IMG/VR virus record: IMGVR_UViG_3300044712_001292
Span: 39,000 to 102,999 of that record
Reading direction: 5' to 3' (one strand)
Length of the DNA stretch: 64,000 bases
DNA from: a virus
This document shows, one piece after another, positions 1 to 64,000 of this stretch. Made by a program: the position numbers and the translations under genes. How positions within the stretch are numbered: the first letter of the stretch is position 1; the number at the start of each line of letters is the position of its first letter. The notes under the pieces were generated by a model, which was not told the DNA's origin, did not search any database, and worked only from the letters and a program-made list of their open reading frames with translations.

Positions 1-642
1 TTCGAACAGAGAGCACCAGACGGAGCTCAGACACCTGGCATACGACTCTTTGTAGCACTCGAGGATGACTTTGTCCCCGTCCTGCCGGTGGGTATGAACG
101 AGATATCCATGCCTCGACATGGACGGTTTCCACGCTCCGAGGTTCATAAAGTCCAGTGGCGCCTGCACGGCTTGACGTACATCGTCGATGAAGCGAGGGG
201 CGTGGTCGAATGGGAAGTGTGCGAAGAGCGTGTACTCCGGCAGGGCATCGTAGTGTTCGGCAATGTATCTGCAGTAGACTGTACCAGCGTACGCGCGCCT
301 GTCGTAGATGGTATGTACATGCCGAAGAGGGAGGCAGCCACCGTCGCTGTAGCAGACGGTCCTACCGTTGATCAGGCGGAGCCAATCCCACGTATTGGAC
401 TCTTTGACGGCATAGTTCGCACACAGCGTCCAGTTCTCTGGCAAGTCGATGCGGTCTGTGTCGAGGTCGAAATCCCAGCTTCCGCGGTGGCCGTAAATAG
501 ACTTCTTCGTAAGACGGAGGGGCGTCGGCATGCAGGAAACTACGTACGGTCCGTGATTCGTCAAGGTCTCTCGAAAAGACCACTTGCAGACCCCGGTGGC
601 CTGCATAGTGTTCTCCGCTATGTCAATAACGGTCCTCCGTAG
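1..642 (+). CDS. Hypothetical protein, 5'-truncated by the window edge
   Basis: Frame 1 is open from base 1 to TAG at 640-642; the track start at 88 is probably internal. Confidence 0.6.
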   Translation, partial: FEQRAPDGAQTPGIRLFVALEDDFVPVLPVGMNEISMPRHGRFPRSEVHKVQWRLHGLTYIVDEARGVVEWEVCEERVLRQGIVVFGNVSAVDCTSVRAPVVDGMYMPKREAATVAVADGPTVDQAEPIPRIGLFDGIVRTQRPVLWQVDAVCVEVEIPASAVAVNRLLRKTEGRRHAGNYVRSVIRQGLSKRPLADPGGLHSVLRYVNNGPP

Positions 643-661
643 CCCTGTCATCCCTCGGAAC

Positions 662-1273
662 ATGCAAGCGACACGGATGTCCGGCAGCCCCGTAGAAGAC
701 GCCTCGGTGATTCGTAAAGACGCGCCCATACCTGTCTTGATGCAGGAACACGACGGGTCGTTCCGAAACGCAGGCACGACGGTAGCCGCCGACCTCCCAG
801 AGCCTAAGCTGACCGACCCGCTTCCACAGGATGCTGGTTCGACGAGAGCGAAGCCGGAGTTCGAAGTACCAGTAGGGCAGGCTATGGCGCAAGCCTCCGG
901 ACTGGCGGTACCGGCGCCTGCGCAGCCAGCGCAGTTTAAGCCTTCTGTGTCCAATTATACGCCCCCTCCGACCCCAGCACCGCCAGCTAAACGCGTTCGG
1001 GTACGGATGTCGAATCCGGGCATGGGCAGGGTAACGGTCGGTGTTCGCGCGGTCAGTATCTCGGAAACCGTCGTCATCCTCGCTTACCCGCAGGACGCCG
1101 ACAACATCGTTGAACCCCCTGTCTGTGGTGGAGATAACCCCATCCGTGTCGAATTCGAGGGGAAGAAGTACACGTGCGTATTCGGTGGATGGACAACAGA
1201 ACTCGAGGGGATGTTCCTGGTCGTCCTCTTACGCACCGGAGAAGACGAGGACCCAAGCCCTTCTAAGGCTTGA
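662..1273 (+). CDS. Hypothetical protein with Pro/Ala-rich linker and C-terminal beta domain
   Basis: ORF 584..1273; ATG 662 avoids overlap with the upstream gene. Confidence 0.65.
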   Translation: MQATRMSGSPVEDASVIRKDAPIPVLMQEHDGSFRNAGTTVAADLPEPKLTDPLPQDAGSTRAKPEFEVPVGQAMAQASGLAVPAPAQPAQFKPSVSNYTPPPTPAPPAKRVRVRMSNPGMGRVTVGVRAVSISETVVILAYPQDADNIVEPPVCGGDNPIRVEFEGKKYTCVFGGWTTELEGMFLVVLLRTGEDEDPSPSKA

Positions 1274-1309
1274 ATCCGCTCGTCGTAACACCACAATCGT
1301 GCGAGACCT

Positions 1310-3163
1310 ATGACGACGTTCATTCCTCCCCCGCGGCCTGTGGCCGGAGCCGTCGGCAGCGGAGGCGCAGACAAGCCGGTTATCTCACCGTGGATGGACT
1401 ACGCATCGTTGACGATGCCGGACAGCCACCAGCTGGTGATGTGGTGGGCGCAGTATCTGTGGATGATGGATGGTAACTATAGGACGGCGATGGAGCGGGT
1501 TGCCGCCCACTTCCTGACCATCATCGAGTTCCCCGATCTGGAGCCTGACGAAGAGAGCGAGTGGCGCGACTTCTTCAGCAACCACATGAACTACCGCCGT
1601 GAGCTGCTTGCCTGCGCTCACGAATACCTCTGCTACGGCAACCTCATCGTTGGCTTGTACCTTCCCTTCAAGCGGTTCGCCCGGTGCCGTAACTGCTCCG
1701 TCGAGAACCCGCTGAGCGAAGTCGATTACGAGCTAGAGCTTGTTGATAAGCACCCGTACCTGCACTGGCGCAGGGTGCGCCCCTGCCCGAAGTGTCAGGA
1801 TAAGCAGACATATGAGGTTTTCGACCGCCGGTCGTCCGATCTATCCAAGGTGCGGCTGAACCGGTATTGCCCGCTTGAAATCGAAATCGCGTTCAACCGC
1901 CACAGCCACAGCAAGAATATCTACTGGAATATACCGGACGATGAGGTTCGTGATATTCAGCAGAAAGCACGCATCCATATCGACGAGACACCGCTCGAGG
2001 TGCTGGAGACGGTCGCGGCCGGCGGTAAGCTGCACTTCAACAGCGACCTGATCCTGCATATCGATGAGCCGTGCATCAGCGGTGTTCGCACGCGTGGCTG
2101 GGGCGTGCCGCGTACGATCGCCAACTTCCGTACGGCGTGGATGCAGCAGGTGACGAGTAAGGCGGACCAGACCGCGATGCTCGACTACACACTCGGTATG
2201 CGCTGGATCTCCCCGTCGCCGACACCCGGCGGCACGGATCCGATGATGAATCGTGGCATGCAGGAGTTCGTCGCGCAGATCAGCGCTGCAGTGCGTGAGC
2301 ATCGTCTCAATCCGGCGTCATACCACACGTCACCGTATCCGCTGACGTACCAGTTCATGGGCGGTGAAGGCGGCGCACTCGTGCCTCCGGAGAAGCTCAA
2401 GTTCCGTCAGCAGGAATACCTGAACCAGCTCGGTATTCCTCTGGAATACCATCAGATGAACCTGAGCACGCAGGCCGCTCCCATGGCGCTGCGTCTGTTT
2501 GAGTCGTACTGGCAAGCCCTCCCGGCGTTCTACAACAAGATCCTTACGTGGATCACGGAGATGCTGTCCAAGACGTATAATCTCGAGGCGACATCGGTTC
2601 AGATGCAGAAGACCACCGTTGTCGACGACGCCAACTACAAGGCGCTGTTGCTGCAGCTGATGTCTGGCAACCAGCTTTCTCCCCAGACCGCGCTCGAGCC
2701 GCTTGGCATCAACGCGCACGAGGAGGTCAAGAAGGTCTACCGTCACCAGGACTATGTCAGCCGGGTACAGTCCGAGTTCGACGAGAAGGCCCAGAAGCGG
2801 CAGGAGATGGCGGCGTTCAAGTCGCAGGTACAGCAGCCGACGGCAGCCCAGCTCGCCCAGCAGCAGCAGGGCGGGGCGCCTCCGCCTCCTGGAACTCCGA
2901 TGGGTGGTGTTCCGACCGGAGGCATGCCTGGCGCATCTCCGAATACGCCTCAGACGCTGGCTGGTCTGGCGGATCAGGCGTCTCAGATCGCTCAGCAGCT
3001 CGTGACGCTGCCTGAGTTCGAGCGTAAACAGCAGCTCAAGCAGCTTCGTGAGGGGAACAAGCAGCTGCACGCCCTGGTTATGAGCGATATGGAGGACCTG
3101 CGGGAGGCAGCTGCCAACCAAGGTAAGCAGATGATCCTTCAACAGGGACCCCCGCAGGGCTAG
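1310..3163 (+). CDS. Probable portal protein with Zn-ribbon insertion and Gln/Pro-rich tail
   Basis: 617 aa; portal-like EYLCYGN segment and GWGVP motif; CRNC...CPKC insert; heads the head module. Confidence 0.7.
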   Translation: MTTFIPPPRPVAGAVGSGGADKPVISPWMDYASLTMPDSHQLVMWWAQYLWMMDGNYRTAMERVAAHFLTIIEFPDLEPDEESEWRDFFSNHMNYRRELLACAHEYLCYGNLIVGLYLPFKRFARCRNCSVENPLSEVDYELELVDKHPYLHWRRVRPCPKCQDKQTYEVFDRRSSDLSKVRLNRYCPLEIEIAFNRHSHSKNIYWNIPDDEVRDIQQKARIHIDETPLEVLETVAAGGKLHFNSDLILHIDEPCISGVRTRGWGVPRTIANFRTAWMQQVTSKADQTAMLDYTLGMRWISPSPTPGGTDPMMNRGMQEFVAQISAAVREHRLNPASYHTSPYPLTYQFMGGEGGALVPPEKLKFRQQEYLNQLGIPLEYHQMNLSTQAAPMALRLFESYWQALPAFYNKILTWITEMLSKTYNLEATSVQMQKTTVVDDANYKALLLQLMSGNQLSPQTALEPLGINAHEEVKKVYRHQDYVSRVQSEFDEKAQKRQEMAAFKSQVQQPTAAQLAQQQQGGAPPPPGTPMGGVPTGGMPGASPNTPQTLAGLADQASQIAQQLVTLPEFERKQQLKQLREGNKQLHALVMSDMEDLREAAANQGKQMILQQGPPQG

Positions 3164-3165
3164 TC

Positions 3166-3193
3166 TTGCAGGCTCGAAAAGGACCCATAAGGT
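3166..3193 (+). promoter_or_regulatory. Putative promoter TTGCAG-16-TAAGGT, 6 nt before ATG 3200 (leaderless)
   Basis: Member of a fixed-spacing motif found before many genes here. Confidence 0.6.
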
Positions 3194-3199
3194 ACCCCC

Positions 3200-3718
3200 A
3201 TGCGTACGACTGATATCCTGACCAAGGCTATGTGTAAGGCGGCCGCTGATTCGGGTGAGTCTGCTAGTTATCTCGATCAGCTCCCGTTCCTGGGCAGCAC
3301 GGTTCTCGGCGGTATCATCGGACGCCGCATGGGCGCTTCTGGAAGCGCCCGCCGCGGATTCGGAGCAACGCTTACAGGCGCTACGCTGGGTGGGGTGGCG
3401 GGAGTGAAGGCTCAGGACGCACGCGATTCAGCGTTGCGTGAGATCGATCGCCACGGCGACGCCCCGCTTGTTCAGGGCGCGAACGCAGCTATCGACGCTG
3501 CTGGGGCCGCCACTGAACGCATGCGCGACCCGTTTAAGGATACGCTGGCTCGGAAGCCGGAGCCGACCTTACTCGAGCGCGCTGGTAACGTCGCCGGACA
3601 GTACTGGCGGAATCTCAAGTCAGGGGATCCGCTGACGATTGCGGGAACCGGGGCCGCAGCTATACTCGCAGGCGTGCTAACGCACCAACTCCTCAAGAAG
3701 AAGCGCGCTCGCGCTTAA
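3200..3718 (+). CDS. Gly-zipper membrane-type virion protein
   Basis: GxxxG hydrophobic segments; N-terminal KAA; C-terminal GAAAILAGVLTHQLLKKKR. Confidence 0.7.
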   Translation: MRTTDILTKAMCKAAADSGESASYLDQLPFLGSTVLGGIIGRRMGASGSARRGFGATLTGATLGGVAGVKAQDARDSALREIDRHGDAPLVQGANAAIDAAGAATERMRDPFKDTLARKPEPTLLERAGNVAGQYWRNLKSGDPLTIAGTGAAAILAGVLTHQLLKKKRARA

Positions 3719-3733
3719 TAAAGGAACATCACC

Positions 3734-4510
3734 GTGTCTACGAAGCTCGAGAAGACTGCTCAGTTCCTGAAGAAAGTGGCCGCCGAGGGCGGCTCTATCT
3801 GGAACAAGAGCCTGTACGGTGGCCCAGAGGCCCCCTTCCAGCAGCCGAGTCACTACCCGGCTGAGGTCATACATCGCCTCCTTGCCGAGGCTGATAAGCT
3901 CCCTGAGGGCTCGGACGAGGCTGCCGCAGCTGCGAGTGCTCGGCAGGCGATCACTGAGGCCGGTGGTATGCACAAGCTCGATCAGGCCGGGATTGATCGC
4001 ATTGCGGTTCGCGCCGGTGCGAGCCCCGCCGACAAGAACACTCCGGGCTTCTGGAGCAACTATCGCGCAGCTATGGGCCGTGGCCACCTGGGAGCTACCG
4101 CTGCCACCGTCGGCATTGGCGCTGCAGCCGTTCTGGCCGGTGTGCTGACCTACAATGCGCTGAAGAAGAAGCGTACGCAGACAAAGACCGCCGGACTCTT
4201 CAGCTTCCGGCGGAGTAATTCGCCGAATGCCCAGGGCCCTGCTCCTACCCGCGCCGCAGAACGTACCCAGAAGGTCCGCGATCTCGTAGGCAAGAAGGTT
4301 CGTAATGCGGCGCTGCTGGCAGGTGGCGGTGGCGCCCTCGCCGGCACGGCCGCTGGCGCTGCCCTGGCCTCCCCCGGCGATACCGTCGCGGGCGGCCACG
4401 GTCTCCCCACCACAGGCAGCAACCTGGGGGACGCAGCTGTCCTCGCTGGCGGCCTGGGCCTCGGGGGAGCCGGCCTGTACGCGCTGTACCGCTCCCTGCG
4501 CGACGAGTAA
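3734..4510 (+). CDS. Gly-zipper membrane-type virion protein, partial paralog of 3200..3718
   Basis: SD AAGGA before GTG; GAAAVLAGVLTYNALKKKR; KTA and KVA motifs. Confidence 0.75.
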   Translation: MSTKLEKTAQFLKKVAAEGGSIWNKSLYGGPEAPFQQPSHYPAEVIHRLLAEADKLPEGSDEAAAAASARQAITEAGGMHKLDQAGIDRIAVRAGASPADKNTPGFWSNYRAAMGRGHLGATAATVGIGAAAVLAGVLTYNALKKKRTQTKTAGLFSFRRSNSPNAQGPAPTRAAERTQKVRDLVGKKVRNAALLAGGGGALAGTAAGAALASPGDTVAGGHGLPTTGSNLGDAAVLAGGLGLGGAGLYALYRSLRDE

Positions 4511-4523
4511 GCCAGGGCGCCTC

Positions 4524-4559
4524 GAAAGACCCTCGCTATTGGCGAGGGTCTTTTCGTTT
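4524..4559 (+). terminator. Intrinsic terminator-like hairpin
   Basis: AAAGACCCTCGC-TATTG-GCGAGGGTCTTT followed by TCGTTT. Confidence 0.7.
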
Positions 4560-4566
4560 ATAGGAT
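4539..4566 (+). promoter_or_regulatory. Putative promoter TTGGCG-16-TAGGAT, 6 nt before ATG 4573
   Basis: Fixed-spacing motif. Confidence 0.55.
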
Positions 4567-4572
4567 GTCACC

Positions 4573-6378
4573 ATGCGGATAGACACGCGTAAGTCGTTGA
4601 TGTTGTCAGACTCACAGCAGCTGACGCCGACGACGAACCTATTGAACCCGGCATGGCGTAAGTCATTTCAGGACGCGTTGCTCAAGCTCAGTGGAACAGT
4701 CGATATCGTCGCACCTCCCGCAGTCGACCCTGCAGTATCCGGTGAGGCAGCGGTCGACGCTGCCCGTCTGAACTATTCAAAACTGCCATCGAGCCCGACG
4801 GTACAGAACGCAGGTGAGGGCCGTGTCTATGCAGATAGGCTTGAGCGGTCCGCCCAGCGGATATCGCCACGCGTTTCTGCCGTTGACCGTCCGGGCGAAG
4901 TACCCTACGGGCCAGGACAACGTAGGGGTGTCGATACGTTCGCAGCGTTCGATACCGCAGGAAACACCGTAGCAGCTACGCTAGGAAATAGGCACCCGTT
5001 GATCGCAGGGGCGGCGAACATAGCGCTGCCATTTCTGACCCCGCTATGGTCGAAGTATGTACAGAACCCCGTCGCCGATCTGACGCCGTCAACTCTCACA
5101 GCGTCTCCGGAGCTCCAGGTTGGCGGCGTCCTCGCTCGCGAGGAGGCACGCCGACTGCAGACCCCAGTTGGCCAGTTCTCGAGTTCTCCGGAGCTGTCGG
5201 ACGCATACCGCGTTGGTAATCCGTATGCCGGCATGTTCGCGGGTGACACCATGTCACAGGCGGAACGGAACGCACGTCTTCTCCCAGGTGAAGGCATGTC
5301 GGCGTGGCTCGGACGTGCCAGCCCGCTGTACCCCGTTCTAGGTGCAGCTGTACCGGCCATTGCCGCTACAGGGCAGGATCTCTGGGAAGGTAAAGGCCTT
5401 CGCATTGCAGAAGACCCGGTTTTCTACACCTCATCCGCTCTGACACCGGCAGCAGCCTGGGCGGCGGCTCGCAGCATGTTGCCTCTCAGCGGGGCAGTCA
5501 GCAAGATTCCTTACGTCGGTACCACACTAGCTCGTATACCTGCTGTCGGTACCGCTATGGCTGCCGCAGGTGCTATGCAGTCGGTTGGTGAGATAGCGCG
5601 TGGTGCCCTCTCACCGGAACGCGTCGATGAGGCTCGGAGAGCATCTGGTACGGATACCGGCTGGGGCACAGCGACCGGCAGGGCTGTTGTAGGCGACCCA
5701 TTCGGGGCCGCTACCGCGCTCGATCCTGAGGCTGTTGAGGCTAACAAGCGTGAGTTCCTGCGTGGTCGGCGCGATATCGTGGAAGATGCGTCCGGCACGC
5801 GTATTCCCTTTGACCGGGACATGGTCATACAGCGTCTCTCACGTTCTGCCGAATCCGCCCCGAGTGTCCCAAACTCCATCCTCTCTGAGCTTGTGGCAAA
5901 GGGTCTGTGGACTGATGGCGGTCTGAAGCACATGGCCAAAGAGCGGTACACGCGCGAGACACCAGCCGAGCGCGGAGCGTATCGTATGGCGCAGCGGTTT
6001 GCCGATCAGAAGGGCTTCACCCCAGAGGACCCGCGTCGGATAGAGTTGTTCCATCAGCAACTGAAGAAGATGGGCATCACCCCGTCGGCGGCAGGCGATA
6101 AGCGGCAATGGATCGGTGCGGCTAAGACGATCGCCTCTGCACTAGAGAACCGGTTCCCCGGCGTCCGCATTTCAAAGACAGGTATTGTCGAGCTTGCTAA
6201 CCTCGTTCGTACCAACGGGGTAGAGGCTACGGCTGCTTCGTTTATGCCAACTGGAAGGCCCGACGATGCGCTTGAGTCGCTGCGCCTTCAGGCTATCCTC
6301 AATTCCGCATGGGCCGACCCGTCAACGAAGGCCCAAGCAGGCGCCATCTACCAACAGCATTTCCAGAATCCTCGCTAG
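4573..6378 (+). CDS. Hypothetical protein (possible internal virion/ejection protein)
   Basis: 601 aa, Ala/Gly-rich with hydrophobic stretches. Confidence 0.7.
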   Translation: MRIDTRKSLMLSDSQQLTPTTNLLNPAWRKSFQDALLKLSGTVDIVAPPAVDPAVSGEAAVDAARLNYSKLPSSPTVQNAGEGRVYADRLERSAQRISPRVSAVDRPGEVPYGPGQRRGVDTFAAFDTAGNTVAATLGNRHPLIAGAANIALPFLTPLWSKYVQNPVADLTPSTLTASPELQVGGVLAREEARRLQTPVGQFSSSPELSDAYRVGNPYAGMFAGDTMSQAERNARLLPGEGMSAWLGRASPLYPVLGAAVPAIAATGQDLWEGKGLRIAEDPVFYTSSALTPAAAWAAARSMLPLSGAVSKIPYVGTTLARIPAVGTAMAAAGAMQSVGEIARGALSPERVDEARRASGTDTGWGTATGRAVVGDPFGAATALDPEAVEANKREFLRGRRDIVEDASGTRIPFDRDMVIQRLSRSAESAPSVPNSILSELVAKGLWTDGGLKHMAKERYTRETPAERGAYRMAQRFADQKGFTPEDPRRIELFHQQLKKMGITPSAAGDKRQWIGAAKTIASALENRFPGVRISKTGIVELANLVRTNGVEATAASFMPTGRPDDALESLRLQAILNSAWADPSTKAQAGAIYQQHFQNPR

Positions 6379-6384
6379 GCACCC

Positions 6385-7587
6385 ATGTCTGACACCTATC
6401 AAGCTCTCTGGACTATGTGCCCGACGATCGTCGCGGCTGTACTGAAGACGGCTTCCGCTGACGGGGTTGTTACCGCAGCCGATCTTGACACACCTGCTGC
6501 CGGATCACCCCCTCCCGCAGCCGTGACACCGCCGGCCCCCGCGCCGAAGCCCGTGACCCCTGCTCCTACGACCGGCCAGCTGGCCGAGTCGACCGATAAC
6601 GTCATTGCACCGTTCCATAGCACGTTAACTGAGATCGCCACAGGCAAGAAGTCCCTGATCACTCCGCTGAATTGGGGAAATCTCCAGCCCGAGCAGCTGG
6701 CGGTCGATAAGCTTCTGCGTACGGATGTCGATAAGCTGACGCCGCAAGAGCTGGCGCAGCAGACACGCACGTACCTCGCTCTTCAGAACAGCGGTTTTGA
6801 CAAGGCCATGGGCAACAAGCGCCTGTTTGCCAACCCATTCGCTACCGATCCAGCCGATCAGAAGAGCAGGCTGACGTTCGGCAACCTCTCGTCGCTGTAC
6901 AGTAAGCGCTATGAGCAGCTTAGCCCGGAGGAGGCCAAGGCGTACAGCGATAGCCTCGGAGACGAGGCAGAGAAGATGGGTTTGGCGCTCAAGGCCCCTG
7001 GGTTGATCAAGGAGAAGGTGGGAACCAAACTCGACGAACTGCATAAGGCTATTGCTGAGGTAGACAAGAACCCGGACGCCACGGGCTTCACTGACTGGTT
7101 CACGTCGTCGTGGGCGAATATGGCGGTGCCTGCCGGATTCCTGATGATGATTTTCGGCGGAAACACCGGGGCTATCATCGGTGGCCTGGCTATGGCTGCC
7201 GGCGGATACAACCTCTACAACAGGTACAGCACGTTGATGAAGGATCCTGTTGCGCAGGATGCTATCCACGAGTATGTCGCGAGTAATTTCAGCAAGGAGG
7301 CGCTGAAGAAGGTCGAGGAACAGTACGGCCCGCAGTATGCGCAGGCCGCGAATGATTTCGGCTTCCTCTCCCGGTACGGCTTTTTGTCGTCGGTACAGTC
7401 CGCCTACCAGAATGCCGGTGCCGGGGCTTACAAGTGGCTCGTACCCGGCGCTGATGAGAAGAACGTGAATGCGTTCCGCGCTCAGCTTGCTCCGAAGCCG
7501 AACGGCCCGAACACCTGGATAAATGACTGGTCCGGGAAGGCCTGGGACACGGTATCCGCACCCTTCCGGCAGACAGGGCAGCAGTAA
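6385..7587 (+). CDS. Hypothetical membrane-segment virion protein
   Basis: 400 aa; N-terminal KTA; hydrophobic hairpin AVPAGFLMMIFGGNTGAIIGGLAMAAGG. Confidence 0.75.
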   Translation: MSDTYQALWTMCPTIVAAVLKTASADGVVTAADLDTPAAGSPPPAAVTPPAPAPKPVTPAPTTGQLAESTDNVIAPFHSTLTEIATGKKSLITPLNWGNLQPEQLAVDKLLRTDVDKLTPQELAQQTRTYLALQNSGFDKAMGNKRLFANPFATDPADQKSRLTFGNLSSLYSKRYEQLSPEEAKAYSDSLGDEAEKMGLALKAPGLIKEKVGTKLDELHKAIAEVDKNPDATGFTDWFTSSWANMAVPAGFLMMIFGGNTGAIIGGLAMAAGGYNLYNRYSTLMKDPVAQDAIHEYVASNFSKEALKKVEEQYGPQYAQAANDFGFLSRYGFLSSVQSAYQNAGAGAYKWLVPGADEKNVNAFRAQLAPKPNGPNTWINDWSGKAWDTVSAPFRQTGQQ

Positions 7588-7590
7588 GCC

Positions 7591-8211
7591 ATGGACCTCG
7601 GTGACGCCGCTGACTACGCTGCCGTGCTGACCGCACAAGATCGCGTGGCCTCCGACCCCAGCCGGTCGTGGCTGCAGAAGGTCCGCGACTACATCCCAAC
7701 GACCGGACTGCGTCCGGCATCGCAGCGTTCGTCTGGTACGTTCGGAGACATCCTGCGCGTAGCCATCGGAGGGGCGCTCGGGTACGGCGTTGCCCGAGGG
7801 GCCGCCTCCGTCCTAGGCCTATCCGATAGCTCAACGAACGCTCTTTCTCTCGCAGGCGCATCCGCCGGAGGTCTTATGGGTCTTACCAAGTCTGGTTCAG
7901 ATGAGCGCATCGCCTTCCGGGTGGCGTTTATCAAGTCTGCGATCGACAAGGGGTACTTCACGAAGAAGGCGTTCATCGCACCGCTTATCCTTGCCCCTAT
8001 TAGCGGGTTGACGGGTACGATGAACCGCATCGGCGAGTCCGCGGGCTCAGTCGTCGGTTCGGCGGACGCGCCTGATGACGTCGACAAGGACATTGTCCAG
8101 ACGCAGGTCGAATCGGAGCTTCTGCGCCAAGAGGAAGCGCGCGTCGAGGCACAGCGGCAGAACCAGATCCTGAAACAGGTACTTGCTAAACGTCGACTGA
8201 AGCGTAAGTAA
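7591..8211 (+). CDS. Gly-zipper hypothetical virion protein
   Basis: 206 aa; GGALGYG; KSA and KKA motifs. Confidence 0.7.
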   Translation: MDLGDAADYAAVLTAQDRVASDPSRSWLQKVRDYIPTTGLRPASQRSSGTFGDILRVAIGGALGYGVARGAASVLGLSDSSTNALSLAGASAGGLMGLTKSGSDERIAFRVAFIKSAIDKGYFTKKAFIAPLILAPISGLTGTMNRIGESAGSVVGSADAPDDVDKDIVQTQVESELLRQEEARVEAQRQNQILKQVLAKRRLKRK

Positions 8212-8217
8212 GTTCGC

Positions 8218-8562
8218 ATGACGAACCCGCCGAACGTGACCCCTCGCACACTCGACGTGCCCCGCGGGGTGCCGGTGGCACGTTATAAGCCGCCTGCCAA
8301 GGTCGAGATCGGGCCTGGGGCTGAAATACCGCTGATTCCGAAAGACGGTCCAGACGAGCGTAAGCTTCAGGAAGTCTGGGTAGCTCACGCTCGTGTGTTT
8401 CGTCTGAACAACGCGGAGGACCTTCGGGCGTACGAAGAGGTCTGGCAAAAGGTAACTGACGGCCTGGCAGTCATGTCGGAGTCGCGCGTCGACTTTACAG
8501 ATGGCCAGTACGTAGCTCTATTGCGCTGGGCCGACTTCGTTTATAAGCTTCCTAACGTATGA
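8218..8562 (+). CDS. Hypothetical protein
   Basis: 114 aa, coupled to its neighbours (ATGA overlap downstream). Confidence 0.7.
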   Translation: MTNPPNVTPRTLDVPRGVPVARYKPPAKVEIGPGAEIPLIPKDGPDERKLQEVWVAHARVFRLNNAEDLRAYEEVWQKVTDGLAVMSESRVDFTDGQYVALLRWADFVYKLPNV

Positions 8563-9311
8563 CGCAGTACAAGTCGTTCTGGGAAGCCGCCCCCTTCGTT
8601 GGCGGCGGTGCGCTCTTACTCGGCGGTGGTGCCCGCGTAGGCAAGGGCCTGCTCGATCTGTTGCGTCGTCCGGACCCTGAGGGTGCTCCGGAGAAGATCG
8701 AGAAACAGGAGAACCCAGTTGTCGAGATTCCCGTCCCCGTGACAGCCGAAGAAGCGGCTGAGCTGCGTCGTAAGGGTGTGCGGGTCAAGAAGGCTGGTTT
8801 CCTGGATCGGTTCGATGTCGATGCTGGCGACGCCTTCCTACTGGGCGGTCTGGGCACCGCTGCCGCTATGGGTGGATGGGCGCTTACCGATAAACTGGTG
8901 GATACGTATCGCAAGAATCGTGCGCTGCAGAAGCGTGAGAAGGTGCGCCGACGCATTCAGAGCATGCTCGACGACAAGCCGGCCCCGGAAGACGTGCCTC
9001 TCTACACGCACATGAAGGCGGCCGAGGCGCTGTACTTCATGGAGAAGCGCGGAGCACTCTCGGATCTGTTCAGCGTGCAGCGGTCGGTCATCAATCCGAT
9101 CGCGGCTCTGCTGGGCGGTGCCGCCCTCCTCTCCGGCGTCCGTGCGTATCGTAGCACAGCCGCTGCTGGCGAGACAGACAAGGTCAAGGCTCTGAAGGCC
9201 TACCTGAAGCGCCAGAAGACGCAGCAGCCCATCGTATCGACCGTCCCTGTCGAAGTGTCGGATACGGCAAGTCCCACGCAGCAGTCTACCGCTAACGCTT
9301 TAACATCGTAA
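8559..9311 (+). CDS. Gly-rich hypothetical protein with three hydrophobic segments
   Basis: 250 aa; hydrophobic segments follow KKAG and KRGA. Confidence 0.7.
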   Translation: MTQYKSFWEAAPFVGGGALLLGGGARVGKGLLDLLRRPDPEGAPEKIEKQENPVVEIPVPVTAEEAAELRRKGVRVKKAGFLDRFDVDAGDAFLLGGLGTAAAMGGWALTDKLVDTYRKNRALQKREKVRRRIQSMLDDKPAPEDVPLYTHMKAAEALYFMEKRGALSDLFSVQRSVINPIAALLGGAALLSGVRAYRSTAAAGETDKVKALKAYLKRQKTQQPIVSTVPVEVSDTASPTQQSTANALTS

Positions 9312-9320
9312 GAGGGGTGC

Positions 9321-12300
9321 ATGGACGCACCAGTTACGTACCGCCGCTTCGATGATATCGACGGGCAGCGCCAGGACATCTTCGACCTCGCGAAGCAGTC
9401 CATCGGGTCTATGAAGCCGTTCTCGACGCCGTCACACAGCGTCGAGATAGCTGACGTCGACTACGATGACGACTACAATCCGTCGATCGCTGAGGAGAAG
9501 GACGCCATCCTCAAGAGGAAGTCGTTGCAGCGTGCGCTGAAGGGTACGGTACGGCTGAAAGACGCTCAGGGTAATGTCGTCGAAGAGCAGCGGATGACGC
9601 TGGCCCACGTCCCCTATCTCAACTCACGCGGGCTCTTCATCCGAAACGGCGTGCCCTACGCGGTCCGTAACCAGCTGCGGCTGCGTCCGGGAGTTTATAC
9701 ACGCAAGCAGCGGAGCGGCGGCTACGAGAGCCAGTTCAACGTCCGCCCGGGGACCGGGCGCGGATTCCGTGTAGAGATGGACCCTGAAAGCGGTCTCTTC
9801 AAGATGCGCGTCGACCAGTCGACGACCAAGCTCTATCCTGTCCTCAGGGCGATGGGAGTGTCTGACGACGACATGCGTCAGGCGTGGGGCGACGATCTGT
9901 TTGAGAAGAACGCCGCAACCAGCAAGGGTCGAGACGAGCTAGACCTCTCCAAGCTGGTCCGCAAGCTCAGCGGCAAAGACGAGGATGTCGATCCCGAGAC
10001 AGCAGCGGAAGCCCTTCGTAACATCCTGCAGAAGAGTGAAGTGGATGAGGATACGACGGAGCTGACGCTCGGTGAGCGCGTTGCCCGTATCGAACCGAGG
10101 CACATCCTGGCTGCAACGCGGAAGCAGCTCGCTGTCGCACGCGGAGAGGCGGAGTCCGACAACCGTGACTCACAGGCGTATCAGTCGTTTCATGCCGCCC
10201 AGGACCTGCTGGCAGAACGTATGCGGCGTGACGCTACGGGGGCCGCTCGCAACTCGTTCTGGAAGGCTGCGCGGTTACAGTCGCTGAAGAACCTGCAGCC
10301 GGGGTTCATGAACCCGAACATCGGGTCGTTGTTCGAGGGTAGCGGGCTTGCCCTGACCGTTGAAGACATCAATCCGATCGACGTGTACGACACGCGCCAG
10401 GCAGTTACCCGTCTCGGGGAAGGCGGCATGTCGCGTGATGCGGTCAGTCGTGACGCTCGCAACGTCCAGAGCAGCTACATCGGCGTTATCGACGCTTCGC
10501 GCGCACCCGAGTCGGACGCGATCGGCGTAGACCTGCGCGTAACTGACGCCGCGATGCGCGGAAGTGACGGCCAGCTGTATACAACCGTGCGTAACCTGAA
10601 GACCGGCCAGCTCGAGACGCTGTCCGCGCGAACACTCTCGACAAAGTCCGTTACGTTTCCGGGAGAGATGGGGAACGAGGGAAAGCGCGTGCCTGCCATA
10701 CGGGGTGATCGCATCACCTACGTTCCTAAGAGCGAAGTCGACTACGAGGTCGTGAGCCCGGATGACATGGCGTCGCGCGCATCACGCCTGATTCCTTTCC
10801 CGGAAGGCATCAAGGGACAGCGTCTGCTCATGGGCGCTCGTATGACATCTCAGGCGGTTCCGCTTCAAGAGCCTGAGGCCCCATTCGTTCAGACGGGTAA
10901 CGCGGACGGGTCGTCTCTGCACGCTGCAATGGGCAGGGACGTCGGTGCCCGCATGTCTCCAGCCGACGGCATCGTGACCAAGGTAACACCAGACGTCATT
11001 GAGATGACGGGTAACGACGGACAGAAGCATCAGATTCAGCTCTATAACAACTACCCCACGGCCCGGAAGACCGTGCTGCACAACGACCCCGTCGTGCAGC
11101 CTGGCACGGTTGTGAAGGCCGGTCAGATGCTGGCCAGGTCCAATTTTACCGACGATAAGGGAACCTTCGCTATCGGGCGTAACCTGCGCGTTGGATACAT
11201 GGTTGCCGAGGGCGATAGCATCGAAGACGCCTTCGTCATCTCCGAAAGCGCAGCCAAGAAGCTGGGCGCTCAGGCGATGTACAAGGCGGATCTCGACCTC
11301 GGTCAGATCGCCTCGACAGACAAGTCCTCCTATAACGCGGTGTACGCCGGCAAGTACAGCCCCCAGCAGCTGGATCAGATCGATGACGACGGCGTCATCA
11401 AAGTGGGTGCTACCGTTCAAAAGGGCGACCCGCTGATACTCGCCATCGGCAACAAGCCGCAGTCCCTGGTCGGGGCAGTGACGAAGTCAGCCAAGTCTCA
11501 GGTGTCTGACCAGTCGCAGGTGTGGGAACACGCCGCTCCGGGAATCGTTACCGATATCAGCCGGACGAAGGACGGCATACGTGTGCTGGTCCGTTCGTAC
11601 GATGTCACGCAGGTTGGCGACAAGCTCTCCGGTCGTTACGGCAATAAGGGCGTGGTCAGCGCTCAGATTCGGCCAGACGACCAGATGCCGATCGCTGCCG
11701 ACGGGAAGCCGCTGGAAGCCATCATCAACGCCAATGGCATCATCAGTCGCGTCAATCCGGCAGCCCTAGCAGAGTCGCTGTTGGGTAAGATCGTGGAACG
11801 CACCGGGCGTGATCCGTACATTGTCAAACCGTTCAGCACCCCGGAAGGCATCGCTGATTTTGCGCTGAACGAGGCGGCCAAGCACGGGATCAGCGAGACG
11901 GAGACCGTCGTAGACCCGCGCGACGGCCGTAAGATCCCCAATGTCTTCGTCGGCAACTCCTACATCATGCGCCTTCATCATAAGGCCGAAGGCAAGATCA
12001 GCGGTAGAGATCAGGGCACCTACACGGTCGACGAATACCCAGCCCGTGGCGGCGCTGAAGGCTGCTTCATCGCCGAGCAGCCTGTTCTTACGCGGTTTGG
12101 CAGCATGCCCATCGGAGATATCGTTCATCTGAAGGCGGAGGTCCATGTATTGACGTGGTCTGACGTCGCCGGTAGCTGGGTCTATCGCCCCGTGACGGAC
12201 TGGTTCGAGTACACAGCACGGGCGTCCGACCTGCGAGTTGTCGAGCTAGAGCCTTCGACCGGCATTACGCACAACGTATTCACGGCGACACTAAATCACA

Positions 12301-14114
12301 ATGTCGTCATGTACGATGGTGGAATGAAGACGGTAGCGGAGCTGCATCCCGGAGACCGGCTGACGGCCATGAGCCAGGACGGTGCACGCGTTCCGGTTCG
12401 TATCGCCGATATTACACCCTATCAGGCGGACGAGGAGTTCATTGCTGTCTACGACATCACCGTCGACGACACGCATCTGTACTGCGCGGGCGCAGCCCTG
12501 GTGTCCAACTCCAAGCGTATCAGCCTGCTTGATACCGGAACACTTCTCGCAGCGGGAGCCACGAACTTTCTAAAAGATGCGAAGCTGGTTCGCGGTCAAC
12601 GCAATGACGACTACTGGCGACAGGTGCGGCACGGCGAGACGCCCATGCTGCCTACCGGTGCGTTCGCAGATGAACAGTTCAAGTCGCTTCTGAAGGCTGC
12701 AGGGGTCAACGTCCGTGAGGCGGGAACGAAGGAGCAGCTCAGCCCGCTGCTCGATACCGATGTCGACCGCATGGCGTCACATGAGATTCAGAACGCGGAA
12801 ACGTTCGATTTCGAGACGATGCGTCCGGTCGAGGGCGGCCTCTTCGATACAGGCATCACAGGCGGTGCCGGTGGCAACAAGTTCGCCAAGATCACGCTGC
12901 CGGTGAAGGTCCCGCACCCACTCTTCCTCGATCCGATCCGCCGTATCCTGGGCCTTACTGGCAAGGAGCTTGATGCGGTTCTGATGGGAAAGGAGCAGCT
13001 GAACGGGGAGACAGGACCGGGAGCGGTTGAGAAGGCACTCGGGGAGATCGACGTCCCCCGCGAGATGGAGCTTGCCAAGCAGACCATTCGGACGGGGTCC
13101 GCCACCAAGCGTGATGCGGCCGTCAAGCGCCTGCATTATCTTGCTGGGCTTCAGAAGATGCATGTGAGCCCGCAGGATCTCATGGTCAGCAAGATAGCGG
13201 TCGTCCCTCCGCGGTACCGGCCTATCGTCCGTGGTCGTAACACGGACATGATCCATGATCTGAACTACCTCTACAAGGACCTGCTCGAGGCCCGCAAGAA
13301 CTACCAGGATGCGAAGGGTGTATTCGGTGAGGCCCATGACGAGTATGGCACTCTGATGAAGGCTGTGCAGGCGGTCACAGGCATCGAGGGTCCTGTAAAC
13401 CCCAAGACGGCTGAACAGGGCGTCAAGGGTGTTCTACAGTACGCGATAGGCCTCGGCACGAGCCCGAAGGCAGGCGGTTACCAGCGCAAGGTCATCGGTA
13501 CTGCGGTGGATACAGTCGGGCGTAGCGTCATCACCGCCGACCGCTCGCTCGGGCTGGACGACGTCGGCATCCCCGAAACGATGGCGTGGAAGATGTTCCG
13601 GCCGTACGTCATTCGGAGACTGGTCACGCAGGGCATGCCGCCTGCAGAGGCGCTGCAGGCTGTAGAGGACCGTACCCCTGCAGCGGCAGCCATGCTCGAT
13701 GAGGAGATGAAGGTTCGCCCTGTCGTCTACAATCGGGCACCGGCCCTCCACCGCTACGCGTATCAGGGGGCGTGGGCTCGACGGGTGCCTGACGACTCCA
13801 TCCACGTGCCATACTACACGCTGAAGGCGATTGGTGGGGACTTCGACGGCGACGCTATAAACATCCACGTGCCATCCAGTTACGAGGCTATTGAAGACGT
13901 CAAGGAGAAGCTCATGCCGTCGAAGAACCTGTTCTTTACAGGTAACTTCGAGACGCATTACGAGCCGACGCAGGATTATACGCTCGGGCTGCACCTGGCT
14001 GGTAAGATGGACCCGAGCCAGAAGCCCGTTACCTTTGCTAACGCGCAGGAGGCTAAGGCCGCCTACGCTCGCGGGCTGATCAACGCACGCACCCCGATCA
14101 GGATCCTGTCATGA
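9321..14114 (+). CDS. rpoB: Phage multisubunit RNA polymerase: beta fused to the N-terminal half of beta', with an intein
   Basis: beta motifs RLLMGARMTSQAVPL, GRNLRVGYM..EDAFVISE, GDKLSGRYGNKGVVS, YIMRLHH; beta' motifs VVPPRYRP, DLNYLY, NRAPALHR and catalytic GGDFDGD (13833-13853). Confidence 0.95.
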   Translation: MDAPVTYRRFDDIDGQRQDIFDLAKQSIGSMKPFSTPSHSVEIADVDYDDDYNPSIAEEKDAILKRKSLQRALKGTVRLKDAQGNVVEEQRMTLAHVPYLNSRGLFIRNGVPYAVRNQLRLRPGVYTRKQRSGGYESQFNVRPGTGRGFRVEMDPESGLFKMRVDQSTTKLYPVLRAMGVSDDDMRQAWGDDLFEKNAATSKGRDELDLSKLVRKLSGKDEDVDPETAAEALRNILQKSEVDEDTTELTLGERVARIEPRHILAATRKQLAVARGEAESDNRDSQAYQSFHAAQDLLAERMRRDATGAARNSFWKAARLQSLKNLQPGFMNPNIGSLFEGSGLALTVEDINPIDVYDTRQAVTRLGEGGMSRDAVSRDARNVQSSYIGVIDASRAPESDAIGVDLRVTDAAMRGSDGQLYTTVRNLKTGQLETLSARTLSTKSVTFPGEMGNEGKRVPAIRGDRITYVPKSEVDYEVVSPDDMASRASRLIPFPEGIKGQRLLMGARMTSQAVPLQEPEAPFVQTGNADGSSLHAAMGRDVGARMSPADGIVTKVTPDVIEMTGNDGQKHQIQLYNNYPTARKTVLHNDPVVQPGTVVKAGQMLARSNFTDDKGTFAIGRNLRVGYMVAEGDSIEDAFVISESAAKKLGAQAMYKADLDLGQIASTDKSSYNAVYAGKYSPQQLDQIDDDGVIKVGATVQKGDPLILAIGNKPQSLVGAVTKSAKSQVSDQSQVWEHAAPGIVTDISRTKDGIRVLVRSYDVTQVGDKLSGRYGNKGVVSAQIRPDDQMPIAADGKPLEAIINANGIISRVNPAALAESLLGKIVERTGRDPYIVKPFSTPEGIADFALNEAAKHGISETETVVDPRDGRKIPNVFVGNSYIMRLHHKAEGKISGRDQGTYTVDEYPARGGAEGCFIAEQPVLTRFGSMPIGDIVHLKAEVHVLTWSDVAGSWVYRPVTDWFEYTARASDLRVVELEPSTGITHNVFTATLNHNVVMYDGGMKTVAELHPGDRLTAMSQDGARVPVRIADITPYQADEEFIAVYDITVDDTHLYCAGAALVSNSKRISLLDTGTLLAAGATNFLKDAKLVRGQRNDDYWRQVRHGETPMLPTGAFADEQFKSLLKAAGVNVREAGTKEQLSPLLDTDVDRMASHEIQNAETFDFETMRPVEGGLFDTGITGGAGGNKFAKITLPVKVPHPLFLDPIRRILGLTGKELDAVLMGKEQLNGETGPGAVEKALGEIDVPREMELAKQTIRTGSATKRDAAVKRLHYLAGLQKMHVSPQDLMVSKIAVVPPRYRPIVRGRNTDMIHDLNYLYKDLLEARKNYQDAKGVFGEAHDEYGTLMKAVQAVTGIEGPVNPKTAEQGVKGVLQYAIGLGTSPKAGGYQRKVIGTAVDTVGRSVITADRSLGLDDVGIPETMAWKMFRPYVIRRLVTQGMPPAEALQAVEDRTPAAAAMLDEEMKVRPVVYNRAPALHRYAYQGAWARRVPDDSIHVPYYTLKAIGGDFDGDAINIHVPSSYEAIEDVKEKLMPSKNLFFTGNFETHYEPTQDYTLGLHLAGKMDPSQKPVTFANAQEAKAAYARGLINARTPIRILS
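12063..12509 (+). mobile_element. Mini-intein (149 aa, no homing endonuclease) in the RNAP beta C-terminal region
   Basis: Starts G|CFIAEQPV; block B TLNH; block F VYDITVDDTHLY; ends LVSN|S. Confidence 0.9.
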
Positions 14115-14881
14115 ACTTCTGGAAGCTTGCTCAGGATATACAGCTTGCGAAGCCGCCGCTCGATAGCCTCGGAGGGTTTCAGCAGCCGGCCCTGCTTGGC
14201 ACATACACGCGCAGAGGTGACCTCGTACTCGGCGACCCCGGCGCAGAGGCTATGCGGCATGCGCGTATGCAACCGCATTTCTATAGGTCGCCACACATGG
14301 TGGCCTCCGAACTGAATAGTCGTCGTGTGCCAGCAGCCGCGCTCCCGTATCCGGCGTCCATGCTGCCACCTGGCATGGCAGACACGGCTCCGCCGCAGGA
14401 TCCGACGAAGTCGTACCTGGACGGGTACATGACTAACAACGTCAGGCGCACGGTATCGGCTCCGCGTGACCCGCAGGGGAACGTATCGCTGTTGTCGCTG
14501 TATCACGAAAAGGCGCATCAGAGCGATCCGGCGGAACTCGTTACGCGTGACCTCGAGCGAGAGATTCCAGCAGCGGTAGCAGACACGTCTGCGTACATGC
14601 AGAATGAGCTGCCGTACACCCCAGCAGGCGTTGACAGGGCGCAGACGGTGGTGAACCGTATGGCGCAGTACGATACGTCTATACCACCGTGGGTTTACAG
14701 TCACATGCTCAAGTATGGGCCGAAGGTACGGTTCGACAGTCCGGAGGAGGACGCTAAGTCGGTGCGCGACTGGATACGCTCTCTGCGCAGGAACACGGAG
14801 CTTGGGAACAAGTACCGTGCGTGGGCCGCCTCTCCCGCCGTAGGACCTGTTTTTAAGGCACCGCCCGCCATCGCATGGTAG
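14111..14881 (+). CDS. Hypothetical protein with HExxH zincin-like motif
   Basis: LYHEKAH...E at 14504-14518; N-terminal MNFWKLA. Confidence 0.6.
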   Translation: MNFWKLAQDIQLAKPPLDSLGGFQQPALLGTYTRRGDLVLGDPGAEAMRHARMQPHFYRSPHMVASELNSRRVPAAALPYPASMLPPGMADTAPPQDPTKSYLDGYMTNNVRRTVSAPRDPQGNVSLLSLYHEKAHQSDPAELVTRDLEREIPAAVADTSAYMQNELPYTPAGVDRAQTVVNRMAQYDTSIPPWVYSHMLKYGPKVRFDSPEEDAKSVRDWIRSLRRNTELGNKYRAWAASPAVGPVFKAPPAIAW

Positions 14882-14884
14882 CCG

Positions 14885-14912
14885 TGGACTACCCCGTAAC
14901 TCCCTATAGGAT
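14885..14912 (+). promoter_or_regulatory. Putative promoter TGGACT-16-TAGGAT, 6 nt before ATG 14919
   Basis: Fixed-spacing motif; shares TAACTCCCTATAG with the site at 51968. Confidence 0.55.
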
Positions 14913-14918
14913 CTGACC

Positions 14919-15545
14919 ATGATCTCCGCGCAGCGTCTCTTCAAGCGTGCTCTGGCTGAAAAGCTGGCCTTCACTCCGATGGGTGCCTCTCAGCAGGCCG
15001 CCGGCCCTGGCGGTGCTCCCGTCTCCCCTGGGCAGCCGCCTCCTGCCGGTCCTCCTGGCGCTCCGATGGATCCCGCCGCTATGGGCGGCGCTCCGATGGA
15101 CCCTGCTGCTATGGGTGGAGCTCCTCCGATGGATCCGTCCATGGCCGGAGCCCCTCCGATGGATCCCGCTGCTATGGGTGGAGCTCCTCCGATGGACCCG
15201 TCCGCCATGGGTGGCATGCCGCCCCTGGATCCGTCCATGCTCGGTGCCCCGCCGGAAGCTCCTCCTGTAAACGATCCGTCCACAGACGTGGATAGTGACG
15301 GCAAGCCGGACACGATGGTCCCGCTGGCAGCGATGAAGGACTTCGCCGTCGGTATCATCGAGGCGATGAAGGGCCGCCAGACCGCTCCGGCCAAGGCTGA
15401 GAAGGAGAAGGCGGAGGCAGCCGCAGCCGCCGATTCGATGTCCATGCCTGGCCCTGTGACTGGGCAGCCTGGGTTCGATCCGTCGATGATTTCCGGACCG
15501 CTGAAGACCGCCTCTGTGTTGACAAAGGTCCTGCGGAAGCGCTGA
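14919..15545 (+). CDS. Low-complexity Pro/Gly/Met repeat protein
   Basis: 208 aa; tandem MGGAP(P)MDPAA units; EKLA and KTA motifs. Confidence 0.75.
   Translation: MISAQRLFKRALAEKLAFTPMGASQQAAGPGGAPVSPGQPPPAGPPGAPMDPAAMGGAPMDPAAMGGAPPMDPSMAGAPPMDPAAMGGAPPMDPSAMGGMPPLDPSMLGAPPEAPPVNDPSTDVDSDGKPDTMVPLAAMKDFAVGIIEAMKGRQTAPAKAEKEKAEAAAAADSMSMPGPVTGQPGFDPSMISGPLKTASVLTKVLRKR
15056..15250 (+). repeat. Coding tandem repeat, about six 30-33 nt units (GCTCCGATGGAYCC...ATGGG)
   Basis: Directly visible imperfect repeats. Confidence 0.8.
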
Positions 15546-15546
15546 C

Positions 15547-17268
15547 ATGTTGGGCCTGCTGTACGTGAAGCTCGCTGCTGAAGGCGAGGCCCCGGACTGG
15601 CTCACGCGTATGGGCGTAGGTGCCCCAGCGCCGACCTACGGCGCCGGTCTTCCCGTGACGTCTGGTACGTCGACCATATTCGGCGCTGCAAGCGGTATCA
15701 TAGGTGACGCAGACCCGGACGTCGGGCTCGTCATGAACCTGCTGCAGCCCTTCTTGCGGGATCTACTGCCGAAGGATATCGCCGAGAAGCTGACGCAACA
15801 GCAGCAGCGCATCGCCACTGGCGCAGGCACGTTGGCGCAGTCGTCGCAGATCTCCAACATACTCATGGGCGCGAACCAGTCGCTCATGGACCAGCAGGCA
15901 GAGCGGCTGGGTAGAGTACTGACGGGAAGCGCTGATCAGGTCGAGAACCCGCTCGCGAAGAAGGGCCTGACGTGGCTCGCTAACCTTGCTACGTCGCATC
16001 CTAAAGAGGCTGGTAAGCTGGTGCAGATGGCTCGCACCATGCAGATCCCGGTTCTGTCCCCCGCACTGAACGTGCTGTTCCGTGATGTACCGCTGACGTA
16101 CATGCCGCTTGTGCAGGCGTCGTACGACATGGGTGGTGATGAGCAGTCTCCGCAGGTCCTCGAGGAACTGCTGAACAACTACAACAAGGCGTATAGCGCC
16201 GGTGTATTCAAGGACGCGGAAGGTAACCAGCTTGACGCATCGATGGCGATGGCCGGGTTTGGGCTGGCAGCGCACTCGCTTGGCTCTCGCGCGACACTCA
16301 GCGATAGCGTCAACCTTGCCCGCGCAGCGTCGTACGTCACGACCGCCGGTCTCGCTTCGAACCCGCAGGTCGCCTACGAGATCGTTCGTCAGATGGGCCC
16401 TGAGCAGGTGCTGCGCGACCTGAACGGGTTCGCCACGAAGATGAAGACCATCAGCGCCCGTATGCAGGGGGCGTCGATCGGTGATAAGCAGTCGGCAATG
16501 CTGAAGACTCTCGAGCTGTCCGAGAAGACGGGCCTCCCGTTCGAGCACGGTATCGCCAATACGCTGATGCAGGCGGAACGTGAGAAGGTGTTCCGTCAGA
16601 GCGGTAAGACGCCACAAGAGCTATCGCAGATCGCGTCGCTGCAGCAGGCCCGCCAGCAGGCGGACACGGAGGGTTTCGCCCAGGCGGACACCACGCGTGG
16701 CCTCACCGCATGGGCCATGGAGACCCAGGAAGGCAACGCGGCGCTAAACGAGTTCCTTCGCAACCCGTCAGCAGAAGCCGCCTCGGATATGCTCACGCGA
16801 GCCCGCCAGTCGGGTGCGTGGTATAATCGCAATAACTACAACCCCAGCATCCTGCGTCAGAAGTTCGGGCCGGAGCACTTCGAGGCGTTTGCTACGGGTG
16901 AGCAGCTGGACCTGGCACGTGAGTTGGGCGGTCAGCAGGGCTCGTTCTATCAGATGCTGCAGAACCGCGATCAGTATAAGCAGCTGTTCGAGGACCCGCT
17001 GAGCGCCCCAGCTAGCATGCGTGAACAGTTCGCGAGCATGCCGGGCTATGTTCGTAAGCAGCTCATGAACCCGGCCGTTCGCGCGGCTTTCGTGAATGAC
17101 TACGCTCGACGTCAGGTTCAGGCTCCGCGTCCGGCCGTACTGCCAGACATTCAGCAGTTCTCTCCGGAAGAGATGGAGCAGATGCCGAAGCCAGCCGCGA
17201 CCCCGGCCACACCGACACAGGAGGGGCCTGACAATGTTGGTCCAGCTCCGACACCAGGAAAGCGGTAA
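15547..17268 (+). CDS. Helical Ala/Gln-rich virion protein (tape-measure-like or ejection protein)
   Basis: 573 aa; N-terminal MLGLLYVKLAAE leader. Confidence 0.65.
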   Translation: MLGLLYVKLAAEGEAPDWLTRMGVGAPAPTYGAGLPVTSGTSTIFGAASGIIGDADPDVGLVMNLLQPFLRDLLPKDIAEKLTQQQQRIATGAGTLAQSSQISNILMGANQSLMDQQAERLGRVLTGSADQVENPLAKKGLTWLANLATSHPKEAGKLVQMARTMQIPVLSPALNVLFRDVPLTYMPLVQASYDMGGDEQSPQVLEELLNNYNKAYSAGVFKDAEGNQLDASMAMAGFGLAAHSLGSRATLSDSVNLARAASYVTTAGLASNPQVAYEIVRQMGPEQVLRDLNGFATKMKTISARMQGASIGDKQSAMLKTLELSEKTGLPFEHGIANTLMQAEREKVFRQSGKTPQELSQIASLQQARQQADTEGFAQADTTRGLTAWAMETQEGNAALNEFLRNPSAEAASDMLTRARQSGAWYNRNNYNPSILRQKFGPEHFEAFATGEQLDLARELGGQQGSFYQMLQNRDQYKQLFEDPLSAPASMREQFASMPGYVRKQLMNPAVRAAFVNDYARRQVQAPRPAVLPDIQQFSPEEMEQMPKPAATPATPTQEGPDNVGPAPTPGKR

Positions 17269-17440
17269 AATCTACGTCATACCGGCTTCCCAGGTCGTTG
17301 TATTCAACGATGACGGGGATCCTGTCGACATTACGTACGAGCGCGACCGCCTGATCCTCTGTACTGACGCTGGACAGTCGGATTTCGTCAACACGATAGC
17401 CGCTCTTAAGATATCCAAGCTGGACACGAAACGTGGCTGA
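17234..17440 (+). CDS. Small hypothetical protein (68 aa) just upstream of beta'-C
   Basis: ATG 17234 within ORF 17096..17440; fills the gap and overlaps both neighbours. Confidence 0.55.
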   Translation: MLVQLRHQESGKIYVIPASQVVVFNDDGDPVDITYERDRLILCTDAGQSDFVNTIAALKISKLDTKRG

Positions 17441-19310
17441 AAAGCTGACGAACATCGGTGCGCTATTGATCAGCGAAGCCCTTCCCGAGGAGCTGCGTCA
17501 GGATCAGTACGACCTCAATAAGAAGTCCGTACACGACCTGTTCATGAAAGTGGCCAACACGTACCCTGACCGGTACAAGGATATCCTGCAGAAGCTGTCG
17601 GATGTCGGTGCCACGGCCGCGTGGACAGAGGGGGCGAGTGTTAGCCTCTCGGCGTTAAAGCGTTCAGCTGCGAAGGAGAAGGTGCTGGCTGATGTTCGCC
17701 GTCAGGTACAGTCCATCATCGACGACGATAACCTGACGGACGACCAGCGTGAGAAGGCCATTGTCGAGGCCCTCATCGACAAGATCGAGCCTGTACAGAA
17801 AGCGGTGTACGAAGAATCGAAGCAGGAGGGCAGCCCGTTCGTCATGCAGCTCGACAGCGGTGCGCGTGGAAAGAAGACGGATATCAACAGCCTGAGAGGC
17901 GCAGACCTGCTTGCTACCGACGCACAGGATCGCTTCCTGCCTGTCCCGCTGTGGCGGAGCTATGCTGAAGGCATGACCCCTGCGCAGTATTTCGCGGCAA
18001 GCTACGGACAGCGTAAGGGTGCGGTCGGCGTGAAGCTGGCTACTGCCGACGCAGGCTATATGGCCAAGCGCCTGGCGAATGCGGCACATCGGTTCGTTGT
18101 CAGCCGTGAGACACCTCCTCAGGCACGCCTGCCCGTTGGTCTTCCGGTACCAGTAAAGGACCGGGATAATGTAGGGTCATACCTCGCGCAGGACGCCGGA
18201 CCGTTGAAGGCAGGCACGTTGCTGACAAGCGATCACCTCGATGATCTCGAGGACGCGGGCGTCGACGAGATACTCGTCCACTCACCGATGACCGAGCCGT
18301 CTGAGGACGGCGGCATCAGCCGCCTCGCCGCCGGCAAGCGCCTGAGTTCAGGCCCAGCGCCTATCGGAGAGAACATCGGTCTTCAGTCGGCACAGACCAT
18401 CGGCGAGCGTCTCAGCCAGGGCGCTCTAGGGGCGAAGCACAAAGAGCTGTCGTCAACGACGGTTGACAAGTCCGGTATCGAGTATTTGAACAGACTGCTC
18501 GACGCCCCTGAGAACTTTCCAGAGGCCGGACCCCTTGCTGAGGAGGACGGCGTCGTCGGCAACATCGTGAAGGCTCCGCAGGGCGGCCACCATCTCTCCA
18601 TCGGTAAGCGGACCTATTACATCCCAGAGGGCATAAACCCGGTTGTAAAGTCTGGCGACCATGTGGAAGCCGGAGACGAGTTGACCGACGGAACACCCCA
18701 CCCGGAGCAGCTGGTGCGCCTTCGTGGTGTCGGCGAGGCTCGGCGGGTCTACATGCAGCACTTCCGCGACGCGCTGGCGGCATCCGGTGCGACTACGCAC
18801 CGCCGGAATCTCGAGCCGGTTGTTGCGGGACTGTTGAATTGGGCCCGTGTCACGAACCCCGACGGCATAGGCGATAACGTGTACGACGACGTCGTACCAG
18901 TAAACCGTCTTATAAGTCAATACAAGCCAAGGCCTAATGCGAAGGAAGACTCTCCGGATATGTCGGTAAACCGCTATCTGGAAGAGCCCGTACTGCACTA
19001 CACGCCGGGAACTCGTATTACGAAGCGGGTAGCTAACCATCTGAAGAAGTGGAATATCAAGTCCGTGTTCACGCACGACAGCCCTCCGGACTTCGAACCG
19101 CAGATGGTCAGGTCGATGTATTCCGTCTTCTACGACCCCGACTGGCGTACGAAACTCCTTGGTTTCTACACATCAAACGCGTTTATGCAGTCGCTACACC
19201 GTGGTGCTGAGTCTGACACGGCAAGCACGTCCTACGCCCCCGCCCTCGCCAAGCCGTCCGTTCTTGGCCGTCACCTCTCCTCCCTTGGCAAATACGGACA
19301 TGCCCGTTAG
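17433..19310 (+). CDS. rpoC: RNA polymerase beta' C-terminal subunit
   Basis: SGARG; bridge helix EGMTPAQYFAASYGQRKG...TADAGYMAKRL; trigger loop GENIGLQSAQTIGERLSQGALGAKH. Confidence 0.93.
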   Translation: MAEKLTNIGALLISEALPEELRQDQYDLNKKSVHDLFMKVANTYPDRYKDILQKLSDVGATAAWTEGASVSLSALKRSAAKEKVLADVRRQVQSIIDDDNLTDDQREKAIVEALIDKIEPVQKAVYEESKQEGSPFVMQLDSGARGKKTDINSLRGADLLATDAQDRFLPVPLWRSYAEGMTPAQYFAASYGQRKGAVGVKLATADAGYMAKRLANAAHRFVVSRETPPQARLPVGLPVPVKDRDNVGSYLAQDAGPLKAGTLLTSDHLDDLEDAGVDEILVHSPMTEPSEDGGISRLAAGKRLSSGPAPIGENIGLQSAQTIGERLSQGALGAKHKELSSTTVDKSGIEYLNRLLDAPENFPEAGPLAEEDGVVGNIVKAPQGGHHLSIGKRTYYIPEGINPVVKSGDHVEAGDELTDGTPHPEQLVRLRGVGEARRVYMQHFRDALAASGATTHRRNLEPVVAGLLNWARVTNPDGIGDNVYDDVVPVNRLISQYKPRPNAKEDSPDMSVNRYLEEPVLHYTPGTRITKRVANHLKKWNIKSVFTHDSPPDFEPQMVRSMYSVFYDPDWRTKLLGFYTSNAFMQSLHRGAESDTASTSYAPALAKPSVLGRHLSSLGKYGHAR

Positions 19311-19335
19311 ACTCTGGCACGGATAAGGATACGTC

Positions 19336-21522
19336 ATGCCCGACACCAATGAGACCATGCTGGAGAAGACGTTTTCGGACCTGGCGTATACTACGCTACG
19401 GGATCGGGCTTCGCCGCTGCTGGATTACCTGATCGGTTTCCAGATGCTCAAGCAGGAAGAAGAGGGTCGGCGTGCAGTCGGCATCTTCGGCTTCGAGATC
19501 GACGGCAAGGTCTACTACGGCCCAGTGTTCTTCCTGAACGGTGAGGTACGCGGGCTGGACTCGCTCTACTCCGTCGACGGCGACCTCTTCGTTCCGCTTG
19601 TCGAATCGTGGATCAACGCGATCATCAATAAGCGTCAGCTCGAGGTCGGCAAGGTCGATACACGCAGTGGCAATGAGCGCGGTGTACGTGTTCCGAGCTA
19701 CGTCCGTCTGAAGACGCTTCCGTCGTCGCACGGCACCGTCAACCTCAAGCTGGCCGCCGACCATATGCTGGCTGCCCGCGATTACGACGATGTGATCGAT
19801 GTGCCGGAGGCGCTGAGGCAGGCCGGTGCGGTGACGCTGTTCAAGGAGGCGATGGCTAAGCACCCACGCCTGCGTGAGGCAGTCGAGCAGTTCTACGACA
19901 TGATGGATTTCACGCAGCCACAGGCGCAGGAGAAGAAGGCAGCGGAGACCCGCCCCGTCACCCTGATCAACTCTGTGACGGCTGAAGGCGTGGACGCCCT
20001 GACCGACGAACAGCGCAAGACCATCATGGAAGGTGGAGTCGCTGTCATCGACAAGCGTCCGGAAGTGAATAAGTCGGTGCTCTACGCTACCGAGGCTCGC
20101 CGCGTGCTCGAGAACCCCACTGAGGGCGGCCTCTACGATGTCCTGTGGGCTGACGGTTCCGTCGAGCCTGCGTTCGTCATGCCGACCACCGACGCACTGC
20201 CGACGTTCTTCGTCATGCGTCTCAGCGACGGCAAGCACTGCGAGATCGACGGGCGGCAGATCTACACGCTGCGGCAGTATTCGAAGGCGGAGTACGCCAA
20301 GCAGCTCGACGAGGCCGGCAAGGTCCCGTCCGACGTAACGCCTGGCGACGTGGCTGTGTTCGCGTCCTACGACGGTGTATGCTCGGAAGGCTTCTGCATC
20401 CGTCAGAAGGATTCCGGCCTGAATGGCACGGTGGTGCTGACGCCGCAGGACGTGTACTACTGCAAGTCGAACGGCCTGTTCCGCTCCTCCCCGATCGGTT
20501 ACAGCGAGGCCCCGAGCCGTAACCGGTGGCGCCGCCCCAACCCGAATGATCGCGTTGAGTCCATCATCGTTGGCGGTTTCGGTTCCAAGGAGCCGATCTA
20601 CACCGGCAATAAGCTGGTTGTGAACGACAAGGGCTTCCGCGCCATCATCGTCAACCGTGCGAAGTTCCTATCGAAGGAGACCTACGTTCAGGAGGAGTAC
20701 ACCGAGAACAAGCCGGATGTCCAGCTCGCAGAGACGGATTTCGGGGACTACGACACTGTCATACGTCAGTTGCAGAAGAGCGCACAGGAAGTCGTAACCT
20801 GGCGCACCGACAACCAGATCAACATTCGTGATCAGCGTGGGACAGCGGTTCTGAACAAGACCGCCGCGATCGCACACCTGATCTTCAACCACGGACTGAG
20901 CGAGTCTGATGCTCGGCTGGTCGTTGATGGTGTACGAAACGACACGCAGACGTACTACGTCAAGTACGCCTCGAGCTTCGAAGGCTTCCAGCAGTTCCCG
21001 CCGGACGATATCGACCAGACCTACGGCAACGAGATGACGGCGTACATGCCTGGTCAGGTGCCGATCTCCGTGCAGTCGGTGCAGACACCGCGCGACAACC
21101 GCGAGTTCTACATGTATCAGTCGCCGTTTGCTGGCGGTGGTCATGAGGGTAACGGTATCAACAATCCGCTGAGCGAGGTCATGCAGGCAGCCTCAACGGG
21201 GCAGAAGGAAGTGTTCGACGCCTCCGTGCTCGGCTCCCTGCTGAAGTCGCATGCGCCTGTCGAACTGGTGGATCGGTTTATGCCGACCATCGTTACCGGT
21301 ATGGATCGTCTCGGTCGCATACTCTTCCTGCTCATGTGGCACTACGATGAGTTCGAAGAACGCTACGGCGAGAACGACCTGTCCGAGCTGCTCGACAACC
21401 TGAAGTCGACGTTCAATAACCTCGGCGAGGTCGTGATGTTCCTGAAGAAGCGTACCCTGGCCGGCGACCCCGACGCCTACGGCGTGGGTGTTGGCGAGAG
21501 CAACATTGCAGGAGATGTCTGA
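19336..21522 (+). CDS. Large head-associated hypothetical protein
   Basis: 728 aa; SD AAGGA; KLA, KKA, KSA, KTA and KYA motifs between apparent domains. Confidence 0.8.
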   Translation: MPDTNETMLEKTFSDLAYTTLRDRASPLLDYLIGFQMLKQEEEGRRAVGIFGFEIDGKVYYGPVFFLNGEVRGLDSLYSVDGDLFVPLVESWINAIINKRQLEVGKVDTRSGNERGVRVPSYVRLKTLPSSHGTVNLKLAADHMLAARDYDDVIDVPEALRQAGAVTLFKEAMAKHPRLREAVEQFYDMMDFTQPQAQEKKAAETRPVTLINSVTAEGVDALTDEQRKTIMEGGVAVIDKRPEVNKSVLYATEARRVLENPTEGGLYDVLWADGSVEPAFVMPTTDALPTFFVMRLSDGKHCEIDGRQIYTLRQYSKAEYAKQLDEAGKVPSDVTPGDVAVFASYDGVCSEGFCIRQKDSGLNGTVVLTPQDVYYCKSNGLFRSSPIGYSEAPSRNRWRRPNPNDRVESIIVGGFGSKEPIYTGNKLVVNDKGFRAIIVNRAKFLSKETYVQEEYTENKPDVQLAETDFGDYDTVIRQLQKSAQEVVTWRTDNQINIRDQRGTAVLNKTAAIAHLIFNHGLSESDARLVVDGVRNDTQTYYVKYASSFEGFQQFPPDDIDQTYGNEMTAYMPGQVPISVQSVQTPRDNREFYMYQSPFAGGGHEGNGINNPLSEVMQAASTGQKEVFDASVLGSLLKSHAPVELVDRFMPTIVTGMDRLGRILFLLMWHYDEFEERYGENDLSELLDNLKSTFNNLGEVVMFLKKRTLAGDPDAYGVGVGESNIAGDV

Positions 21523-21523
21523 C

Positions 21524-22009
21524 ATGTCCCTTCGTGAGACCTACGATCGCCAACAGGCTTTCGCCGTCGGCTTCGCTCTGGCAGCCCGTGACTGGGGACT
21601 CAGCGACGCAGAACACGCTGCTATGTGCAAGCTCGCCGCTCAGGCGGCCGCCCCGGTGCCTCCGCTGTCGGAGGACGCTCAGCGGGAGGCACAGCGTCAG
21701 AATTTCGTCAAGCAGCGTGCTGCGCAGGTCGCTAAGGGTGGCAAGCCTGCCCCCGCTCCTGCTGTAAAGCAGGGGGCTGACAATGGTCCTCCGCTCTACT
21801 TCGAGAATGATCCGTATGCTCAGCCGCCTGCTGCCAAGCCGGCCCCGACCCCGGCGCCAGCACCAGCTCCGGCTCCAGCACCAACCCCTGCCGCCCCGCA
21901 GAAGCCCGTAGCTCCCAAGGCTCCGGCCCCACCCGTCGACCCAAAGAAGACGTCGCCCGGGTCGCTGGCCCCGAAACTGCGTGAGTTTCTGAGGAATCCG
22001 TCTCCGTGA
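21524..22009 (+). CDS. Pro/Ala-rich hypothetical virion protein
   Basis: GGAG SD; N-terminal AFAVGFALAARDWGL..KLAA. Confidence 0.7.
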   Translation: MSLRETYDRQQAFAVGFALAARDWGLSDAEHAAMCKLAAQAAAPVPPLSEDAQREAQRQNFVKQRAAQVAKGGKPAPAPAVKQGADNGPPLYFENDPYAQPPAAKPAPTPAPAPAPAPAPTPAAPQKPVAPKAPAPPVDPKKTSPGSLAPKLREFLRNPSP

Positions 22010-22554
22010 AGAGCCCGCAGCGTTTTCTCAGGGACCAGCTCGTCCTTGCTCAGCACCATATTAACGATGCTGAGTCGGCGACGAATCGTGCAACGCTGCA
22101 AAGTAGCTTGTCTGATACGGAAGACATGATCCAGCGTATGGGTAGTGTCCTCCCAGCACGTGACCGCGTCAGTGTGAAAGCCGAGAAGTACCGTAAGGAA
22201 GCGGGGCTTGCTGACTCGGCACATCCTCGTACAGTAGCACCCAAGGATATATCCATGTCTTTCGCCGATCTCCTGAAGAAGGCCCATGAAGCTGAGATCA
22301 TCGACCGCGCCAATGCGTTCGACATCGGCTTCGCCCGTGCCGCTCACGACGCTGGTCTTGACGAGAGTCAGTACCAGGCCATGCGCAAGATCGCCATGGA
22401 TAAGTTGTCCGCGGACATGAAGAACGAGGCCCAGCCCGCCACCAACGAGAAGATGGGACCCGAGGCTCCTCAGCAGGAGAAGCACGAGAAGTCCGTCAAG
22501 AAGGTCAAGGACACCCCGAGCGCGATCGCCGGCTCGGGCCGCGGCTGCAAGTAA
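22006..22554 (+). CDS. Hypothetical virion protein; likely also or instead starts at ATG 22255
   Basis: SD AAGGA before 22255; AFDIGFARAAHDAGL..KIA is paralogous to the previous gene. Confidence 0.65.
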   Translation: MKSPQRFLRDQLVLAQHHINDAESATNRATLQSSLSDTEDMIQRMGSVLPARDRVSVKAEKYRKEAGLADSAHPRTVAPKDISMSFADLLKKAHEAEIIDRANAFDIGFARAAHDAGLDESQYQAMRKIAMDKLSADMKNEAQPATNEKMGPEAPQQEKHEKSVKKVKDTPSAIAGSGRGCK

Positions 22555-22560
22555 ACCTCG

Positions 22561-22606
22561 CGCATACGTAGGCTGTTGATTACTAACAGCCTACGTATAG
22601 TATGCG
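22561..22606 (+). promoter_or_regulatory. Inverted repeat overlapping putative promoter TTGATT-16-TAGTAT, 6 nt before ATG 22610
   Basis: ATACGTAGGCTGTT/AACAGCCTACGTAT arms (22564-22598). Confidence 0.6.
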
Positions 22607-22609
22607 TCT

Positions 22610-23398
22610 ATGCTTGCTCCTGACAAGCCGGATTGGCGCTGGCACGTTGTAACGCCGCTGCTGGAATTTTCCGCGGTACACGCTGCCCCGTATATTCAAA
22701 AGCTCGACCCAGCAACCCAAAAGGTCTACCGGTTCCGCCGGCAATTTCGTGACCGCGCGGTCACAACGCTTGGGGAGTTCGTCAACGCGCACGAAGTGTG
22801 GATGAACCGCCCGTATCAGCGAGCCGTGCTTGAGGGCCTCCTCGTTGGCGGAGCTACTGATGACGTCATTCAAGGGGAGATGGAGATCGGTAAAGACGAC
22901 ATCAGTGCCTACGTATCCATGTTTTTCGATATTCGCGGTCGGAAGCGCGTTGATATCGCTAACATGGTATTCCAGGGTATGCCCCATAAAGGGTTTCATC
23001 CGCAGGATCGCACCGGTTCGCTGCATCGATTGGGTTGGTTCGGGGGCCACAAGTTAATACGCGCTATCCTGGCCCAGGGTCTGAACGCTGACGAAGAACA
23101 GCTGCTGTGCGCCAAGGTCTGCCGTGATATCGTGCGTCGCCAGCTTCCGGAAATCGGCCTCAATACAGGCACGCAGTCGCAGTTCGCCCCCGATGTGCTC
23201 CGTCTGTCCACCGAATGGGATGAGGGCACTAAGACCGATGACGACCCGTTGTCCGAGGTTGCCGGCCACCTGGTTCAGTTGGTGCGCGGCCCGGGTAGCA
23301 GCGGTGGCGTGAGCGTTGCAGACCCCTCAGACCCAGCTAATCTCAACCTGCCGGCCGCTGAGCCGCCCTACGTCGTACCCCATGAGGCTCGCCCATGA
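22610..23398 (+). CDS. Hypothetical protein
   Basis: 262 aa ORF preceded by the promoter motif. Confidence 0.7.
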   Translation: MLAPDKPDWRWHVVTPLLEFSAVHAAPYIQKLDPATQKVYRFRRQFRDRAVTTLGEFVNAHEVWMNRPYQRAVLEGLLVGGATDDVIQGEMEIGKDDISAYVSMFFDIRGRKRVDIANMVFQGMPHKGFHPQDRTGSLHRLGWFGGHKLIRAILAQGLNADEEQLLCAKVCRDIVRRQLPEIGLNTGTQSQFAPDVLRLSTEWDEGTKTDDDPLSEVAGHLVQLVRGPGSSGGVSVADPSDPANLNLPAAEPPYVVPHEARP

Positions 23399-24681
23399 CT
23401 GAACTTATGTCCGACCAGCGTCACGAGCAGCTCGTGAAGGCGGCTGAAGACTGCATCGATCTGATGAACCTGGGTGCCCACCCAGATGCTGCGCTTCGTC
23501 ATGTGAAGCGTGCCTTCGACATGAACGACAACGAAGTTGTGCTTGTCAGCCACGCTGTGAACAACTCGAAGCAGCTCGCCCACCTCCAGACGGCGAGCGA
23601 CAAGACGACCCCGTGCGTGCTGACGAACGCCGACGCCGTCACCGGCGCGAATTCTAAGGCCGACATGGATACGCCGGGGGATCAGGCGGAAGCGAAGGCC
23701 GAGCAGCCCGACGCCGTCGAGATCAAGGACAAGGTGAAGAAGGAAGCCGCAGCTCCGTCCTATACGGAAGAGGCGTCGTATCGCAAGGTGGCTTTCGACG
23801 CTCAGGAGGCCATCGCTACCCTACGGAGCAGCTGGGGCACCCCGTCCGCAGACATGCCAGTGACGGATCTCAGCAACCCCTACGACGGTATCACGCAGGT
23901 GAAGATCGCTGCAGAACAGGCTCGGACCACGGCCTCGCGTCTGCGCGATGCGTCTTGCTCCTGCCTCGACAAGGTGGCGGAGGCTCTCGTTACCTCTGGA
24001 GCTCCCGCGTTCGCCGAGTTCGAGAAGGTGGCTCTTGCTGCCGGAGTGACTCCGGAGCTGATCGACATCATCTACGAGATGGGCCCGGCACATCTCGAGC
24101 TGCCGCGTCTGCAGGAAAAGGTCGCTTCGGAAGGTCGCCTGTACGTGTCGCCTGCGATGGGCGAGCTGCTAAAGAAGGCGGAGTCCGCCGATGCCCTGTG
24201 GCAGGAATCGGCTGACTACGAGGCCGCACGGCAGCATCTGCAGCAGCAGATCGATGAGTTCGAGCGCAAGACGGCTGCAGATGTAACCCAGGCGCTGCAG
24301 GACCTCGAGAAGGCCCCACAGGTAGCCGAGTCCCTCCTGCCGCTAGACCCGGAAAAGGTGACTGCCCTCGGCCCTGCGAAGGCGGCTCCGGTCGACAACG
24401 TCGAGAACCTGATCGACTACAAGACCAAACAGCAGCTGCAGAACACGCGTGCTCGGTCGCAGATCGAGTCGCTAATGCAGGACGATTTCGTCGGCAAGCA
24501 CGAGATTCCTGAAGTCGTCGAGTCGTACAATCGTGCCATGTCGGTAAATCCGAAATTCGGCGACGCTGAGGTGATGGCGTTCGTCCGCCAAGACCTGGCG
24601 AGCAAGAACGCCATTCCGCTGGATCTGATGATTCGCGCCTCGAACGCTCATCAGAAGACCCATGCCGGTGGTGACGCATGA
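23395..24681 (+). CDS. Helical head-associated protein
   Basis: 428 aa; at least eight K-x-A motifs. Confidence 0.75.
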   Translation: MTELMSDQRHEQLVKAAEDCIDLMNLGAHPDAALRHVKRAFDMNDNEVVLVSHAVNNSKQLAHLQTASDKTTPCVLTNADAVTGANSKADMDTPGDQAEAKAEQPDAVEIKDKVKKEAAAPSYTEEASYRKVAFDAQEAIATLRSSWGTPSADMPVTDLSNPYDGITQVKIAAEQARTTASRLRDASCSCLDKVAEALVTSGAPAFAEFEKVALAAGVTPELIDIIYEMGPAHLELPRLQEKVASEGRLYVSPAMGELLKKAESADALWQESADYEAARQHLQQQIDEFERKTAADVTQALQDLEKAPQVAESLLPLDPEKVTALGPAKAAPVDNVENLIDYKTKQQLQNTRARSQIESLMQDDFVGKHEIPEVVESYNRAMSVNPKFGDAEVMAFVRQDLASKNAIPLDLMIRASNAHQKTHAGGDA

Positions 24682-26198
24682 ACACGGCCGACCTCGCTCA
24701 TGGGCTCGTCAAGCACGCCGAAGAGGCTGGGGTGCTTGACGATAGTGAGGACCTCGACGCCGACCCGAGCTCTGCCGATCGTCGGCAGAAGCTGCGCATG
24801 GCCCTGTACGGAGTCGGTCTTCTGGGAGCTGGTGGTCTCGCTGCATGGGGCCTGTCTGGCGACTTGGGCAAGCGTCTCGGGTCGATGTTCGAAAGCGGCA
24901 AGCGTTCGCTGTTCGGAACGAGTTCCACCAGCGAAACGATGATGAACCCGCTGACGCACGGCCTCGCCGCTGGTGCAGCTGCAGCGGTTACGCGTAATGC
25001 TCCGGCCGGAAAAGCGCTGTCGGACATCGACGAGAGTGGACGTGTTAAGGTACGTCCTCTTCCGGAGAAGTCTGGAAGGCTGCCCGGCAAGGTGGAGGAG
25101 TTCGTTTCCGCCACAGGCCTCGTTCCGCGTACGTCTCCTGAGCGTGTTCGCAGCGACTACAACACGCTGTCATCGAAGGAAGCCCCTCAGGACCACTGGT
25201 TCGGGTCCATGCTTCGTACAGAGTCGCACCCGCCGTCGAGCGAGGCTGTTGATAACGTTCGTACGTTTCAGGACGAACTGAAGTCGAACGTAGCACCGCC
25301 CGCAGGAAACCTGACGGAAGTCCATAAGCCTACGCCTCCGAGCCCGTCTGCTGGCGCTAAGGCGATGAAAGACTACCAGAAGGCCCTCGCTGAGTACAAC
25401 ACGTACGTGCAGGCCAAGCAGGATGAGACCGTGCTGGGTAGCGTTCGCGCCGAACGCAACCCGCAGAAGTTCGTTGATGCCATAGCCGAGTACTCGCGCC
25501 TGCCTGCGAACACGCCGATGAACGCGGTCTTCTCCGGGGCCTTCTACCGCACGAAGGACGGCCTTATTCCGGTTGGTGCTACCGGGATGAACGCTGCCGA
25601 ACTGCTGCAGAACAAGAATAACATCGTGTTCCGGTCGCTGGATCCGAAGACAGGTGTTCTCAAGGATATACCCATCGACACGGTCGACACAGGCTTCGCC
25701 GGGTCCGAGATGGGGCGCGTACAGAGCCGCGGTCTTGCCCGCGACGCATCTGAACTCCTTGCCTCGCCGACAGAGAAGACGCGGCAGTTCCTGATTCAGC
25801 AGGCGCACGCTCCCAACGAACTGAGCCTGGCGCTGCAGCTGAAGGCCCTTGGCACCCCTGAGGCGGATACGCTGGGTCGCGCGCTGATGCAGAGCGGACT
25901 GCTTCGGCACTATACGGGGGCATACGCCAGCTCCCGCCATGTCCCTGATATGCGCTTCTCCCCGACGAACGAGGCGAGGCTCATCCAGCTGATTCGCGAC
26001 TACGTCCAGCCCGACACGCAGCAGCGTGCATCAGCAGTCATAGCGCTCGGTAAGGCTATGAACCAGCGCAGGTACCCGTCCGGCGTTCTTCCGCCGATCC
26101 GGCGTGCCGCTGTCGTCGGCGGGGCTACCGCAGCGCTGTCCGCCCTTCTGCAAACAGGCCTCGGGTACGGGGCGACGGGGATCCTCGGTCGTGATTAA
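24678..26198 (+). CDS. Hypothetical virion protein with Gly-rich hydrophobic segments at both ends
   Basis: 506 aa; N-terminal LVKHAEE. Confidence 0.7.
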   Translation: MNTADLAHGLVKHAEEAGVLDDSEDLDADPSSADRRQKLRMALYGVGLLGAGGLAAWGLSGDLGKRLGSMFESGKRSLFGTSSTSETMMNPLTHGLAAGAAAAVTRNAPAGKALSDIDESGRVKVRPLPEKSGRLPGKVEEFVSATGLVPRTSPERVRSDYNTLSSKEAPQDHWFGSMLRTESHPPSSEAVDNVRTFQDELKSNVAPPAGNLTEVHKPTPPSPSAGAKAMKDYQKALAEYNTYVQAKQDETVLGSVRAERNPQKFVDAIAEYSRLPANTPMNAVFSGAFYRTKDGLIPVGATGMNAAELLQNKNNIVFRSLDPKTGVLKDIPIDTVDTGFAGSEMGRVQSRGLARDASELLASPTEKTRQFLIQQAHAPNELSLALQLKALGTPEADTLGRALMQSGLLRHYTGAYASSRHVPDMRFSPTNEARLIQLIRDYVQPDTQQRASAVIALGKAMNQRRYPSGVLPPIRRAAVVGGATAALSALLQTGLGYGATGILGRD

Positions 26199-27486
26199 CA
26201 AACTCGTCACATCCAGTTCGTTCGACTTCGGCGATACGGCGTCACGCCTTGTTCCTCTGCATCGAGGTGGCGTCGACAGCCAGTGGATGCGGAAGCACGC
26301 ATCTGGCGATCTCTTCGCCAAAGAGATAGCCGGCTTACGTCCGAATAGCAAAGAGACGGTTCTGCACATCATCGCCTTAGGCGATGAGGAGACGTTCGGA
26401 CCGAATCGAAATGGTGACGCGTTCAGCAAGTCGGACAACGTGAACGCCCACGGGCTGTTCAAGACCATAGGCCATGTCTTCCGGAACCACAAGAATCAGG
26501 ACCCGGCTAAGTCCATCGGCAGAGTGCTCGCCACCGCTCACAACGATATCATGGATCGTGTCGAGCTGCTGGTAGCCCTCAATAACGATAAGTGCCGGAA
26601 CGAGGTCGAGGCCGTTAATAACGGTGAAGACATTCCGTTCAGCATGGGATCGTCGCAGGAGTTCGACGTCTGCTCCATCTGCAAGCATAAGGCTCCGACC
26701 GCAGCGGACCACTGCAGTCATATACAAAATATGCTCGGCGAGGTTCTCTCCGACGGTCGTAAGGTGTACATGAAGAACCCGAATCCGCGGTTCTTCGACA
26801 TCAGCGTCGTGTACAAGCCTGCCGACCGTATCGCCTATAGCCTGCGTAAGGTGGCGTCACACGGAGCGGCTGTCATCGGTGGTCACGAACTGGCGGAGAT
26901 GTTCGGCGTGTCCGCCGCCCCGTCGACAAAGGTCGCTACGATGCAGGCGCTCGCCGAGATGGTCAAAGAGATCCCCGCTGTCGCGCGTAAGGTAGCCTCT
27001 CCGCGGCGTGTTCGCGCAGACACAAAGCAGGAACTCTGCAAGGCAGCGGCTGCCTACGGTATCGACCAGCTTCTCGGTGCGCTAACCCGTTCCGGATTCA
27101 TGCTCGCCCCAGAAGACTTCGCGGAGATCGCTACCGGGGCTCCGGAATCCGACGCCGCTGTAGACGATGCCTGCGGGTGCGGGCTGCAGGATATTCTGGA
27201 CGACCACCAGCAGATCGAGGCGTTCGATCCGCCGCTCGCCCAGGACGTCATTCCTTTGTCGCAAGGCGCTCTGGACGACCTGTCCTGCTCGTGTGGGATG
27301 CAGCCTGCTGCAGCTCAGCGTCGGGCGCTCATTATTGTTATCCGCCCATCCGTCAAGGTAGCCTCTCACGCAGATCCTGTGGCCGTTCACGGTCTGTCGA
27401 TGCTCTATAAGCACTACAAGGTAGCATTCGCTCACGCCCACGCACACCGTCCTGACATGATCAGGTCAGTTGCGTCCACGTTCTAA
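26191..27486 (+). CDS. Prohead maturation protease (HK97/assemblin-like fold) with Zn-finger insert
   Basis: NRNGDAF, VFRNH..IG, FSMG, FFDISVV..PAD; CSIC..HCSH; lies just upstream of scaffold and MCP; GTG start overlaps the upstream stop. Confidence 0.8.
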   Translation: MINKLVTSSSFDFGDTASRLVPLHRGGVDSQWMRKHASGDLFAKEIAGLRPNSKETVLHIIALGDEETFGPNRNGDAFSKSDNVNAHGLFKTIGHVFRNHKNQDPAKSIGRVLATAHNDIMDRVELLVALNNDKCRNEVEAVNNGEDIPFSMGSSQEFDVCSICKHKAPTAADHCSHIQNMLGEVLSDGRKVYMKNPNPRFFDISVVYKPADRIAYSLRKVASHGAAVIGGHELAEMFGVSAAPSTKVATMQALAEMVKEIPAVARKVASPRRVRADTKQELCKAAAAYGIDQLLGALTRSGFMLAPEDFAEIATGAPESDAAVDDACGCGLQDILDDHQQIEAFDPPLAQDVIPLSQGALDDLSCSCGMQPAAAQRRALIIVIRPSVKVASHADPVAVHGLSMLYKHYKVAFAHAHAHRPDMIRSVASTF

Positions 27487-27489
27487 CTC

Positions 27490-27517
27490 TTGCGGTACGT
27501 AAACCCTACCGTAAGTT
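27490..27517 (+). promoter_or_regulatory. Putative promoter TTGCGG-16-TAAGTT for the scaffold-capsid operon (leadered, SD AAGGA)
   Basis: Same motif family. Confidence 0.55.
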
Positions 27518-27547
27518 AGCCCCCAGTCATCTTCCAAGGAACCGAAC

Positions 27548-28747
27548 ATGTCGAAGAACAAGCTCACCGCTGATCTCGATCGCCTCATCAAGCGGGCCGC
27601 CGAAGTAAAGGCGACCGGCATCAAGAAGGCCGAGGACGTCAGTGCCAAGCTGGACAAGGCCGAGGACGGCACCGTTGCCGCCACCACCGGCGCCCACGCT
27701 GCCGACAACAAGGCTGAGGCCGCCAAGATCACCGCCGGTGCTGTTGACGGTGGTGCCAAGGACAACCAGGCCAACGGCTCTGTCGCCAACAACACGGATG
27801 GCAGCAAGGCCACCGCTACCGACGGCCAGAAGGGCCCGGCTGCTGGCGAGTTCCCCATCAAGGGCGAGGCCGACAACGGCCCCACCAAGGGCGAGGGCAA
27901 GTTCGCTGGCGTCCGCAAGCTGGCGAATGACCTGCGTGCTGCCGCTGACGGTCTGCTGACCGGCTTCGACAAGTTCCTGGTCAAGTCGGCTCGCGCCTCC
28001 GAGGATAAGCAGGTCAAGACTGCTGCCGAGGGCATGGGCGACGACGAGCTGGCTGATCAGGCCTCGGATGCTCTGATGGAGCAGATCGCGGCTGGTCAGG
28101 TCAGCGACGCAGATGCCGAGCAGATCCTGCAGGAGGCGGTCCAGGCCGGCGCTATCACCCCGGACGAGCTGGAGCAGGCTGCTCAGCTCGCTCACGAGGC
28201 CAGCGGCGGTGCTGAGGCCGAGGCCGCTCCTTCTGACGAGGAGCAGATGAAGGTCGCGGCTGCTCAGATCACCCCGGAGCACCCGAAGTACCTCGAGAAG
28301 CTCGCCTCGATCTACGACGAGGATATGCGCGCTGGCTACGCCTTCTTCACCAAGCTCGCGTCGGAACTCGTGGCTGAGGCCGAGAAGGCCCCGGCTGAGG
28401 AGAAGGAAGAGAAGGCTGAGGAGGCCGCTGAGACCCCGGCCGAAGAGAAGGCTGAGGAAAAGGCTGAGGGGAAGGAAAAGGCTGCTCCGCTCGCTGGCGC
28501 TGAGACCCCGGCTGAGGAGAAGAAGGAGCAGGAGATCGTCGACGCTATGTCTGGCGTCGATCTCAAGCCCGCCGACGACGCTGAGAAGCAGGCCCTCGAG
28601 GCCGTCAAGCAGGAGCTCGGCCTGAACGACGGTCAGCTGGCCGAGATCGCTGCCGCCCCGCTGCCTGCCCCTCAGGACAAGGTGGCCGCCGCAAAGGCCA
28701 AGTACCGTTCTGCTATCATGGCCAAGGTTGCGGCCCTGAAGAAGTAA
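27548..28747 (+). CDS. Probable capsid scaffolding protein
   Basis: 399 aa, acidic and Ala-rich, strong codon bias, about ten K-x-A motifs; follows the protease. Confidence 0.75.
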   Translation: MSKNKLTADLDRLIKRAAEVKATGIKKAEDVSAKLDKAEDGTVAATTGAHAADNKAEAAKITAGAVDGGAKDNQANGSVANNTDGSKATATDGQKGPAAGEFPIKGEADNGPTKGEGKFAGVRKLANDLRAAADGLLTGFDKFLVKSARASEDKQVKTAAEGMGDDELADQASDALMEQIAAGQVSDADAEQILQEAVQAGAITPDELEQAAQLAHEASGGAEAEAAPSDEEQMKVAAAQITPEHPKYLEKLASIYDEDMRAGYAFFTKLASELVAEAEKAPAEEKEEKAEEAAETPAEEKAEEKAEGKEKAAPLAGAETPAEEKKEQEIVDAMSGVDLKPADDAEKQALEAVKQELGLNDGQLAEIAAAPLPAPQDKVAAAKAKYRSAIMAKVAALKK

Positions 28748-28772
28748 CATAATCTTCCAACAGGATACACCT

Positions 28773-29192
28773 ATGTCGTACAAGCTCCTCAAGCAGGCTG
28801 CTGACCAGCTCGATAAGCTGGCCTCCGAACTGGAGGCCAGCGAGAAGGCCCTCGCCCAGGCTACCGCCCAGGCGAAGACCGCAGCTGCTACCCCCGCACC
28901 CGTCAAGCCCAGCGAGGACGAGAAGGCTGCTCGCCTGTCTCAGGCCAAGCTCGCTGCTGACAAGCTCCTCGAGGCAGGTCTGCTGAGCAGCGCTGAAAAG
29001 CGTGATCAGTTTGCTGCCGAAATCGTCGACCCGGTCGTGGCGATCCAGAAGATCGCCAAGCTGGCGGAGACGGTCTCTGTTCCTCGGCTGGGACGCGTCG
29101 TTGTCGACGAGACTCAGACCAAGGTCGCTAGCTCCGACGACGTCTGGGCTGGTCACGTGCGTTCCGCCCTGTCCCGTCTCAACCTCAAGTAA
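28773..29192 (+). CDS. Small scaffold/core protein
   Basis: 139 aa coiled coil with many K-x-A motifs; SD AGGA. Confidence 0.75.
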   Translation: MSYKLLKQAADQLDKLASELEASEKALAQATAQAKTAAATPAPVKPSEDEKAARLSQAKLAADKLLEAGLLSSAEKRDQFAAEIVDPVVAIQKIAKLAETVSVPRLGRVVVDETQTKVASSDDVWAGHVRSALSRLNLK

Positions 29193-29224
29193 CCTCGTAG
29201 TCAGTCCTACAAGGAAGGTAAGTT

Positions 29225-29884
29225 ATGATCCAGTCCTCAATGGGAGCCCACAAGCTCGACGTCCGGTACGGCGACCGTAACACGCTGCCGTACTACAACG
29301 GTATCCTCAACAGCGCTCTGCTGTCGGACGCCGACGTCGTGGCGGCCATCTGCGCCGGTGCGGTCTACTCGATCAACACCAGCGGCCTGCTGGTCCCCGG
29401 CGTTCTCGCCGCGGCCGGCGCCAACGGCGGCACCCAGCCCTTCTACGGCTGGTCCGGCCTCGACGCCAACAACTACCCGGACGTCAAGCGTACCGCTGGT
29501 ATGCCTGGCTTCCTGGACAAGCCGCAGCCTGCTCCGGGCGGCTATCCCTCGGGAACCAACGGCTTCCCGTTCCACGGCGTTCCCACCAGTGCTGGCCTTG
29601 TTGGCGCCTTCGCCACCATCGCTCACACCTTCGCGGGCGAGCTCAGCTCGACTGAGTTCAACACCGGCGCGTCCTACACCGTCGGCGCTCCTCTGACCTG
29701 CGTCGCAGCTGACAGCGTCAACAAGACGCTGCGCGGCAAGCTCCGTCCTGTGGCTGCGGCTACCGACACCATCGTCGGCTACGTCGCTCCCGCCGGCAAG
29801 TTCCTGAGCCCGGAGGGTTACAACACCCTGGCCTTCTACCCGGCCTTCGTGCTCGGAACCACCGTTCCCGCGAGCTTCGCCTAA
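29225..29884 (+). CDS. Probable head decoration/cement protein
   Basis: 219 aa Gly-rich beta protein directly upstream of MCP; YTVGAPLT..GKL..IVGYV pattern. Confidence 0.65.
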   Translation: MIQSSMGAHKLDVRYGDRNTLPYYNGILNSALLSDADVVAAICAGAVYSINTSGLLVPGVLAAAGANGGTQPFYGWSGLDANNYPDVKRTAGMPGFLDKPQPAPGGYPSGTNGFPFHGVPTSAGLVGAFATIAHTFAGELSSTEFNTGASYTVGAPLTCVAADSVNKTLRGKLRPVAAATDTIVGYVAPAGKFLSPEGYNTLAFYPAFVLGTTVPASFA

Positions 29885-29913
29885 TCCCTGATAAACACTG
29901 AAAGGTCACTGTC

Positions 29914-30852
29914 ATGTCACAGACGAAGCTCAGCGCTGCTCAGTCCAATAAGGCCTTCTTCGGCCTGCTCGAAGCCGGGCAGACCAAGGAAGCCCAGGAT
30001 ATGGTGTCGGACTTCACCCGCATCCGTATCCGCGAGTCCAGCGCGTTCGAGAAGATCATGCCGGGTGTCAAGATCAGCAATGATCAGCTGACCCCGCAGC
30101 TCGACACCGATAAGAATGTCAAGCTGGTGGAGCGCGAGCCCGGCTCGCCCGCCGCCATCACCATTCCTCTCGGCACCCAGCCCATCCAGTACTACTTCCG
30201 CGGCGACCGCTACCCGGTGTTCTTCGACCGTATCACCACGGTCAAGTTCACCAAGGACGTCTCGGAACTCCGCACCTACTCCATGGACATCCGCCAGGTC
30301 CTCACCGACCAGGCTATCCTGGACATGGACTTCGAGTTCGACCGCAAGATGCTTGCGGCCGTCGACTCGATCGTGGGCGGTGAGGGCAGCACTGTCGCTG
30401 CTACCGGCGTCATCCAGAACCGCAAGATCGTCGACGCGCTCGGCATCACCCGCAACTCGCTCTTCGAGCTGCGCAAGATCCTGCCCTCGACCTTCGCGCA
30501 CCTGGAGACGGTGACCATCCTGGTCAACAGCATCACCATCAACGACGTCGCGAAGTTCGGTCGCGATGAGGTCGGTGGCGATCTGAGCCAGAACATGTTC
30601 ACCAACGGCTTCCAGGAGAAGAACCTCCTGGGCTGCAACTGGATCGTCAGCAACAAGACCGAGCTGATCCCGGACAACACCTTCTACCTGTTCGCCTCGC
30701 CCGAGTTCATCGGCAAGTCGTTCATCCTGGAAGAGGTCACCGTCTTCCTCGACAAGAAGGCCTACAACATCGAGTGGTTCGCCTACTGCGAGCGCGGCGC
30801 CTCGATCGGCAACCCGGCCTCGGTCGCCAAGGCCCGTATCGCGACGTCGTAA
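29914..30852 (+). CDS. Major capsid protein (HK97 fold)
   Basis: 312 aa; strongest codon bias; FTRIRIRESSAFEKIMP start and PEFIGK..IEWFAYCERGASIGN end; followed by a terminator. Confidence 0.8.
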   Translation: MSQTKLSAAQSNKAFFGLLEAGQTKEAQDMVSDFTRIRIRESSAFEKIMPGVKISNDQLTPQLDTDKNVKLVEREPGSPAAITIPLGTQPIQYYFRGDRYPVFFDRITTVKFTKDVSELRTYSMDIRQVLTDQAILDMDFEFDRKMLAAVDSIVGGEGSTVAATGVIQNRKIVDALGITRNSLFELRKILPSTFAHLETVTILVNSITINDVAKFGRDEVGGDLSQNMFTNGFQEKNLLGCNWIVSNKTELIPDNTFYLFASPEFIGKSFILEEVTVFLDKKAYNIEWFAYCERGASIGNPASVAKARIATS

Positions 30853-30875
30853 GTCGTCATACGGTAGTGGTTGTA

Positions 30876-30918
30876 GAAACCGCCCAGGGCTTTCGGCTCT
30901 GGGCGGTTTTCTTGTTTC
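30876..30918 (+). terminator. Intrinsic terminator after MCP
   Basis: GAAACCGCCCAGGGC-TTTCG-GCTCTGGGCGGTTTT then CTTGTTTC. Confidence 0.85.
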
Positions 30919-31003
30919 TGGGCCCCAGTTCATAAGTAGCACATGGCTCTTGCCCTTACTTGTATTTAGCGGAAGCTGACGGCTACTCCTGAAGGATACT
31001 CTC

Positions 31004-31603
31004 ATGCCTCTTCCCCAGCGTGTATCTCAGCCGACGCGTGACGCCCTCGCCGCCACCGTCCCCGCTTCCTATGGCGACGGCATCAGCGCTGTCGTTCTGT
31101 CGAACGCCTCTGCCGACGCTCAGCGTATGCCGCAGTCGCGCGTTCGCGCTATGCTGCGCAAGGTGACTGACCTGTACGCTCCGGCGGCTGTGGTCCTCGA
31201 CGCCGCTGTGAAGCGCGGCGTAGCCACGATCGCCGACGGTGGAACAGACGCTGTCGCCGGGACGGTGCACGGAACCCCCACGGCGCTGACCTATGACATC
31301 ACCAACACCGGCTCCGAGCTGCTGGTGCTGGGCGGTCTGACGCTGGGCACCCCTGTCAACTGCACGGTAGCCGTCGCCACCGTGTGGGCGCTGTCCCAGC
31401 CGGCCATCCTTCAGGACGGCTCGTCTTCGACCGTGTCTGAGTCGGCTCCCTCGGTCGACAACGTGCCGGTCGCTGGCGCTGGCAGCATCGTTGTCACCGT
31501 CACCCCCACCGCCGCCGGTGCGTGGTCGTGCACGATCAGCATTCCGACGAATGCGACGGGAAAGAACCCGTACAACTGGACGATGAGCGGCACAGCGACC
31601 TAA
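31004..31603 (+). CDS. Virion surface protein with C-terminal Ig-like (ASH/choice-of-anchor-D-like) domain
   Basis: ITNTGSELLVL...VTVTPTAAGAWSCTISIPTN..PYNWTMSG; SD AAGGA. Confidence 0.65.
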   Translation: MPLPQRVSQPTRDALAATVPASYGDGISAVVLSNASADAQRMPQSRVRAMLRKVTDLYAPAAVVLDAAVKRGVATIADGGTDAVAGTVHGTPTALTYDITNTGSELLVLGGLTLGTPVNCTVAVATVWALSQPAILQDGSSSTVSESAPSVDNVPVAGAGSIVVTVTPTAAGAWSCTISIPTNATGKNPYNWTMSGTAT

Positions 31604-31610
31604 TAGGTAC

Positions 31611-31647
31611 TTGCAAATCTCATGGCAGCGTGTAGTACGCTGCCATG
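31611..31647 (+). promoter_or_regulatory. Putative promoter TTGCAA-16-TAGTAC inside a hairpin that includes the start codon
   Basis: CATGGCAGCGT-GTAGT-ACGCTGCCATG (31621-31647). Confidence 0.55.
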
Positions 31648-33159
31648 ACGTCGTTTAAGGCCCTGTTCGATCAAGCCGAAGATGCCAAGCGCGCGGGACA
31701 ACACGACCGCGCGCTTGGCATTTACACGTATATTCAGAGCATTTCCGGAAGGTCTGACGCGAACGTCCATGCCGCGATTCAGCTCGGGTCCCTGTGGAAG
31801 GACCTGGGCTGCATGGACACAGCTTTCAAGGTAACGTACGAGGCGGCGCAGTCCCTTGATGCGTTGGGTAAGTACAGCGCTTCCGGCGGTATCTACACGT
31901 CGTTGGCATGTGCGGTCCTCTACGCGCCGGGCGTCACGCTCGAGAGCTATAGCAAGCTGGTACGGCGCGTGACCATGTCGTTGGATATGTCGATGCCGAA
32001 GGTTTCGCATCTGAACCATGATATGACGACACAGCGCCGACTGCGTGTAGGCATCCTCAGCCCAGATATCTGTCTCCACTCATTAGCATATCTGGTGGCG
32101 CAGCCACTGATGCGTTTTACCCGTGTTACGCCGCATGAATTGTACTTATACCACTTACGACCATCCATCGATTCCGTTACGAAGCAGGTAGGGCAGGCGG
32201 CAACGAAGCTCGTCCACGTACACGGCATGACCGACGACGCCATCGTCGACGCCATTACGGCTGACCACATCGACGTTCTCATCGATCTGTCCGGTTACAC
32301 CGCTGAGAGTCGTCTGTCCGTCTTTTGCCGACGCCCGGCCCCGGTACAGATGGGGTGGATCAGCGGAATGATGACGCCGACCGGTCTTCCGTCGCTGCCG
32401 TATTTTATGACGGATTCGTATATGCTGCCCCCGCAGCTACCTACTGGTCTGTGCATACCGATCACCGCAAAGACGGCTCTCACGTATCATACGCTGCGCA
32501 GCCAGGAGCTCGACATCGGACAACTTCCGCGAGATAAGACCGGTGTTATAAACTTCGCGAGCTTCAACAACCCGTGCAAGATCAATAACGATGTCCTGCA
32601 GGCGTGGGCCAGGATCATGCACGGGGTGCCGGGCAGCAGACTGCACCTGAAAACGTACAGTCCCATGGATTCGGCACGTATCGCCGAGTTCATGGCTAAC
32701 GCCAAGGTCGATCCGGGACGACTCGTACTGATGCCCCAGCTGCCGTCATCGACAGACGTGCAGAAGTATTACAGCGAGCGCGTCGATATCTTCCTCGACG
32801 CGTGGCCTTGCAGTGGCTGCCTGACGACAGCGGAAGCTTTATGGATGGGCGTACCCGTCGTTTCGTACTACACTGACGTATTCTGTTCGCGGCAGTCACA
32901 TTCCATCCTCAACACTATCGGTGTTACCGATCTATCACACCCGACGGTCGACGGCTACGTACAAGCAGCCGTGAATTTGGCCCGAGACGTCGGACGCTTA
33001 CGCGAGCTGAGGTCCACCCTGCGCTCACGCATGTCTCAGAGCCCGCTGTGCGACTACGACAGCATGGCTCGTGAAATAGGAAACGCCGTCGTAACTGCGT
33101 GGCAGCACGCCGCTGCCGCACGCAAAGACTCCCTTGACGCCCTGAGAAAGGCAGCCTAG
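31645..33159 (+). CDS. SPINDLY/OGT-family (GT41) protein O-glycosyltransferase with short TPR-like N-terminus
   Basis: LRVGILSPD..HS, IDVLIDLSGYT, RPAPVQ, FASFNNPCKIN, DIFLD.WP.SG..TTAEALWMGVPVV. Confidence 0.92.
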   Translation: MTSFKALFDQAEDAKRAGQHDRALGIYTYIQSISGRSDANVHAAIQLGSLWKDLGCMDTAFKVTYEAAQSLDALGKYSASGGIYTSLACAVLYAPGVTLESYSKLVRRVTMSLDMSMPKVSHLNHDMTTQRRLRVGILSPDICLHSLAYLVAQPLMRFTRVTPHELYLYHLRPSIDSVTKQVGQAATKLVHVHGMTDDAIVDAITADHIDVLIDLSGYTAESRLSVFCRRPAPVQMGWISGMMTPTGLPSLPYFMTDSYMLPPQLPTGLCIPITAKTALTYHTLRSQELDIGQLPRDKTGVINFASFNNPCKINNDVLQAWARIMHGVPGSRLHLKTYSPMDSARIAEFMANAKVDPGRLVLMPQLPSSTDVQKYYSERVDIFLDAWPCSGCLTTAEALWMGVPVVSYYTDVFCSRQSHSILNTIGVTDLSHPTVDGYVQAAVNLARDVGRLRELRSTLRSRMSQSPLCDYDSMAREIGNAVVTAWQHAAAARKDSLDALRKAA

Positions 33160-33162
33160 TAT
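33134..33162 (+). promoter_or_regulatory. Putative promoter TTGACG-17-TAGTAT, 5 nt before ATG 33168
   Basis: Near-consensus sigma70-like; fixed-spacing family. Confidence 0.6.
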
Positions 33163-33167
33163 CCGCC

Positions 33168-33857
33168 ATGATCTTCAACGACGTTGACAAAACGAAGCCC
33201 TATACGGTACTACTCGTATCGACACCCGTACGACTCGCGTGCCTGAGCTTCAGCGGCCTCGCCCGTGGTGTGTACTACATCCAGGGTGACTTTCGAAGCA
33301 AGATTTCGAAGCCGCATGATAAGCGCCTCATACAAGTCGGGGCTGTAGCCCTGCGCTACGTCGTCGGTTCCGAGGAGTTCTCCATGGGCAAGCTGGTGAG
33401 CTCGGAAGACCTCCCGGACCGGACGAGCGCACTTCCCGCTTTCAGCGATATTCCCGAACAGAAAGAGGGATCCAACGCGACAGGTATCACCGTGGCTGGC
33501 CCCACGCTGCCCCCAGTGCGCGTGGTGGAGTACAGCGCCCCGGCCCCTCTCGAGTCCATCCCTGTCGTTCAGGAAGTGGCTGCACCCGTTGTACGCGTGG
33601 CACCCGAACCTCCCGTTACCCCCGAGCTCCCGCAGGCGGTGGTTGGCGCTCTTCCGAAACTGTCCGACGATGAGCCTATCGTTGTGCTGGATGACAAGCC
33701 AAAGAAGCGCCGTGGTCGTAAGCCCAAGTCCGCCCAATCCGTTGCCTCAGCGGCAGTAGAGGCTAAGCTCGATGGGCATGATCAAGACAGCGCAACTGCT
33801 GACGAGGGCGTTCCAGCAGCGCCTAGTGAAGACCGCGTCGATCACCAAGACAGCTAA
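33168..33857 (+). CDS. Hypothetical protein with disordered C-terminus (KKRRGRKPK)
   Basis: 229 aa ORF. Confidence 0.65.
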   Translation: MIFNDVDKTKPYTVLLVSTPVRLACLSFSGLARGVYYIQGDFRSKISKPHDKRLIQVGAVALRYVVGSEEFSMGKLVSSEDLPDRTSALPAFSDIPEQKEGSNATGITVAGPTLPPVRVVEYSAPAPLESIPVVQEVAAPVVRVAPEPPVTPELPQAVVGALPKLSDDEPIVVLDDKPKKRRGRKPKSAQSVASAAVEAKLDGHDQDSATADEGVPAAPSEDRVDHQDS

Positions 33858-33918
33858 GCGCTGGCTCGACGACCAGACCCTGGTCAAGCTGTGCGCTCGT
33901 ACCAGGAAGAGGAAGTAA
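33826..33918 (+). CDS. Putative 30-aa basic micropeptide MKTASITKTAKRWLDDQTLVKLCARTRKRK (below the ORF-track cutoff)
   Basis: GTG..TAA fills the intergenic gap, ends 3 nt before the next ATG and has two KTA motifs. Confidence 0.45.
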   Translation: MKTASITKTAKRWLDDQTLVKLCARTRKRK

Positions 33919-33921
33919 GCC

Positions 33922-34950
33922 ATGAGCGTTCCTACTCGTATCACCCTGGAGCGCTCTGCGAGTCAGGTGTTCCTGGCCTTTGACCAGGATATTACACGTG
34001 TGAGCGGCATCCTGCCGTGGGACAATGGGTTCACGCTGACCGTGAACGCTGCGCCCACGGCTATCACTGTCGTCACAAAAGTCGCGAACGGCATCTGGTT
34101 TCAGACGGCGTCGCCCTTCCTCGATTCAGACACCGTTCAACTGACGTATGCCGGTAGCAACCTCGTCGACGCAGCTACATCCACCGATCCCGTAGCTGCG
34201 TTTGCTGCCACGACCGCGCCTCCCTTCTGGCTGAACGGCAACCTGGTTCGCTCGGCCCTCGTGCCGCTGGCAGCACCGGATACGATCGTCATCACGCTGC
34301 GCGACCCCGTCGCATCGCTGACCAACAACCTCAAGAATGGCCTGGCAGTCACCATCAACGCCGTGGCTGTATCGCTGACGTCAGCTGTGGTGACAGGCAC
34401 GGGCCGAACAGTTACCATCGATTTGACGAATGACGTGTCGTATAACGACACTGTTGTCGTGACGTATACGTCGGGTTCTGGCGACTGGTACGCTGTCGAA
34501 GCGAATACGGCGGTCGCCTCGTTCACTGTCACGGCAGACAACGCCAGCGTGGTCGGTACCCCTGAGTCTGAGTATCCGCTCAGCACCGTCATCGCAGAAC
34601 CGCTGGCTATCACCGATAATGTGGTGACGGCGAAGCTCACGGTGTCGCTGAATAGCGTCGATCGCGAGATCGCATCCCGGTATGCTCCGACGTTCGATCA
34701 GGGCGGCTACTACGGCCTCCCTACCGTCAATCCGCCGACGGGCTTCTTCGTCCCGAGCAAGCAGCTGCCTATCCGCGACGGTCAGGTCTACGCTTACGCG
34801 TTCTCCATCCCCGGCAACCCTCAGTGGGCGTCGCTCGCTGCGGCCGAGTGGCTGTCGACCATGGTCGCCCGCATCGGCATCTCCCTGAACACTGCTAGGG
34901 CAACCGACCAGAGCATTACACTCGGCAACCGCACGATCACACAGGTGTAA
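33922..34950 (+). CDS. Ser/Thr-rich virion protein with two SwmB-like beta repeats
   Basis: DTVQLTY..VAAF and DTVVVTY..VASF repeats. Confidence 0.65.
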   Translation: MSVPTRITLERSASQVFLAFDQDITRVSGILPWDNGFTLTVNAAPTAITVVTKVANGIWFQTASPFLDSDTVQLTYAGSNLVDAATSTDPVAAFAATTAPPFWLNGNLVRSALVPLAAPDTIVITLRDPVASLTNNLKNGLAVTINAVAVSLTSAVVTGTGRTVTIDLTNDVSYNDTVVVTYTSGSGDWYAVEANTAVASFTVTADNASVVGTPESEYPLSTVIAEPLAITDNVVTAKLTVSLNSVDREIASRYAPTFDQGGYYGLPTVNPPTGFFVPSKQLPIRDGQVYAYAFSIPGNPQWASLAAAEWLSTMVARIGISLNTARATDQSITLGNRTITQV

Positions 34951-34953
34951 GCC

Positions 34954-36237
34954 ATGGAACACCCGAAGCTGGGGATCATGTACGTAAAGGTGGCGGCAGA
35001 GTTACCTTTCAATTGGTTGCGGCCTTTCGATTCTGCCCTCAACTCCGCCACGTTACAGTGGCTGACGCCCTATATCGCCACTAAGTCATCTGAGGGTGAG
35101 TCCCCAAGAGCCGCGCCGACACAGCAAGCTCCGACGCCCGCGCCAGCCCCTCGGCAGGCACAGCCGGCACCGACTCCTCCGGCGGCACCGGCTTCGCAGG
35201 CTGCGCCTACACCACCAGCCGCTCCGGCTGGTCCAGTGGCCCCGCCGCAGGCTCCCGCAGAAAGCCCAGTGCAGACGCTGCTGAACGGCGGTCGTACGGT
35301 GGACGGTACGTTCGTCCCGTTGACACTGCAGGAACGTACACGGCTGTGGAACAGCCTTGGACCGCCGGCTACTCCAGGCAAGCGTCCCGGCCTGTCTCCG
35401 GCACAGCGCGATATACTGCGTGCACGCGAGCAGGAGCGCCTCGACACAGATAGGATGATCGCTACAGAGGTAGCTCGTCAGAAGATCAACCGTTCGATCG
35501 CGAAGTCACGCGGTGAAGCCTATACCGGCCGGGATGACCAGTTCGGCATCTTTAATGACACTGACCCGAGAACCGGTAACCGTAAATTCGAGATAGACCC
35601 GAAAACGGGTAGGCCCGTGTCTGTTTACGGTGGGCTTTTACCACAGGCACCGTTGACGACCCCACAGCAGGTGCAGAGCTACGCGCTGAAGCGACTTGCC
35701 CCTCAGACAGCTACCCCAACCGCCGGTGCCGACGCTCGCGCTGTTGCCGGCATGATTCAGAAGGACTTCGAACAGAAGCAAGACGAGCGCCGCGCCCGGC
35801 TGTTGGCAAATTCGCGACGGTCGCCCTACGGCCCTGGTGCAGCACAGTGGACGCCGGGTGGCACGAACCTGACGAGGACGCAGGAAGCGAACGCCATAAA
35901 CCGCTACCTCGATAGCGAGCGCCGCCGCACAGACGGATGGGATCCGGACGAGGCTTGGCTCCAGTCGTCAGACGCACGGGAGCTAGGCAATCGGGCCCGT
36001 GTCGTGCGGCAGGGTGATCCGTCGATGACTGAGTATGACTCCATCCGTCAGGTCCAGGGTGCGCCAGCCCGCTTCGACGCGTATAAGGAGGAAGCCGCTC
36101 GTCGTATGGCTGGTCCTGCCGAATATCCCGCCCAGCCGCCTGTAGCAACTCAGCAGCTGCCTGCTGCGAAGCCTATGGCACCCACCCCGTTGGCGAAGCC
36201 GCCGCAGATCTCTCGTGCTGGATTCCGTCGTCAGTGA
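34954..36237 (+). CDS. Pro-rich hypothetical virion protein
   Basis: 427 aa; N-terminal LGIMYVKVAAE leader. Confidence 0.7.
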   Translation: MEHPKLGIMYVKVAAELPFNWLRPFDSALNSATLQWLTPYIATKSSEGESPRAAPTQQAPTPAPAPRQAQPAPTPPAAPASQAAPTPPAAPAGPVAPPQAPAESPVQTLLNGGRTVDGTFVPLTLQERTRLWNSLGPPATPGKRPGLSPAQRDILRAREQERLDTDRMIATEVARQKINRSIAKSRGEAYTGRDDQFGIFNDTDPRTGNRKFEIDPKTGRPVSVYGGLLPQAPLTTPQQVQSYALKRLAPQTATPTAGADARAVAGMIQKDFEQKQDERRARLLANSRRSPYGPGAAQWTPGGTNLTRTQEANAINRYLDSERRRTDGWDPDEAWLQSSDARELGNRARVVRQGDPSMTEYDSIRQVQGAPARFDAYKEEAARRMAGPAEYPAQPPVATQQLPAAKPMAPTPLAKPPQISRAGFRRQ

Positions 36238-36267
36238 CGAGAGTATGCATGGCACGTAAGGCCATCT

Positions 36268-37131
36268 ATGATCACCCCTATCGAAGTAACTCCGTCATCC
36301 ATAAGTAACCCGGTTAAGGTTACAAGGACTGCGGCTACCTCGCGCAAGCAGTTGGTCTTCAAACTCCTGGATGCAGAGGGTCGCCCTATCGATCTGCGGG
36401 AAGAAGTTCCGAACCCGCCGGCACGGAAGCCGACCTTCGGCACAGAACCGCCTGCGCAGGGGTCGAACGTCACCGTCCGGCTGCGTGCTCGCGATGGCGA
36501 ACTTTACGGACCAGTGCAGTTCGATGTCACCGGGCAGCTGCTTGACGAGCGTGGTTTCGTCGAGTTCCTGTTGACTGAGACCGAGACAAGCAAACCGGGT
36601 GTCTATCAGGCTGAGATCGGCCGATTCGCAGGTTCATGGCTCGTTGATACCTGGCCCGTCCTCGTCGTCGTCGAACCGTCCGTCTTTCAGACACTGAGCG
36701 GCAACGGTCCTATCACGATCCCGGAAATCCGGCTGGCCCTTCTGGACAATAACAACGGAGCTGACGGTGCCCCCTTCAACAACCTGCTGACAGACGTCGA
36801 ATTCTCTGACGTCGAGATCGCAAACGCGATTCGTCGTGTTGTCGACATGTGGAACGAGACGCCGCCCAACGTGATGTACTTCAGTACAAACGACTTCCCT
36901 TACCGCTACTGGTGGATTATGGGGACGTCGGCCATCTTGCTGCGGGCTGGGGCTGCCCGGTACCGCCGTAACAGGCTGGCGTACTCGGCAGGCGGCGTGT
37001 CTATAGACGACCAGTCGAAGGCTGAGGAATACGAGCAGGTCGGCGAGGCCCGTATGCGCGAGTTCAAGGAGTGGATGATGTCGGAGAAGGTCCGCATCAA
37101 TATGGGCTACTGCTGGGGCAACGGGATCTGA
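36268..37131 (+). CDS. Probable head-tail adaptor/neck protein
   Basis: N-terminal beta domain plus helical C-terminal domain (RNRLAYSAGGVSIDD); position between head and tail genes. Confidence 0.6.
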   Translation: MITPIEVTPSSISNPVKVTRTAATSRKQLVFKLLDAEGRPIDLREEVPNPPARKPTFGTEPPAQGSNVTVRLRARDGELYGPVQFDVTGQLLDERGFVEFLLTETETSKPGVYQAEIGRFAGSWLVDTWPVLVVVEPSVFQTLSGNGPITIPEIRLALLDNNNGADGAPFNNLLTDVEFSDVEIANAIRRVVDMWNETPPNVMYFSTNDFPYRYWWIMGTSAILLRAGAARYRRNRLAYSAGGVSIDDQSKAEEYEQVGEARMREFKEWMMSEKVRINMGYCWGNGI

Positions 37132-37136
37132 CCTTC

Positions 37137-37946
37137 ATGCCCGAACGCGTATTCCTTCGCATCAATGTCGACACGCACTTCAGCGTGCTGACGACTCAGC
37201 GGGTGACCGTTTCCTGGGCGATGGAGCCGTCGTTCGTAGAGCCCGGCCCGTGGACGTTTACGCTGCAGCGCGGGTACGCGCCGACGGAAGACGCGTGGGA
37301 GGACATCGCAACCACCGTAGACCAGCCCTGGCTCTACGACAACAGGCCGACAGTCAATGTCGTCGGTACGTCGGTCTACTACCGGATCAAGCTGGTCGAC
37401 GGCAACGGGGTCGTCTACTATTCGCAGGTACAGACGACGTCAGCGTACTGGACGAGGTACGACTGGTCGCTGGCGAAAGAGATCATCCGCAAGGAGACGC
37501 TGCTGCTTCGGAAGAAGACGGGCGTACGCGGCGTCCTGCTGAAGCGCCGTTACTTCGGCGAGCGCTGCCCCGTATGCACGAACCCGACGACTGGGCAAGT
37601 GGAGTCCAGCACCTGCACGACATGCTATGGCACGGGGATCGTCGGCGGCTATTACCCGCCGTTTGAGTACTGGGTCACAATGAATGCTACGCAACGCATG
37701 CGTAAGCTAACGGCGGAGCAGGGCGTCATCGCCTCCACCATCGAAAGCGTCCGTGCGCTCGCGTACCCCGTCCCCGAAGGGAACGATGTGTGGGTGAACG
37801 GTGAGACAAATCAGCGGTATTATGTGACACCGGATATTAAGGTTATCGCCCGTCACCGTGGCATCAGCCTTGTCCTCGATCTGGTGCTGAACGAGGTACC
37901 GACCGACCACGTCATCTACCAGTTCCCGACGCTATGCGCCCCATAA
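37137..37946 (+). CDS. Probable neck/head-closure protein with Zn finger
   Basis: CPVC...CTTCYGTGIVGGY; position. Confidence 0.6.
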   Translation: MPERVFLRINVDTHFSVLTTQRVTVSWAMEPSFVEPGPWTFTLQRGYAPTEDAWEDIATTVDQPWLYDNRPTVNVVGTSVYYRIKLVDGNGVVYYSQVQTTSAYWTRYDWSLAKEIIRKETLLLRKKTGVRGVLLKRRYFGERCPVCTNPTTGQVESSTCTTCYGTGIVGGYYPPFEYWVTMNATQRMRKLTAEQGVIASTIESVRALAYPVPEGNDVWVNGETNQRYYVTPDIKVIARHRGISLVLDLVLNEVPTDHVIYQFPTLCAP

Positions 37947-38043
37947 TTCGGAAGCCGAAGGTGCAGCCCGCACAGGCGCCTCCGAGCGAGGCTTCACGGG
38001 TGGTATTAGCCAAGCCTGCGCCTAAGCTGGTACCTAAGCTACC

Positions 38044-38856
38044 ATGCCGCTGACGAACGACGGAAATGAGCGCGACGTCAGGCTGCGTCCTGACTCGGCC
38101 CCTATTCCGGGTGCCGACGAGAACCTGAATGGTCCTATACCGCCGGGTGCTCCGTGCGACACGGTTGGCACGCAGACAGACCTGCCGGCGAGCGGATACA
38201 CCGTTCAGACGCCATCTGCAACGTTCGAGCAGCAGTACGACTGGTCCGCCCTGGCTGACGTGTGCCCGCGCGGATTCGACATGAGGACGGTAGAGACGGT
38301 CCTCTTCAAGATCGTTGTTTCGCACTTCTCAAACCCCGACCGCATCATCAACCCAGACCTCAAGTCGCTGATCTACACGCCGAACCCGACCACCACCAAG
38401 CTGCGTGTTGCGCTCAATACCGCTTTTGATCTGCCGACGTCGACGAAGCTACCTGCAGTCATCCTGAAGCGCGGACAACAGGAGTTCGAGCGTATTGGCA
38501 TCAACGACAGCAGTGAACAGCGCGTACTTGAGCCCGAGATCATACCGTTCGTCAGGCGCGTGAAGGGTACGCATCTGCTGATGTCGGTATCTTCGGTGCC
38601 CGGGGAGACCGAGAACCTGGCGAACGAGCTCGTCGACGCCTTTACATGCCTATCGCCCGTCCTTCGTTCCGAGCTGCCCTTCGCCGACTTTGAAGTCGCC
38701 GGAGTTACCGAGCTTCAGATCTCGGATGAGCTCGGTAATAGATCAGTCGTAGCCGTGCAACTCGTTTACAAATATGAGCTTGGGTGGACTCTGCGCAAGT
38801 CTACGCCCCTTGCAAGCCGACTTGCGCTTCGTACACTCTTTAACGTCCAGAGCTAG
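38044..38856 (+). CDS. Probable tail terminator/completion protein
   Basis: LPAVILKRG motif; immediately upstream of the sheath. Confidence 0.55.
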   Translation: MPLTNDGNERDVRLRPDSAPIPGADENLNGPIPPGAPCDTVGTQTDLPASGYTVQTPSATFEQQYDWSALADVCPRGFDMRTVETVLFKIVVSHFSNPDRIINPDLKSLIYTPNPTTTKLRVALNTAFDLPTSTKLPAVILKRGQQEFERIGINDSSEQRVLEPEIIPFVRRVKGTHLLMSVSSVPGETENLANELVDAFTCLSPVLRSELPFADFEVAGVTELQISDELGNRSVVAVQLVYKYELGWTLRKSTPLASRLALRTLFNVQS

Positions 38857-38864
38857 AGGTAGGC

Positions 38865-40862
38865 ATGACCGAGCCCGTTACTACAGTACTGCCGACGACG
38901 CTCTTCCGGCGTTTCCGCGAAGTGCCGGCCACACTGTCGTCGCAAAACGGCGTCCTCCTCGCCGGTATGGCCTACGTCGAGCACGGATACAAGCGTGCAG
39001 CCGGTACGGGCGGCATCGGTCAGTACGTCGGCTCGACGCTGACAGCTGCGTGGCCGAATCTAGGTGTGAACGAAACGGTTCGTACATCGACGGCTGTCGC
39101 CACCATCGTTTCTGCCATCGTCCGTTACTATACGGAGACCGGCGCTCCCGGTGCTACCAAGGGCACACAGTACGGTACGGCGCCGAATAAGATCACACAT
39201 AACGGTACCGCGACCATCTGGACCGGAGCCGGGTTCACTCCGTCGCTGAACGTGCCTCTGGCTGTCGGTGACTATGTACGGCTGGACAATAACGGGGTGA
39301 CAGTTCTTCACACCCGTGTGACTGGTTTCGAGGCTATCGGCGGTCAGCTGAAGGTTCTTGTTCTCGCGGACAACATCCCGGCCGCGCTGACCGGCGTTGG
39401 CGTATACTTCAACGTCAGTGTCGGTCAGGTAGCGACTCTGGATCTGCTGAACAGCCAGCTGACCACGACTTCCAGCCAGGTCACGATTCCGGCCGCGCTG
39501 ACGGCCGCAACGTCGCGCACGGGCAGTGCCTACCCGGTTATAGGCGCCACGCTGCCGGATGGCACCGTCCTCGGCCAGGCCTATGTCGACTACTTCGCGA
39601 CACTGACGGGCGCCTTCACAGGCAACGTGGTGAAGTTGAAGACCGCCACCGACGTTTATGCGACGTTCCCGGATACCGGCGTAGGTTCGGGACTCGGCTT
39701 CGCCGCGCTCAACGCCCTATCGCCGACGGTTACGGGGCTTCAGCCTGCGCCGGTTGGCGTCATAGCTCCGACGAGCGATACGCTGGGTGGCTATCAGGCA
39801 CTCATCGACGTCATCCGTTTCCGGTCTGACTACAGCGCGATTGCCGTACTCAGCGAGGACTCGAGCGTCATAGCTGCGTTCGCTGATCTGCTGAACTCTC
39901 GCGCATCCAACTATCAGCCCGCTCAGCTGTTCGTCGGCATGTCGTTCACGAAGGACGAGGAAATCGGCTCGTCGACAGCCGTAACGATCAACGACTCGCA
40001 GACCCCAGGTGAGCAACGCACGTTCCTGGTTACGGCCGGAGCTCCGTTCGCAACCGCGGTAAGCGGTGACACCATCCGTCACTACACGTCTCCGACGGTT
40101 TATGTGACGTATGTTATCCAGTCCGTCATCAGCACCCAGACGGCTATCGTCACGTCTGCGGTGCCCGGCGGCCCCCTGGCTGCCCAGACCATCGAAGTCT
40201 GGCACCACCTGACGACGGCTGAGCAGGTCGCTTCGGCGATCGGCGAAGCACAGTCGTTTGCGAACGACTCGGTGAACCTGATCTACCCCGACACCTTCAC
40301 CTACGGCGGTGTATCGGTTCCGCCGTACATGATGGCTGCTTACGCTGCTGCGCTGCAGTCATGGTCCGCCCCGCAGCAGATGCTGTCGTACGTGGTACCG
40401 TCCTCCCCCTGGAGCGCACCGACGCAGGCGGCTGTGTCGGGCTATCAGGATGAGCTGGCGTCCGGCGGTCTGTTCGTGTTCGACGTATCGACGTCCGGTG
40501 TCCTCTACGTCCGCTTCCCGCGTACGACGGACCCGTCGTCTGATCAGACGTCTCAGTCTGTCGTTGTGGCGACGGAGCAGTTCGTTACGCGGTATATCGC
40601 CAGCCAGCTGACTCCGCTGCTGGGTCTGTACCGGACGTCGACGGAACTGTACGCTCAGCTGCGTACGAAGGCCTCCGCAGCACTGGCGTCGTTGCGGAAC
40701 GCGTCCGTCAGCGGTCTCGGTTCCATCATCATCTCTGGCACTGTCGGCGACATAGGCCAGAGCACGACAAACGCCAACACTGTCGTCGTTCCTATTACCG
40801 TATCGATTGCCGGCGTCGCTGAAGACATCCTCCAGCTCGATATCACGGTCACGCTAGGGTAA
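38865..40862 (+). CDS. Tail sheath protein
   Basis: 665 aa; sheath-like C-terminus (ELASGG..VRFPRTTD..VVVPITVSI..LQLDITV); followed by a tube-sized gene. Confidence 0.75.
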   Translation: MTEPVTTVLPTTLFRRFREVPATLSSQNGVLLAGMAYVEHGYKRAAGTGGIGQYVGSTLTAAWPNLGVNETVRTSTAVATIVSAIVRYYTETGAPGATKGTQYGTAPNKITHNGTATIWTGAGFTPSLNVPLAVGDYVRLDNNGVTVLHTRVTGFEAIGGQLKVLVLADNIPAALTGVGVYFNVSVGQVATLDLLNSQLTTTSSQVTIPAALTAATSRTGSAYPVIGATLPDGTVLGQAYVDYFATLTGAFTGNVVKLKTATDVYATFPDTGVGSGLGFAALNALSPTVTGLQPAPVGVIAPTSDTLGGYQALIDVIRFRSDYSAIAVLSEDSSVIAAFADLLNSRASNYQPAQLFVGMSFTKDEEIGSSTAVTINDSQTPGEQRTFLVTAGAPFATAVSGDTIRHYTSPTVYVTYVIQSVISTQTAIVTSAVPGGPLAAQTIEVWHHLTTAEQVASAIGEAQSFANDSVNLIYPDTFTYGGVSVPPYMMAAYAAALQSWSAPQQMLSYVVPSSPWSAPTQAAVSGYQDELASGGLFVFDVSTSGVLYVRFPRTTDPSSDQTSQSVVVATEQFVTRYIASQLTPLLGLYRTSTELYAQLRTKASAALASLRNASVSGLGSIIISGTVGDIGQSTTNANTVVVPITVSIAGVAEDILQLDITVTLG

Positions 40863-40865
40863 TAT

Positions 40866-41291
40866 ATGGCCAATACCTCATGCAACAGTCGTTCCCTTCA
40901 GGGCGTATTCCGCGGAAGCTCAGCTGTCATCGCTACGGACGATAGCGACTTCAAGGGCATCGTGCAGGGGTACGAGATCACGTTCCAGGTCGACAAGAAG
41001 CAGGTATTCGATCTCGTCTCACCCGGCTTCTACTACCTCGAGCAGCCACCTGTCGGGGCGGCCTCCTTCTCGAAGATCGTCGGACCCAAGGGCCTGCAGA
41101 AGAACCTCTGCTCCTGTGTTCCGAAGACCATCACCATCGACGCCTCCGCTGCAAACTGCTACCCTGGAACCGGGGTGCAGGCGCAGTACGTTCTTGTAAA
41201 CGCTCTTCCAACTGGCCTGAAGGTCAGCAGCACCGTCCAGGACTGGCTCATCGCTTTCTCTGTTTCGTATATATTCAGTGATCTGCAGTGA
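40866..41291 (+). CDS. Tail tube protein
   Basis: 141 aa beta protein after the sheath (GIVQGYEITF..VFDL..YY..G). Confidence 0.7.
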   Translation: MANTSCNSRSLQGVFRGSSAVIATDDSDFKGIVQGYEITFQVDKKQVFDLVSPGFYYLEQPPVGAASFSKIVGPKGLQKNLCSCVPKTITIDASAANCYPGTGVQAQYVLVNALPTGLKVSSTVQDWLIAFSVSYIFSDLQ

Positions 41292-43804
41292 ACCCTCCGG
41301 TAAAGCCGCCCTCTGTTCAGCAGCTTGACCCTCAGCAAGCCGGCTTGGGGGCACCGAATCTATCGCAACTCCCTCAGCCATTGGTGGTACCGGAGCCGAT
41401 AGCGTCACAGACGCGTTTACCGGACCCTGGTCGTGGAGCCGTACTGCCCTCGTACATCGTACGGGGCCAGATCAAGATGGCGCTTCCGGCGCTGAACATG
41501 TACGACGTCTATGTCGCGTCGATGGGGCTCGTCGTTGCCCAGGTGATCTCGACGACAGGTGGCAGCAACGTCTTCCGACCGGCGACAACGGCCCAGGCTT
41601 CGATGGTTCCTGGTACCGAGGTGTGGGTGGCGCTGGACCCGGTGAATAACCAGCACGGCTTCATCCTGGGAGCAGCAAACACCAGCGCCCCGCTGCAATC
41701 GTATTCGCAGAACCTGTCGCAGTACCCTCAGGTATCCGGGCTCGAATTCGATCCGAAGACATCGGCTGCGCGGCAGCTGGATGCCAAGGTGGCTGCGGGT
41801 GTTCCGGCAGAAAGCGCCCCGAACACCGTCCACTCCGTCCGAGACGTCGTACCCGGTGACTGGTCCGTAACAAACGCCCAAGGTGGTGGCGTCGGTGTTG
41901 AGTCGTATCGCGTGTGGATTGGTGGCGGACCTATGGTTGGCATTACGTTCTTCTGCGATGAGCAGACGACGCGTATTGCTGGCTCAGGTCTTGAGCTCAT
42001 CACCATGGCCGAGGAGTACGAGGATCGGCTGATGGGCCGTTCACTCGTATCCATCCGTCGCCGCGTCGACTTCCCATCTGACGCGCTATTCGACAACCCG
42101 CCAAACCTTCTTGAGGTACGCGGTCAGACCTACGCTGGCCAGAGCAGCTTTCAGTCGTATCGACCGAAGGACAACCCGGCGCAGAAGAATGACGCCGCAC
42201 AGTGGCCTGATCCGCAGCGGTTTGCGCTGATCCATGAATACCGTGGTGTAGACGGAACCTACGCCCTGACATCCGCAGCGAGCCTGACGCTGCAGAAGTG
42301 GGTGGGCGTACTCATGCCCATCGAGGTCGTCTCGCGCCCTGACGCAGCACCGGTAACAGATTTCCCGGGTGTGGTGCAGCCGAAGGAACAGCCGGAAGAC
42401 CCGAATACGTTCCCGGCCCCAGAGTACACGATTCCCGACCGCAAGGTCATCACAGGCGATAAAGACCTGGAACTGATCTCTGGCGAAGCGATCATGTCCC
42501 GGAACCGCAGCGAGGCCTCTCCGCTGCCTGGAATGACGAACGCCGGAAACATCATAGCATCCATCATCGGATGGCAGTCCGCCCGAGCGTTTGCCAAGAC
42601 CGACATGTGGAAGCTGCTCACGGGGCAGATGCCGAAGTTCATGATGGACGGCTCTCGGCCACGTGAAATCGATGAAATCAACACCGACGCTGGATCATGG
42701 AAGCGCGTCCCGAAGTTCTTCGCCGTAAACCTGAACTCCTATGGTGCGTCCAAGCGGCTGTACATGGGCCGTGCCATGATATCGATAACCGACGAGGGCG
42801 GCATTGTTCTGCAGGATGCCTGGGGTAGCCAGATCATCATGGCTGGCGGTAATATCTACATCACCGCGGAGCACGGCATCATCAGGAACGCGGGTAAGGA
42901 CAACGTCGATCTGAGCGGCCGTGATCACACGATGACGGCTGGTCGCAATACCGATATTTTCGCAAGCGGCGGCAGTGCGACGCTGTCGGCCGGCGCCCAG
43001 CTGTCGCTTATCGGTGGTGTCAGTGGTGACCACGGCGTGCTGATCCACTCGAAGGGTACCGGATCGGCCATGCTGATGAACGGCGACACGGAGACCTACG
43101 CCGCTGCCAACGGTGGCATCGCGCTGCGGTCTGAGGGTGGTATCACAGCTGACGGTAAAGCGATCCGTCTCAAGGCTGCGAAGGGGGCCGTCGGCATCAA
43201 GTCCGAGCTCGGTGTCCTCGTCGAGGCCGGCAAGCTGAGCTCCGCCTTCACGCCGACTGGCATGTGGCTCTCCGACACAGAGGGCGGAACCGACCGTGGC
43301 GTCATGCTCAGCCCGTACGGCTCCTACATGCCGTTGCTGACGGTCACAGTGAATCTCGTTACGTTCGGCATGAGCAACATGCTGACGAACAGCAATTCCC
43401 AGTACGCCGTATACAAAGGCGCACCGACGGACACGCTGCGTAGTTCGCTGAACAGCCTCAAGGTCGGCTCGACGACGCCTGACGCCAAGGAAGAGCTGTA
43501 CCCTGGCTACCTGTCCTCGAGCGACTACGGTGCTGAGACAGAAGCCTTCAAGCTACCGGAACCGGCGTGGCAGACTCGCATCATGACGGCTGGAAATGCC
43601 AACCAGATGCAGAAGAAGTACACGTGGAAGATCAACATGTCCGTTAACGGGCAGATGCCGTTCCCCGGCAAGAAGTACTGGGAGAGCGATAAGAGCGGCG
43701 TGAAGAGCATCGCTAACTACGTCGGATACGGTGAGAACTACGATCACGAGGCCGAGATCGCCGTCCGAGACATGCCTCTTCAGAAGATGTTGCGTGGCCT
43801 ATGA
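41288..43804 (+). CDS. Baseplate central spike (gp5/VgrG-like: OB fold plus beta-helix repeats)
   Basis: PGTEVWV..GFILG; ISITDEGGIVLQDAWGSQIIMAGGNIYITA. Confidence 0.65.
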   Translation: MNPPVKPPSVQQLDPQQAGLGAPNLSQLPQPLVVPEPIASQTRLPDPGRGAVLPSYIVRGQIKMALPALNMYDVYVASMGLVVAQVISTTGGSNVFRPATTAQASMVPGTEVWVALDPVNNQHGFILGAANTSAPLQSYSQNLSQYPQVSGLEFDPKTSAARQLDAKVAAGVPAESAPNTVHSVRDVVPGDWSVTNAQGGGVGVESYRVWIGGGPMVGITFFCDEQTTRIAGSGLELITMAEEYEDRLMGRSLVSIRRRVDFPSDALFDNPPNLLEVRGQTYAGQSSFQSYRPKDNPAQKNDAAQWPDPQRFALIHEYRGVDGTYALTSAASLTLQKWVGVLMPIEVVSRPDAAPVTDFPGVVQPKEQPEDPNTFPAPEYTIPDRKVITGDKDLELISGEAIMSRNRSEASPLPGMTNAGNIIASIIGWQSARAFAKTDMWKLLTGQMPKFMMDGSRPREIDEINTDAGSWKRVPKFFAVNLNSYGASKRLYMGRAMISITDEGGIVLQDAWGSQIIMAGGNIYITAEHGIIRNAGKDNVDLSGRDHTMTAGRNTDIFASGGSATLSAGAQLSLIGGVSGDHGVLIHSKGTGSAMLMNGDTETYAAANGGIALRSEGGITADGKAIRLKAAKGAVGIKSELGVLVEAGKLSSAFTPTGMWLSDTEGGTDRGVMLSPYGSYMPLLTVTVNLVTFGMSNMLTNSNSQYAVYKGAPTDTLRSSLNSLKVGSTTPDAKEELYPGYLSSSDYGAETEAFKLPEPAWQTRIMTAGNANQMQKKYTWKINMSVNGQMPFPGKKYWESDKSGVKSIANYVGYGENYDHEAEIAVRDMPLQKMLRGL

Positions 43805-44295
43805 CACCTGAAGCAGATCTCGAGCAGTTTCAGCAGGCCGCCGCAGCAGCTCCCGTGGAGACTCCTCCGCAGGATGCACGGGTCGTGTCCGACGAGGATA
43901 AGCTTGCGTTTCTGGCGCACATCATGACCGGCGCACCGTTCATCAAGCAGTACAACTTTGGTGTCGACGGGCTCATCGAACTGACGACCGTGCCGTCAGA
44001 CGAGCTGTTTCGGATACGTCTGTGCGTTCAGAACACTTTCGACAAGACCGCATGGGAGTACATGGTCCGCAGCATGACCATCGCAGCGTCCGTACGTCGT
44101 TGTGAGGTCGGCGGTAAGATCATCGCCCCCGTCATTGACAGGTCCTGGGCTGGTACGGACGCTTACTCTGGCTTCCTTGAGCGTGTCCCGCAAGGGCTGC
44201 TCAGTATCATCGAGTCGCTCTATCTCGACTTCAGCTCGACACTGTCGACGCTCATCGATAAGGTATCAGACCGAAGTTTTTGGCCGACCCCGTGA
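43801..44295 (+). CDS. Probable tail assembly chaperone
   Basis: 164 aa; position and size. Confidence 0.5.
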   Translation: MTPEADLEQFQQAAAAAPVETPPQDARVVSDEDKLAFLAHIMTGAPFIKQYNFGVDGLIELTTVPSDELFRIRLCVQNTFDKTAWEYMVRSMTIAASVRRCEVGGKIIAPVIDRSWAGTDAYSGFLERVPQGLLSIIESLYLDFSSTLSTLIDKVSDRSFWPTP

Positions 44296-44480
44296 CCGCC
44301 AGCGCCTGCGCAGCGGTATCACGGGGTCTCCTCCAGCTGGACAGGTTCGACAATTCAGCTCGGTGGTGGATGGGGGCGTCCGTAGCGCTCGCGCAGTCCG
44401 GCTTCACGTCCTCCGGCTCTACAAGCGATGCGGAACTGGCCACGTTGTGGACCCAGCTGCACGCGCAGGGTAAGGTATGA
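44292..44480 (+). CDS. Small ORF in the -1 frame after the chaperone (GTG start or frameshift extension)
   Basis: GTGA overlap; T5 run at 44277-44281. Confidence 0.45.
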   Translation: MTASACAAVSRGLLQLDRFDNSARWWMGASVALAQSGFTSSGSTSDAELATLWTQLHAQGKV

Positions 44481-44860
44481 CCATGAGAGATCCTCAGCTC
44501 GACCTCGCTCGGCCTGGAAAGCTGATAGCCCAGCCTGCAGAGCCGACTGCCTCTGATTCCAGCGCTACTGCCACCGCTATCCTTACCGGAGGTGTTCCGG
44601 CTGCTAAGCCGGTCGCAGCCTCCTCTCAGGGAGCTCCGCTTCACGAGAACGTGGTAGCGCTGACGCCTCCTGCCCAGGCGCTCCGCCAGCAGGTCATGCC
44701 GATCGTTCGTGAGATCGGAACTCCGAGCACAACGGTGCCTCAGCCAGTTACTAAGCCCGACATGTCGTATGTCAATAGGCTTGCTGAGACGGTGGCATCT
44801 CTAAGATCCGCTATGGCTCGTCAACGTCAGCAACCCCTGTATATAAAGGCGTTTCGCTAG
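44477..44860 (+). CDS. Short hypothetical protein in the usual tape-measure position
   Basis: 127 aa, Ala/Pro-rich. Confidence 0.55.
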   Translation: MTMRDPQLDLARPGKLIAQPAEPTASDSSATATAILTGGVPAAKPVAASSQGAPLHENVVALTPPAQALRQQVMPIVREIGTPSTTVPQPVTKPDMSYVNRLAETVASLRSAMARQRQQPLYIKAFR

Positions 44861-45351
44861 TGGCAACCGTCACATCGAGCACCTGCGGATCCCCGCTCGG
44901 ACGGATGGTCGCCGTGAAAACCGGAGCGACCGCTCCGCTGAGCCTGACCTTCGACGGCAAGCCGTTGATGAATATGGGCCTCTGTGTCGGCATGGAGGTC
45001 CATCAGTCGGTTATCGCACAGTTTCAGAACACCTTCGGCAACTACATCTATATCACGCCGTTCGGCGACAAGCCGGGCGAGATCTCCCTGTCGTTCATCA
45101 TCAACAGCACGTGTGATACGTCGGTACAGGCCCTCAACGTCGTTGACTTCTATATCAAGTCCCGCCTGCAGCCGACACAGATCCTCGGAGGAGACGGGAC
45201 GTACCTATACTTGCAGAAGAACGTACCTATCATCGTCGCGGTCGGCAGCCTGTCGCTACGTGGGTTCGTGACGGGACTCGACATGCGCGGGTCTACTGAC
45301 GGAAGCGCCATCATCAGCGCTACACTTCGCATGACGGGATGGCCGGCATGA
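44860..45351 (+). CDS. Tube-like baseplate (tube initiator) protein
   Basis: QFQNTFGNYIYITPFGDKPGEISLS. Confidence 0.6.
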   Translation: MATVTSSTCGSPLGRMVAVKTGATAPLSLTFDGKPLMNMGLCVGMEVHQSVIAQFQNTFGNYIYITPFGDKPGEISLSFIINSTCDTSVQALNVVDFYIKSRLQPTQILGGDGTYLYLQKNVPIIVAVGSLSLRGFVTGLDMRGSTDGSAIISATLRMTGWPA

Positions 45352-45803
45352 ACGGGTTTCTCGCAGCGTTGGACAACATCTCGTCAGCCCCGGTAAACGG
45401 GCTATCGACGACAGGAAATGTCGTGTGGCCATCGCCGTTTCTGGTGAGGTCCTACTCGATCGCCGAAAACGAAGTACGTGTCCGCCTGTTCGGTGACTGT
45501 CCGACACGCTTCATCCATTTCGTCAAGTCCATCCAGCTTCTGTGGCTGGTCGAAGACAGCGTACTGTCCGCAGCTATCGCGCAGACGGACCCTTCGATAA
45601 CGTATACGAGGGCGCAGCTGGTGGGTCAGTTCGAGGGTATTGCTACGGACTACCGCTACGCTGTTCGAGACGCTCTCGCTCAGCTTCCCGGCATAAACCC
45701 GGATATACTCGAAGAAGACCTCCGCCGCGTCTGGGATGCATCGATAACGCCGGCAGACAAGCTCGCAGCGTGTGTCGTTCATTTTGGTCGCATGTATGCC
45801 TAA
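45348..45803 (+). CDS. Hypothetical baseplate protein
   Basis: ATGA-coupled ORF. Confidence 0.6.
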   Translation: MNGFLAALDNISSAPVNGLSTTGNVVWPSPFLVRSYSIAENEVRVRLFGDCPTRFIHFVKSIQLLWLVEDSVLSAAIAQTDPSITYTRAQLVGQFEGIATDYRYAVRDALAQLPGINPDILEEDLRRVWDASITPADKLAACVVHFGRMYA

Positions 45804-47268
45804 CAGTTACGTCGACGGGTTCGTCTGCTCCCTGCACGTCGTCAACGGCGGCGACATTCCGCTCGTCGAGGCGAACATCTCGTATGCCGTCGATGGGCTG
45901 AACAAGGCCGTTCTGAAGGCAGCTGTCGGTAATTGGGAGATCAACAGCCTACCGAACGATATCACGCTGACGCGCGGTGCTACCGCGTGGGTCACGATTT
46001 CGTACCCAGGACAGGGGTCGGTACGGATATTCACGGGCGTGCTGTTCGACTACGCACCGTCGACGTCGCTTAGCGGCGGTAACGGTCAGATGTCGTTGGA
46101 GATCATCCTTTACGGCAGGCTGTATCATCTAACGACTGGCACACTGCACTCCAGCATGACGACGCCGCAGGCGTATCTGGACTCGGCTGGCTACTGGTCT
46201 ACCGCTCGTCGCTCCACTGGCCCGGTAACACGCCCAGCGACGATGAACCCTGCCGTAGCACTCGGCAACTTCGGCGTAGCCTACCTGAATATGCTCAGCG
46301 AGATCGCTTCGTCGGCATACGCGCCGACCGACAGCGTTTCTGAGTTCATCAAGAAGGTGTTTGGCGACAACATCAACGGACCTGCGCTCAACGTCCTCAA
46401 CGACATCGAGTCGTTCCTCGTCTTCGACAACTTCGGTCAGGGTAAGCGTAAGGCCATCATTACCGGCATATGCTCCAAGATCGATGAGCTCACGACGGGC
46501 GATTGGGGTGTCAACTCGTTTATGAAGCGCATCGAAGAACTCGGTGTGCTGCTCTATTTCTCTGCTGTCGAGGACGGTTCTACCGTCCGCCTGGTGCCGT
46601 TCAGCCCGTTCTTCAGGACGAACCAGGCTTTCAAGGTGATACCGGAGACGTACTACAACATTACGTCGGGGCAGTCGCCAGACGGTATCGCCATCAACTA
46701 CCAGGGCGCTGTTCTGACAACTGCTACCGGAGCAGCGTTGAGCGGCAGCTCCGCACCCGTGGCCGGTTATTACAGGTCAGCCGACGCAGCGAAGATAGGC
46801 GGCCAGGTATTCACGACTCCTATGCCGTCTATTTTCGTCATGTCGACGAGTGTCACAACCGACGTCGCCGACGCCGCTGTGAACGGCCCTCGCGCATTCG
46901 TCGACGTTACGCCTGATCTCGGTGCTGGCATTGCCAAATACAAGTACTGGGAGCAGCGCTTCCGTAATCGCGTCTACTATGTTGGGTGCCCGTATCTGCG
47001 GCTCGATATCGCCCCGCTGACCCCCGTATGCATCGTAACTCCGTCCTCCGACGAGATACAGTCGACCATAGGCGCTACCAGCATCTATGGTCTCGTAACA
47101 CGTGTTAGCATCCATCTCGACTCAACACAAGGGGTTGCAGATACGCAGATTGAAGTAGGCTACGCGCGAAATCAGGTCGACCAGCAGCGGTTGATCGACC
47201 GCGAGGCGTCTCACCCCATCTGGTCGGGAAACTGGACAGGAAGCACGCTTTATGGAAACCGACACTGA
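45796..47268 (+). CDS. Baseplate hub protein (gp27/GpD-like)
   Basis: RIFTG..D near the N-terminus; PYLRLDIAP..GLVTRVSIHLD near the C-terminus. Confidence 0.6.
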   Translation: MPNSYVDGFVCSLHVVNGGDIPLVEANISYAVDGLNKAVLKAAVGNWEINSLPNDITLTRGATAWVTISYPGQGSVRIFTGVLFDYAPSTSLSGGNGQMSLEIILYGRLYHLTTGTLHSSMTTPQAYLDSAGYWSTARRSTGPVTRPATMNPAVALGNFGVAYLNMLSEIASSAYAPTDSVSEFIKKVFGDNINGPALNVLNDIESFLVFDNFGQGKRKAIITGICSKIDELTTGDWGVNSFMKRIEELGVLLYFSAVEDGSTVRLVPFSPFFRTNQAFKVIPETYYNITSGQSPDGIAINYQGAVLTTATGAALSGSSAPVAGYYRSADAAKIGGQVFTTPMPSIFVMSTSVTTDVADAAVNGPRAFVDVTPDLGAGIAKYKYWEQRFRNRVYYVGCPYLRLDIAPLTPVCIVTPSSDEIQSTIGATSIYGLVTRVSIHLDSTQGVADTQIEVGYARNQVDQQRLIDREASHPIWSGNWTGSTLYGNRH

Positions 47269-47977
47269 GCCGGACCTCGACGCGGAGTGGCAGTCCTGGA
47301 AGAAGAGCCAGGACCCGCAGCGTCTTCGTCAGCTTGTGACAAAGCTGCAGCCAACCATCGGCAAAACGCTCGCTGCCTCCGGCATCCGCAGCCCAGTCGT
47401 CATCGACCGGGCCAAGCTGGTCGCTGCCAAGGCGCTGCACTCGTTCGACCCGACCAAAGGGGCCAAGATCAAGACGTACGTGGCATCACAGCTTCGTTCG
47501 ATCGTACGTGACGCTCCCCAGATCCAGGAGCCCCTGGTGCCGGGTCAGCGTTACCGCTCGGAGATGGCTGAACTCCACAAGGCTCACGCGCAGTTTGCTG
47601 ATGCCTTCGGCCGAGACCCGACCGATGAGGAGCTGTCAGAGACGACGAACATCCCGTTACGCAAGGTCGTACGTCTCCGGTCTGCTTCGCGTGCACGTAT
47701 CCCCATGTCCATGGTGGAGGAGGCTGACGACGACGAGGATGCCCCGGACGTCATCGGCAGCACACGCACGAAGTACGATGACTGGGCCGACGCCGTCTAC
47801 TACGGCTTGGGCGATATAGATCGCTTGATCATGTCACACAAGACCGGGTATCGCAATTATGAGGTACTCGATAACCAGCAAATCGCTCAGCGCCTGAATC
47901 TGACACCGGATACGGTGCAGCGGCGGGCGCAGCGCATTCAACAGCAGCTCGATGCCTTTCAGGAGCGTCGGGTATGA
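47252..47977 (+). CDS. Group-3 (FliA/SigF-like) sigma factor
   Basis: Region 2 FDPTKGAKIKTY; region 3 GRDPTDEELSE; region 4 HTH NQQIAQRLNLTPDTVQR. Confidence 0.9.
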   Translation: METDTEPDLDAEWQSWKKSQDPQRLRQLVTKLQPTIGKTLAASGIRSPVVIDRAKLVAAKALHSFDPTKGAKIKTYVASQLRSIVRDAPQIQEPLVPGQRYRSEMAELHKAHAQFADAFGRDPTDEELSETTNIPLRKVVRLRSASRARIPMSMVEEADDDEDAPDVIGSTRTKYDDWADAVYYGLGDIDRLIMSHKTGYRNYEVLDNQQIAQRLNLTPDTVQRRAQRIQQQLDAFQERRV

Positions 47978-48495
47978 GCAACCAGAACATCAATAACGCG
48001 GAGTACCAGGAGTGGGTACGGCGTCGGTCGAGTGTGCAGACCAAGCAGGATGCTGCGGTACTCGGTAGTTCGACAGCAGCTATCGGCGGCTCCTCCACAG
48101 GCGCCGTTTCATCAGCGTACAAGAACCAGCAGGCGGCAGACGGCGAGTTCGCGAAAGAGCTCAAGGTAGACGCCGGCTATGGGAGCGTGCCTTACGACAT
48201 GTACGTCGGCGCAGACCAGGGCGACATGGGATACCCGGTCACCGCGGGCATGGAGCAGCGCCTGCTTGAGGCTGCTACAAAGGCATCCTACGCCTATACA
48301 GACACCATCCCGACACAGGTGCAGGTGGCGATACTTCTGGCGGCGCGTAAGGCACATAACAATTGGAAGCAGCGGAGACAGCAGCTTCTTACGCACGCGC
48401 AGATGCGCTCGGCCAATCGACTGGCTATTGACGCCGATATGGCGAAGATGGCCGCCGGCATACCGCTTGACGGTGTAGAACGAACCAATGTCTAA
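47974..48495 (+). CDS. Hypothetical protein
   Basis: 173 aa coupled ORF. Confidence 0.65.
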   Translation: MSNQNINNAEYQEWVRRRSSVQTKQDAAVLGSSTAAIGGSSTGAVSSAYKNQQAADGEFAKELKVDAGYGSVPYDMYVGADQGDMGYPVTAGMEQRLLEAATKASYAYTDTIPTQVQVAILLAARKAHNNWKQRRQQLLTHAQMRSANRLAIDADMAKMAAGIPLDGVERTNV

Positions 48496-48871
48496 AGACA
48501 TCATACTCGACGTGACCCCAGATGGGCAGATGTACAGCCTAGGCGCTACGACCGAGAGCCCCCTCGATCGGACGCGCGGGAGGTTTACGACGCAGTTCCT
48601 GAGCACGCGAAATGAAGTGACCGGACGCGGTTCGGTGTTCATGGACAACCTCCTGCAAGGGAGCGTCCGTACGAACGCTGACATTCTGACGCTTGTAGCT
48701 ACTGCCACGGCTCAGATACGCAGTCTGGAACGGGAACTGTCCCGCGACGTCACGCTTCAGAGCGTAGACTTGCTTTCCATAGAGTTCATTGACAATAACG
48801 CCATAAAAGTAGGAGTTCGTCTGAACTCTACTGAGGGCAGTACGACCTCTGATATCGTGGTGAACACATGA
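48488..48871 (+). CDS. Baseplate wedge gp25-like protein
   Basis: 127 aa directly before baseplate J; FTTQFLS..GRGS..LQSVDL. Confidence 0.6.
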   Translation: MSKDIILDVTPDGQMYSLGATTESPLDRTRGRFTTQFLSTRNEVTGRGSVFMDNLLQGSVRTNADILTLVATATAQIRSLERELSRDVTLQSVDLLSIEFIDNNAIKVGVRLNSTEGSTTSDIVVNT

Positions 48872-50511
48872 GTATCAATACGACCGTCACCACTGAAGAC
48901 CGGGATACCGCACGGACTACGATCCGTGCCATCCTAACAGAGTCGCAGCCCGACCTCGACATCAGCACGGGCGGTGTCGTCGACTCGGTCATCGTCGAGG
49001 GCAATGTCGATGTCGCCGTACAGAACAAGGCGAACGTCGACAGCGCCTACCTCCTGCAGCAGATGCAGGCTATCGCCAATGGGACCGTGACCATCAGTGA
49101 TGAGCAGATGGACTCGCTGGCGTCGAACTACTACGTGACCCGGTACACGGACGATCCTGCACACGGTACGGCTGACTTCATCGTCCAGAGCGAGACGACC
49201 TATACCATCCCGAAAGGGTACCGTGTACGTTACGGGGACAGCTCGTACGTCACGGAGAGCGTCTACGTCATCTACCCATCCGGCACCCCCGGAGTGGACT
49301 TCAGCAACCCGACGAACGTCATGCTGCAGGCCATCTACGACGAAGTGACCGGGTACGGTTACCGGTTTACGCTTCCGATCGTCTGCGAGCAGACTGGGCC
49401 TGCCGGCGTGCGCGTCTCCGGCGATGCGCTGACCGCTGATATCGGGTTCACCGGCCTTGGCCGTATTATGGCTGCGGAGACGTTTGCTGGCGGTACAACC
49501 GCCGAAACAAACGCACAGCTCGCGACGCGAGTCATGTCGGGCCTGATAACGAAGACGCTGGGTGGCGGCCAAGACCAGATCAACGCTTTGGCCTCGAGCA
49601 TCTATTCGTCGGCGAAGGTCAGCGCTGTCGGTGTTGAAAGCGCCATGCAGACGCGTGGTCGCCTCAATCCATTCGGTATCAACACCGGTGGTAAGCTCGA
49701 TGTCTACATGAAGTCTGGCGCACTCAGCAGCACGATCCGTGTGGCGAGTGCGATCGTGACAAACGTCGGTCTACGGCAGGTGACCCTGACGCTGACCCGC
49801 GAGCAGGCTGCGGGGGCGTACACCTTTGCCGCAGTCGGACTAACCGGTGTATCCGGTATGACTGGCTCGATCACGACGGTCAGCACGTCGTTTGCCCAGG
49901 CAACCATGTCCGGTTTCAACCCGGAGATGGCAGCCATAGATCTACGCGGTTCAGCGAATACGACCGTGACGATCGTCATCACGGATAACCGTCAGAAGCC
50001 GGACCTGAGCTACGTTGTACCGATCACCACGCTGGGCCAGTCGCTTGCGGATACCTACGGCGTGCTTGTCAGCTACATGCCGGGCGTGCTGGACATCGCT
50101 GATGCGTTCTACAGCGACGACAACCGTCCTCCCGGCATCGACGTACTCGTCAAGTCCGCGCTCCCGTGTTCAGTGACCATGAACATATCGGCGGCCAAGC
50201 CTGTCAACTACAACGGACCGTCCGCCTCAGACCTCGCTGCTCAGATCGCGTTCGCCGTCAACCAGCTGCCTATGCGGCAAAAGTACCTCGATTCGTTCAC
50301 AATCAGCCAGATCATCAAGGATGCTGCTCCGCAGCTGACGATGGTAGGGCTGACGATGTCCGGGGGTATCACCGACGTGCAGGGTACGACAGTGCCTGTC
50401 TGGCAGACCGGAAACAAGCTGGTCATACCCACGCAGGTAACCGGCAAGGTGTCGTACGAGACGGTGTTCTTCACGACAAACCCGTCTCAGGTGGTGGTGT
50501 CTCTTGTATAA
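48868..50511 (+). CDS. Baseplate J-like (gp6) protein
   Basis: PDLDISTGG, IPKG, GPAG, AGGTTAETNAQL, GGKLDVY. Confidence 0.85.
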   Translation: MSINTTVTTEDRDTARTTIRAILTESQPDLDISTGGVVDSVIVEGNVDVAVQNKANVDSAYLLQQMQAIANGTVTISDEQMDSLASNYYVTRYTDDPAHGTADFIVQSETTYTIPKGYRVRYGDSSYVTESVYVIYPSGTPGVDFSNPTNVMLQAIYDEVTGYGYRFTLPIVCEQTGPAGVRVSGDALTADIGFTGLGRIMAAETFAGGTTAETNAQLATRVMSGLITKTLGGGQDQINALASSIYSSAKVSAVGVESAMQTRGRLNPFGINTGGKLDVYMKSGALSSTIRVASAIVTNVGLRQVTLTLTREQAAGAYTFAAVGLTGVSGMTGSITTVSTSFAQATMSGFNPEMAAIDLRGSANTTVTIVITDNRQKPDLSYVVPITTLGQSLADTYGVLVSYMPGVLDIADAFYSDDNRPPGIDVLVKSALPCSVTMNISAAKPVNYNGPSASDLAAQIAFAVNQLPMRQKYLDSFTISQIIKDAAPQLTMVGLTMSGGITDVQGTTVPVWQTGNKLVIPTQVTGKVSYETVFFTTNPSQVVVSLV

Positions 50512-51946
50512 ATACAGTGACGTAACCGACTCCGTCACGCTTCAGCCACAGCAAGTGTGGGAGGGGCTGGATTCGTTCTGGAGGACGAAGGTCGTCAAGT
50601 CCGATGCTGACCTCGTCAAGTATCAGACATTCGCCACACTTGTCGTCTGCGCGGACACGGTTTCACGGTCGAAGCACTTCATCGACGCACAGGGCATCGC
50701 GACGCTCGAGCCCTATAATATCGTGCCCTGGTATCCGCTGATACTCTATAGGGATCAGCTCGCCAATCTGTCGTACGTCGTCTACGGTGGCCCGTACGTC
50801 TACGATAGCCCACCTGACATCGTGTACGGCGAAGCTGGAGACCCGACATTCACGTACCCCGTACTGCCGACGTTTGCCGAGATACCGACCCTCTACGATA
50901 GCGTCACTTCGACGTCGCTTGTGCTCGACGGATCGATGTTCTCGTACGACCGTTCCCGGCAGACACTGACATTCCGTGTCGACCCGTTCACGTTGCTGCC
51001 GGCCCGCAAGACGGCTTCTGGTCGTGACTACCTTGTTCTGTGGATGCGTAACCCGGCCCTCGATCTGCAGGTCCCCTTCGACTGGACCGGGTGGGTCGTC
51101 AAGATGAGCGGAACGTCGACGCCTGCGTATGTCCGCACGCTGCAGGAGCTCTGGAGCCTCGACGTACGTGCCCCGGCCCTCGGTCCCTATAAGGTTGGTG
51201 CGTGTGCCGGCGGCGGGTTCCCTGTCGCGAAGAAGGCCGGTACGGTACTCGACATCCGCACAGACGGCTACCAGCGCATCGTCGTCATCGACGAGCTGGT
51301 GTATACCTTCCCTCAGGCGCTCGCTGCCTCTGTCAGCATCGGCGACCGAGTTGTTGCAAACCAGCCCCTCTGCGCAGGCATTACGTTCTACGCTGGTATC
51401 GAAGCTGCTTCCGCCCCACAGCAGCGGCTACCCGGCATCGCGTTTGTCGTACCTCTCTCGAACGGCGGCATCGCCACACTGTTCGCCCCCAATGAGACGC
51501 TCGCCTGGTCGTTCGACGCCATGCGGCCGTCACCGTGGCGGTTCCCGTTGGGCGGTGAGGTATCTGACGTCGAGGCATACTGGACCGACCGGAACGTCGA
51601 TCTATCAACGTACTACCCCGGCCTCGTGAACGGCCAGCCTGTCAACCCCATGCAGTTGCTGGTCTCCGATCTCTGGAAGAACGCGCTGACCGTCGCTTCT
51701 GTCGATCTGACCGCTGTGACCGGGGAGGCTATCGGGTTCGTCGATAGAGCCGTGCTGGCGCTCTCACCGTCGACGTATCTCATCGTTCAGCAAGACGTTG
51801 GAGATGTAGAGGACAGCATCGACATGGGCTCGAGCCCCGAGAACGTCGGATACGGGTACCACACGTCGGCCCCTTCAGACACCATCTCCGTTGTCGGTAC
51901 AGACCTCATCCTATCTGACTACGCTCCGATCGTGACCCTATCCTAG
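50504..51946 (+). CDS. Baseplate wedge (gp7-like) protein
   Basis: 480 aa following baseplate J; TTG start. Confidence 0.6.
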   Translation: MYKYSDVTDSVTLQPQQVWEGLDSFWRTKVVKSDADLVKYQTFATLVVCADTVSRSKHFIDAQGIATLEPYNIVPWYPLILYRDQLANLSYVVYGGPYVYDSPPDIVYGEAGDPTFTYPVLPTFAEIPTLYDSVTSTSLVLDGSMFSYDRSRQTLTFRVDPFTLLPARKTASGRDYLVLWMRNPALDLQVPFDWTGWVVKMSGTSTPAYVRTLQELWSLDVRAPALGPYKVGACAGGGFPVAKKAGTVLDIRTDGYQRIVVIDELVYTFPQALAASVSIGDRVVANQPLCAGITFYAGIEAASAPQQRLPGIAFVVPLSNGGIATLFAPNETLAWSFDAMRPSPWRFPLGGEVSDVEAYWTDRNVDLSTYYPGLVNGQPVNPMQLLVSDLWKNALTVASVDLTAVTGEAIGFVDRAVLALSPSTYLIVQQDVGDVEDSIDMGSSPENVGYGYHTSAPSDTISVVGTDLILSDYAPIVTLS

Positions 51947-51955
51947 CCCTTGCGA

Positions 51956-51983
51956 TGGCGTAACCACTAACTCCCTATAGACT
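51956..51983 (+). promoter_or_regulatory. Putative promoter TGGCGT-16-TAGACT, 6 nt before ATG 51990
   Basis: Fixed-spacing motif. Confidence 0.55.
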
Positions 51984-51989
51984 TCTATC

Positions 51990-52526
51990 ATGCGTGACAG
52001 CACTCCTACGCTCCGTGGCTATGTCGAGGTACGCAACGAGAGGGGCGACGTCGTTCGCGCCAAGAACCTCGTCGTTTACACGGGTGGCGACATCATCGCC
52101 AAGCTGCTCGGCGGGTCGCCCGAGTACCGGATCTCGCACATCTATTTCGCCTACGAGAACACGGCAGGCGCTCCAGTGCCGCCGGTTCCGGCTCGAACCG
52201 ACACGGCCGCCATCTTCCACTCGCTGGCAGCGCCGTTCGACTATCTGCGCGCACCTGTACTCGTGCCTCCGGCGTTCTCAGCTTCCGACGTCAACCATAA
52301 CTACAATCAAGCTGCCTTCACCGCGATAGCGTCCGCGGTATCGGGTATGCACGGCGTTCCGTTCGGCGCGATCAACAACAGCAAGGTTTACGCGCTTGGG
52401 CTCGTCGCGGCACCTACTGGCGCTGCTGCTGGCGACATCCTCTACGCGCATTTCGCGCTTCCGGCGGCCCTTCCTGCGGCTGGAAGCGGCCAGATCTCTG
52501 CTACGTGGATGACGGAGGCTGACTAA
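51990..52526 (+). CDS. Baseplate/fiber attachment protein
   Basis: LRGYVEV..KNLVVYTG..IAKLLGG. Confidence 0.6.
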   Translation: MRDSTPTLRGYVEVRNERGDVVRAKNLVVYTGGDIIAKLLGGSPEYRISHIYFAYENTAGAPVPPVPARTDTAAIFHSLAAPFDYLRAPVLVPPAFSASDVNHNYNQAAFTAIASAVSGMHGVPFGAINNSKVYALGLVAAPTGAAAGDILYAHFALPAALPAAGSGQISATWMTEAD

Positions 52527-54265
52527 TGGCTATCTACCCGCCGGTTATCCCGGGCGTTGTAAACGGTGGGCCGGTCGAGGCCTCCTATACGAATCAGGCT
52601 GCGGTAGCGCTCGCTCAGCGGACCGACTGGCTGCGTGAGCAGCTGCTGGCGTTAACGACGTCCACGTCGACGTGGCTGCGTGGGCAGGCCATCCAACCCG
52701 GTGTTGTCGACGGCACTCCGGTCTACTTCGACAACGTCACCTCAACCTACAAGCCAGCTCAGGCAGCGGTCGACAACAACGACTTCGTGACTGCGGCCGC
52801 ATCTGCTGTCGTCGAGGGCATCGCTGTCAACGTGTCCGGTGGCGTAGCGGACATCGTTCTGGGAGGGCGCGTCTCGCTGACAACGCTGCAGTGGGCGGCG
52901 GTCTTCGATACTGCTATTTTCGGAACCGGTGAGGTGTTCCTCAGCACCGTAGCAGGCAAGATTTCGCTGGAGCCAGGCTCCCTCGGCATCTCTCTGGGCA
53001 ACATGCGTGCAGACGGCACGCTGATCCTGCGTGTACCGAACAGCGGTCCCTTCCTGGGGCACATCCACCTGCAGCGGTTCCTGTCAGGCAACCCGGCTGG
53101 TACCGTTGTAGATCCGCCGCCCGCTACCCCGCAGACGATCGCCGTACCGAATCCGGCTGTGCAGGGATGGCTGCCGGCTACAAACGTCTACTTCCCGGGG
53201 TACGTGGTCGGCGTGCAGATCCCTGTGGGCGCTGTGTTCGGCTATAATATCCAGCACCCCTCCGAGTCTGCGCTGCGCGACATCTTCCCGATGATTCCGC
53301 CGACGAACGCACAGTTCTCGCAGTCAGGTCTCATCCTCGGAGACAGCAAGGTTGTCGTCAACCAGTACGGCGTCTGGTGGATGGATAACAGCTACGGCAA
53401 CGCCCCGTGGCCGACCAACTACACTGCCAATCTGCCAGCGCCGGCTCCGGAGATAACGCTCTGGACGTCGCGGCTGACTGCCGACGTTTCGCTGTCTGAG
53501 ACGATCATATCCGAGCTCGTCAACGAACTCGCAAACGGTCTTCTCGCTTCACTCGGCGTAACCCGTATCATACCCGGTGACAATACACTTACGGTGTCAG
53601 GTCAGAATGGCGACAACACCAATGGGTGGTACGGGGCAGTGTCCATCTTCAACTCTGGCGTGAAGACAGCGCAGCCCAGCGGTGGTATCGGCATAAGCGG
53701 CTCGCTGGGCGCGGCCCCGCAGCTGCGTGGAAACGTCGTGCTTCGGAGCATCGCCTCGAGGCCTGCTCAGTTCCTCTACAACAAGTTCACCGCGCCCCAG
53801 ACGACCGATATGGTGCTGGCGACGACAAACGGTGTTCCGATTGGCGTGGATATGGGCCTCTACGCCCATGGTCTTGGCGCAAACGCAGCTGACTACATCG
53901 ACTTCATTCTGACGTCAGGGTCTGAGTTTGCTGTGGCCGAAGAGCTGTCGTTCACCCTGGACATCGCGCTTCTGGTCGACCGCCCCGTTGCCGCGCCGAC
54001 CAGCAAGACCTTCCAGCTGCTGTTCTATAGCGTGGATAACGGATCCCCGACCAGCTCGACTTCCCTGGTGCGGACGGAGGACATCACCGTCACCGACGGC
54101 ACGCCGGGCCAAGTGCAGCGGATCACGGTGTCTTCCTTCGCCGACGTCAAGTTGGGGGACAAAAAGGGCTGGATCCTGCGCATTCAGAACGGCATCGGCA
54201 TCAGCGCCCTGGCTGCTGGTAAGCTGCGGGTGCTGAGCGTGACCGCCAACCTGGTGGCGCCGTGA
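52526..54265 (+). CDS. Tail fiber/baseplate-associated protein
   Basis: NQAAVALAQRTDWLRE fiber-type N-terminus; FLSTVAGKI cement-like domain. Confidence 0.65.
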   Translation: MAIYPPVIPGVVNGGPVEASYTNQAAVALAQRTDWLREQLLALTTSTSTWLRGQAIQPGVVDGTPVYFDNVTSTYKPAQAAVDNNDFVTAAASAVVEGIAVNVSGGVADIVLGGRVSLTTLQWAAVFDTAIFGTGEVFLSTVAGKISLEPGSLGISLGNMRADGTLILRVPNSGPFLGHIHLQRFLSGNPAGTVVDPPPATPQTIAVPNPAVQGWLPATNVYFPGYVVGVQIPVGAVFGYNIQHPSESALRDIFPMIPPTNAQFSQSGLILGDSKVVVNQYGVWWMDNSYGNAPWPTNYTANLPAPAPEITLWTSRLTADVSLSETIISELVNELANGLLASLGVTRIIPGDNTLTVSGQNGDNTNGWYGAVSIFNSGVKTAQPSGGIGISGSLGAAPQLRGNVVLRSIASRPAQFLYNKFTAPQTTDMVLATTNGVPIGVDMGLYAHGLGANAADYIDFILTSGSEFAVAEELSFTLDIALLVDRPVAAPTSKTFQLLFYSVDNGSPTSSTSLVRTEDITVTDGTPGQVQRITVSSFADVKLGDKKGWILRIQNGIGISALAAGKLRVLSVTANLVAP

Positions 54266-54639
54266 CGTACTCAGCTACCATCCAGAAACAGGTAACGGCG
54301 TCGTACACGAGCTGTCCGACACTACCGGCCATCCTGCAGATGTCGGTTCAGAGCGTTGTCGGTTTCTTGGACCTCGGCCTGTTCGTCTACCGGATAGACC
54401 CTGATACGGGATCGGAAGCGTTCAGCCACGTAGCGACCGCCTGCGACCTGCAGGACTACCTCTATAATGGCACATCTGGTACGTTCGTCCGTAGAGCGTC
54501 GATGAGCAAGACCTACTTCGACGCCTCGGCCGCTAACGCCGGCATCGCGGAGATCGAGCTCGCGATTCAGAGCCTATGCAGCATCATGGAACAGATCAGC
54601 GTTCTATCGGCTCCGACAACCGTAACCATCAGTTCGTAG
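54262..54639 (+). CDS. Hypothetical virion protein
   Basis: 125 aa, GTGA-coupled. Confidence 0.6.
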   Translation: MTYSATIQKQVTASYTSCPTLPAILQMSVQSVVGFLDLGLFVYRIDPDTGSEAFSHVATACDLQDYLYNGTSGTFVRRASMSKTYFDASAANAGIAEIELAIQSLCSIMEQISVLSAPTTVTISS

Positions 54640-54896
54640 CCGTAGACCACGCGTACCTCGTCCGTCTAGCGCAGGATGATCGGTACGCGTGGATGTCATC
54701 GATACGGGCTCTTGCGACGTTCAGACCCGCGTCGACAGGCTGCTGCGGGAAAACGGCTATGCCACCTATACCGAACGAGGTGTTCGGTCGCATCGCCAAT
54801 AACCCGGCATTCGTAGATGAGCTGCTGGTCTTGAAGGCCAAGCTCGGGGCTGATCGCCTGATCGTCAACGTATCTGGCTATCGAGACACCTTGTAG
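54576..54896 (+). CDS. Hypothetical protein (GCCG motif), start uncertain
   Basis: Fills the space up to the convergent gene. Confidence 0.45.
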   Translation: MQHHGTDQRSIGSDNRNHQFVAVDHAYLVRLAQDDRYAWMSSIRALATFRPASTGCCGKTAMPPIPNEVFGRIANNPAFVDELLVLKAKLGADRLIVNVSGYRDTL

Positions 54897-56074
54897 AGCG
54901 TCACCGTACGCCCGTCAGCCAGGCGCTTGACGTGCAGAGTCCCGCGAGACGGCGAGTAGTACGACATCGTGCACGACGGCGCCCCGCTCTCCGTCAGCTT
55001 GCAGCGGATATCCTGAGCGATCTCATCTCCAGCAGGTGCGGCCGCGTGCTCCTCTTCAGCACGCAGATAATCGTCCGGTGTTCCGAACTCCGGAGCATGC
55101 TTGACGACATGCGTGTCGCGGTTTTCGGGCGACGTCCACTCCGCAGACTTGTCCTGCTTACGAGCCTTCGCCTCCATCTCGTTGGCTATCTCGTGAGCCT
55201 GTGCGTACGGCATGCCTTGTGCCCGCATGAGAGACCGTTCCACGATCTCATGAAGGACGATCTTCCGCTTGTCGCTCTCTTGCAGGTCTTTCTCGACCCA
55301 GATCTGCTTCTTGGGGACGTAGTCGTTGGCCTCGCTGTTGCTACCGCCGATGAAATCGATGTCCTTCTTGTTACGGATCTGGTTGCCATCGACCTCGACG
55401 ATCTCGGTGCCATCGGGAAGCAGTTCTTTGGCAGACTTGACGAAAGGCACCTGTATGCCGATATCGCGTAGCTGGCCCAGCATGACCTGGGTTATCTCTT
55501 CGACGCGGTTATCGATCTCGTTAGACGACTCCTGCTTGCTCATCCACGACGCCGCGAACAACGCCGGATCGGAGGTCTCCTTCGTATTCGGAGGGATGTC
55601 CTTGACGAAGGAGAGGGTCTGTGGCGCGAATGAAATGCCTTCGTCATTGAGAACGACGCGGATGTACCGCTTGATCGGATCCGCCCAGCGGTCCTGCAGG
55701 CGGCTCACTGGAGCCGGGTCTGCCATCTCGATCTCGGTTACAGCCCACGCCACGTCGATAGCCGGTGGGATGTCACGGTACGACCCGACGCCACGACGGC
55801 AGAGCGCGTTGCAGACCTCATCGAACACCTCGACGTCCGTGTAAACCAGATCGGTCGTCAGAGCCGTTATCATCCCCATAAGCTGATCGTAGACACGACG
55901 GGGCATCTCCACGTCGTAGTCCTGCTTGATCTGCATCTGAATGGTCTCGCCCTCCCAATTGAGAGCCTCCGTACCATACGAACGCAGCAACAGGCTGACG
56001 AGAACGGTACCGAACGTCGGCTTTTCGCCGGTCAGGTACGGAGCAGCACGCCTCTTGTAAGTCGCGAGGATCAT
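54878..56074 (-). CDS. Three-domain protein: N-terminal domain, HExxE-H metal-binding domain and toxin/RNase-like C-terminal domain, separated by KSA
   Basis: KSA at 55438-55430 and 55150-55142; IVLHEIVERSLM..AH; HVVKHAPEFG..YY..G..VTLYK. Confidence 0.7.
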   Translation of the reverse strand: MILATYKRRAAPYLTGEKPTFGTVLVSLLLRSYGTEALNWEGETIQMQIKQDYDVEMPRRVYDQLMGMITALTTDLVYTDVEVFDEVCNALCRRGVGSYRDIPPAIDVAWAVTEIEMADPAPVSRLQDRWADPIKRYIRVVLNDEGISFAPQTLSFVKDIPPNTKETSDPALFAASWMSKQESSNEIDNRVEEITQVMLGQLRDIGIQVPFVKSAKELLPDGTEIVEVDGNQIRNKKDIDFIGGSNSEANDYVPKKQIWVEKDLQESDKRKIVLHEIVERSLMRAQGMPYAQAHEIANEMEAKARKQDKSAEWTSPENRDTHVVKHAPEFGTPDDYLRAEEEHAAAPAGDEIAQDIRCKLTESGAPSCTMSYYSPSRGTLHVKRLADGRTVTLYKVSR

Positions 56075-56090
56075 GTCCGCGCGGACAGAC

Positions 56091-57044
56091 TTAGCTGAGG
56101 ATCTTGGACAGGACGTCCGCGTCCGTGCGGGGCAGCGTCGGCAGTACGTCGATCAGCTCGTCGGTCGACATGGTCGACAGCGCAGGGGATACCGCCGCGA
56201 GGGCTTCCTTCCGCAGTTGACGTACGTCGAGCTCGTGACCGTTGACCAGCGACACGGTGTACCGCTGCTCGTGAGCCACCTTGGTCAGCTCGCTGGCGAT
56301 GAGGGCGTCACCGATGGCTTCTTCGGGCAGGGTGCCCGTGAAGCCGGCTAGGGTGTCGTAGGTGTCGACCGCAGCACAGGCCACCTTGACGAAGTCAGGG
56401 TTCGACCGGAGAGACGGGTCGCTGTACGCACTCTCGATGACCTGAGCGACCTTCGCGAACGCCTCCGAGTTATCCGCCTGCAGCGACTGCTCACGCTCGA
56501 TCAGCAGGTTGTCGAGGCCATCCTCGTCGAAGGCACCGAGGGCGGCGGCCTTCTCGAGGTAGCGCTGGACGTACTCGGGCAGCACCACGTGGTGCTGAGC
56601 CGCCTTATGCAGCAGGTGCTGGGCGGCATCGTGCCGGATGTCGTAGGGGAAGCTCGTACGGCTGTCATAGAAGGCTATGGCAGCCGTTGTCGTCGAAGCC
56701 GGATCATAGGCAGCGAACTTACGCACGGTACGCGCGCCCTTGGCGTCATTGATGTCGATGCAGACCGCGTAATCCGAGTCGGTCAGCTCAGGTACCGTCA
56801 TCAGCTCCGCGTACTTGCTCTTCACACGCGCACACTCGTTCTCGATCTTCCAGAACCGGGCGTGGTGGATGACGTCTTCCATCTCCGATCCAGACGCCTG
56901 CTTGATCAGGGCCTTGACGAAGGAGACATAGGTTGACTCCTTGGTGCGGAAGTCATAGTTGCCATCCTCCGAGATCGAAGCGGACTTGACGAAGTCCGGC
57001 GCACCGGTAGCGCGAATGACCTTGGCGACAGAGGGAGTTATCAT
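56091..57044 (-). CDS. K-x-A-rich hypothetical (head-associated) protein
   Basis: Likely start MITPSV at 57044; KSA, KQA, KAA and KVA motifs. Confidence 0.7.
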   Translation of the reverse strand: MITPSVAKVIRATGAPDFVKSASISEDGNYDFRTKESTYVSFVKALIKQASGSEMEDVIHHARFWKIENECARVKSKYAELMTVPELTDSDYAVCIDINDAKGARTVRKFAAYDPASTTTAAIAFYDSRTSFPYDIRHDAAQHLLHKAAQHHVVLPEYVQRYLEKAAALGAFDEDGLDNLLIEREQSLQADNSEAFAKVAQVIESAYSDPSLRSNPDFVKVACAAVDTYDTLAGFTGTLPEEAIGDALIASELTKVAHEQRYTVSLVNGHELDVRQLRKEALAAVSPALSTMSTDELIDVLPTLPRTDADVLSKILS

Positions 57045-59412
57045 GAGGCTAGACCCTAAGGCTATAGCTGCCCGTGTGGGGTTGAATGGCGAACGTCCTG
57101 TGCCTAGCATCGTAGATTGCCCGCTATGCCATTCCAGTGGGAAGTTCGAGATACGCTCTGTCAACTATGTCCAGTGCCGTGCCTGCGGATTCATCGGGGA
57201 CTTCCTCCAGATGCATGCCGCGGTTCGAAACGAGAGCCTTTCGGCGACGATAGCCTCCCTGACGTCATCCGGGCTGCTCGACATGCAGGGGACCGAAAAG
57301 GCGTACCTGGGGAACGAGGTCGTACAGAGTTGGCTTCGGGCGGTCGTTGAAGACGGGGCCGCTACCCTCAAGAACGGGGCGCCAGGCAGCTTTCTAGCCA
57401 TCCTGAGCCATTATAACTGCCGCCTGGGGGTTCAGATACCTGAATCGCTGTATCGGCACGCTATACCCCTGCTGCAGTCGCGATTCGATAATATCGAGTT
57501 CCCGCTCCCCGCCGAAGCCGATCCGGTCTTCCGGTGGTGGGGCAAGAACGGGGCTATCGCTCTGCCAACTTATGACGGGTCTCGTATTATAGGGTTCTGG
57601 TTAATCACCGTAAAAGGCAACAACTACCTCCCCATCGTCACAAGCAAGACAGGCGCTGCACTCGGCCGCATACCGTCGTTAGGGGACGACGCCGTCTTCG
57701 TGATCGATAACGCTATCGAGGCTCTGCGGCTGACCGTGTGGTCCTCAGTCCACTGCTCTCGGCCGTACGGGTTCGTCGTACCGGTGGGCCTGCAGGACGC
57801 TCTCGAGCACTATGCTGCCAAACGCGTCATCTACTGGAGCATGACCGACGACACGCGCTGGATCATGCGCTCGCGTCACTGCGCACATAACCTGGTTCTG
57901 CTGAACAGCTCCGTGGGTCGAGGGTCCGGTCCTTTCCCCTGCAATGGCGATTTCCCGCACTTCATGGATATCGTCAAGAACTCTGCGGTAAGCACCTATC
58001 ACGGTATTGCCAAGCACCTGCTCACCATCCCTCGTCGACAGGCAGGTGAGGCCATAGCCACAGAGCCGATCGAGCCTACGGACAGGGCCCGCATCATCGC
58101 GCAGGCTACAGGTGAAGATGCAAGGTTTCTGCAGCAACTGTTTTCATCGCAGTCGCAGACGGTCGTCGACTGGTGCGGTACGCCGGTCACCGAGACGACG
58201 CGCGGATGGGTTACAAAAGGCAAGCTGATCAGCGCGGTGATGTTCTATATGGACGAAGTGCGCCCGCACGACACGGGTACGGACGCCACGGTGACCGGGT
58301 CGGTCGTCTACGACGGAAAGTCGGTGGCCTTCCAGGAGAAGCTTTCGACGTTACGTAAGAACACGGCGCAGTGGCTTGAGAGCTTCGTCGTCAAGAAGTT
58401 TGGAGCTATCTGTTTCATAGAACGCGCATGGCGCCCAAGGCTGCTCGAACTGTCGCAGCGTTTCAGAAAACCGAACGCCGTTATGCCGGAACAGCGGTAC
58501 GGCTGGTCAGGCAAGACGCTGCGTATGCCGTTCTTCATCGTCGACGACAAGGACGTTACGCCATCATACGAGATTGTGGACGGTCCGCGCATACCGCTAC
58601 CGTCACCGCTGTCGGCCGCCGAGCGTGACGCCTTCCAGAGCGAGTCGTTCTGTAAGATATTCCTGATGCTGCTACGCAATATGTTGAAGGCCAGAGACGG
58701 GGCTTCACACGGGTGGCTCCTCGTGAATCAGCCAACGCTGATAGACCGCGTAGCCTACGCGCTTGGTATGGACATTCAGTTCAACCCGTCGGATGCGGTA
58801 CTGCTGATGCAGCGGACTGAGCCAGTCATTCGCCCAACCTCGTTGACCGATAGCGTCACGCGCGTACTAGCACAGCGGCCGACGCACGCGTTGATCAGCG
58901 TCGACACGGCTACAGCGAAGATAGCCCACATATTTCACAGCTGGCCTATCATGTCCGTCACATCAGCGGTCGAGTACCAGCCCCTGCGTGGTGTGTTCTT
59001 TGCCGTGCACCACAGCTTATCGCAGCCACGGACGATCAGAAACCACCGTGACTGCGCTGTACTCGTGTCAGAGTGCTTCGATGTGAAAGGCGCTCTGAAC
59101 TACGCTGGACTCGAACTCGATCGCGAGGTCCTGGAATCCGAACAAAGCACGGCGACTAAATTGATGCGGTTTCTCGTAGAGCAGCACCTGGCAGGGGAGC
59201 TGGAGGCTGTGCCTACTGCGGACGGCATACGGGTGCGTACCTCGGATGTCGTAACATGCGTGACTGGCACACAGGTTGAGGTGCCCCCTCTGAAGGACAT
59301 CACCCGTCAGCTGGCATCCGGGGAGTTCCTTGTTGGAAATACCGAGTCGGAGTGGGAGCTGAAGACCGCCATGTGGTCTTTCTACACCTCCCTCGTCATG
59401 GCTGCGCGTTAA
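57043..59412 (+). CDS. Primase-like protein with N-terminal CHC2-type Zn finger
   Basis: CPLC..C.AC.GD; degenerate Toprim-like VFVIDNAIEAL; SD GGAG before ATG 57043. Confidence 0.6.
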   Translation: MRLDPKAIAARVGLNGERPVPSIVDCPLCHSSGKFEIRSVNYVQCRACGFIGDFLQMHAAVRNESLSATIASLTSSGLLDMQGTEKAYLGNEVVQSWLRAVVEDGAATLKNGAPGSFLAILSHYNCRLGVQIPESLYRHAIPLLQSRFDNIEFPLPAEADPVFRWWGKNGAIALPTYDGSRIIGFWLITVKGNNYLPIVTSKTGAALGRIPSLGDDAVFVIDNAIEALRLTVWSSVHCSRPYGFVVPVGLQDALEHYAAKRVIYWSMTDDTRWIMRSRHCAHNLVLLNSSVGRGSGPFPCNGDFPHFMDIVKNSAVSTYHGIAKHLLTIPRRQAGEAIATEPIEPTDRARIIAQATGEDARFLQQLFSSQSQTVVDWCGTPVTETTRGWVTKGKLISAVMFYMDEVRPHDTGTDATVTGSVVYDGKSVAFQEKLSTLRKNTAQWLESFVVKKFGAICFIERAWRPRLLELSQRFRKPNAVMPEQRYGWSGKTLRMPFFIVDDKDVTPSYEIVDGPRIPLPSPLSAAERDAFQSESFCKIFLMLLRNMLKARDGASHGWLLVNQPTLIDRVAYALGMDIQFNPSDAVLLMQRTEPVIRPTSLTDSVTRVLAQRPTHALISVDTATAKIAHIFHSWPIMSVTSAVEYQPLRGVFFAVHHSLSQPRTIRNHRDCAVLVSECFDVKGALNYAGLELDREVLESEQSTATKLMRFLVEQHLAGELEAVPTADGIRVRTSDVVTCVTGTQVEVPPLKDITRQLASGEFLVGNTESEWELKTAMWSFYTSLVMAAR

Positions 59413-60409
59413 ACAGCGCTTTCATGAGCGACCGTGTAAACACTTCCGGGGTTCTGGCAGCGAAGGCTTCAGCGCCAAGGCATGTGCGTGTCGTATGACC
59501 CGGGACGTCTGATAGGAACGTTTGCAGCGCAAGCAGTATGTCGGTGGAGTTCGCCCTATAGCAGAGTGGGCCGTCCATCACAGCGTCATATGCCGACATC
59601 CCTATGGTGCAGTTGTACTGATCGGAGAATACCTCGTAGACATGCGCCTTGAGCGTAGCCGTCACCAGGTGTCTCGACAGAGCATATGCGACGTCCCAGG
59701 GCCAGTAGGTGCATGGCTTCAGGGAGAGGTATATGTCAGCGGCATCCCAGGCCAGCCGAGAGGTCGTGAAGGCGACGCGAGACGAATCGATGTTATGCAT
59801 GCCGATACGGGTCGCATGGCGCTGGTCCTCCGAACCCAACAGTAGCGCGTTCATATGCTGCGTACGTGCCAGCGCAGCACAGACACTATCAGCGTATTCC
59901 GCTTCAGCGAGAACGACGGGGGCTCGGTGATCCCAGTGAGGCGCGAGTAGCTGGCGTATCTCCGTGCGGTTTATGGTTGTATCGTGCGCCTCCGGATAAC
60001 CCCATGGTACGACCGTCGCAGCTTCCACCGTCGTACCGTAAGCTATGCCGAGAGCGGCACCCGTGAGCTTCGTAGGGACCGCAACGCGTTCCACCTTCCC
60101 CGGGCCGTACCAGCTCATGTGTTCAACGGCGACGAAGTTGGAACTGCATAGGACGTAGGCACCATACACGAGACTGGGGACAATGGGCTGCCGGTGCAGG
60201 AAGTCCGGGTCGCCAATAAGCAGAATATGTGATACCCCCTCCACGGGCTCTCCAGACTGTCGGCGTGAGCAGCCTTGGATACCAAGATCCTCACCGTTGG
60301 TGACGTACGATACTGACGAGAAGTACCCCCGTAGGTGGGGAGCGATGGCACGAGTGAAAACATGCCCCAGTGCGGGGGCCTCTACGATGCATACGGCGGG
60401 TGACGTCAT
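59396..60409 (-). CDS. Hypothetical protein, weak resemblance to a degenerate GT-B glycosyltransferase
   Basis: ADIYLSL..WPWDVAYAL..V; ATG 60409 matches the promoter spacing. Confidence 0.5.
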   Translation of the reverse strand: MTSPAVCIVEAPALGHVFTRAIAPHLRGYFSSVSYVTNGEDLGIQGCSRRQSGEPVEGVSHILLIGDPDFLHRQPIVPSLVYGAYVLCSSNFVAVEHMSWYGPGKVERVAVPTKLTGAALGIAYGTTVEAATVVPWGYPEAHDTTINRTEIRQLLAPHWDHRAPVVLAEAEYADSVCAALARTQHMNALLLGSEDQRHATRIGMHNIDSSRVAFTTSRLAWDAADIYLSLKPCTYWPWDVAYALSRHLVTATLKAHVYEVFSDQYNCTIGMSAYDAVMDGPLCYRANSTDILLALQTFLSDVPGHTTRTCLGAEAFAARTPEVFTRSLMKALFNAQP

Positions 60410-60414
60410 ACGCT

Positions 60415-60443
60415 TTACTAACCCCCACACGGGGTATAGTCAA
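60415..60443 (-). promoter_or_regulatory. Putative promoter TTGACT-17-TAGTAA, 5 nt before ATG 60409
   Basis: Same family on the minus strand. Confidence 0.55.
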
Positions 60444-60581
60444 GCAGTGTAATACGGGGGCGTTTTTGCACATGGCGGGGTACGGCGGAGAAACCGTACC
60501 CTCTTAGGGGGCTGTAGCCCATCCCCACCTCCCCCTGGGGTCTGGCAGCCGCGCGTAGGCCCACACCAGCCTACGGCAACA

Positions 60582-60629
60582 GTATACCCCTAGGAGGGGG
60601 TATACAATATAACCCCTCCTAGGGGGTAC
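60582..60629. repeat. Long imperfect palindrome with a nested alternative hairpin
   Basis: CCCCTAGGAGGGG (60587-60599) / CCCCTCCTAGGGG (60613-60625); GTATACCCC / GGGGTATAC. Confidence 0.8.
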
Positions 60630-60679
60630 CGTCGGGAAACAGCGAAATTGCTGCATATATAGATGAGGGTTGTACTAGG

Positions 60680-61440
60680 TATGACCTCTCACCGGGAAGA
60701 GACCCGGGCTGGCCTACCCCAGTAGGTTCCACAATCATGTGGCTAGGCTGCCTGCCTAGAGTTGTCCACAAGAGCGATGTGGAGTCGCCACCTTCCCAGG
60801 TATCGCAGGGTGCAACCCCCTGCTGGACCAGTATCTCGAAAGGGGTACTCACCGAGCCATCCGTCATGGTGGTCCCCCTGGCAGGGGCATACGTCGGTAG
60901 ATGTGAGGCGGTGCGATCCCGCTATACGAGGGGACGGGTGTGTCCCTCGCGTACATGGTACACCAGAACACGTTGTAGACGGGTTGAACGGCGTTGGCGT
61001 CCTGAGTGGCGACTTCGCTCTGAGACCATCTACTTCGAGGCTCCGGACGGAAGACTCCGTCTGACCTCTGTCCGATGTCGTAAGGTGTCGGCCAGGTTCT
61101 TCCAATCCGCAGCGGGTCATGCCTCTGCGGGGCGGACTCCCTTTAGGGACAGCAGACCTCGGCGAAAGATACGAGGCGGGCGCCATTGAGAGATATGGCT
61201 CCTGGCGGCTAAAGCCGTGCTAACTAAAGATGTAGCCTGCGTAGCGAGTCTACGGCACGCAGGTATTTCACGACAGAGACGGGCCACGCAAGATGCCTCC
61301 GCATGCGTGGGATGTGGTCGCGGATGCCGGTTCTGTGAAGACGCCGGAAACGTGCGCCGAGAGCACGTACTTCACTTGGCAGCGCACCGACCGCTCCGGA
61401 GGTGCTGTGACGTGGGTAGCCTAGAAACTACCCTGAGCGG
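60680..61440 (+). ncRNA. Candidate large structured non-coding RNA or leader (strand inferred)
   Basis: About 760 nt with no credible CDS and many short hairpins. Confidence 0.35.
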
Positions 61441-61463
61441 AATTCACTAAAAAGGAGTCCGAC

Positions 61464-61733
61464 GTGAAACACGTCACCAGAGCTATGGCCGTCGCCAGGG
61501 CGGCCCGGTGGGGCGTAGACCCCACCAACCTGACCGCCGCTCAGATTCTGGTGGCGGTCGACACTGCGAAGAACCGCTGGACGGTACTTCGCAGCGTGGC
61601 CCCCATGTCCCCGGAAAGCGGCGGCGACAGTCGCCCCGGGGATAGGACATTTAACTGGCGTGGTAGATCGTACCGCGTCAGTTACTTCCACAGCGGCGAT
61701 GTCGCGGGCATCACCGCTGTGGATGGGGATTGA
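61464..61733 (+). CDS. Hypothetical protein
   Basis: Strong SD AAGGAG, GTG start, 89 aa. Confidence 0.7.
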   Translation: MKHVTRAMAVARAARWGVDPTNLTAAQILVAVDTAKNRWTVLRSVAPMSPESGGDSRPGDRTFNWRGRSYRVSYFHSGDVAGITAVDGD

Positions 61734-61738
61734 CGACA

Positions 61739-61768
61739 CCCGGAGCCTGCCCGGGTTACCAACAGGCG
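61739..61768 (+). repeat. 30-nt pseudoknot-forming element, copy 1
   Basis: CCCGGAGCCTGCCCGGGTTACCAACAGGCG, 5 nt after a stop codon. Confidence 0.8.
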
Positions 61769-61931
61769 GTCCGTCGGGGGACCTTAAACCGTGTTAGGCC
61801 CGACGCGTCCGCCATCTGGCGGGGTCACATGACTGACTGTGGGGTGTACCCGCGGGTCGGTGAGGCGCCGGTACCGTAACACCGGGTTTCGCAGGCTCTC
61901 GGAACCTGCATGTTCTCGAAAGGAACATACC

Positions 61932-62957
61932 ATGCTGCAGATCGTCGGAATCAATACGGCCCGCGCTTGCGCCAAGGAGGGCAGCCTCCTAATCGGTACC
62001 CACTCGGGGCCGTTCCACGCCGACGAGGCCGGGGCCATCGGCCTCGTCGAAATGTACCGGGAGGCGTTCGCCCTCGGCGCCGTCGCCGCGGTGCGTACCC
62101 GCAATCCCGCGGAGCTCGCCTCCATCAAGGAGGCCGGTGGCGTCCTGGTGGACGTCGGCGGCGAGTATGTCCGCCCCAAGGGACCGGATCTCCGCGGTCT
62201 CCTGGCGGACCACCACCAGAAGGGTGGGGCGTGCCCGCCGCGCCCCAATGGGGTCCCCTACTCCAGCTTCGGGCTGGTGTGGCGGGAGATCGGCCCCGCC
62301 ATCTGCCGCCACACCATGGCCCAGCTTGGGGTCCCCGAGCTCGACGAGGCGGTCGTCGTCGATACGGTGGACGAGGGGCTCGTAAGCGCCATCGACGCCA
62401 CGGACAATGGAGCGGTCGATACGGTTGCGACCGTGAAGTCGACGGGGCGCCCCATGGCCCACTGGGGTGTCAGCCTGGTGGTGCACCAGATGAACCCGCC
62501 GGCGATCCCGGGCCTGGAGCAGAACTTTGACGAGGCCTTCATGAAGGCCGTCAAGTTCATGCAGACCTGCGTGGCAGCGGCGGTGGTCTCGGCCATCGCT
62601 GAGGAGGCCGCGAAGGCCACTGTCCGCAAGGCCATCTCCATCTCCACGGGACCGGTCCTCCAGCTCGACACCTATGTCGACTGGCAGGACACCGTGGCGC
62701 GTGAAACGACCGACGTGCTGTACGTGATCTTCCGGAACCCCGAGGGGACCTGGATGGTCCAGCAGGTGCCCAAGGCCCTGGGATCATTCGAGGGCCGCAA
62801 GCCCTTGCCGGCCGCGTGGGCCGGGCTGCGCGACACGGCGCTGCAGGCCGTCACCGGCGTGCAGGACGCGGTGTTCTGCCACAACGGCAGGTTCATCGCC
62901 GGGGCCAAGAGCCGTGAGGGTGCCCTGCGCCTCGCCAGGCTCGCCGTGGAGGCGTAA
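61932..62957 (+). CDS. myg1: MYG1-family (UPF0160, DHH-like) exonuclease
   Basis: THSGPFHADE, RTR, DVGGEY, DHHQ, SSFGLVW, IDATDNG, PLPAAWAGLRD, FCHNGRFI; SD before ATG 61932. Confidence 0.93.
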   Translation: MLQIVGINTARACAKEGSLLIGTHSGPFHADEAGAIGLVEMYREAFALGAVAAVRTRNPAELASIKEAGGVLVDVGGEYVRPKGPDLRGLLADHHQKGGACPPRPNGVPYSSFGLVWREIGPAICRHTMAQLGVPELDEAVVVDTVDEGLVSAIDATDNGAVDTVATVKSTGRPMAHWGVSLVVHQMNPPAIPGLEQNFDEAFMKAVKFMQTCVAAAVVSAIAEEAAKATVRKAISISTGPVLQLDTYVDWQDTVARETTDVLYVIFRNPEGTWMVQQVPKALGSFEGRKPLPAAWAGLRDTALQAVTGVQDAVFCHNGRFIAGAKSREGALRLARLAVEA

Positions 62958-62962
62958 CCCCG

Positions 62963-62992
62963 CCCGGAGCCTGTCCGGGTTACCAACAGGCG
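62963..62992 (+). repeat. 30-nt pseudoknot-forming element, copy 2
   Basis: CCCGGAGCCTGTCCGGGTTACCAACAGGCG, 5 nt after the MYG1 stop; 29/30 identical to copy 1. Confidence 0.8.
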
Positions 62993-63426
62993 ACCAGGAA
63001 AGCCAGGGTGCGACACACCCTGGTTGCCCACCACGGGAAGGTCCAGCTTCGCGAGCTGGCTGCATAACCTGCAGATCATAGCGCATAGGGCGTCAGCTCC
63101 CCGGTCACAGCTGACAAGGACTGTTATGAAGGCGGGAAACCTGCACCGGGGTTCTCAACCCCCGGTGCCGCCGTCAGGTCATACCTGGCGGCAGTTAGCA
63201 CCCCGTCTCTGGCGCCTTGAGCGCCAGTAATGGGGTGCGAAGAAACCAGGGTGGCAACGGCCCTGGTTTCTACACCAATACGTTGCACTTTTCACCTCCC
63301 CTACCAGATAGGTTGGGCCGGTGTAACAATCGTGAATCACGCGCCTTCGGGTTGCGTGGTCACACTGTTACACTGGCTCAGCGTATCTGGTAGGGTCGGT
63401 GTGTTGTGGGTTCGGCCGTTTTTTTT
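62963..63426 (+). ncRNA. Candidate ~460-nt structured ncRNA ending in a U8 tract
   Basis: Consecutive stems at 63001-25, 63043-59, 63092-115, 63143-68, 63170-92, 63198-238, 63241-71 and 63299-395, many with G-U pairs on the + strand. Confidence 0.55.
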
Positions 63427-63436
63427 ACCTATGAAC

Positions 63437-63524
63437 GCGGAATGCGCCTAGCAGCCGACTCATAATCGGTCCTCGTTAAACGCTGGGTCGGTCGAGAGAG
63501 GTTCGATTCCTCCATTCCGCACCA
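63437..63524 (+). tRNA. Atypical tRNA, anticodon CAT (Ile2/Met type), lacking a D arm and with a long variable region
   Basis: Acceptor GCGGAAT(G)/(C)ATTCCGC-A-CCA; anticodon arm GCCGA-CTCATAA-TCGGT; T arm GAGG-TTCGATT-CCTC. Confidence 0.75.
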
Positions 63525-63536
63525 CCAAGGACAACC

Positions 63537-64000
63537 ATGACAACCTACATCCAGCACCTGCTCATCCTGCTGACCGAGGCGCTCGCTATCCTCGGCAGCA
63601 AGAACAAGGCCTACGGCCTGTTCAGCAAGCTCATAGAGTATATCACCTCGGAGGTGACGGTGCTCGAGAACCGCCTCGACGCCCGGACGCAAGAGGTCGA
63701 AAACCTGGAGCGACGGCTGCGTGAGCAGCAGGAGACCATCCGCGACCTCGAGCGGCGGTATGCCGTGGCCATGGAAGAACATAAGCGACTGGCTACGTGT
63801 AACAGAGATTTAACCGACCCCATGGTAGAGATGCACGTGAGCTGCCATTCAAACGGCATCTCACGTATCTTCGAGGGTCAGTTCATCGACGCCATCAAGG
63901 TACTCCGGTCGATGTCGGAGCTTGGCCTGGCTGAGGCAAAGGGGTGCGTGTCCCAGCTCGCGTCGTACACCCCGAATCTCGGCGGTCCCGAGAAGGAAGC
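63537..64000 (+). CDS. Coiled-coil protein with ribosomal L7/L12 C-terminal-domain motif, 3'-truncated by the window (absent from the ORF track)
   Basis: SD AAGGA; open frame MTTYIQHLL...FIDAIKVLRSMSELGLAEAKGCV. Confidence 0.75.
   Translation, partial: MTTYIQHLLILLTEALAILGSKNKAYGLFSKLIEYITSEVTVLENRLDARTQEVENLERRLREQQETIRDLERRYAVAMEEHKRLATCNRDLTDPMVEMHVSCHSNGISRIFEGQFIDAIKVLRSMSELGLAEAKGCVSQLASYTPNLGGPEKE

Follow-up and report, generated by a model that had tools for sequence, protein, structure and literature searches.

A compact H-type RNA pseudoknot recurs behind phage stop codons and abuts a predicted pistol ribozyme

Introduction

What does a phage do with the same small, strongly paired sequence behind two neighbouring genes? 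The 64-kb window (the whole stretch of DNA analysed here) forms the end of a 103-kb viral contig with 60% G+C that CheckV rates as 53% complete. It carries the motif CCCGGAGCCTG[C/T]CCGGGTTACCAACAGGC twice, and the two copies, spaced by 1224 nt, bracket a gene of the MYG1 family. A description made from the letters, referred to below as the sequence-only reading, had seen in this repeat an uncharacterised RNA motif with the fold of a compact H-type pseudoknot, and had proposed for it the role of an antitermination signal, a protein-binding tag, a processing signal or an obstacle at which nucleases, possibly including MYG1, would stall. Here we report that both are members of a family of compact H-type RNA pseudoknots that is so far uncatalogued and whose usual site is between a stop codon and whatever forms the 3' end of the RNA, and we weigh what such an element might do there.

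Results

Two near-identical copies bracket a MYG1-family gene

Both copies lie on the + strand at the coordinates that the sequence-only reading had given, with 0 mismatches to the pattern (Table 1). The gapless repeat covers 30 nt (61739-61768 versus 62963-62992), is 97% identical and has sharp ends; as had been noted, the sole difference between the copies is the junction base (C61750 versus T62974). No copy is expected by chance, as judged from 100 shuffles, and a search of the entire 103-kb record for further copies returned no third (n=2). When either strand was considered, the exact geometry of two 5-pair stems was found once elsewhere in the genome, inside the T-arm of a tRNA. Copy 1 follows the TGA of ORF-A (61731-61733) and copy 2 the TAA of the MYG1 gene (62955-62957), each after a 5-nt spacer. 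The earlier statement that the element stands exactly 5 nt after the stop is therefore correct for both window copies but does not extend to the family, in which relatives have spacers of 2, 7 or 8 nt. Two further elements of the sequence-only reading were borne out: each copy heads a structured tract (z = -2.2 for copy 1; see Table 1 for copy 2), and the element is not an intrinsic terminator, with stem 1 followed by UU only and no + strand hairpin with a U-tract detected in 60500-64000. We found no promoter-like site around the copies. The hairpin behind copy 2 has a look-alike with a U-rich tail at 63243-63268.

Table 1. Features of the locus in the window and stem 2 of the copies found by pattern.
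Feature	Position	Strand	Description
ORF-A	61464..61733	+	89 aa; GTG start behind AAGGAG, TGA stop
Pseudoknot copy 1	61739..61767	+	Sequence pattern, stem pairing
Pistol self-cleaving ribozyme (predicted)	61768..61829	+	RF02679 and architecture
MYG1 leader after predicted pistol cut	61825..61931	+	107 nt; ends in hairpin GUUCUCGAAAGGAAC with ribosome-binding site
MYG1-family (UPF0160, DHH-type) gene	61932..62957	+	341 aa, TAA stop; PF03690, E 1.2e-59
Pseudoknot copy 2	62963..62991	+	Stems as in copy 1, junction base U62974
Highly structured non-coding tract	62992..63290	+	z = -6.7; no RNA family match
Strong hairpin CCAGGGUG/CACCCUGG, then UU	63000..63025	+	9 nt after copy 2
L090/L091 (51% G+C phage)			Stem 2 CUCUAG/CUAGAG
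L174			Stem 2 GCUUA/UAAGC
L222/L264 (150-kb phage contig)			Stem 2 UAAGCA/UGCUUA
Nocardia genome L133			Stem 2 UGCGGUG/CACCGCA
Nocardia genome L092			Stem 2 UGCGGCG/CGCCGCG

In copy 1, stem 1 joins 61739-61743 with 61751-61755 and stem 2 joins 61745-61749 with 61763-61767, which leaves A61744 as loop 1, C61750 as the junction and UUACCAA (61756-61762) as loop 3. Both stems are perfectly complementary in both window copies, as had been described. Calculated as separate hairpins they have energies of -8.4 and -5.4 kcal/mol, and each is stable alone.

Searches of catalogues returned no known class for this element. Rfam 15 gave no match to the knot for the two window copies or for four related copies introduced below (L008, L090, L092 and L133) with E up to 10, and a scan of the window and ten loci at gathering and permissive thresholds left the motif unmatched. 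A similarity search against phage GenBank sequences had no match, and a literature search for the core sequence turned up unrelated primers only.

Relatives reached through MYG1 support stem 2

Two related loci, L008 and L009, were fetched from metagenomes through the homology of their MYG1 proteins to that of the window (71% and 49% identity, respectively) and thus independently of the motif; together with a fragment that is 77% identical (P0003), these are the closest MYG1 relatives. In both loci the motif follows the stop codon of a homologue of ORF-A, after 8 nt in L008 and 7 nt in L009, such that the same gene stands upstream of it in three related phages. The two ORF-A homologues share 65% identity, and the window ORF-A, for which no Pfam or PHROG match was found, is a weak homologue of the L008 protein (28% identity, N-terminus). 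Stem 1 and loop 3 are kept in L008 and L009 with one change, UUAACAA in L009. Stem 2 is GCACG/CGUGC as compared to GCCUG/CAGGC in the window, which amounts to two compensatory double changes. Thus, in the four homology-linked copies two stem-2 pairs are changed on both sides and all 40 cells are paired; when the partner segments were slid by one to three columns, the pairing of these four copies fell to 0-44%.

A pistol ribozyme candidate abuts copy 1 and a hammerhead candidate follows the knot in L009

A candidate pistol self-cleaving ribozyme that the sequence-only reading had passed over abuts copy 1, with 0 nt between the two. In a permissive Rfam scan this segment matched RF02679 with 32.8 bits, a near miss that falls 1.7 bits short of the gathering cut-off of 34.5 (E = 0.0014 over 2.6 kb and 0.034 over 64 kb). 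The scan placed the ribozyme at 61772-61829, and by our reading P1 begins at 61768; it was the sole ribozyme match in the 64-kb window. Pistol ribozymes are built from three stems, with a pseudoknot formed by the P1 loop and the P2-P3 junction, and their cleavage site lies in a junction of strictly 2 nt (PMC4604425); the segment 61768-61829 has this architecture. P1 is GGUCC/GGACC (5 pairs, 61768-61772 with 61779-61783), its loop GUCGGG (61773-61778) pairs with CCCGAC (61799-61804) over 6 positions, and P3 is UCCGCC/GGCGGG (6 pairs, 61808-61813 with 61818-61823). The 2-nt junction is GU, with the cut predicted between G61824 and U61825, and the conserved UUAGG and GCG are present. Hence all helices, the P1-loop knot, the GU junction and the phage intergenic site usual for the class are as expected of a pistol ribozyme. 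The candidate departs from the described class in P2, which is weak (61790-61793 with 61826-61829, only 3 pairs and one C-A mismatch), and in the separate pseudoknot joined to its 5' end. The suggestion of a processing signal can now be divided: a processing element does adjoin copy 1, but by this prediction it is a separate ribozyme of a known class, and the knot lies upstream of it and is not the cutter. Cleavage by the pistol would split the transcript of ORF-A, which would end in the knot and the ribozyme body, from that of MYG1. At the end of the resulting leader, the 23 nt 5' of the MYG1 ATG are 96% identical in another MYG1 relative (L088).

In L009 a type-I hammerhead is predicted about 1 nt after the knot (4092-4141) and a second one just before MYG1 (4862-4912). 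Both have CUGANGA and GAAA cores, stems I-III, the UH triplet and type-I order, and the same structural pattern occurred at two sites in 2.3 Mb of collected loci, both in L009. Rfam matched the first site with a weak type-III hammerhead model (25.4 bits) that also overlaps the motif. One slot thus holds the knot with a pistol in the window phage and with a hammerhead in L009. No recognisable ribozyme or clear hairpin was found after the knot of L008.

Copies found by pattern define the limits of the family

Scans with a pattern in which stem 1 and loop 3 were fixed returned mostly chance matches. Among 61 hits identified by pattern only, 3 had at least 6 Watson-Crick pairs in stem 2 as compared to 0.19 expected (P = 0.0005). 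We count nine copies: the two of the window, those of L008 and L009, and those of L090/L091, L174, L222/L264, L133 and L092. Because the proteins downstream in L090 and L174 are not detectably homologous, these were counted as independent. The pattern-found copies contribute five further stem-2 sequences (Table 1), and over all nine there are seven distinct stem-2 helices, every one fully paired. Pairing in stem 2 is therefore kept through sequence change and no copy breaks it, which supports the earlier view of an RNA motif at the RNA level; the motif also has no Rfam family.

Stem 1 is CCCGG/CCGGG in all copies. Between its arms lies a loop of 7-8 nt, 5-7 bases of which pair with the downstream segment, and loop 3 has 7-10 nt and starts with UUAMCAA, for a total element size of 29-33 nt. 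The two junction bases vary (A/C/U and C/U/A/G). All five stem-1 pairs are invariant, and in the pattern-found copies stem 1 had been fixed by the query; scans for stem-1 variants in which this stem was left free gave chance matches only. Since stem 1 never varies, the case for it is its complementarity. As judged from these alignments, the pseudoknot is thus supported by covariation for stem 2 and by invariant complementarity for stem 1. The fold of stem 1 is a prediction, as is any triplex of loop 3 with it.

Four of the pattern-found copies start 2-8 nt behind a stop codon; the spacers of the eight scored copies are 5, 5, 8, 7, 5, 7, 8 and 2 nt, with a background of about 9% per frame for a stop within 10 nt. 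A 3'-end device, or a candidate for one, follows closely in six of the nine: the pistol behind copy 1, the hammerhead in L009, a strong hairpin behind copy 2 and in the two Nocardia genomes, and, in L222, a hairpin followed by a U-tract. The strong hairpins have energies of -31 to -40 kcal/mol and stand 3-14 nt after the knot. The terminator-like layout in L222 is a stop codon, 7 nt, the knot, 3 nt, a strong hairpin and a U-rich run. In Nocardia it is a stop codon, 2 or 8 nt, the knot, a conserved CAACUGAAUAG and a hairpin of -36 to -40 kcal/mol; the flanks of the two Nocardia copies are unrelated apart from CAACUGAAUAG and this hairpin layout. The knots of L090 and L174 are instead followed, after 6-7 nt, by a ribosome-binding site and start codon; no 3'-end former stands behind them, and L090 has no stop codon nearby.

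A covariance model (R1) found no more copies in the genome of the window or in three other phage records, and in 151 Nocardia genomes it recovered the known copy and otherwise false positives in coding regions or at plain terminators. The widest viral scan yielded mostly the plain terminator hairpins of one gut-phage family, plus hits antisense to a 16S-like 3' end. Since the sequence CCCGG-loop-CCGGG-UUANCAA is often a plain terminator hairpin when stem-2 pairing is missing, it is not diagnostic by itself. Pattern matches in eight other records were judged to be chance or ambiguous: those in L003, L004, L005, L006, L089 and L137, one inside an ORF (L121), and a look-alike 8 nt after the ORF1 stop of a dicistrovirus-like RNA virus (L007), whose stem 2 needs two G-U pairs.

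Each genome has one or two copies. Given this rarity, and with one ribozyme in the window, we rejected a general terminator or processing signal. The proposed connection to stalling of MYG1 found no support: other motif-bearing phage records encode no MYG1 (four records with the motif or a look-alike were examined), and a MYG1 relative, L088/G005, has no motif.

Discussion

A possible cap or insulator at the gene end

The knot is fused to the 5' side of two predicted ribozymes of different classes and elsewhere precedes terminator-like hairpins, which points to a shared gene-end logic. We tentatively suggest a portable module for gene ends: it would hold its fold during termination by the ribosome and cap or insulate the cistron's 3' end, a role that we consider plausible though short of probable. 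A position 5 nt past a stop codon in the A site is approximately at the mRNA entrance of the ribosome. A 5-nt spacer would bring the knot's first pair to this entrance once the A site holds the stop codon, and the knot could remain folded during termination with no need for unwinding. After cleavage or transcription termination it would persist as a very stable cap beside the coding region and would limit 3'-to-5' exonucleolytic decay. Alternatively, the knot would shield the fold of the ribozyme or hairpin from the ribosome and the coding sequence. Both cistrons of this locus, ORF-A and MYG1, have a copy behind them, and the pistol would cut between the two to give MYG1 its own transcript.

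Several observations count against a cap. The ribozyme body or the terminator hairpin already provides a structured 3' end, the placement before a ribosome-binding site in L090 and L174 looks more like a leader element, and L008 has neither a ribozyme nor a clear hairpin behind the knot. In addition, an invariant helix and loop point to specific recognition more than to stability by itself.

Other explanations

Such recognition is at the centre of a different explanation, a regulatory aptamer in which the invariant stem 1 and loop 3 bind a ligand or protein and thereby switch a ribozyme, a hairpin or terminator, or access to a ribosome-binding site. This would account for the constancy of stem 1 and UUAMCAA while stem 2 is free to vary, and for a knot that is 0 nt from P1 of the pistol and about 1 nt from stem I of the hammerhead. 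The position 3-14 nt ahead of strong hairpins is the layout of an aptamer with its expression platform, L090 and L174 have their knots 6-7 nt ahead of a ribosome-binding site, and the preQ1-I aptamer resembles the knot in size and topology. However, the junction bases, which form the ligand site in small pseudoknot riboswitches, are unconserved (A/C/U and C/U/A/G), no riboswitch family matched even with E up to 10 (a preQ1-I riboswitch should also match RF00522 and keep in its junction loop the C that pairs with the ligand, whereas RF00522 had no hit here and C, U, A and G all occur at the junction), the members have no mutually exclusive alternative pairing in common, and the downstream genes have no common function (MYG1, scaffold-like, unassigned). 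We regard an aptamer as rather unlikely. A bolder version, in which a 29-nt triplex-type knot is bound by a conserved cellular factor or metabolite and gates the fused pistol, hammerhead or terminator, is less likely still; if true, the knot would be a natural allosteric controller of self-cleaving ribozymes, common to unrelated phages and some Actinobacteria. The proximity to stop codons would also suit a translation-linked signal, in which a knot at the ribosome entrance modulates termination, read-through, frameshifting or re-initiation. Frameshift and read-through stimulators typically have a spacing of 5-8 nt. Of the eight scored spacers, six are 2 modulo 3, which keeps the knot in one frame relative to the stop, and the Nocardia copies have the stops of the other two frames just after the knot. 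Against this stand the 7-nt spacers of L009 and L222, the use of all three stop codons, L090 with its knot away from any stop, and the negative result of a search for a slippery heptamer (XXXYYYZ) upstream of the motif, which a -1 frameshift stimulator would have at a distance of 5-9 nt. The products expected from read-through or frameshifting are short or lack conservation, and none is joined to the following gene; read-through, frameshifting and hopping were rejected on the basis of extensions of 17-141 codons that show no conservation and do not share the frame of the next gene. A role in translation is accordingly improbable in our judgement.

The repeat could instead matter as DNA, as a cassette boundary or the duplication scar of a pistol-MYG1 insertion with the RNA fold incidental at this locus. 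The window fits this well, since 30-nt direct repeats bracket exactly one gene and its leader and their 97% identity is compatible with a recent duplication; L008 and L009 carry the upstream copy only, and the arrangement of genes near MYG1 is not the same in the three relatives. Yet the covariation of stem 2 across lineages indicates selection on pairing, and unrelated phages have single copies that bracket nothing. We give a DNA-level origin little credence as a full account; it is compatible with an RNA function, as a portable gene-end module could double as a recombination point. The least probable of the explanations considered is tRNA-like punctuation, in which the stacked stems mimic an acceptor/T-arm and are cut by host RNase P or RNase Z, much as a ribozyme would cut. 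Stem 1 does have the dimensions of a T-arm (5 pairs and a 7-nt loop), loop 3 contains ACCA, and the window, L008 and L009 all have odd tRNA-like elements close by. But the loop is not T-loop-like, ARAGORN and the Rfam tRNA models were negative at the motif, the ACCA is inside loop 3 and not behind a helix, and in two cases a cutter already adjoins the knot.

Significance and comparison with known systems

The fusion of a second conserved RNA module to predicted ribozymes of two classes bears on the role of self-cleaving ribozymes in phage operons. The motif is short, absent from Rfam and simply defined, with stem 1 and loop 3 invariant and stem 2 free to vary, and could become a searchable family. 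If a block to exonucleases or insulation of ribozyme folds proved true, the knot would offer engineered operons a small part with which cistrons can be stabilised or separated.

Small H-type knots whose loops 1 and 3 measure 1 and 7 nt are found in the gene 32 leader of T2/T4, in luteovirus frameshift signals and in the preQ1-I aptamer. The window knot shares their topology and size, and its A/C-rich loop 3 is long enough to line the minor groove of a 5-pair stem 1. Unlike them, it has no slippery site and no conserved ligand-pocket base, and it is located behind a stop codon rather than within a leader or an overlap. The exoribonuclease-resistant RNAs of flaviviruses and plant viruses stop 5'-to-3' degradation by Xrn1 with a ring fold of 45-70 nt that has a three-way or stem-loop core. 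They too are compact pseudoknots in intergenic or 3' untranslated regions, and a stop to an exonuclease is among the roles proposed for our knot, for which no sequence or family match to them was found. REP/BIME hairpins and the 'positive retroregulator' of Bacillus thuringiensis cry genes are 3' stabilisers that consist of plain hairpins, often in multiple copies. The shared features are a stable structure just past the stop, portability and a proposed block to 3'-to-5' exonucleases; the present family differs from both in consisting of 29-33-nt pseudoknots, with one stem and one loop invariant and 1-2 copies per genome. The PeSL (promoter-early stem-loop) cassettes of T4-type phages reportedly combine a promoter with a simple stem-loop. 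They resemble our locus in that short, repeated structured elements flank individual accessory genes and may help to shuffle them, and they differ in that the window copies have no promoter-like site and fold as a pseudoknot.

Finally, some phage and prophage operons are said to be punctuated by ribozymes, including clustered hammerheads. The window has one ribozyme gap in 64 kb and, unlike those operons, an additional knot between the stop codon and the ribozyme. As in ribozyme-punctuated operons, a predicted self-cleaving RNA stands between two phage genes and is followed by a short leader with a hairpin at the ribosome-binding site, and relatives exchange a pistol and a hammerhead in the same slot.

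RNA structures around the window copies

The nested MFE structure pairs the region of the first knot copy with a segment (GUAACACCGGGUUUCGCAGGCUCUCGG) farther 3′, forming an interrupted helix of about 20 predicted pairs that spans the cleavage site of the candidate pistol ribozyme. This modelled long-range helix could be a competitor fold or could have arisen by chance. The window also has a pair of hairpins that resemble each other (AARCCAGGG...CCCUGGUU); a U-rich tail follows the second, and both may represent the phage's own terminator type.

Features and their coordinates
Feature	Locus	Position	Strand	Remark
Long-range helix (predicted)	window	61739-61760/61877-61903
Look-alike hairpins	window	63000-63025; 63243-63268
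36-nt inverted repeat	window	63293-63328 with 63366-63401		83% complementary; just 5′ of tRNA-like element
Odd tRNA-like element	window	63436-63521	+	weak match, Rfam tRNA-Sec model
tRNA-like sequences	L008; L009	240-312; 4540-4612		GGTTCGAA T-arm, CCACCA end
ORF-A	L008; L009	359-709; 3674-4054
Type-I hammerhead ribozymes	L009	4092-4141; 4862-4912	+
Motif look-alike	L007	2981-3011	-	8 nt past ORF1 stop
Anti-Shine-Dalgarno-like hairpin	L171	2026-2110	+
Nocardia copy surroundings	L092	around 1083-3267	-

Neighbours of the knot and MYG1

The tRNA-like element in the window combines a canonical T-arm (GGUUCGAUUCC) with a long extra arm and the anticodon loop CUCAUAA (CAU). It scored 25.6 bits versus 47 with the tRNA-Sec model and was not called by ARAGORN. 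Neither ARAGORN nor Rfam called the tRNA-like sequences in L008 and L009, two metagenome relatives found through their MYG1 homologues, in which these sequences share the gene neighbourhood with the knot and MYG1. ORF-A, the gene ahead of the knot, ends in an Arg/Lys-rich C-terminal tail in both relatives (RLLKRAAKRAQRKA and RLRKRAAKRH), whereas the window ORF-A is shorter and lacks such a tail.

The hammerheads of L009 have CUGAUGA/CUGACGA and GAAA cores and short stems, and both are followed on the 3′ side by a common leader that runs from GCAGAAA(A)CCCAAAC through a hairpin to AGGAG; the second hammerhead lies directly 5′ of MYG1. Loop II is (C)CUGGUAA in both. Its UGGUAA is exactly complementary to UUACCA in loop 3 of the window knot, and loop 3 of L009's own knot, UUAACA, has one mismatch to it.

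Look-alikes and other hairpins in further loci

A look-alike opens the 378-nt intergenic region of L007, a dicistrovirus-like RNA virus contig (ORF1 helicase/RdRp, ORF2 capsid); because its stem 2 could form only with two G-U pairs, we consider it a candidate member of the motif. The widest viral scan returned a gene-end CCCGG-loop-CCGGG hairpin in one gut-phage family (L211, L217, L220 and about 60 further loci), with its 6-nt loop in both orientations, ATTGCA and TGCAAT. Among viral records of about 90 kb (L216/L263, L250/L306), a motif-like hairpin is immediately preceded by AGGAGGTGATCCAG, which is the 16S rRNA 3′ end in reverse complement. Such a site probably represents the antisense strand of a 16S-like 3′ end (helix 45). 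The loop and stem of the L171 hairpin contain CACCUCC, which resembles the 16S anti-Shine-Dalgarno; this sequence is able to base-pair with GGAGGU, the ribosome-binding site that serves a very basic, 16-codon ORF (MRRHHGGRKGRHGRRK).

In L092, the genes on either side of the Nocardia copy encode an Amidase_2 protein and a PE-PPE-domain protein. Because this arrangement resembles the lysin A/lysin B pair of actinophages, the copy may lie in a prophage.

Follow-up and report, generated by a model that had tools for sequence, protein, structure and literature searches.

The final part of the window, by which is meant the whole stretch of 64,000 nucleotides analysed here, probably represents the start of a co-oriented accessory-gene operon in an uncultured phage of ~200 kb, in which the intergenic gaps contain cis-acting RNA elements for cutting and capping the transcript. 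Every element named in an earlier reading of this DNA (hereafter the sequence-only reading) lies on the + strand, between 61739 and the end of the contig, which is also the end of the window; the common orientation claimed there stands. The elements are best read as cis-acting transcript punctuation, and the MYG1 gene and the gene of a coiled-coil/L12-motif protein as operon cargo rather than parts of a dedicated machine. This reading is suggested by the fact that pseudoknots (PKs) and ribozymes also lie beside genes other than MYG1, while 78 other MYG1 loci carry neither. Since putative RNA-cutting and RNA-capping signals both occupy the gaps, the arrangement would be a variant form of the ribozyme-punctuated operon already known from phages; what is new here is a PK companion that is kept while the class of the ribozyme swaps. 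The features, with the evidence for each in parentheses, are:

61464-61733, + strand: ORF89, a hypothetical small protein, the cistron upstream of PK copy 1 (ORF list, sequence).
61739-61767, + strand: PK copy 1, a compact H-type pseudoknot (repeat search, pairing, relatives).
61768-61829, + strand: pistol ribozyme, predicted to be self-cleaving, abutting PK copy 1, ~100 nt before MYG1 (Rfam RF02679, descriptor).
61830-61931, + strand: MYG1 leader (sequence, fold).
61932-62957, + strand: MYG1/UPF0160 DHH-family gene, 341 aa (PF03690, E 1.2e-59).
62963-62991, + strand: PK copy 2, with stems as in copy 1 (repeat search, pairing, relatives).
62992-63426, + strand: ORF-poor, densely folded RNA region (fold z-score, inverted repeat I1).
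63437-63527, + strand: tRNA-like structure (sequence, fold, weak tRNA-Sec model match).
63537-64000, + strand: 5' part of a 202-aa gene, P0121 at full length (ORF, Pfam, relatives).

The two PKs belong to a 30-nt repeat (61739-61768 and 62963-62992) that has only two copies in the 103-kb contig, vs 0 expected. In copy 1, stem 1 is formed between 61739-43 and 61751-55 (CCCGG/CCGGG) and stem 2 between 61745-49 and 61763-67 (GCCUG/CAGGC), with loop 3 reading UUACCAA; in copy 2 the loop 2 position is U, where copy 1 has C. Copy 1 begins 5 nt after the TGA of ORF89 (61731-61733), and copy 2 lies 5 nt past the TAA of MYG1. ORF89 itself has a GTG start with AAAGGAG 7 nt before it and found no family when Pfam and PHROG were searched; six of its 11 differences from a 97%-identical freshwater strain fall at third codon positions, and the single change that this strain shows in PK copy 1 is at the unpaired nucleotide 61750. 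With the relatives L009 and L010, each contributing one PK, the family counts four members, in which every stem position pairs and stem 2 has two compensatory changes, a covariation drawn from two lineages only, the 97%-identical freshwater strain having too few changes for such a test. The pseudoknots proposed by the sequence-only reading are borne out by this pairing and by their placement. All four lie on the strand of the genes, 5-8 nt past the stops of ORFs of 98-374 codons, and they follow three unrelated ORF families, namely ORF89, MYG1 and the homologous pair ORF116/ORF126. Rfam holds no family for the PK, no preQ1 or other match being found at E <= 5, and a promoter consensus looked for at the element was not found. 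Further candidates were set aside. The contig has a third CCGGGTTACCAA (G000 28671-28682, minus strand), which falls in coding sequence and has no stem 1; pattern scans beyond the known members gave six stretches in each of two scans of IMG/VR and 31 stretches in GTDB genomes, the latter near the estimated chance number, with matches mostly coding or chance; and the possible members L092, L126, L094/L095 and L099, with no ribozyme nearby, were left out of the count.

What might a pseudoknot do so close to a stop codon? A spacing of 5-8 nt between a stop and an H-type pseudoknot is known recoding geometry, employed in MuLV readthrough, in luteovirus -1 frameshifting and in the +1 frameshift of antizyme, and the PK spacing matches that of these stimulators. 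A role in stop readthrough or a -1/+1 frameshift of the preceding ORF is nevertheless barely conceivable, considering that no slippery heptamer stands ahead of any copy, that all three stop codons are used, that continuing in frame 0 or +1 runs into stops before long (after 17-22 codons at copy 1), and that the short extensions lack conservation and in no case fuse with the next gene.

The pistol ribozyme, which the earlier reader overlooked, lies at 61768-61829, immediately behind PK copy 1. It scores 32.8 bits against RF02679, 1.7 bits under the cut-off of 34.5 (E 1.3e-5 for the contig), with a model that is blind to the pseudoknot and aligns P1 one register away from the reading given here; even so, it is the top-scoring match among all Rfam families in the window. 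P1 pairs 61768-72 with 61779-83 (5 bp), its loop 61773-78 (GUCGGG) forms a pseudoknot with 61799-804 (CCCGAC) in which all six pairs are Watson-Crick, P3 pairs 61808-13 with 61818-23 (6 bp), and P2, between 61791-93 and 61826-28, has 3 bp only (GUG/CAC) plus a C-A mismatch. P3 and P2 are separated by the 2-nt junction G61824-U61825, and the ribozyme is predicted to cut between these two nucleotides. Pseudoknot pairing of the P1 loop with the P2-P3 junction, and a two-nucleotide G-U junction ahead of P2, are hallmarks of the class (PMC4604425). The core segments UAAA, UUAGG, GCGU and GGU all agree with the upper-case consensus in the cmscan alignment, and a strict pistol descriptor of our own design retrieves this site alone in 835 kb. 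It is the one ribozyme within the window itself, because the contig ends inside the next gene, of which a 464-nt part is present.

Both relatives, L009 and L010, were recovered by a single metagenome scan through MYG1. L010 is syntenic with the window, having a homologue of the 817-aa ORF (31% identity, E 3e-118) and a MYG1 that is 49% identical. It has the same PK, with a complete type-I hammerhead 1 nt behind it; another, paralogous hammerhead lies ~37 nt ahead of the MYG1 ATG, and the two (5092-5141 and 5862-5912) flank ORF108 and a tRNA-like element. Both have the CUGANGA...GAAA core, A15.1-U16.1, H17 and three stems with stem I open, stem I being UCUGC/GCAGA and stem II 5 bp long, while stem III covaries between the two (CGC/GCG and UGC/GCA); cleavage is predicted after U-A. 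On the Rfam type III model they reach only 25.4 and 20.3 bits, and a hammerhead descriptor finds only these two sites in 835 kb. The ribozyme abutting the PK in syntenic phages is therefore a pistol in the window and a hammerhead in L010. The PK-hammerhead unit of L010 precedes a gene other than MYG1, and MYG1 has there a hammerhead without a PK. In L009 the PK is kept and is followed by an apparently decayed hammerhead, a remnant indicating that PK and ribozyme are separable.

The identity of MYG1, as given by the sequence-only reading, is secure: the protein covers profile positions 2-317 of the 318 of PF03690 at 202.9 bits (cut-off 22.1), and the motifs HxGxFHADE, DVGG and DHHQ are intact in the alignment. 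Its relatives are 71%, 49% and 45% identical; phage MYG1 has no PHROG family, and 50,697 GenBank phage records yielded one distant match only. Comparison by blastn with the fetched loci found similarity confined to the MYG1 coding part. The leader, predicted to start at the 5'-OH end left by cleavage, has no family in Rfam; it contains a hairpin (61910-61928) overlapping the Shine-Dalgarno-like AAGGAA and a segment complementary to PK copy 1 (61876-61903), and its last 18 nt ahead of the ATG are identical in the MYG1 locus L089. Near some cellular MYG1 genes there are tRNA genes, inconsistently.

Could the repeat instead act as DNA, i.e. as a homology block at cassette borders that promotes PeSL-like swapping of accessory genes, with the RNA fold being incidental? 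The repeat brackets a gene of deviant GC (MYG1, 0.696 vs 0.56-0.65 elsewhere in the window). The freshwater strain is ~9% divergent in the 3' part of MYG1 to ~62971 and then shows 6 differences in the next 985 nt, a 151-nt contig from run X4 matches the window up to 62991 and diverges right beyond, and unrelated genes precede the PK in relatives, all of which would suit such exchange. In stem 2, however, there are two compensatory pairs, with loop 3 and stem 1 unchanged, which points to selection on the fold; moreover, the PK keeps a fixed place with respect to stop codons and invariably shares the strand of the genes, and a ribozyme directly abuts the PK in two genomes. We consider a purely DNA-level role quite unlikely and retain the reading of the PK as an RNA signal.

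The gap behind MYG1 (62958-63536, 579 nt) folds far beyond shuffles (z -9.18), in keeping with the non-coding RNA that the sequence-only reading had listed. At its end, the folded RNA of 435 nt forms a long, interrupted rod (63293-63401), which a U8 run follows (63419-63426); it has no Rfam family and no similar DNA in any fetched locus. A shared RNA family behind MYG1 was also considered (200 nt folded at 76 loci) and rejected, the many strong folds being unrelated terminators and palindromes.

Of the odd tRNA reported downstream, what holds is the tRNA-like shape. Its acceptor stem has 8 bp and its T stem 4 bp (loop UUCGAUU), and it possesses an anticodon-type hairpin (loop CUCAUAA, CAU at 63461-63) and an extended variable region; a D arm is missing, only 10 nt separating the acceptor and anticodon stems, and the 3' end, ACCACCA, lies 9 nt ahead of the next ATG. 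ARAGORN, with thresholds lowered too, called no tRNA at 63437-63527, and the score on the Rfam tRNA-Sec model is 25.6 bits, under the cut-off of 47 and below every tRNA threshold (RF00005/RF01852). A canonical tRNA was rejected on these failures and on the missing D arm, and an 8/4 allo-tRNA was rejected too: the element has the 8/4 branch and an extended variable region, but it lacks a D stem and carries A as its discriminator. Allo-tRNAs have an 8/4 or 9/3 acceptor branch, a long V arm, a long D stem with a tetraloop, and G73/U73, and 8/4 tRNAs occur in bacteria and phages (PMC5389517). That occurrence, the weak tRNA-Sec match, the 8-bp acceptor and 4-bp T stems with a consensus T loop, the encoded A73-CCA and an anticodon loop of seven nucleotides that includes U33 and A37 would all suit a working non-canonical 8/4 tRNA with anticodon CAU, decoding AUG or AUA. 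Such a role is nonetheless very doubtful, given the 10 nt in place of the D arm, where allo-tRNAs have their long D stem (PMC5389517), the scores under every tRNA threshold, and the tRNA-like elements of L009 and L010, whose 3-nt 'anticodon' loops mean that they cannot decode. A model built on the L009/L010 element does not match the structure in the window, which is of a different family, and a scan of IMG/VR with the 3' half of that element returned nothing.

The L12-like protein likewise survives in part. P0121 consists of a coiled-coil N-terminal half and one helix-hairpin sub-motif of the L7/L12 CTD, ~35 aa long (residues ~108-146, nt 63858-63974); it reaches 18.4 bits against PF00542 (cut-off 25.9) over 25 residues, positions 13-37 of 67, which makes it a partial domain only, and E 1 against L7/L12 in the PDB. 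The proteins most closely related to it (E 3e-7) carry this partial motif in tandem, in 2-5 copies. Judged by these profile comparisons, the L12 resemblance is that of a sub-motif common to non-ribosomal repeat proteins. P0121 is without full-length relatives, and a scan of IMG/VR with the window end returned nothing.

The sequence-only reading had joined these elements into a functional unit around MYG1, with the nuclease trimming or degrading RNA while pseudoknot-capped phage transcripts are protected or matured. Spelled out, MYG1 would trim phage RNAs to the PK cap or to the CCA end of the tRNA-like structure, or degrade host RNA while phage RNAs capped by a PK survive, and translation would be adjusted by the tRNA mimic and the L12-motif protein. 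The theme of RNA maturation is well founded, as the gaps contain a pistol, PKs, a large folded RNA and a tRNA-like structure. In each of the three contigs where the PK is certain, MYG1 is present within 1 kb, two phages have a predicted self-cleaving ribozyme ahead of MYG1 (of a different class in each), eukaryotic Myg1 is a 3'-5' RNA exonuclease (PMC6582341), and the encoded ACCACCA end would need trimming. However, the three contigs are mutually related and were found via MYG1, an ascertainment bias that makes the co-occurrence inseparable from shared ancestry, and L089 and 78 other MYG1 loci show no PK, hammerhead or pistol. Furthermore, the PK also stands behind non-MYG1 genes and serves another gene in the PK-hammerhead unit of L010, the L12 motif is a partial repeat motif of non-ribosomal proteins, and no activity has been described for phage MYG1. 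A MYG1-centred unit finds no support in these comparisons, and we regard it as possible but unlikely. The accompanying statement that no system of this layout had been described was too strong, since ribozymes flanking phage genes are described (PMC3088659).

On the preferred reading of the gaps as punctuation, the transcript would be divided as follows. A compact H-type pseudoknot lies, as sequence and comparison show, 5-8 nt past the stop codon of a cistron. The pistol directly behind PK copy 1 would then cut at G61824/U61825, leaving an upstream message that ends in PK and ribozyme body with a 2',3'-cyclic phosphate, and freeing a MYG1 message that starts with a 5'-OH and has a leader of ~106 nt. 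PK copy 2 would close the MYG1 cistron, with the next 435 nt forming a separate folded RNA, and the tRNA-like structure, which stops 9 nt short of the following ATG, may by its shape be a signal for host RNase P and 3' processing, fixing where the folded RNA ends on its 3' side and where the following message begins. The PK itself would act as a portable gene-end cap protecting the upstream cistron against 3' exonucleases; alternatively, it may keep terminating ribosomes from disturbing the folding of the ribozyme. It is a considerably bolder proposal, and rather improbable, that the stop-proximal PK is a new portable 'gene-end cap' which, acting with any ribozyme that follows, gives the upstream cistron a nuclease-resistant 3' end, and that MYG1 trims phage RNAs to the caps and the CCA end; if true, PK, ribozyme and MYG1 would together make up a phage-encoded system for defining RNA 3' ends.

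The role of self-cleaving ribozymes in phages is an open question (PMC6765202), and this lineage offers a natural experiment, in that the PK is constant in a syntenic gap in which the ribozyme is pistol or hammerhead and has apparently decayed in a third relative. That the PK is kept while the ribozyme changes class or decays argues that a cut right after the capped gene end is what selection maintains. Short defined constructs are thus on offer with which to follow the interplay of cleavage, capping and translation of the flanking genes. Added to this is a rare phage MYG1 gene, whose message would begin with a 5'-OH end made by a ribozyme.

How does the arrangement compare with known systems? 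Luteovirus frameshift pseudoknots and the preQ1-I riboswitch are compact, triplex-type H-type pseudoknots, with which the PK shares 5-bp stems, single-nucleotide loops 1 and 2, and a loop 3 of 7 nt, rich in A and C, which by analogy could lie in the groove of stem 1; it differs in having no slippery site, no open extension frame, a non-conserved nucleotide before the 3' strand of stem 1, and no Rfam preQ1 match (E <= 5). The PeSL (promoter-early stem-loop) cassettes of T4-type phages, reportedly described by Arbiol et al. in 2010 as a promoter plus a simple hairpin, are likewise short, repeated, structured elements at accessory-gene borders tied to mosaic exchange, whereas the element here is a pseudoknot with a covarying stem 2, found without a promoter consensus and placed at the gene end. 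Further tRNA-like processing signals are mascRNA at the MALAT1 3' end and the tRNA punctuation of mitochondria, where, as here, a tRNA-shaped element stands at the point at which a long structured RNA gives way to the following message. The 8/4 allo-tRNAs share the acceptor branch and long variable region (PMC5389517); in contrast to all three, the structure here has no D arm, and its processing is predicted from shape. With the MYG1/UPF0160 3'-5' RNA exonuclease (PMC6582341), the protein shares a full-length Pfam match and intact metal-binding motifs, but it is phage-encoded and has no PHROG family.

Members of the pistol class (RF02679; Weinberg 2015; Harris 2015, PMC4604425) have the same P1 hairpin, 6-bp pseudoknot, AAA linker, UUAxG...GCG core, P3 hairpin, 2-nt G-U cut-site junction and phage intergenic setting. 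The present one differs in its score of 1.7 bits under the Rfam cut-off, its P2 of three pairs, the ~60% GC of its genome, most known members being from Firmicutes and environmental DNA, and the extra conserved pseudoknot fused on its 5' side. A precedent in layout is provided by clustered prophage hammerheads, which flank single genes and were proposed to cut long transcripts to gene-length messages (Perreault et al. 2011, PMC3088659), their cleavage having been demonstrated in vitro (PMC3088659; PMC6765202). As there, predicted self-cleavers occupy the gaps that separate co-oriented phage genes, whose identity varies, and L010 has two hammerheads; what sets the present phages apart is the conserved companion pseudoknot between stop codon and ribozyme, the ribozyme class that varies between syntenic phages, and a neighbouring gap filled by a tRNA-like structure.

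The window covers the last 64 kb of an IMG/VR viral contig that is 103 kb long and estimated to be ~53% complete, and the locus under study is the extreme end of that record, which probably derives from a rhizosphere sample; a phage 97% identical to the window phage is found on a 48-kb freshwater metagenome contig. The elements follow one another in this order:

61464-61733 (+): ORF89, a hypothetical small protein
61739: pseudoknot copy 1, 5 nt past the ORF89 stop
61768-61829: pistol self-cleaving ribozyme, directly behind copy 1
then a leader of ~106 nt
61932: ATG, the likely start codon of MYG1
62963: pseudoknot copy 2, 5 nt past the MYG1 stop
then a folded RNA
63437-63527: tRNA-like structure
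63537: start of the next ORF, that of the 202-aa protein P0121

The 30-nt repeat that folds as a compact H-type pseudoknot (PK; CCCGGAGCCUGYCCGGGUUACCAACAGGC) has exactly two copies in the contig, both beginning 5 nt past a stop codon. On L009, a related metagenome contig found independently through MYG1 and then seen to carry the PK, it lies 8 nt past the stop of the ORF preceding MYG1, with the stem 2 of the window (GCCUG/CAGGC) changed to GCACG/CGUGC; on a second relative, L010, it lies 7 nt past a stop and has UUAACAA as L3. An alignment of the four copies shows pairing in every cell and changes on both sides of two pairs in stem 2, which is good evidence, albeit from two lineages only, for a selected fold and upholds the pseudoknots perceived in the sequence-only reading. 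A role as a recoding signal is unlikely, because there is neither a slippery site nor a conserved extension. Wider scans yielded mostly chance matches, which suggests a small PK family confined to this lineage. Elsewhere, two sites resemble the PK and may be either genuine remote members or coincidental: one, on the minus strand of viral contig L092 (at 5433 in reverse-complement numbering), lies 8 nt past the TGA of a 1684-codon ORF, and the other, in a Nocardia genome (L126 650-678), lies 8 nt past a TGA and forms a stem 2 of 6 bp with no mismatch. When the entire gap between ORF89 and MYG1 is folded, copy 1 (61740-61759) pairs in the minimum-energy structure not with itself but with 61876-61903, a stretch ~30 nt before the MYG1 start, in an interrupted helix of ~20 bp that encloses the pistol; this may represent an alternative fold, and the pairing is not conserved in L009.

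The pistol ribozyme had gone unlisted in the sequence-only reading. It scores 32.8 bits against an Rfam cut-off of 34.5, ranking first in the window among 4227 families (E 1.3e-5 for the pistol family alone against the whole contig), with a covariance model that cannot score the class-defining pseudoknot between the P1 loop and the P2-P3 junction. At this site the P1 loop GUCGGG pairs perfectly with CCCGAC in that junction, P3 has 6 bp, and P2 is preceded by a 2-nt G-U junction, as the class description requires (PMC4604425). The site is also the sole match to our own strict pistol descriptor among 835 kb of loci plus the window. The weak point of the assignment is P2, with only 3 pairs. Cleavage is predicted between G61824 and U61825.

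What happens to this arrangement in relatives? The window and L010 show synteny: the 817-aa upstream ORF of the window has a homologue on L010 (31% identity, E 3e-118), and MYG1 follows a few kb later. There, the stop of ORF126 is followed by 7 nt, the PK, 1 nt, a type-I hammerhead, a short leader and ORF108; behind ORF108 come a tRNA-like element, a long hairpin, a second hammerhead, ~37 nt and MYG1. The first hammerhead comprises stem I UCUGC/GCAGA, CUGAUGA, a 5-bp stem II, GAAA and stem III CGC/GCG, with cleavage predicted after U-A; its paralogue, the second hammerhead, has UGC/GCA as stem III and no PK in front. On L009, a homologue of ORF126 (65% identity) is followed by 8 nt, the PK, a sequence resembling a hammerhead minus the GAAA and CUGANGA core, an L010-type leader and MYG1. 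Our hammerhead descriptor found the two L010 sites only among 835 kb, and neither the hammerhead core nor the pistol was found in the other MYG1 loci (0/78 each). Comparison of the three layouts indicates that the PK belongs with the end of whichever gene precedes it, that ribozymes associate with gaps rather than with MYG1, and that the ribozyme class was exchanged at a comparable gap while the PK was retained. The earlier idea of a translation-takeover module holds in part, with the PK and ribozymes apparently not tied to MYG1. An integrated MYG1 module is still conceivable: MYG1 is present on all PK contigs, and the Myg1 of eukaryotes degrades RNA as a 3'-5' exonuclease (PMC6582341), although shared ancestry and the way in which the loci were found confound this co-occurrence. 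A common short leader, which consists of AACCCAAAC, a hairpin of 5-6 bp, AGGAG and the start codon in this order, stands behind each L010 hammerhead (5142-5176, 5913-5949) and at the L009 MYG1 gene (795-830).

The MYG1 ORF itself is as proposed: its match to PF03690 spans the full length (E 1.2e-59), and the metal-binding motifs are intact. PHROGs contains no family for it and GenBank phages gave one distant match; the closest relative is on L009 (71% identity), followed by L010 (49%) and the viral contig L089 (45%), which has no PK. Although the proteins share just this 45%, the window (61914-61934) and L089 (5935-5955) have identical sequence over the 18 nt upstream of the ATG (cgaaaggaacatacc plus context), which in both folds as a hairpin covering a Shine-Dalgarno-like AAGGAA. 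Could the repeat act at the DNA level, as a cassette border? The GC of MYG1 is 0.696 versus 0.56-0.65 elsewhere in the window; the freshwater strain differs at 41 of 437 nt in the 3' part of MYG1 (62535-62971; ~9%) and at 6 of the next 985 nt (63016-64000), the flanks of the divergent part being nearly identical; and a 151-nt contig from another run matches 62939-62991 and diverges directly after PK copy 2. The pattern resembles mosaic exchange in which the PK marks a border, and lends a border role some support, but the covariation of stem 2 speaks against this being the only function. Immediately before ORF89, 60431-61463 (~1 kb) lacks a convincing ORF and holds a near-perfect palindrome (arms 60587-60604/60608-60625, 94% complementary, 3 nt apart); it may be a promoter or origin region where the operon starts.

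The ncRNA claimed behind MYG1 is borne out by folding: the 579-nt gap reaches -296 kcal/mol, whereas shuffled sequences give -221 +/- 8 (z -9.18). No Rfam family matches it, and the loci compared contain no similar DNA. Inside it, ARAGORN at an 80% threshold reports two cloverleaf-like pieces (63016-63094, 63119-63197), one with a 9-bp hairpin at about 63136-63168 whose 7-nt loop, UUCUCAA, resembles that of an anticodon arm; they may be further mimics of tRNA parts. In the 'odd tRNA' at 63437-63527 the acceptor stem is 8 bp long and the T stem, closed by loop UUCGAUU, 4 bp; it has an anticodon-type loop CUCAUAA and an encoded ACCACCA end, but just 10 nt where the D arm belongs, no ARAGORN call, and a top Rfam score of 25.6 bits (tRNA-Sec; cut-off 47). 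Since it lacks a D arm, it is unlikely to be a working tRNA. L009 (239-314) and L010 (5541-5612) share another, conserved element of tRNA-like shape: its acceptor stem has 7 bp, it has a T arm and an ACCA end, and its 'anticodon' hairpin has a 3-nt loop and a stem covarying at three pairs; it cannot decode. Its covariance model finds real tRNAs weakly and misses the window's element, so that two different tRNA mimics fill gaps of the same kind of operon. Upstream of the L009/L010 element lies a conserved hairpin with GGAGG, and its first acceptor base is overlapped by a start codon; a mini-ORF of 11 codons extends into the element in L009. L089 carries two tRNA genes ~4 kb behind MYG1 (10944-11074, 11231-11357) with 62-65 nt insertions in the anticodon loop, possibly introns.

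For the supposed L12-like protein, Pfam L12 aligns with P0121 at profile positions 13-37 of 67 only (18.4 bits; cut-off 25.9), and an exhaustive HMMER search retrieved only proteins with 2-5 tandem copies of the same partial motif (E 3e-7 and weaker). P0121 is hence, as judged from these matches, a coiled-coil protein with one copy of a helix-hairpin sub-motif rather than the L12 C-terminal domain. The sub-motif corresponds to the L12 helices contacting translation GTPases, so that translation-factor binding is conceivable. Of the elements first listed, MYG1, the PK and the folded ncRNA are retained, and the 'odd tRNA' and L12-like protein hold up less well.

Sequence features, covariation, synteny and the class swap are the observed basis of a reading that we moderately favor, in which elements acting in cis cut and cap a long transcript. 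Cleavage by the pistol would yield an ORF89 message ending in the PK and the ribozyme body with a cyclic phosphate, and a MYG1 message with a 5'-OH end, closed by PK copy 2. Host tRNA-processing enzymes would cut at the tRNA-like structure, which ends 9 nt ahead of the following ATG, and so detach the 435-nt folded RNA from the message downstream. What we infer is that cleavage takes place in vivo, that the PK serves as cap or insulator and that RNase P acts here.

Rfam and the literature examined contain no conserved stop-proximal pseudoknot accompanying a ribozyme across a change of ribozyme class, and this combination is apparently new. The single components are of known kinds, namely pistol ribozymes, hammerheads located between phage genes and tRNA mimics carried by phages. 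With allo-tRNAs the window's tRNA-like structure shares the 8/4 branch and long variable region, but not their long D stem (PMC5389517). The cut-and-cap reading matches what has been proposed for hammerheads that flank genes of phages (PMC3088659) and agrees with the view of ribozymes as processing polycistronic transcripts (PMC6765202).

Follow-up and report, generated by a model that had tools for sequence, protein, structure and literature searches.

The locus and the tRNA-like gene

The window analysed here is the whole stretch of 64,000 nucleotides that forms the last 64 kb of IMG/VR record IMGVR_UViG_3300044712_001292, a linear viral fragment of 102,999 bp with ~60% G+C that is estimated to be 53% complete. 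We identified an 88-nt tRNA-like gene 470 bp from the contig end (Table 1; position n of the gene is window position 63436+n). Upstream is a gene for a MYG1-type exonuclease (Pfam PF03690, E 9e-60), and homologues 71-77% identical to this protein exist. Between this gene and the element, and directly upstream of the latter, is ~430 nt of stem-rich non-coding sequence. No sigma-70 promoter-like site was identified upstream of the element. The downstream ORF begins with the ATG at 63537, nine bases after the second CCA of the element, and its ribosome-binding site (AAGGA, 63527-63531) overlaps that CCA. ARAGORN, run on the whole record, places 27 tRNA genes at 32,243-38,441 of the record, just upstream of the window. 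The element stands alone, 64 kb from this cluster, and is the sole one of its kind in the 103-kb record.

Table 1. Features of the tRNA-like gene (window coordinates; all on the + strand).
Feature	Position	Strand	Description
tRNA-like gene, whole	63437..63524	+	88 nt including encoded CCA (sequence)
Acceptor stem, 5' strand GCGGAATG	63437..63444	+	8 nt; 8 Watson-Crick pairs with 63513-63520
Connector CGCCTAGCA	63445-63453	+	9 nt between acceptor and anticodon stems; no hairpin
First two connector nucleotides, CG	63445..63446	+	potential pairs with C53 and G54, with U52 bulged out (MFE fold)
Helix a, 5' strand CCTAGC	63447..63452	+	pairs with 63482-63487; proposed stand-in for the D-stem 3' strand; continues via A63453 into the anticodon stem
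Anticodon arm GCCGA/CTCATAA/TCGGT	63454..63470	+	anticodon CAT at 63461-63463; U33, A37, A38
Variable region	63471-63497	+	27 nt
Helix b, 5' strand CTCG	63472..63475	+	variable-arm stem; pairs with 63493-63496
A-rich joiner TTAAAC	63476..63481	+	links the 5' strand of helix b to the 3' strand of helix a
Helix a, 3' strand GCTGGG	63482..63487	+	within the variable-arm loop; proposed stand-in for the D-stem 5' strand
D-loop-like segment TCGGT	63488..63492	+	contains GG, proposed to correspond to G18-G19
Helix b, 3' strand CGAG	63493..63496	+	variable-arm stem
T arm GAGG/TTCGATT/CCTC	63498..63512	+	4-bp stem, canonical loop
Acceptor stem, 3' strand CATTCCGC	63513..63520	+	partner of GCGGAATG
Discriminator A, encoded CCA and second CCA	63521..63527	+	(sequence)

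The gene has the canonical tRNA parts: an acceptor stem, an anticodon loop of 7 nt that includes U33 and a purine at 37, a T loop of the form TTCRANY, and a discriminator followed by CCA. The anticodon stem is formed by G.U, C-G, C-G, G-C and A-U pairs, and none of the helices contains a mismatch. The split between acceptor and T stems is 8/4 and not 7/5, and the possible fifth T-stem pair (A63497 with C63513) is a mismatch. An original prediction, made from the letters of this DNA, had described unusually close acceptor and anticodon stems, a variable region of ~27 nt containing a CTCG/CGAG stem, and a gene end in CCACCA. Direct reading bears these out: the spacing is 9 nt, the variable region is 27 nt long with the stem present (and covarying among relatives), and the gene ends in A-CCA-CCA.

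Standard tools do not report the gene. ARAGORN, one of the checks named with the original prediction, finds no tRNA gene at the element or elsewhere in the window, and no Rfam family, canonical tRNA included, matches at its gathering score. The best sub-threshold Rfam match is tRNA-Sec, with 25.6 bits against a cut-off of 47. A tRNA-Sec identity is rejected, given this score, the anticodon (CAU, not UCA) and the lack of a 6-bp D hairpin. The MFE fold pairs the connector with the variable-loop GCUGGG. The additional pairing of the first two connector nucleotides is found in this copy only and is not kept in relatives. The z-score of the fold is only -1.5, and thus the single-sequence fold decides nothing.

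Relatives in other phages and compensatory change

A covariance model based solely on the sequence of this element retrieved 35 relatives at E <= 0.001 in phage loci. The 8/4 subtype comprises 25 distinct sequences from phage contigs, with the anticodons CAU, UAU, UCU, UCG and GUA (the last in L316). The UAU versions, found by covariance model after a scan for the UAU loop, form a large set, and a covariance-model search revealed two Arg versions (UCU and UCG) in tandem in a single locus (L224). Scanning for CAU loops with a distant T loop downstream identified rumen copies of the CAU type. This CAU gene, of 85-87 nt, occurs in several rumen-type jumbo phages and metagenome copies (L024, L122, L128, L129 and others) as well as in a 186-kb provirus (L211). 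Its acceptor stem is 8 bp and its T stem 4 bp long, the 9-nt connector is UACCUUGGG, and the variable region reads G-CCG-UUAAAAU-CCAGGG-CGGUG-CGG-A.

A descriptor limited to the acceptor, the T and anticodon arms and the lengths of the spacers identified 37 ARAGORN-negative genes of a wider class in phage loci (anticodons CAU, GAU, UAU, UCU, UCG, ACG and GUA), and gave 0 matches in reversed and complement-only versions of ~2 Mb of phage loci. Shorter 7/5 relatives of ~80 nt, with the connector UAUCGGC and the variable region xGAAA-CCG-UAAUUGGU..., follow the same logic. Compensatory changes in two of the 7/5 relatives (CGC with GCG in L185, CUG with CAG in L215) back the pairing of the connector. 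For these genes we rejected a plain ACCG/YGGT hairpin within the variable region, as it is broken in both L185 and L215, where the connector pairing is compensated.

The 2-kb region has no blastn match among deposited phages, the exact T-arm/acceptor pattern has none across IMG/VR, and no loci related by the MYG1 protein or by the downstream ORF were found. A pattern independent of the anticodon (TTAAA..CGGT..RAGGTTCGA) returned only known copies and chance matches in coding sequence, and a scan of genome contigs returned no family member.

Homolog covariation had been suggested as a check on the fold, and both extra helices covary. In alignments fitted by covariance models derived from the window gene itself, all 8 acceptor pairs are changed on both sides (98.5% of cells paired), the 4 pairs of the T stem are 100% paired, and 4 of the 5 anticodon-stem pairs covary. 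The eighth acceptor pair is GC in 16 of the 25 distinct relatives, UG in 3, CG in 2, UA in 2 and another combination in 2. This variation supports the 8/4 split, and with it the 8/4 fold that had been offered as a possibility at the outset.

Helix a is formed by the connector and the variable-arm loop, and helix b is the variable-arm stem that closes around this loop. Over the 25 distinct sequences in the model-fitted alignment, helix a is 98.6% paired, with 5 of 6 pairs changed on both sides and one column pair that adopts six pair types. Because this alignment was fitted to helix a, we recounted on an alignment fitted to a model from which helix a was removed; there, 77.9% of helix a remains paired, and both partners have changed in 4 of its 6 pairs. 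Helix b, a covarying stem of 3-4 bp whose loop is engaged in helix a, is 90.4% paired, with all 4 pairs changed on both sides. Sliding the helix partners by 1-3 columns leaves 44-56% of cells paired, versus 97-98% for the structure itself; counted over all helices of the 25-sequence alignment, the range after sliding is 44-53%.

The replacements in helix a are extensive: CCUAGC/GCUGGG in the window gene corresponds to CCUUGG/CCAGGG in the rumen phages and L211, to UCCGAC/GUUGGA and UCCGAU/AUUGGA in the tandem Arg genes, and to CCCGGC/GCCGGG, CCAUUC/GAGUGG, CCUUCC/GGGAGG, CCAAC/GUUGG and others in UAU genes. For helix b, CUCG/CGAG in the window gene is replaced in relatives by CCG/CGG, CUG/CAG, GGC/GCC, AGC/GCU, GAC/GUC, UCCG/CGGA, UCUGCA/UGCAGA or CCCU/AGGG. 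The GG directly 3' of helix a is invariant (22 of the 22 distinct family-1 sequences aligned), and an A-rich segment lies between the helix b 5' strand and the helix a 3' strand in all family members. Raw duplex energy provides no such signal. Across the wider class, the connector-to-variable-region duplex is no better than with reversed connectors (-4.75 vs -4.72 kcal/mol), and comparison with reversed or shuffled connectors does not discriminate. Thus, the case for this pairing comes from positional covariation and not from complementarity in itself.

As judged from these comparisons, compensatory changes preserve all five helices across 22-25 distinct relatives, and the element is a conserved, structurally constrained gene and not a decayed tRNA. 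The pairing of the variable loop with the strand that replaces the D arm, as originally proposed, is upheld by the covariation of helix a. The label "D-armless" that came with it is right in that there is no D hairpin, and misleading in that the D-stem appears to be rebuilt in trans as a pseudoknot. The alternative description as a remodelled tRNA fits the rewired layout and its covariation. The sequence data indicate that the gene is very probably a true tRNA of non-cloverleaf design, one that many phages share and tRNA finders miss.

Proposed fold and known tRNA variants

Helices a and b cross, and the core is therefore a pseudoknot. We predict that the 8-bp acceptor stem stacks on the 4-bp T stem to give a 12-bp branch, the part that EF-Tu would read. 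With the D hairpin missing, six bases of the connector would pair with six bases of the variable-arm loop (helix a), and closure of helix b around the variable loop would produce a pseudoknotted core with a rebuilt 6-bp D-stem. The connector strand, which runs unbroken into the 5' strand of the anticodon stem, would take the place of the D-stem 3' strand (22-25 and 26), and its partner in the variable loop that of the D-stem 5' strand (10-13). The block made of the D-stem 5' strand and the D loop would thus have been moved behind the D-stem 3' strand, the anticodon arm and the first part of the variable region.

In canonical tRNA, G18-G19 dock on the T loop at psi55 and C56. By analogy with that structure, the invariant GG would replace G18-G19 and probably docks on the canonical T loop, restoring the L shape. 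In known tRNA structures, residues 8-9 adjoin 21-22, residue 45 adjoins 10, and residue 48 adjoins 15 and 21. Given these neighbourhoods, the new joints would be short and an L shape is plausible. For the A-rich joiner we infer a role in groove contacts.

In the literature searched, we found no description of a D-stem formed with the variable-arm loop. The closest known systems are the (8/4) allo-tRNAs and the phage 8/4 tRNA-Ser/His (Mukai et al., 2017, PMC5389517; reviewed in PMC7609411). The allo-tRNAs share with the window gene an 8-bp acceptor stem with a 4-bp T stem, a long variable arm and a 6-bp D-stem or its equivalent; for both, UAU is the commonest anticodon, the origin is soil or other metagenomes, and standard finders miss the genes. 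However, the allo-tRNAs have a D stem-loop like that of tRNA-Sec, with a long stem and a tetraloop (PMC5389517), whereas no D hairpin is present here. The discriminator is A73, which is not what Ser identity requires, and a Ser-accepting allo-tRNA is rejected for this reason and because the variable arm is tied into the pseudoknot. The UAU group is the most abundant among the allo-tRNAs, comes from soil metagenomes, and was described as having 'slightly different' cloverleaves with possible five-stem junctions (PMC5389517). Our family may overlap with that group.

The extended acceptor stem, short T stem and long variable arm are also found in tRNA-Sec (Rfam RF01852), but tRNA-Sec has the anticodon UCA in place of CAU and a 6-bp D hairpin that the window gene lacks. 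A D-stem equivalent of 6 bp, together with the 8/4 branch and the long variable arm, makes the element reminiscent of both tRNA-Sec and the allo-tRNAs (PMC5389517). Animal mitochondrial D-armless tRNAs, such as Ascaris mt-tRNA-Ser (PMC7609411), resemble the window gene in having a short connector instead of a D hairpin. Those tRNAs are shrunken, their replacement loop is unpaired, the T loop is often degenerate, and the factors that they work with are adapted (PMC7609411). In contrast, the window RNA is longer than normal (88 nt), with a canonical T loop and a paired connector, and its setting is bacterial.

Bacterial tRNA-Ile2 is matched in several details: CAU in a CUCAUAA loop, A37, A38, A73, G27.U43, C29-G41 and kinship with UAU tRNAs. 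Unlike tRNA-Ile2, the window gene has a non-cloverleaf core and an 8/4 branch, the acceptor determinants for TilS and IleRS (e.g., C4:G69) are unmatched, and those in the D-stem are without a direct counterpart. Rearranged tRNA parts also occur in YrlA, which ends in a Ro-binding stem and has neither an anticodon arm nor an end that can be aminoacylated. The likeness to YrlA-type Y RNAs (Rfam RF02553), that of phage or bacterial RNAs built from such parts, stops at the ends: the window RNA ends at an acceptor with CCA, and its anticodon arm is intact.

The element is probably a new structural variant of tRNA. Its connector forms a helix with a strand 3' of the anticodon arm that is followed by GG, the arrangement that defines the rewired-D-arm class; it is the CAU member of that class and comes from a soil/freshwater phage with 60% G+C. 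Among the tRNAs of bacteria and their phages, the cloverleaf is regarded as universal, and gene finders, Rfam and tRNA-based analyses of phage codon usage assume it. If these genes encode working tRNAs, the L shape can be reached by a different strand topology, and phage tRNA repertoires are systematically under-counted, notably in readers of AUA and AGA. TilS, IleRS and RNase P would then have to tolerate a rewired core, a direct test of what they recognize, and the fold could serve as a scaffold for orthogonal tRNAs. If the genes instead act outside translation, they represent a widespread and strongly constrained class of phage tRNA mimics.

Candidate roles and amino acid identity

Several observations connect the family with translation. 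Clusters of at least 30 tRNAs in rumen jumbo phages contain the CAU homologue, on the same strand and between tRNA-Cys and tRNA-Ser, and other family members with tRNAs nearby are always on the same strand as those tRNAs. CCA is encoded in the window element and in 23 of the 27 tRNAs of the phage's cluster; in the rumen phages, it is encoded neither in the cluster tRNAs nor in the copy of the element. Thus, the element carries CCA only in those phages whose own tRNAs do. The anticodon loops of the family keep U33 and a purine at 37, and three of the four non-CAU anticodons of the 8/4 subtype are UAU, UCU and UCG. The codons they read are rare in many bacteria, and such anticodons are typical of phage tRNA sets. 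Genomic context, anticodon loops and the CCA pattern, all features of the sequence, fit a working tRNA. The solitary position of the window gene, 64 kb from the cluster, counts against this. On balance, we consider that the element probably is a working tRNA.

With regard to amino acid identity, positions 1 and 72 are mismatched in bacterial initiator tRNA-fMet, and its anticodon stem has three G-C pairs in a row at the base. An initiator is rejected here, since G1-C72 is paired and the anticodon stem is G.U, C-G, C-G, G-C, A-U. We tentatively propose, at somewhat short of even confidence, that the element is a non-cloverleaf, AUA-reading tRNA-Ile2 made by the lysidine synthetase of the host. 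The RNA would be cut out as the other tRNAs of the phage are, C34 would be converted to lysidine by host TilS, and the product would be charged by IleRS and read the AUA codons of the phage. We infer each of these steps (processing, lysidine formation, isoleucine charging and use by the ribosome).

This proposal draws on kinship with UAU genes, because UAU and lysidine-modified CAU both read AUA, so that such kinship favours an Ile2-type tRNA. A model built from the window gene scores UAU tRNAs higher than the other CAU copies (59 versus 50 bits). With the anticodon masked, identity to the window gene is 66% for UAU members versus 55% for rumen CAU copies, and the acceptor region is 82% identical to that of the commonest UAU type (GCGGGAUG...CAUCCCGU-ACCA). 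Beyond their own group, the rumen CAU genes most resemble UAU genes without encoded CCA (L243 and L315). In a tree, the CAU and UAU rows are separated from the Arg rows with support 89/90; monophyly of the CAU genes is not rejected by the AU test (p-AU 0.26), which does not discriminate on repeated switching between UAU and CAU. Codon usage points the same way. In long ORFs of the window phage, AUA makes up 13.6% of Ile codons, and at 6.1 per 1000 codons it is more frequent than UUA, AAA or CAA, each of which is served by a tRNA of the phage. In the complete 243-kb phage G001, AUA reaches 12.3 per 1000 codons and a rewired CAU gene sits inside the tRNA cluster; the 33 canonical tRNAs of this phage, in one cluster, include no UAU and two CAU, one of them initiator-like.

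If the element reads AUA, TilS would in addition have to accept the fold. No match to a TilS gene (PF01171) was found in the 103-kb fragment or in four related records, and thus host TilS would be needed. The CAU anticodon, A37, A38 and A73 are present, and are non-discriminating in that elongator tRNA-Met shares them. TilS determinants differ by species: they lie at 3:70/4:69 in B. cenocepacia and at 4:69/5:68 in E. coli, in addition to the anticodon stem (PMC11947777). The window gene has G3:C70, and G4:C69 where B. cenocepacia has C4:G69 (PMC11947777). The published determinants are thus only half matched. The broader scheme, in which bacterial RNase P, EF-Tu, ribosome, TilS and IleRS accept a tRNA with a pseudoknot core, phages have spread the design over several identities, and the CAU member reads AUA after lysidine formation, is possible, and we hold it with more doubt than conviction.

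The same rewired fold could instead leave C34 unmodified and be charged by MetRS, as an extra elongator tRNA-Met that reads AUG. The CAU anticodon is what MetRS chiefly depends on, which makes Met charging a live and serious alternative, although we regard it as unlikely. CAU is accompanied here by A73, and G1-C72 is paired, as elongators need. TilS requires species-specific elements in the acceptor and anticodon stems that may be absent or displaced in this RNA (PMC11947777). AUG occurs at 18.2 per 1000 codons, and the 27-tRNA cluster lacks tRNA-Met; however, it lacks Ile, Phe, Tyr, His and Trp tRNAs as well, so the missing Met is not specific. Moreover, the nearest relatives of the gene carry UAU (Ile) and are not canonical Met tRNAs, and the complete related phage already has its two canonical CAU tRNAs and no other reader of AUA.

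Also to be weighed against an AUA-reading tRNA-Ile2 is a conserved tRNA-shaped RNA that acts outside translation, as a decoy or sponge for a modification enzyme or a tRNA-targeting nuclease of the host, as a processing or punctuation signal for the flanking transcript, or as the partner of a phage protein in the manner of YrlA/Y RNAs and Ro60. This we judge rather unlikely; the decoy for anticodon nucleases or TilS raised in the original prediction is one form that it could take. The gene is solitary, it follows the stem-rich non-coding sequence and the MYG1-type exonuclease gene, and its 3' trailer contains the ribosome-binding site of the next gene, all of which would suit such a role. Retention of the 7-nt anticodon loop, U33, purine 37 and the 12-bp acceptor/T branch would not, nor would the free 5' and 3' ends at the acceptor, with A73 and with CCA according to the local tRNA convention, the preponderance of rare-codon readers (UAU, UCU, UCG), and the placement inside tRNA operons in the rumen phages. 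No Ro60/TROVE match (PF05731) was identified in the 103-kb fragment, which represents 53% of the genome. A precedent is offered by the 8/4 allo-tRNA(UAU), which proved inactive as Ser amber suppressors; the authors suspect non-translational roles, tied to toxin-antitoxin systems or mobile elements (PMC5389517). Because the suppressor test changed the anticodon, which IleRS needs, an Ile tRNA would probably have gone undetected, and the negative outcome would then say nothing about Ile tRNAs.

A decayed or misassembled tRNA gene, a pseudogene in which the D arm was lost locally, is very improbable and close to refuted, in spite of rejection by standard finders and the position 470 bp from the contig end. 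Local decay or misassembly had been recognized at the outset as a reading to which a normal D arm in relatives would point; the relatives share the rewired layout instead. No helix contains a mismatch, and the layout recurs, with compensatory changes, in the 25 distinct sequences from unrelated phages. The stretch itself is present in DNA runs from rhizosphere, which is probably the source sample, and from freshwater. Independent freshwater contigs cover it with few differences, namely 6 differences and 1 gap over 63016-64000, versus 41/437 nt in the end of the MYG1 gene.

Rewired tRNA genes with various anticodons

Genes in which the 5' connector pairs with a strand of the variable arm (helix a), forming the D-stem without a D hairpin, were identified with several anticodons. 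An 83-kb phage contig (L224) carries a tandem pair of rewired tRNA-Arg genes with an acceptor stem of 8 bp and a T stem of 4 bp (8/4). Helix a is UCCGAU/AUUGGA in one and UCCGAC/GUUGGA in the other, a difference of one compensated pair. A gene with a tyrosine anticodon aligns to the same covariance model, that built from the tRNA gene studied, and has a non-canonical T loop (UGGAGCGUUACCA).

In a shorter rewired class, with stems of 7 and 5 bp (7/5), the variable-region CCG pairs with the connector UAUCGGC, and the sequence just after this CCG, UAAUUGGU, resembles that of a canonical D loop. Anticodons in this class are CAU, UAU, GAU and UCU, and compensatory changes are present in four members (L185, L215, L174 and L011).

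The nearest relatives with a UAU anticodon (L241, L327, L267, L251 and similar loci) are on AT-rich phage contigs, with G+C contents of 31-37% compared to 60% in the phage studied. No other tRNA calls were made around them within these loci of 2.7-14 kb.

Features of the studied phage and of related loci (G000:C1, whole record of the phage; L-numbers, phage or metagenome loci)
Feature	Location	Strand	Remark
Pistol ribozyme-like element	window 61772-61829	+	Rfam match below gathering score
MYG1/UPF0160 DHH-type exonuclease gene (phage)	window 61929-62957	+	PF03690, E 9e-60
Hairpin-rich stretch, ~430 nt	window 62993-63426	+	no convincing ORF
27-tRNA gene cluster	G000:C1:32243-38441		upstream of window
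Rewired 7/5 class, ~80 nt	L005:8422-8501	+	also L185, L215, L174, L011, L054, others
Rewired 8/4 tRNA-Arg genes (UCU and UCG)	L224:7005-7095, L224:7150-7236	both -	tandem pair
Rewired 8/4 gene (GUA, Tyr)	L316:6286-6374	-	aligns to same model
CAU tRNAs with initiator hallmarks, rumen phages	L024:4473-4557, L134:6899-6984	both -

Other phage tRNAs

The two rumen phage CAU tRNAs have an unpaired position 1 and GGG/CCC in the anticodon stem. Despite these initiator hallmarks the variable arm is long, for a total of 85-86 nt.

The cluster of the phage studied encodes CCA in 23 of its 27 tRNA genes, none of which is for a Met, Ile, Phe, Tyr, His or Trp tRNA. The first call in the cluster (G000:C1:32243-32320), with an "anticodon" of two bases, may be a further odd tRNA.

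Surroundings of the tRNA gene studied

The Pistol-like element scores 32.8 bits, slightly short of the Rfam gathering score (34.5), in an alignment that covers the conserved core letters. Directly 3' of it is the MYG1 gene, whose product has its closest homologues (71-77% identity) on short metagenome contigs. The stretch that follows has no match in Rfam and consists of successive back-to-back hairpins, closed by a T8 run 10 nt 5' of the tRNA gene. MYG1 is an RNA 3'-5' exonuclease, and the gene for this predicted exonuclease neighbours a tRNA gene with a CCACCA end.
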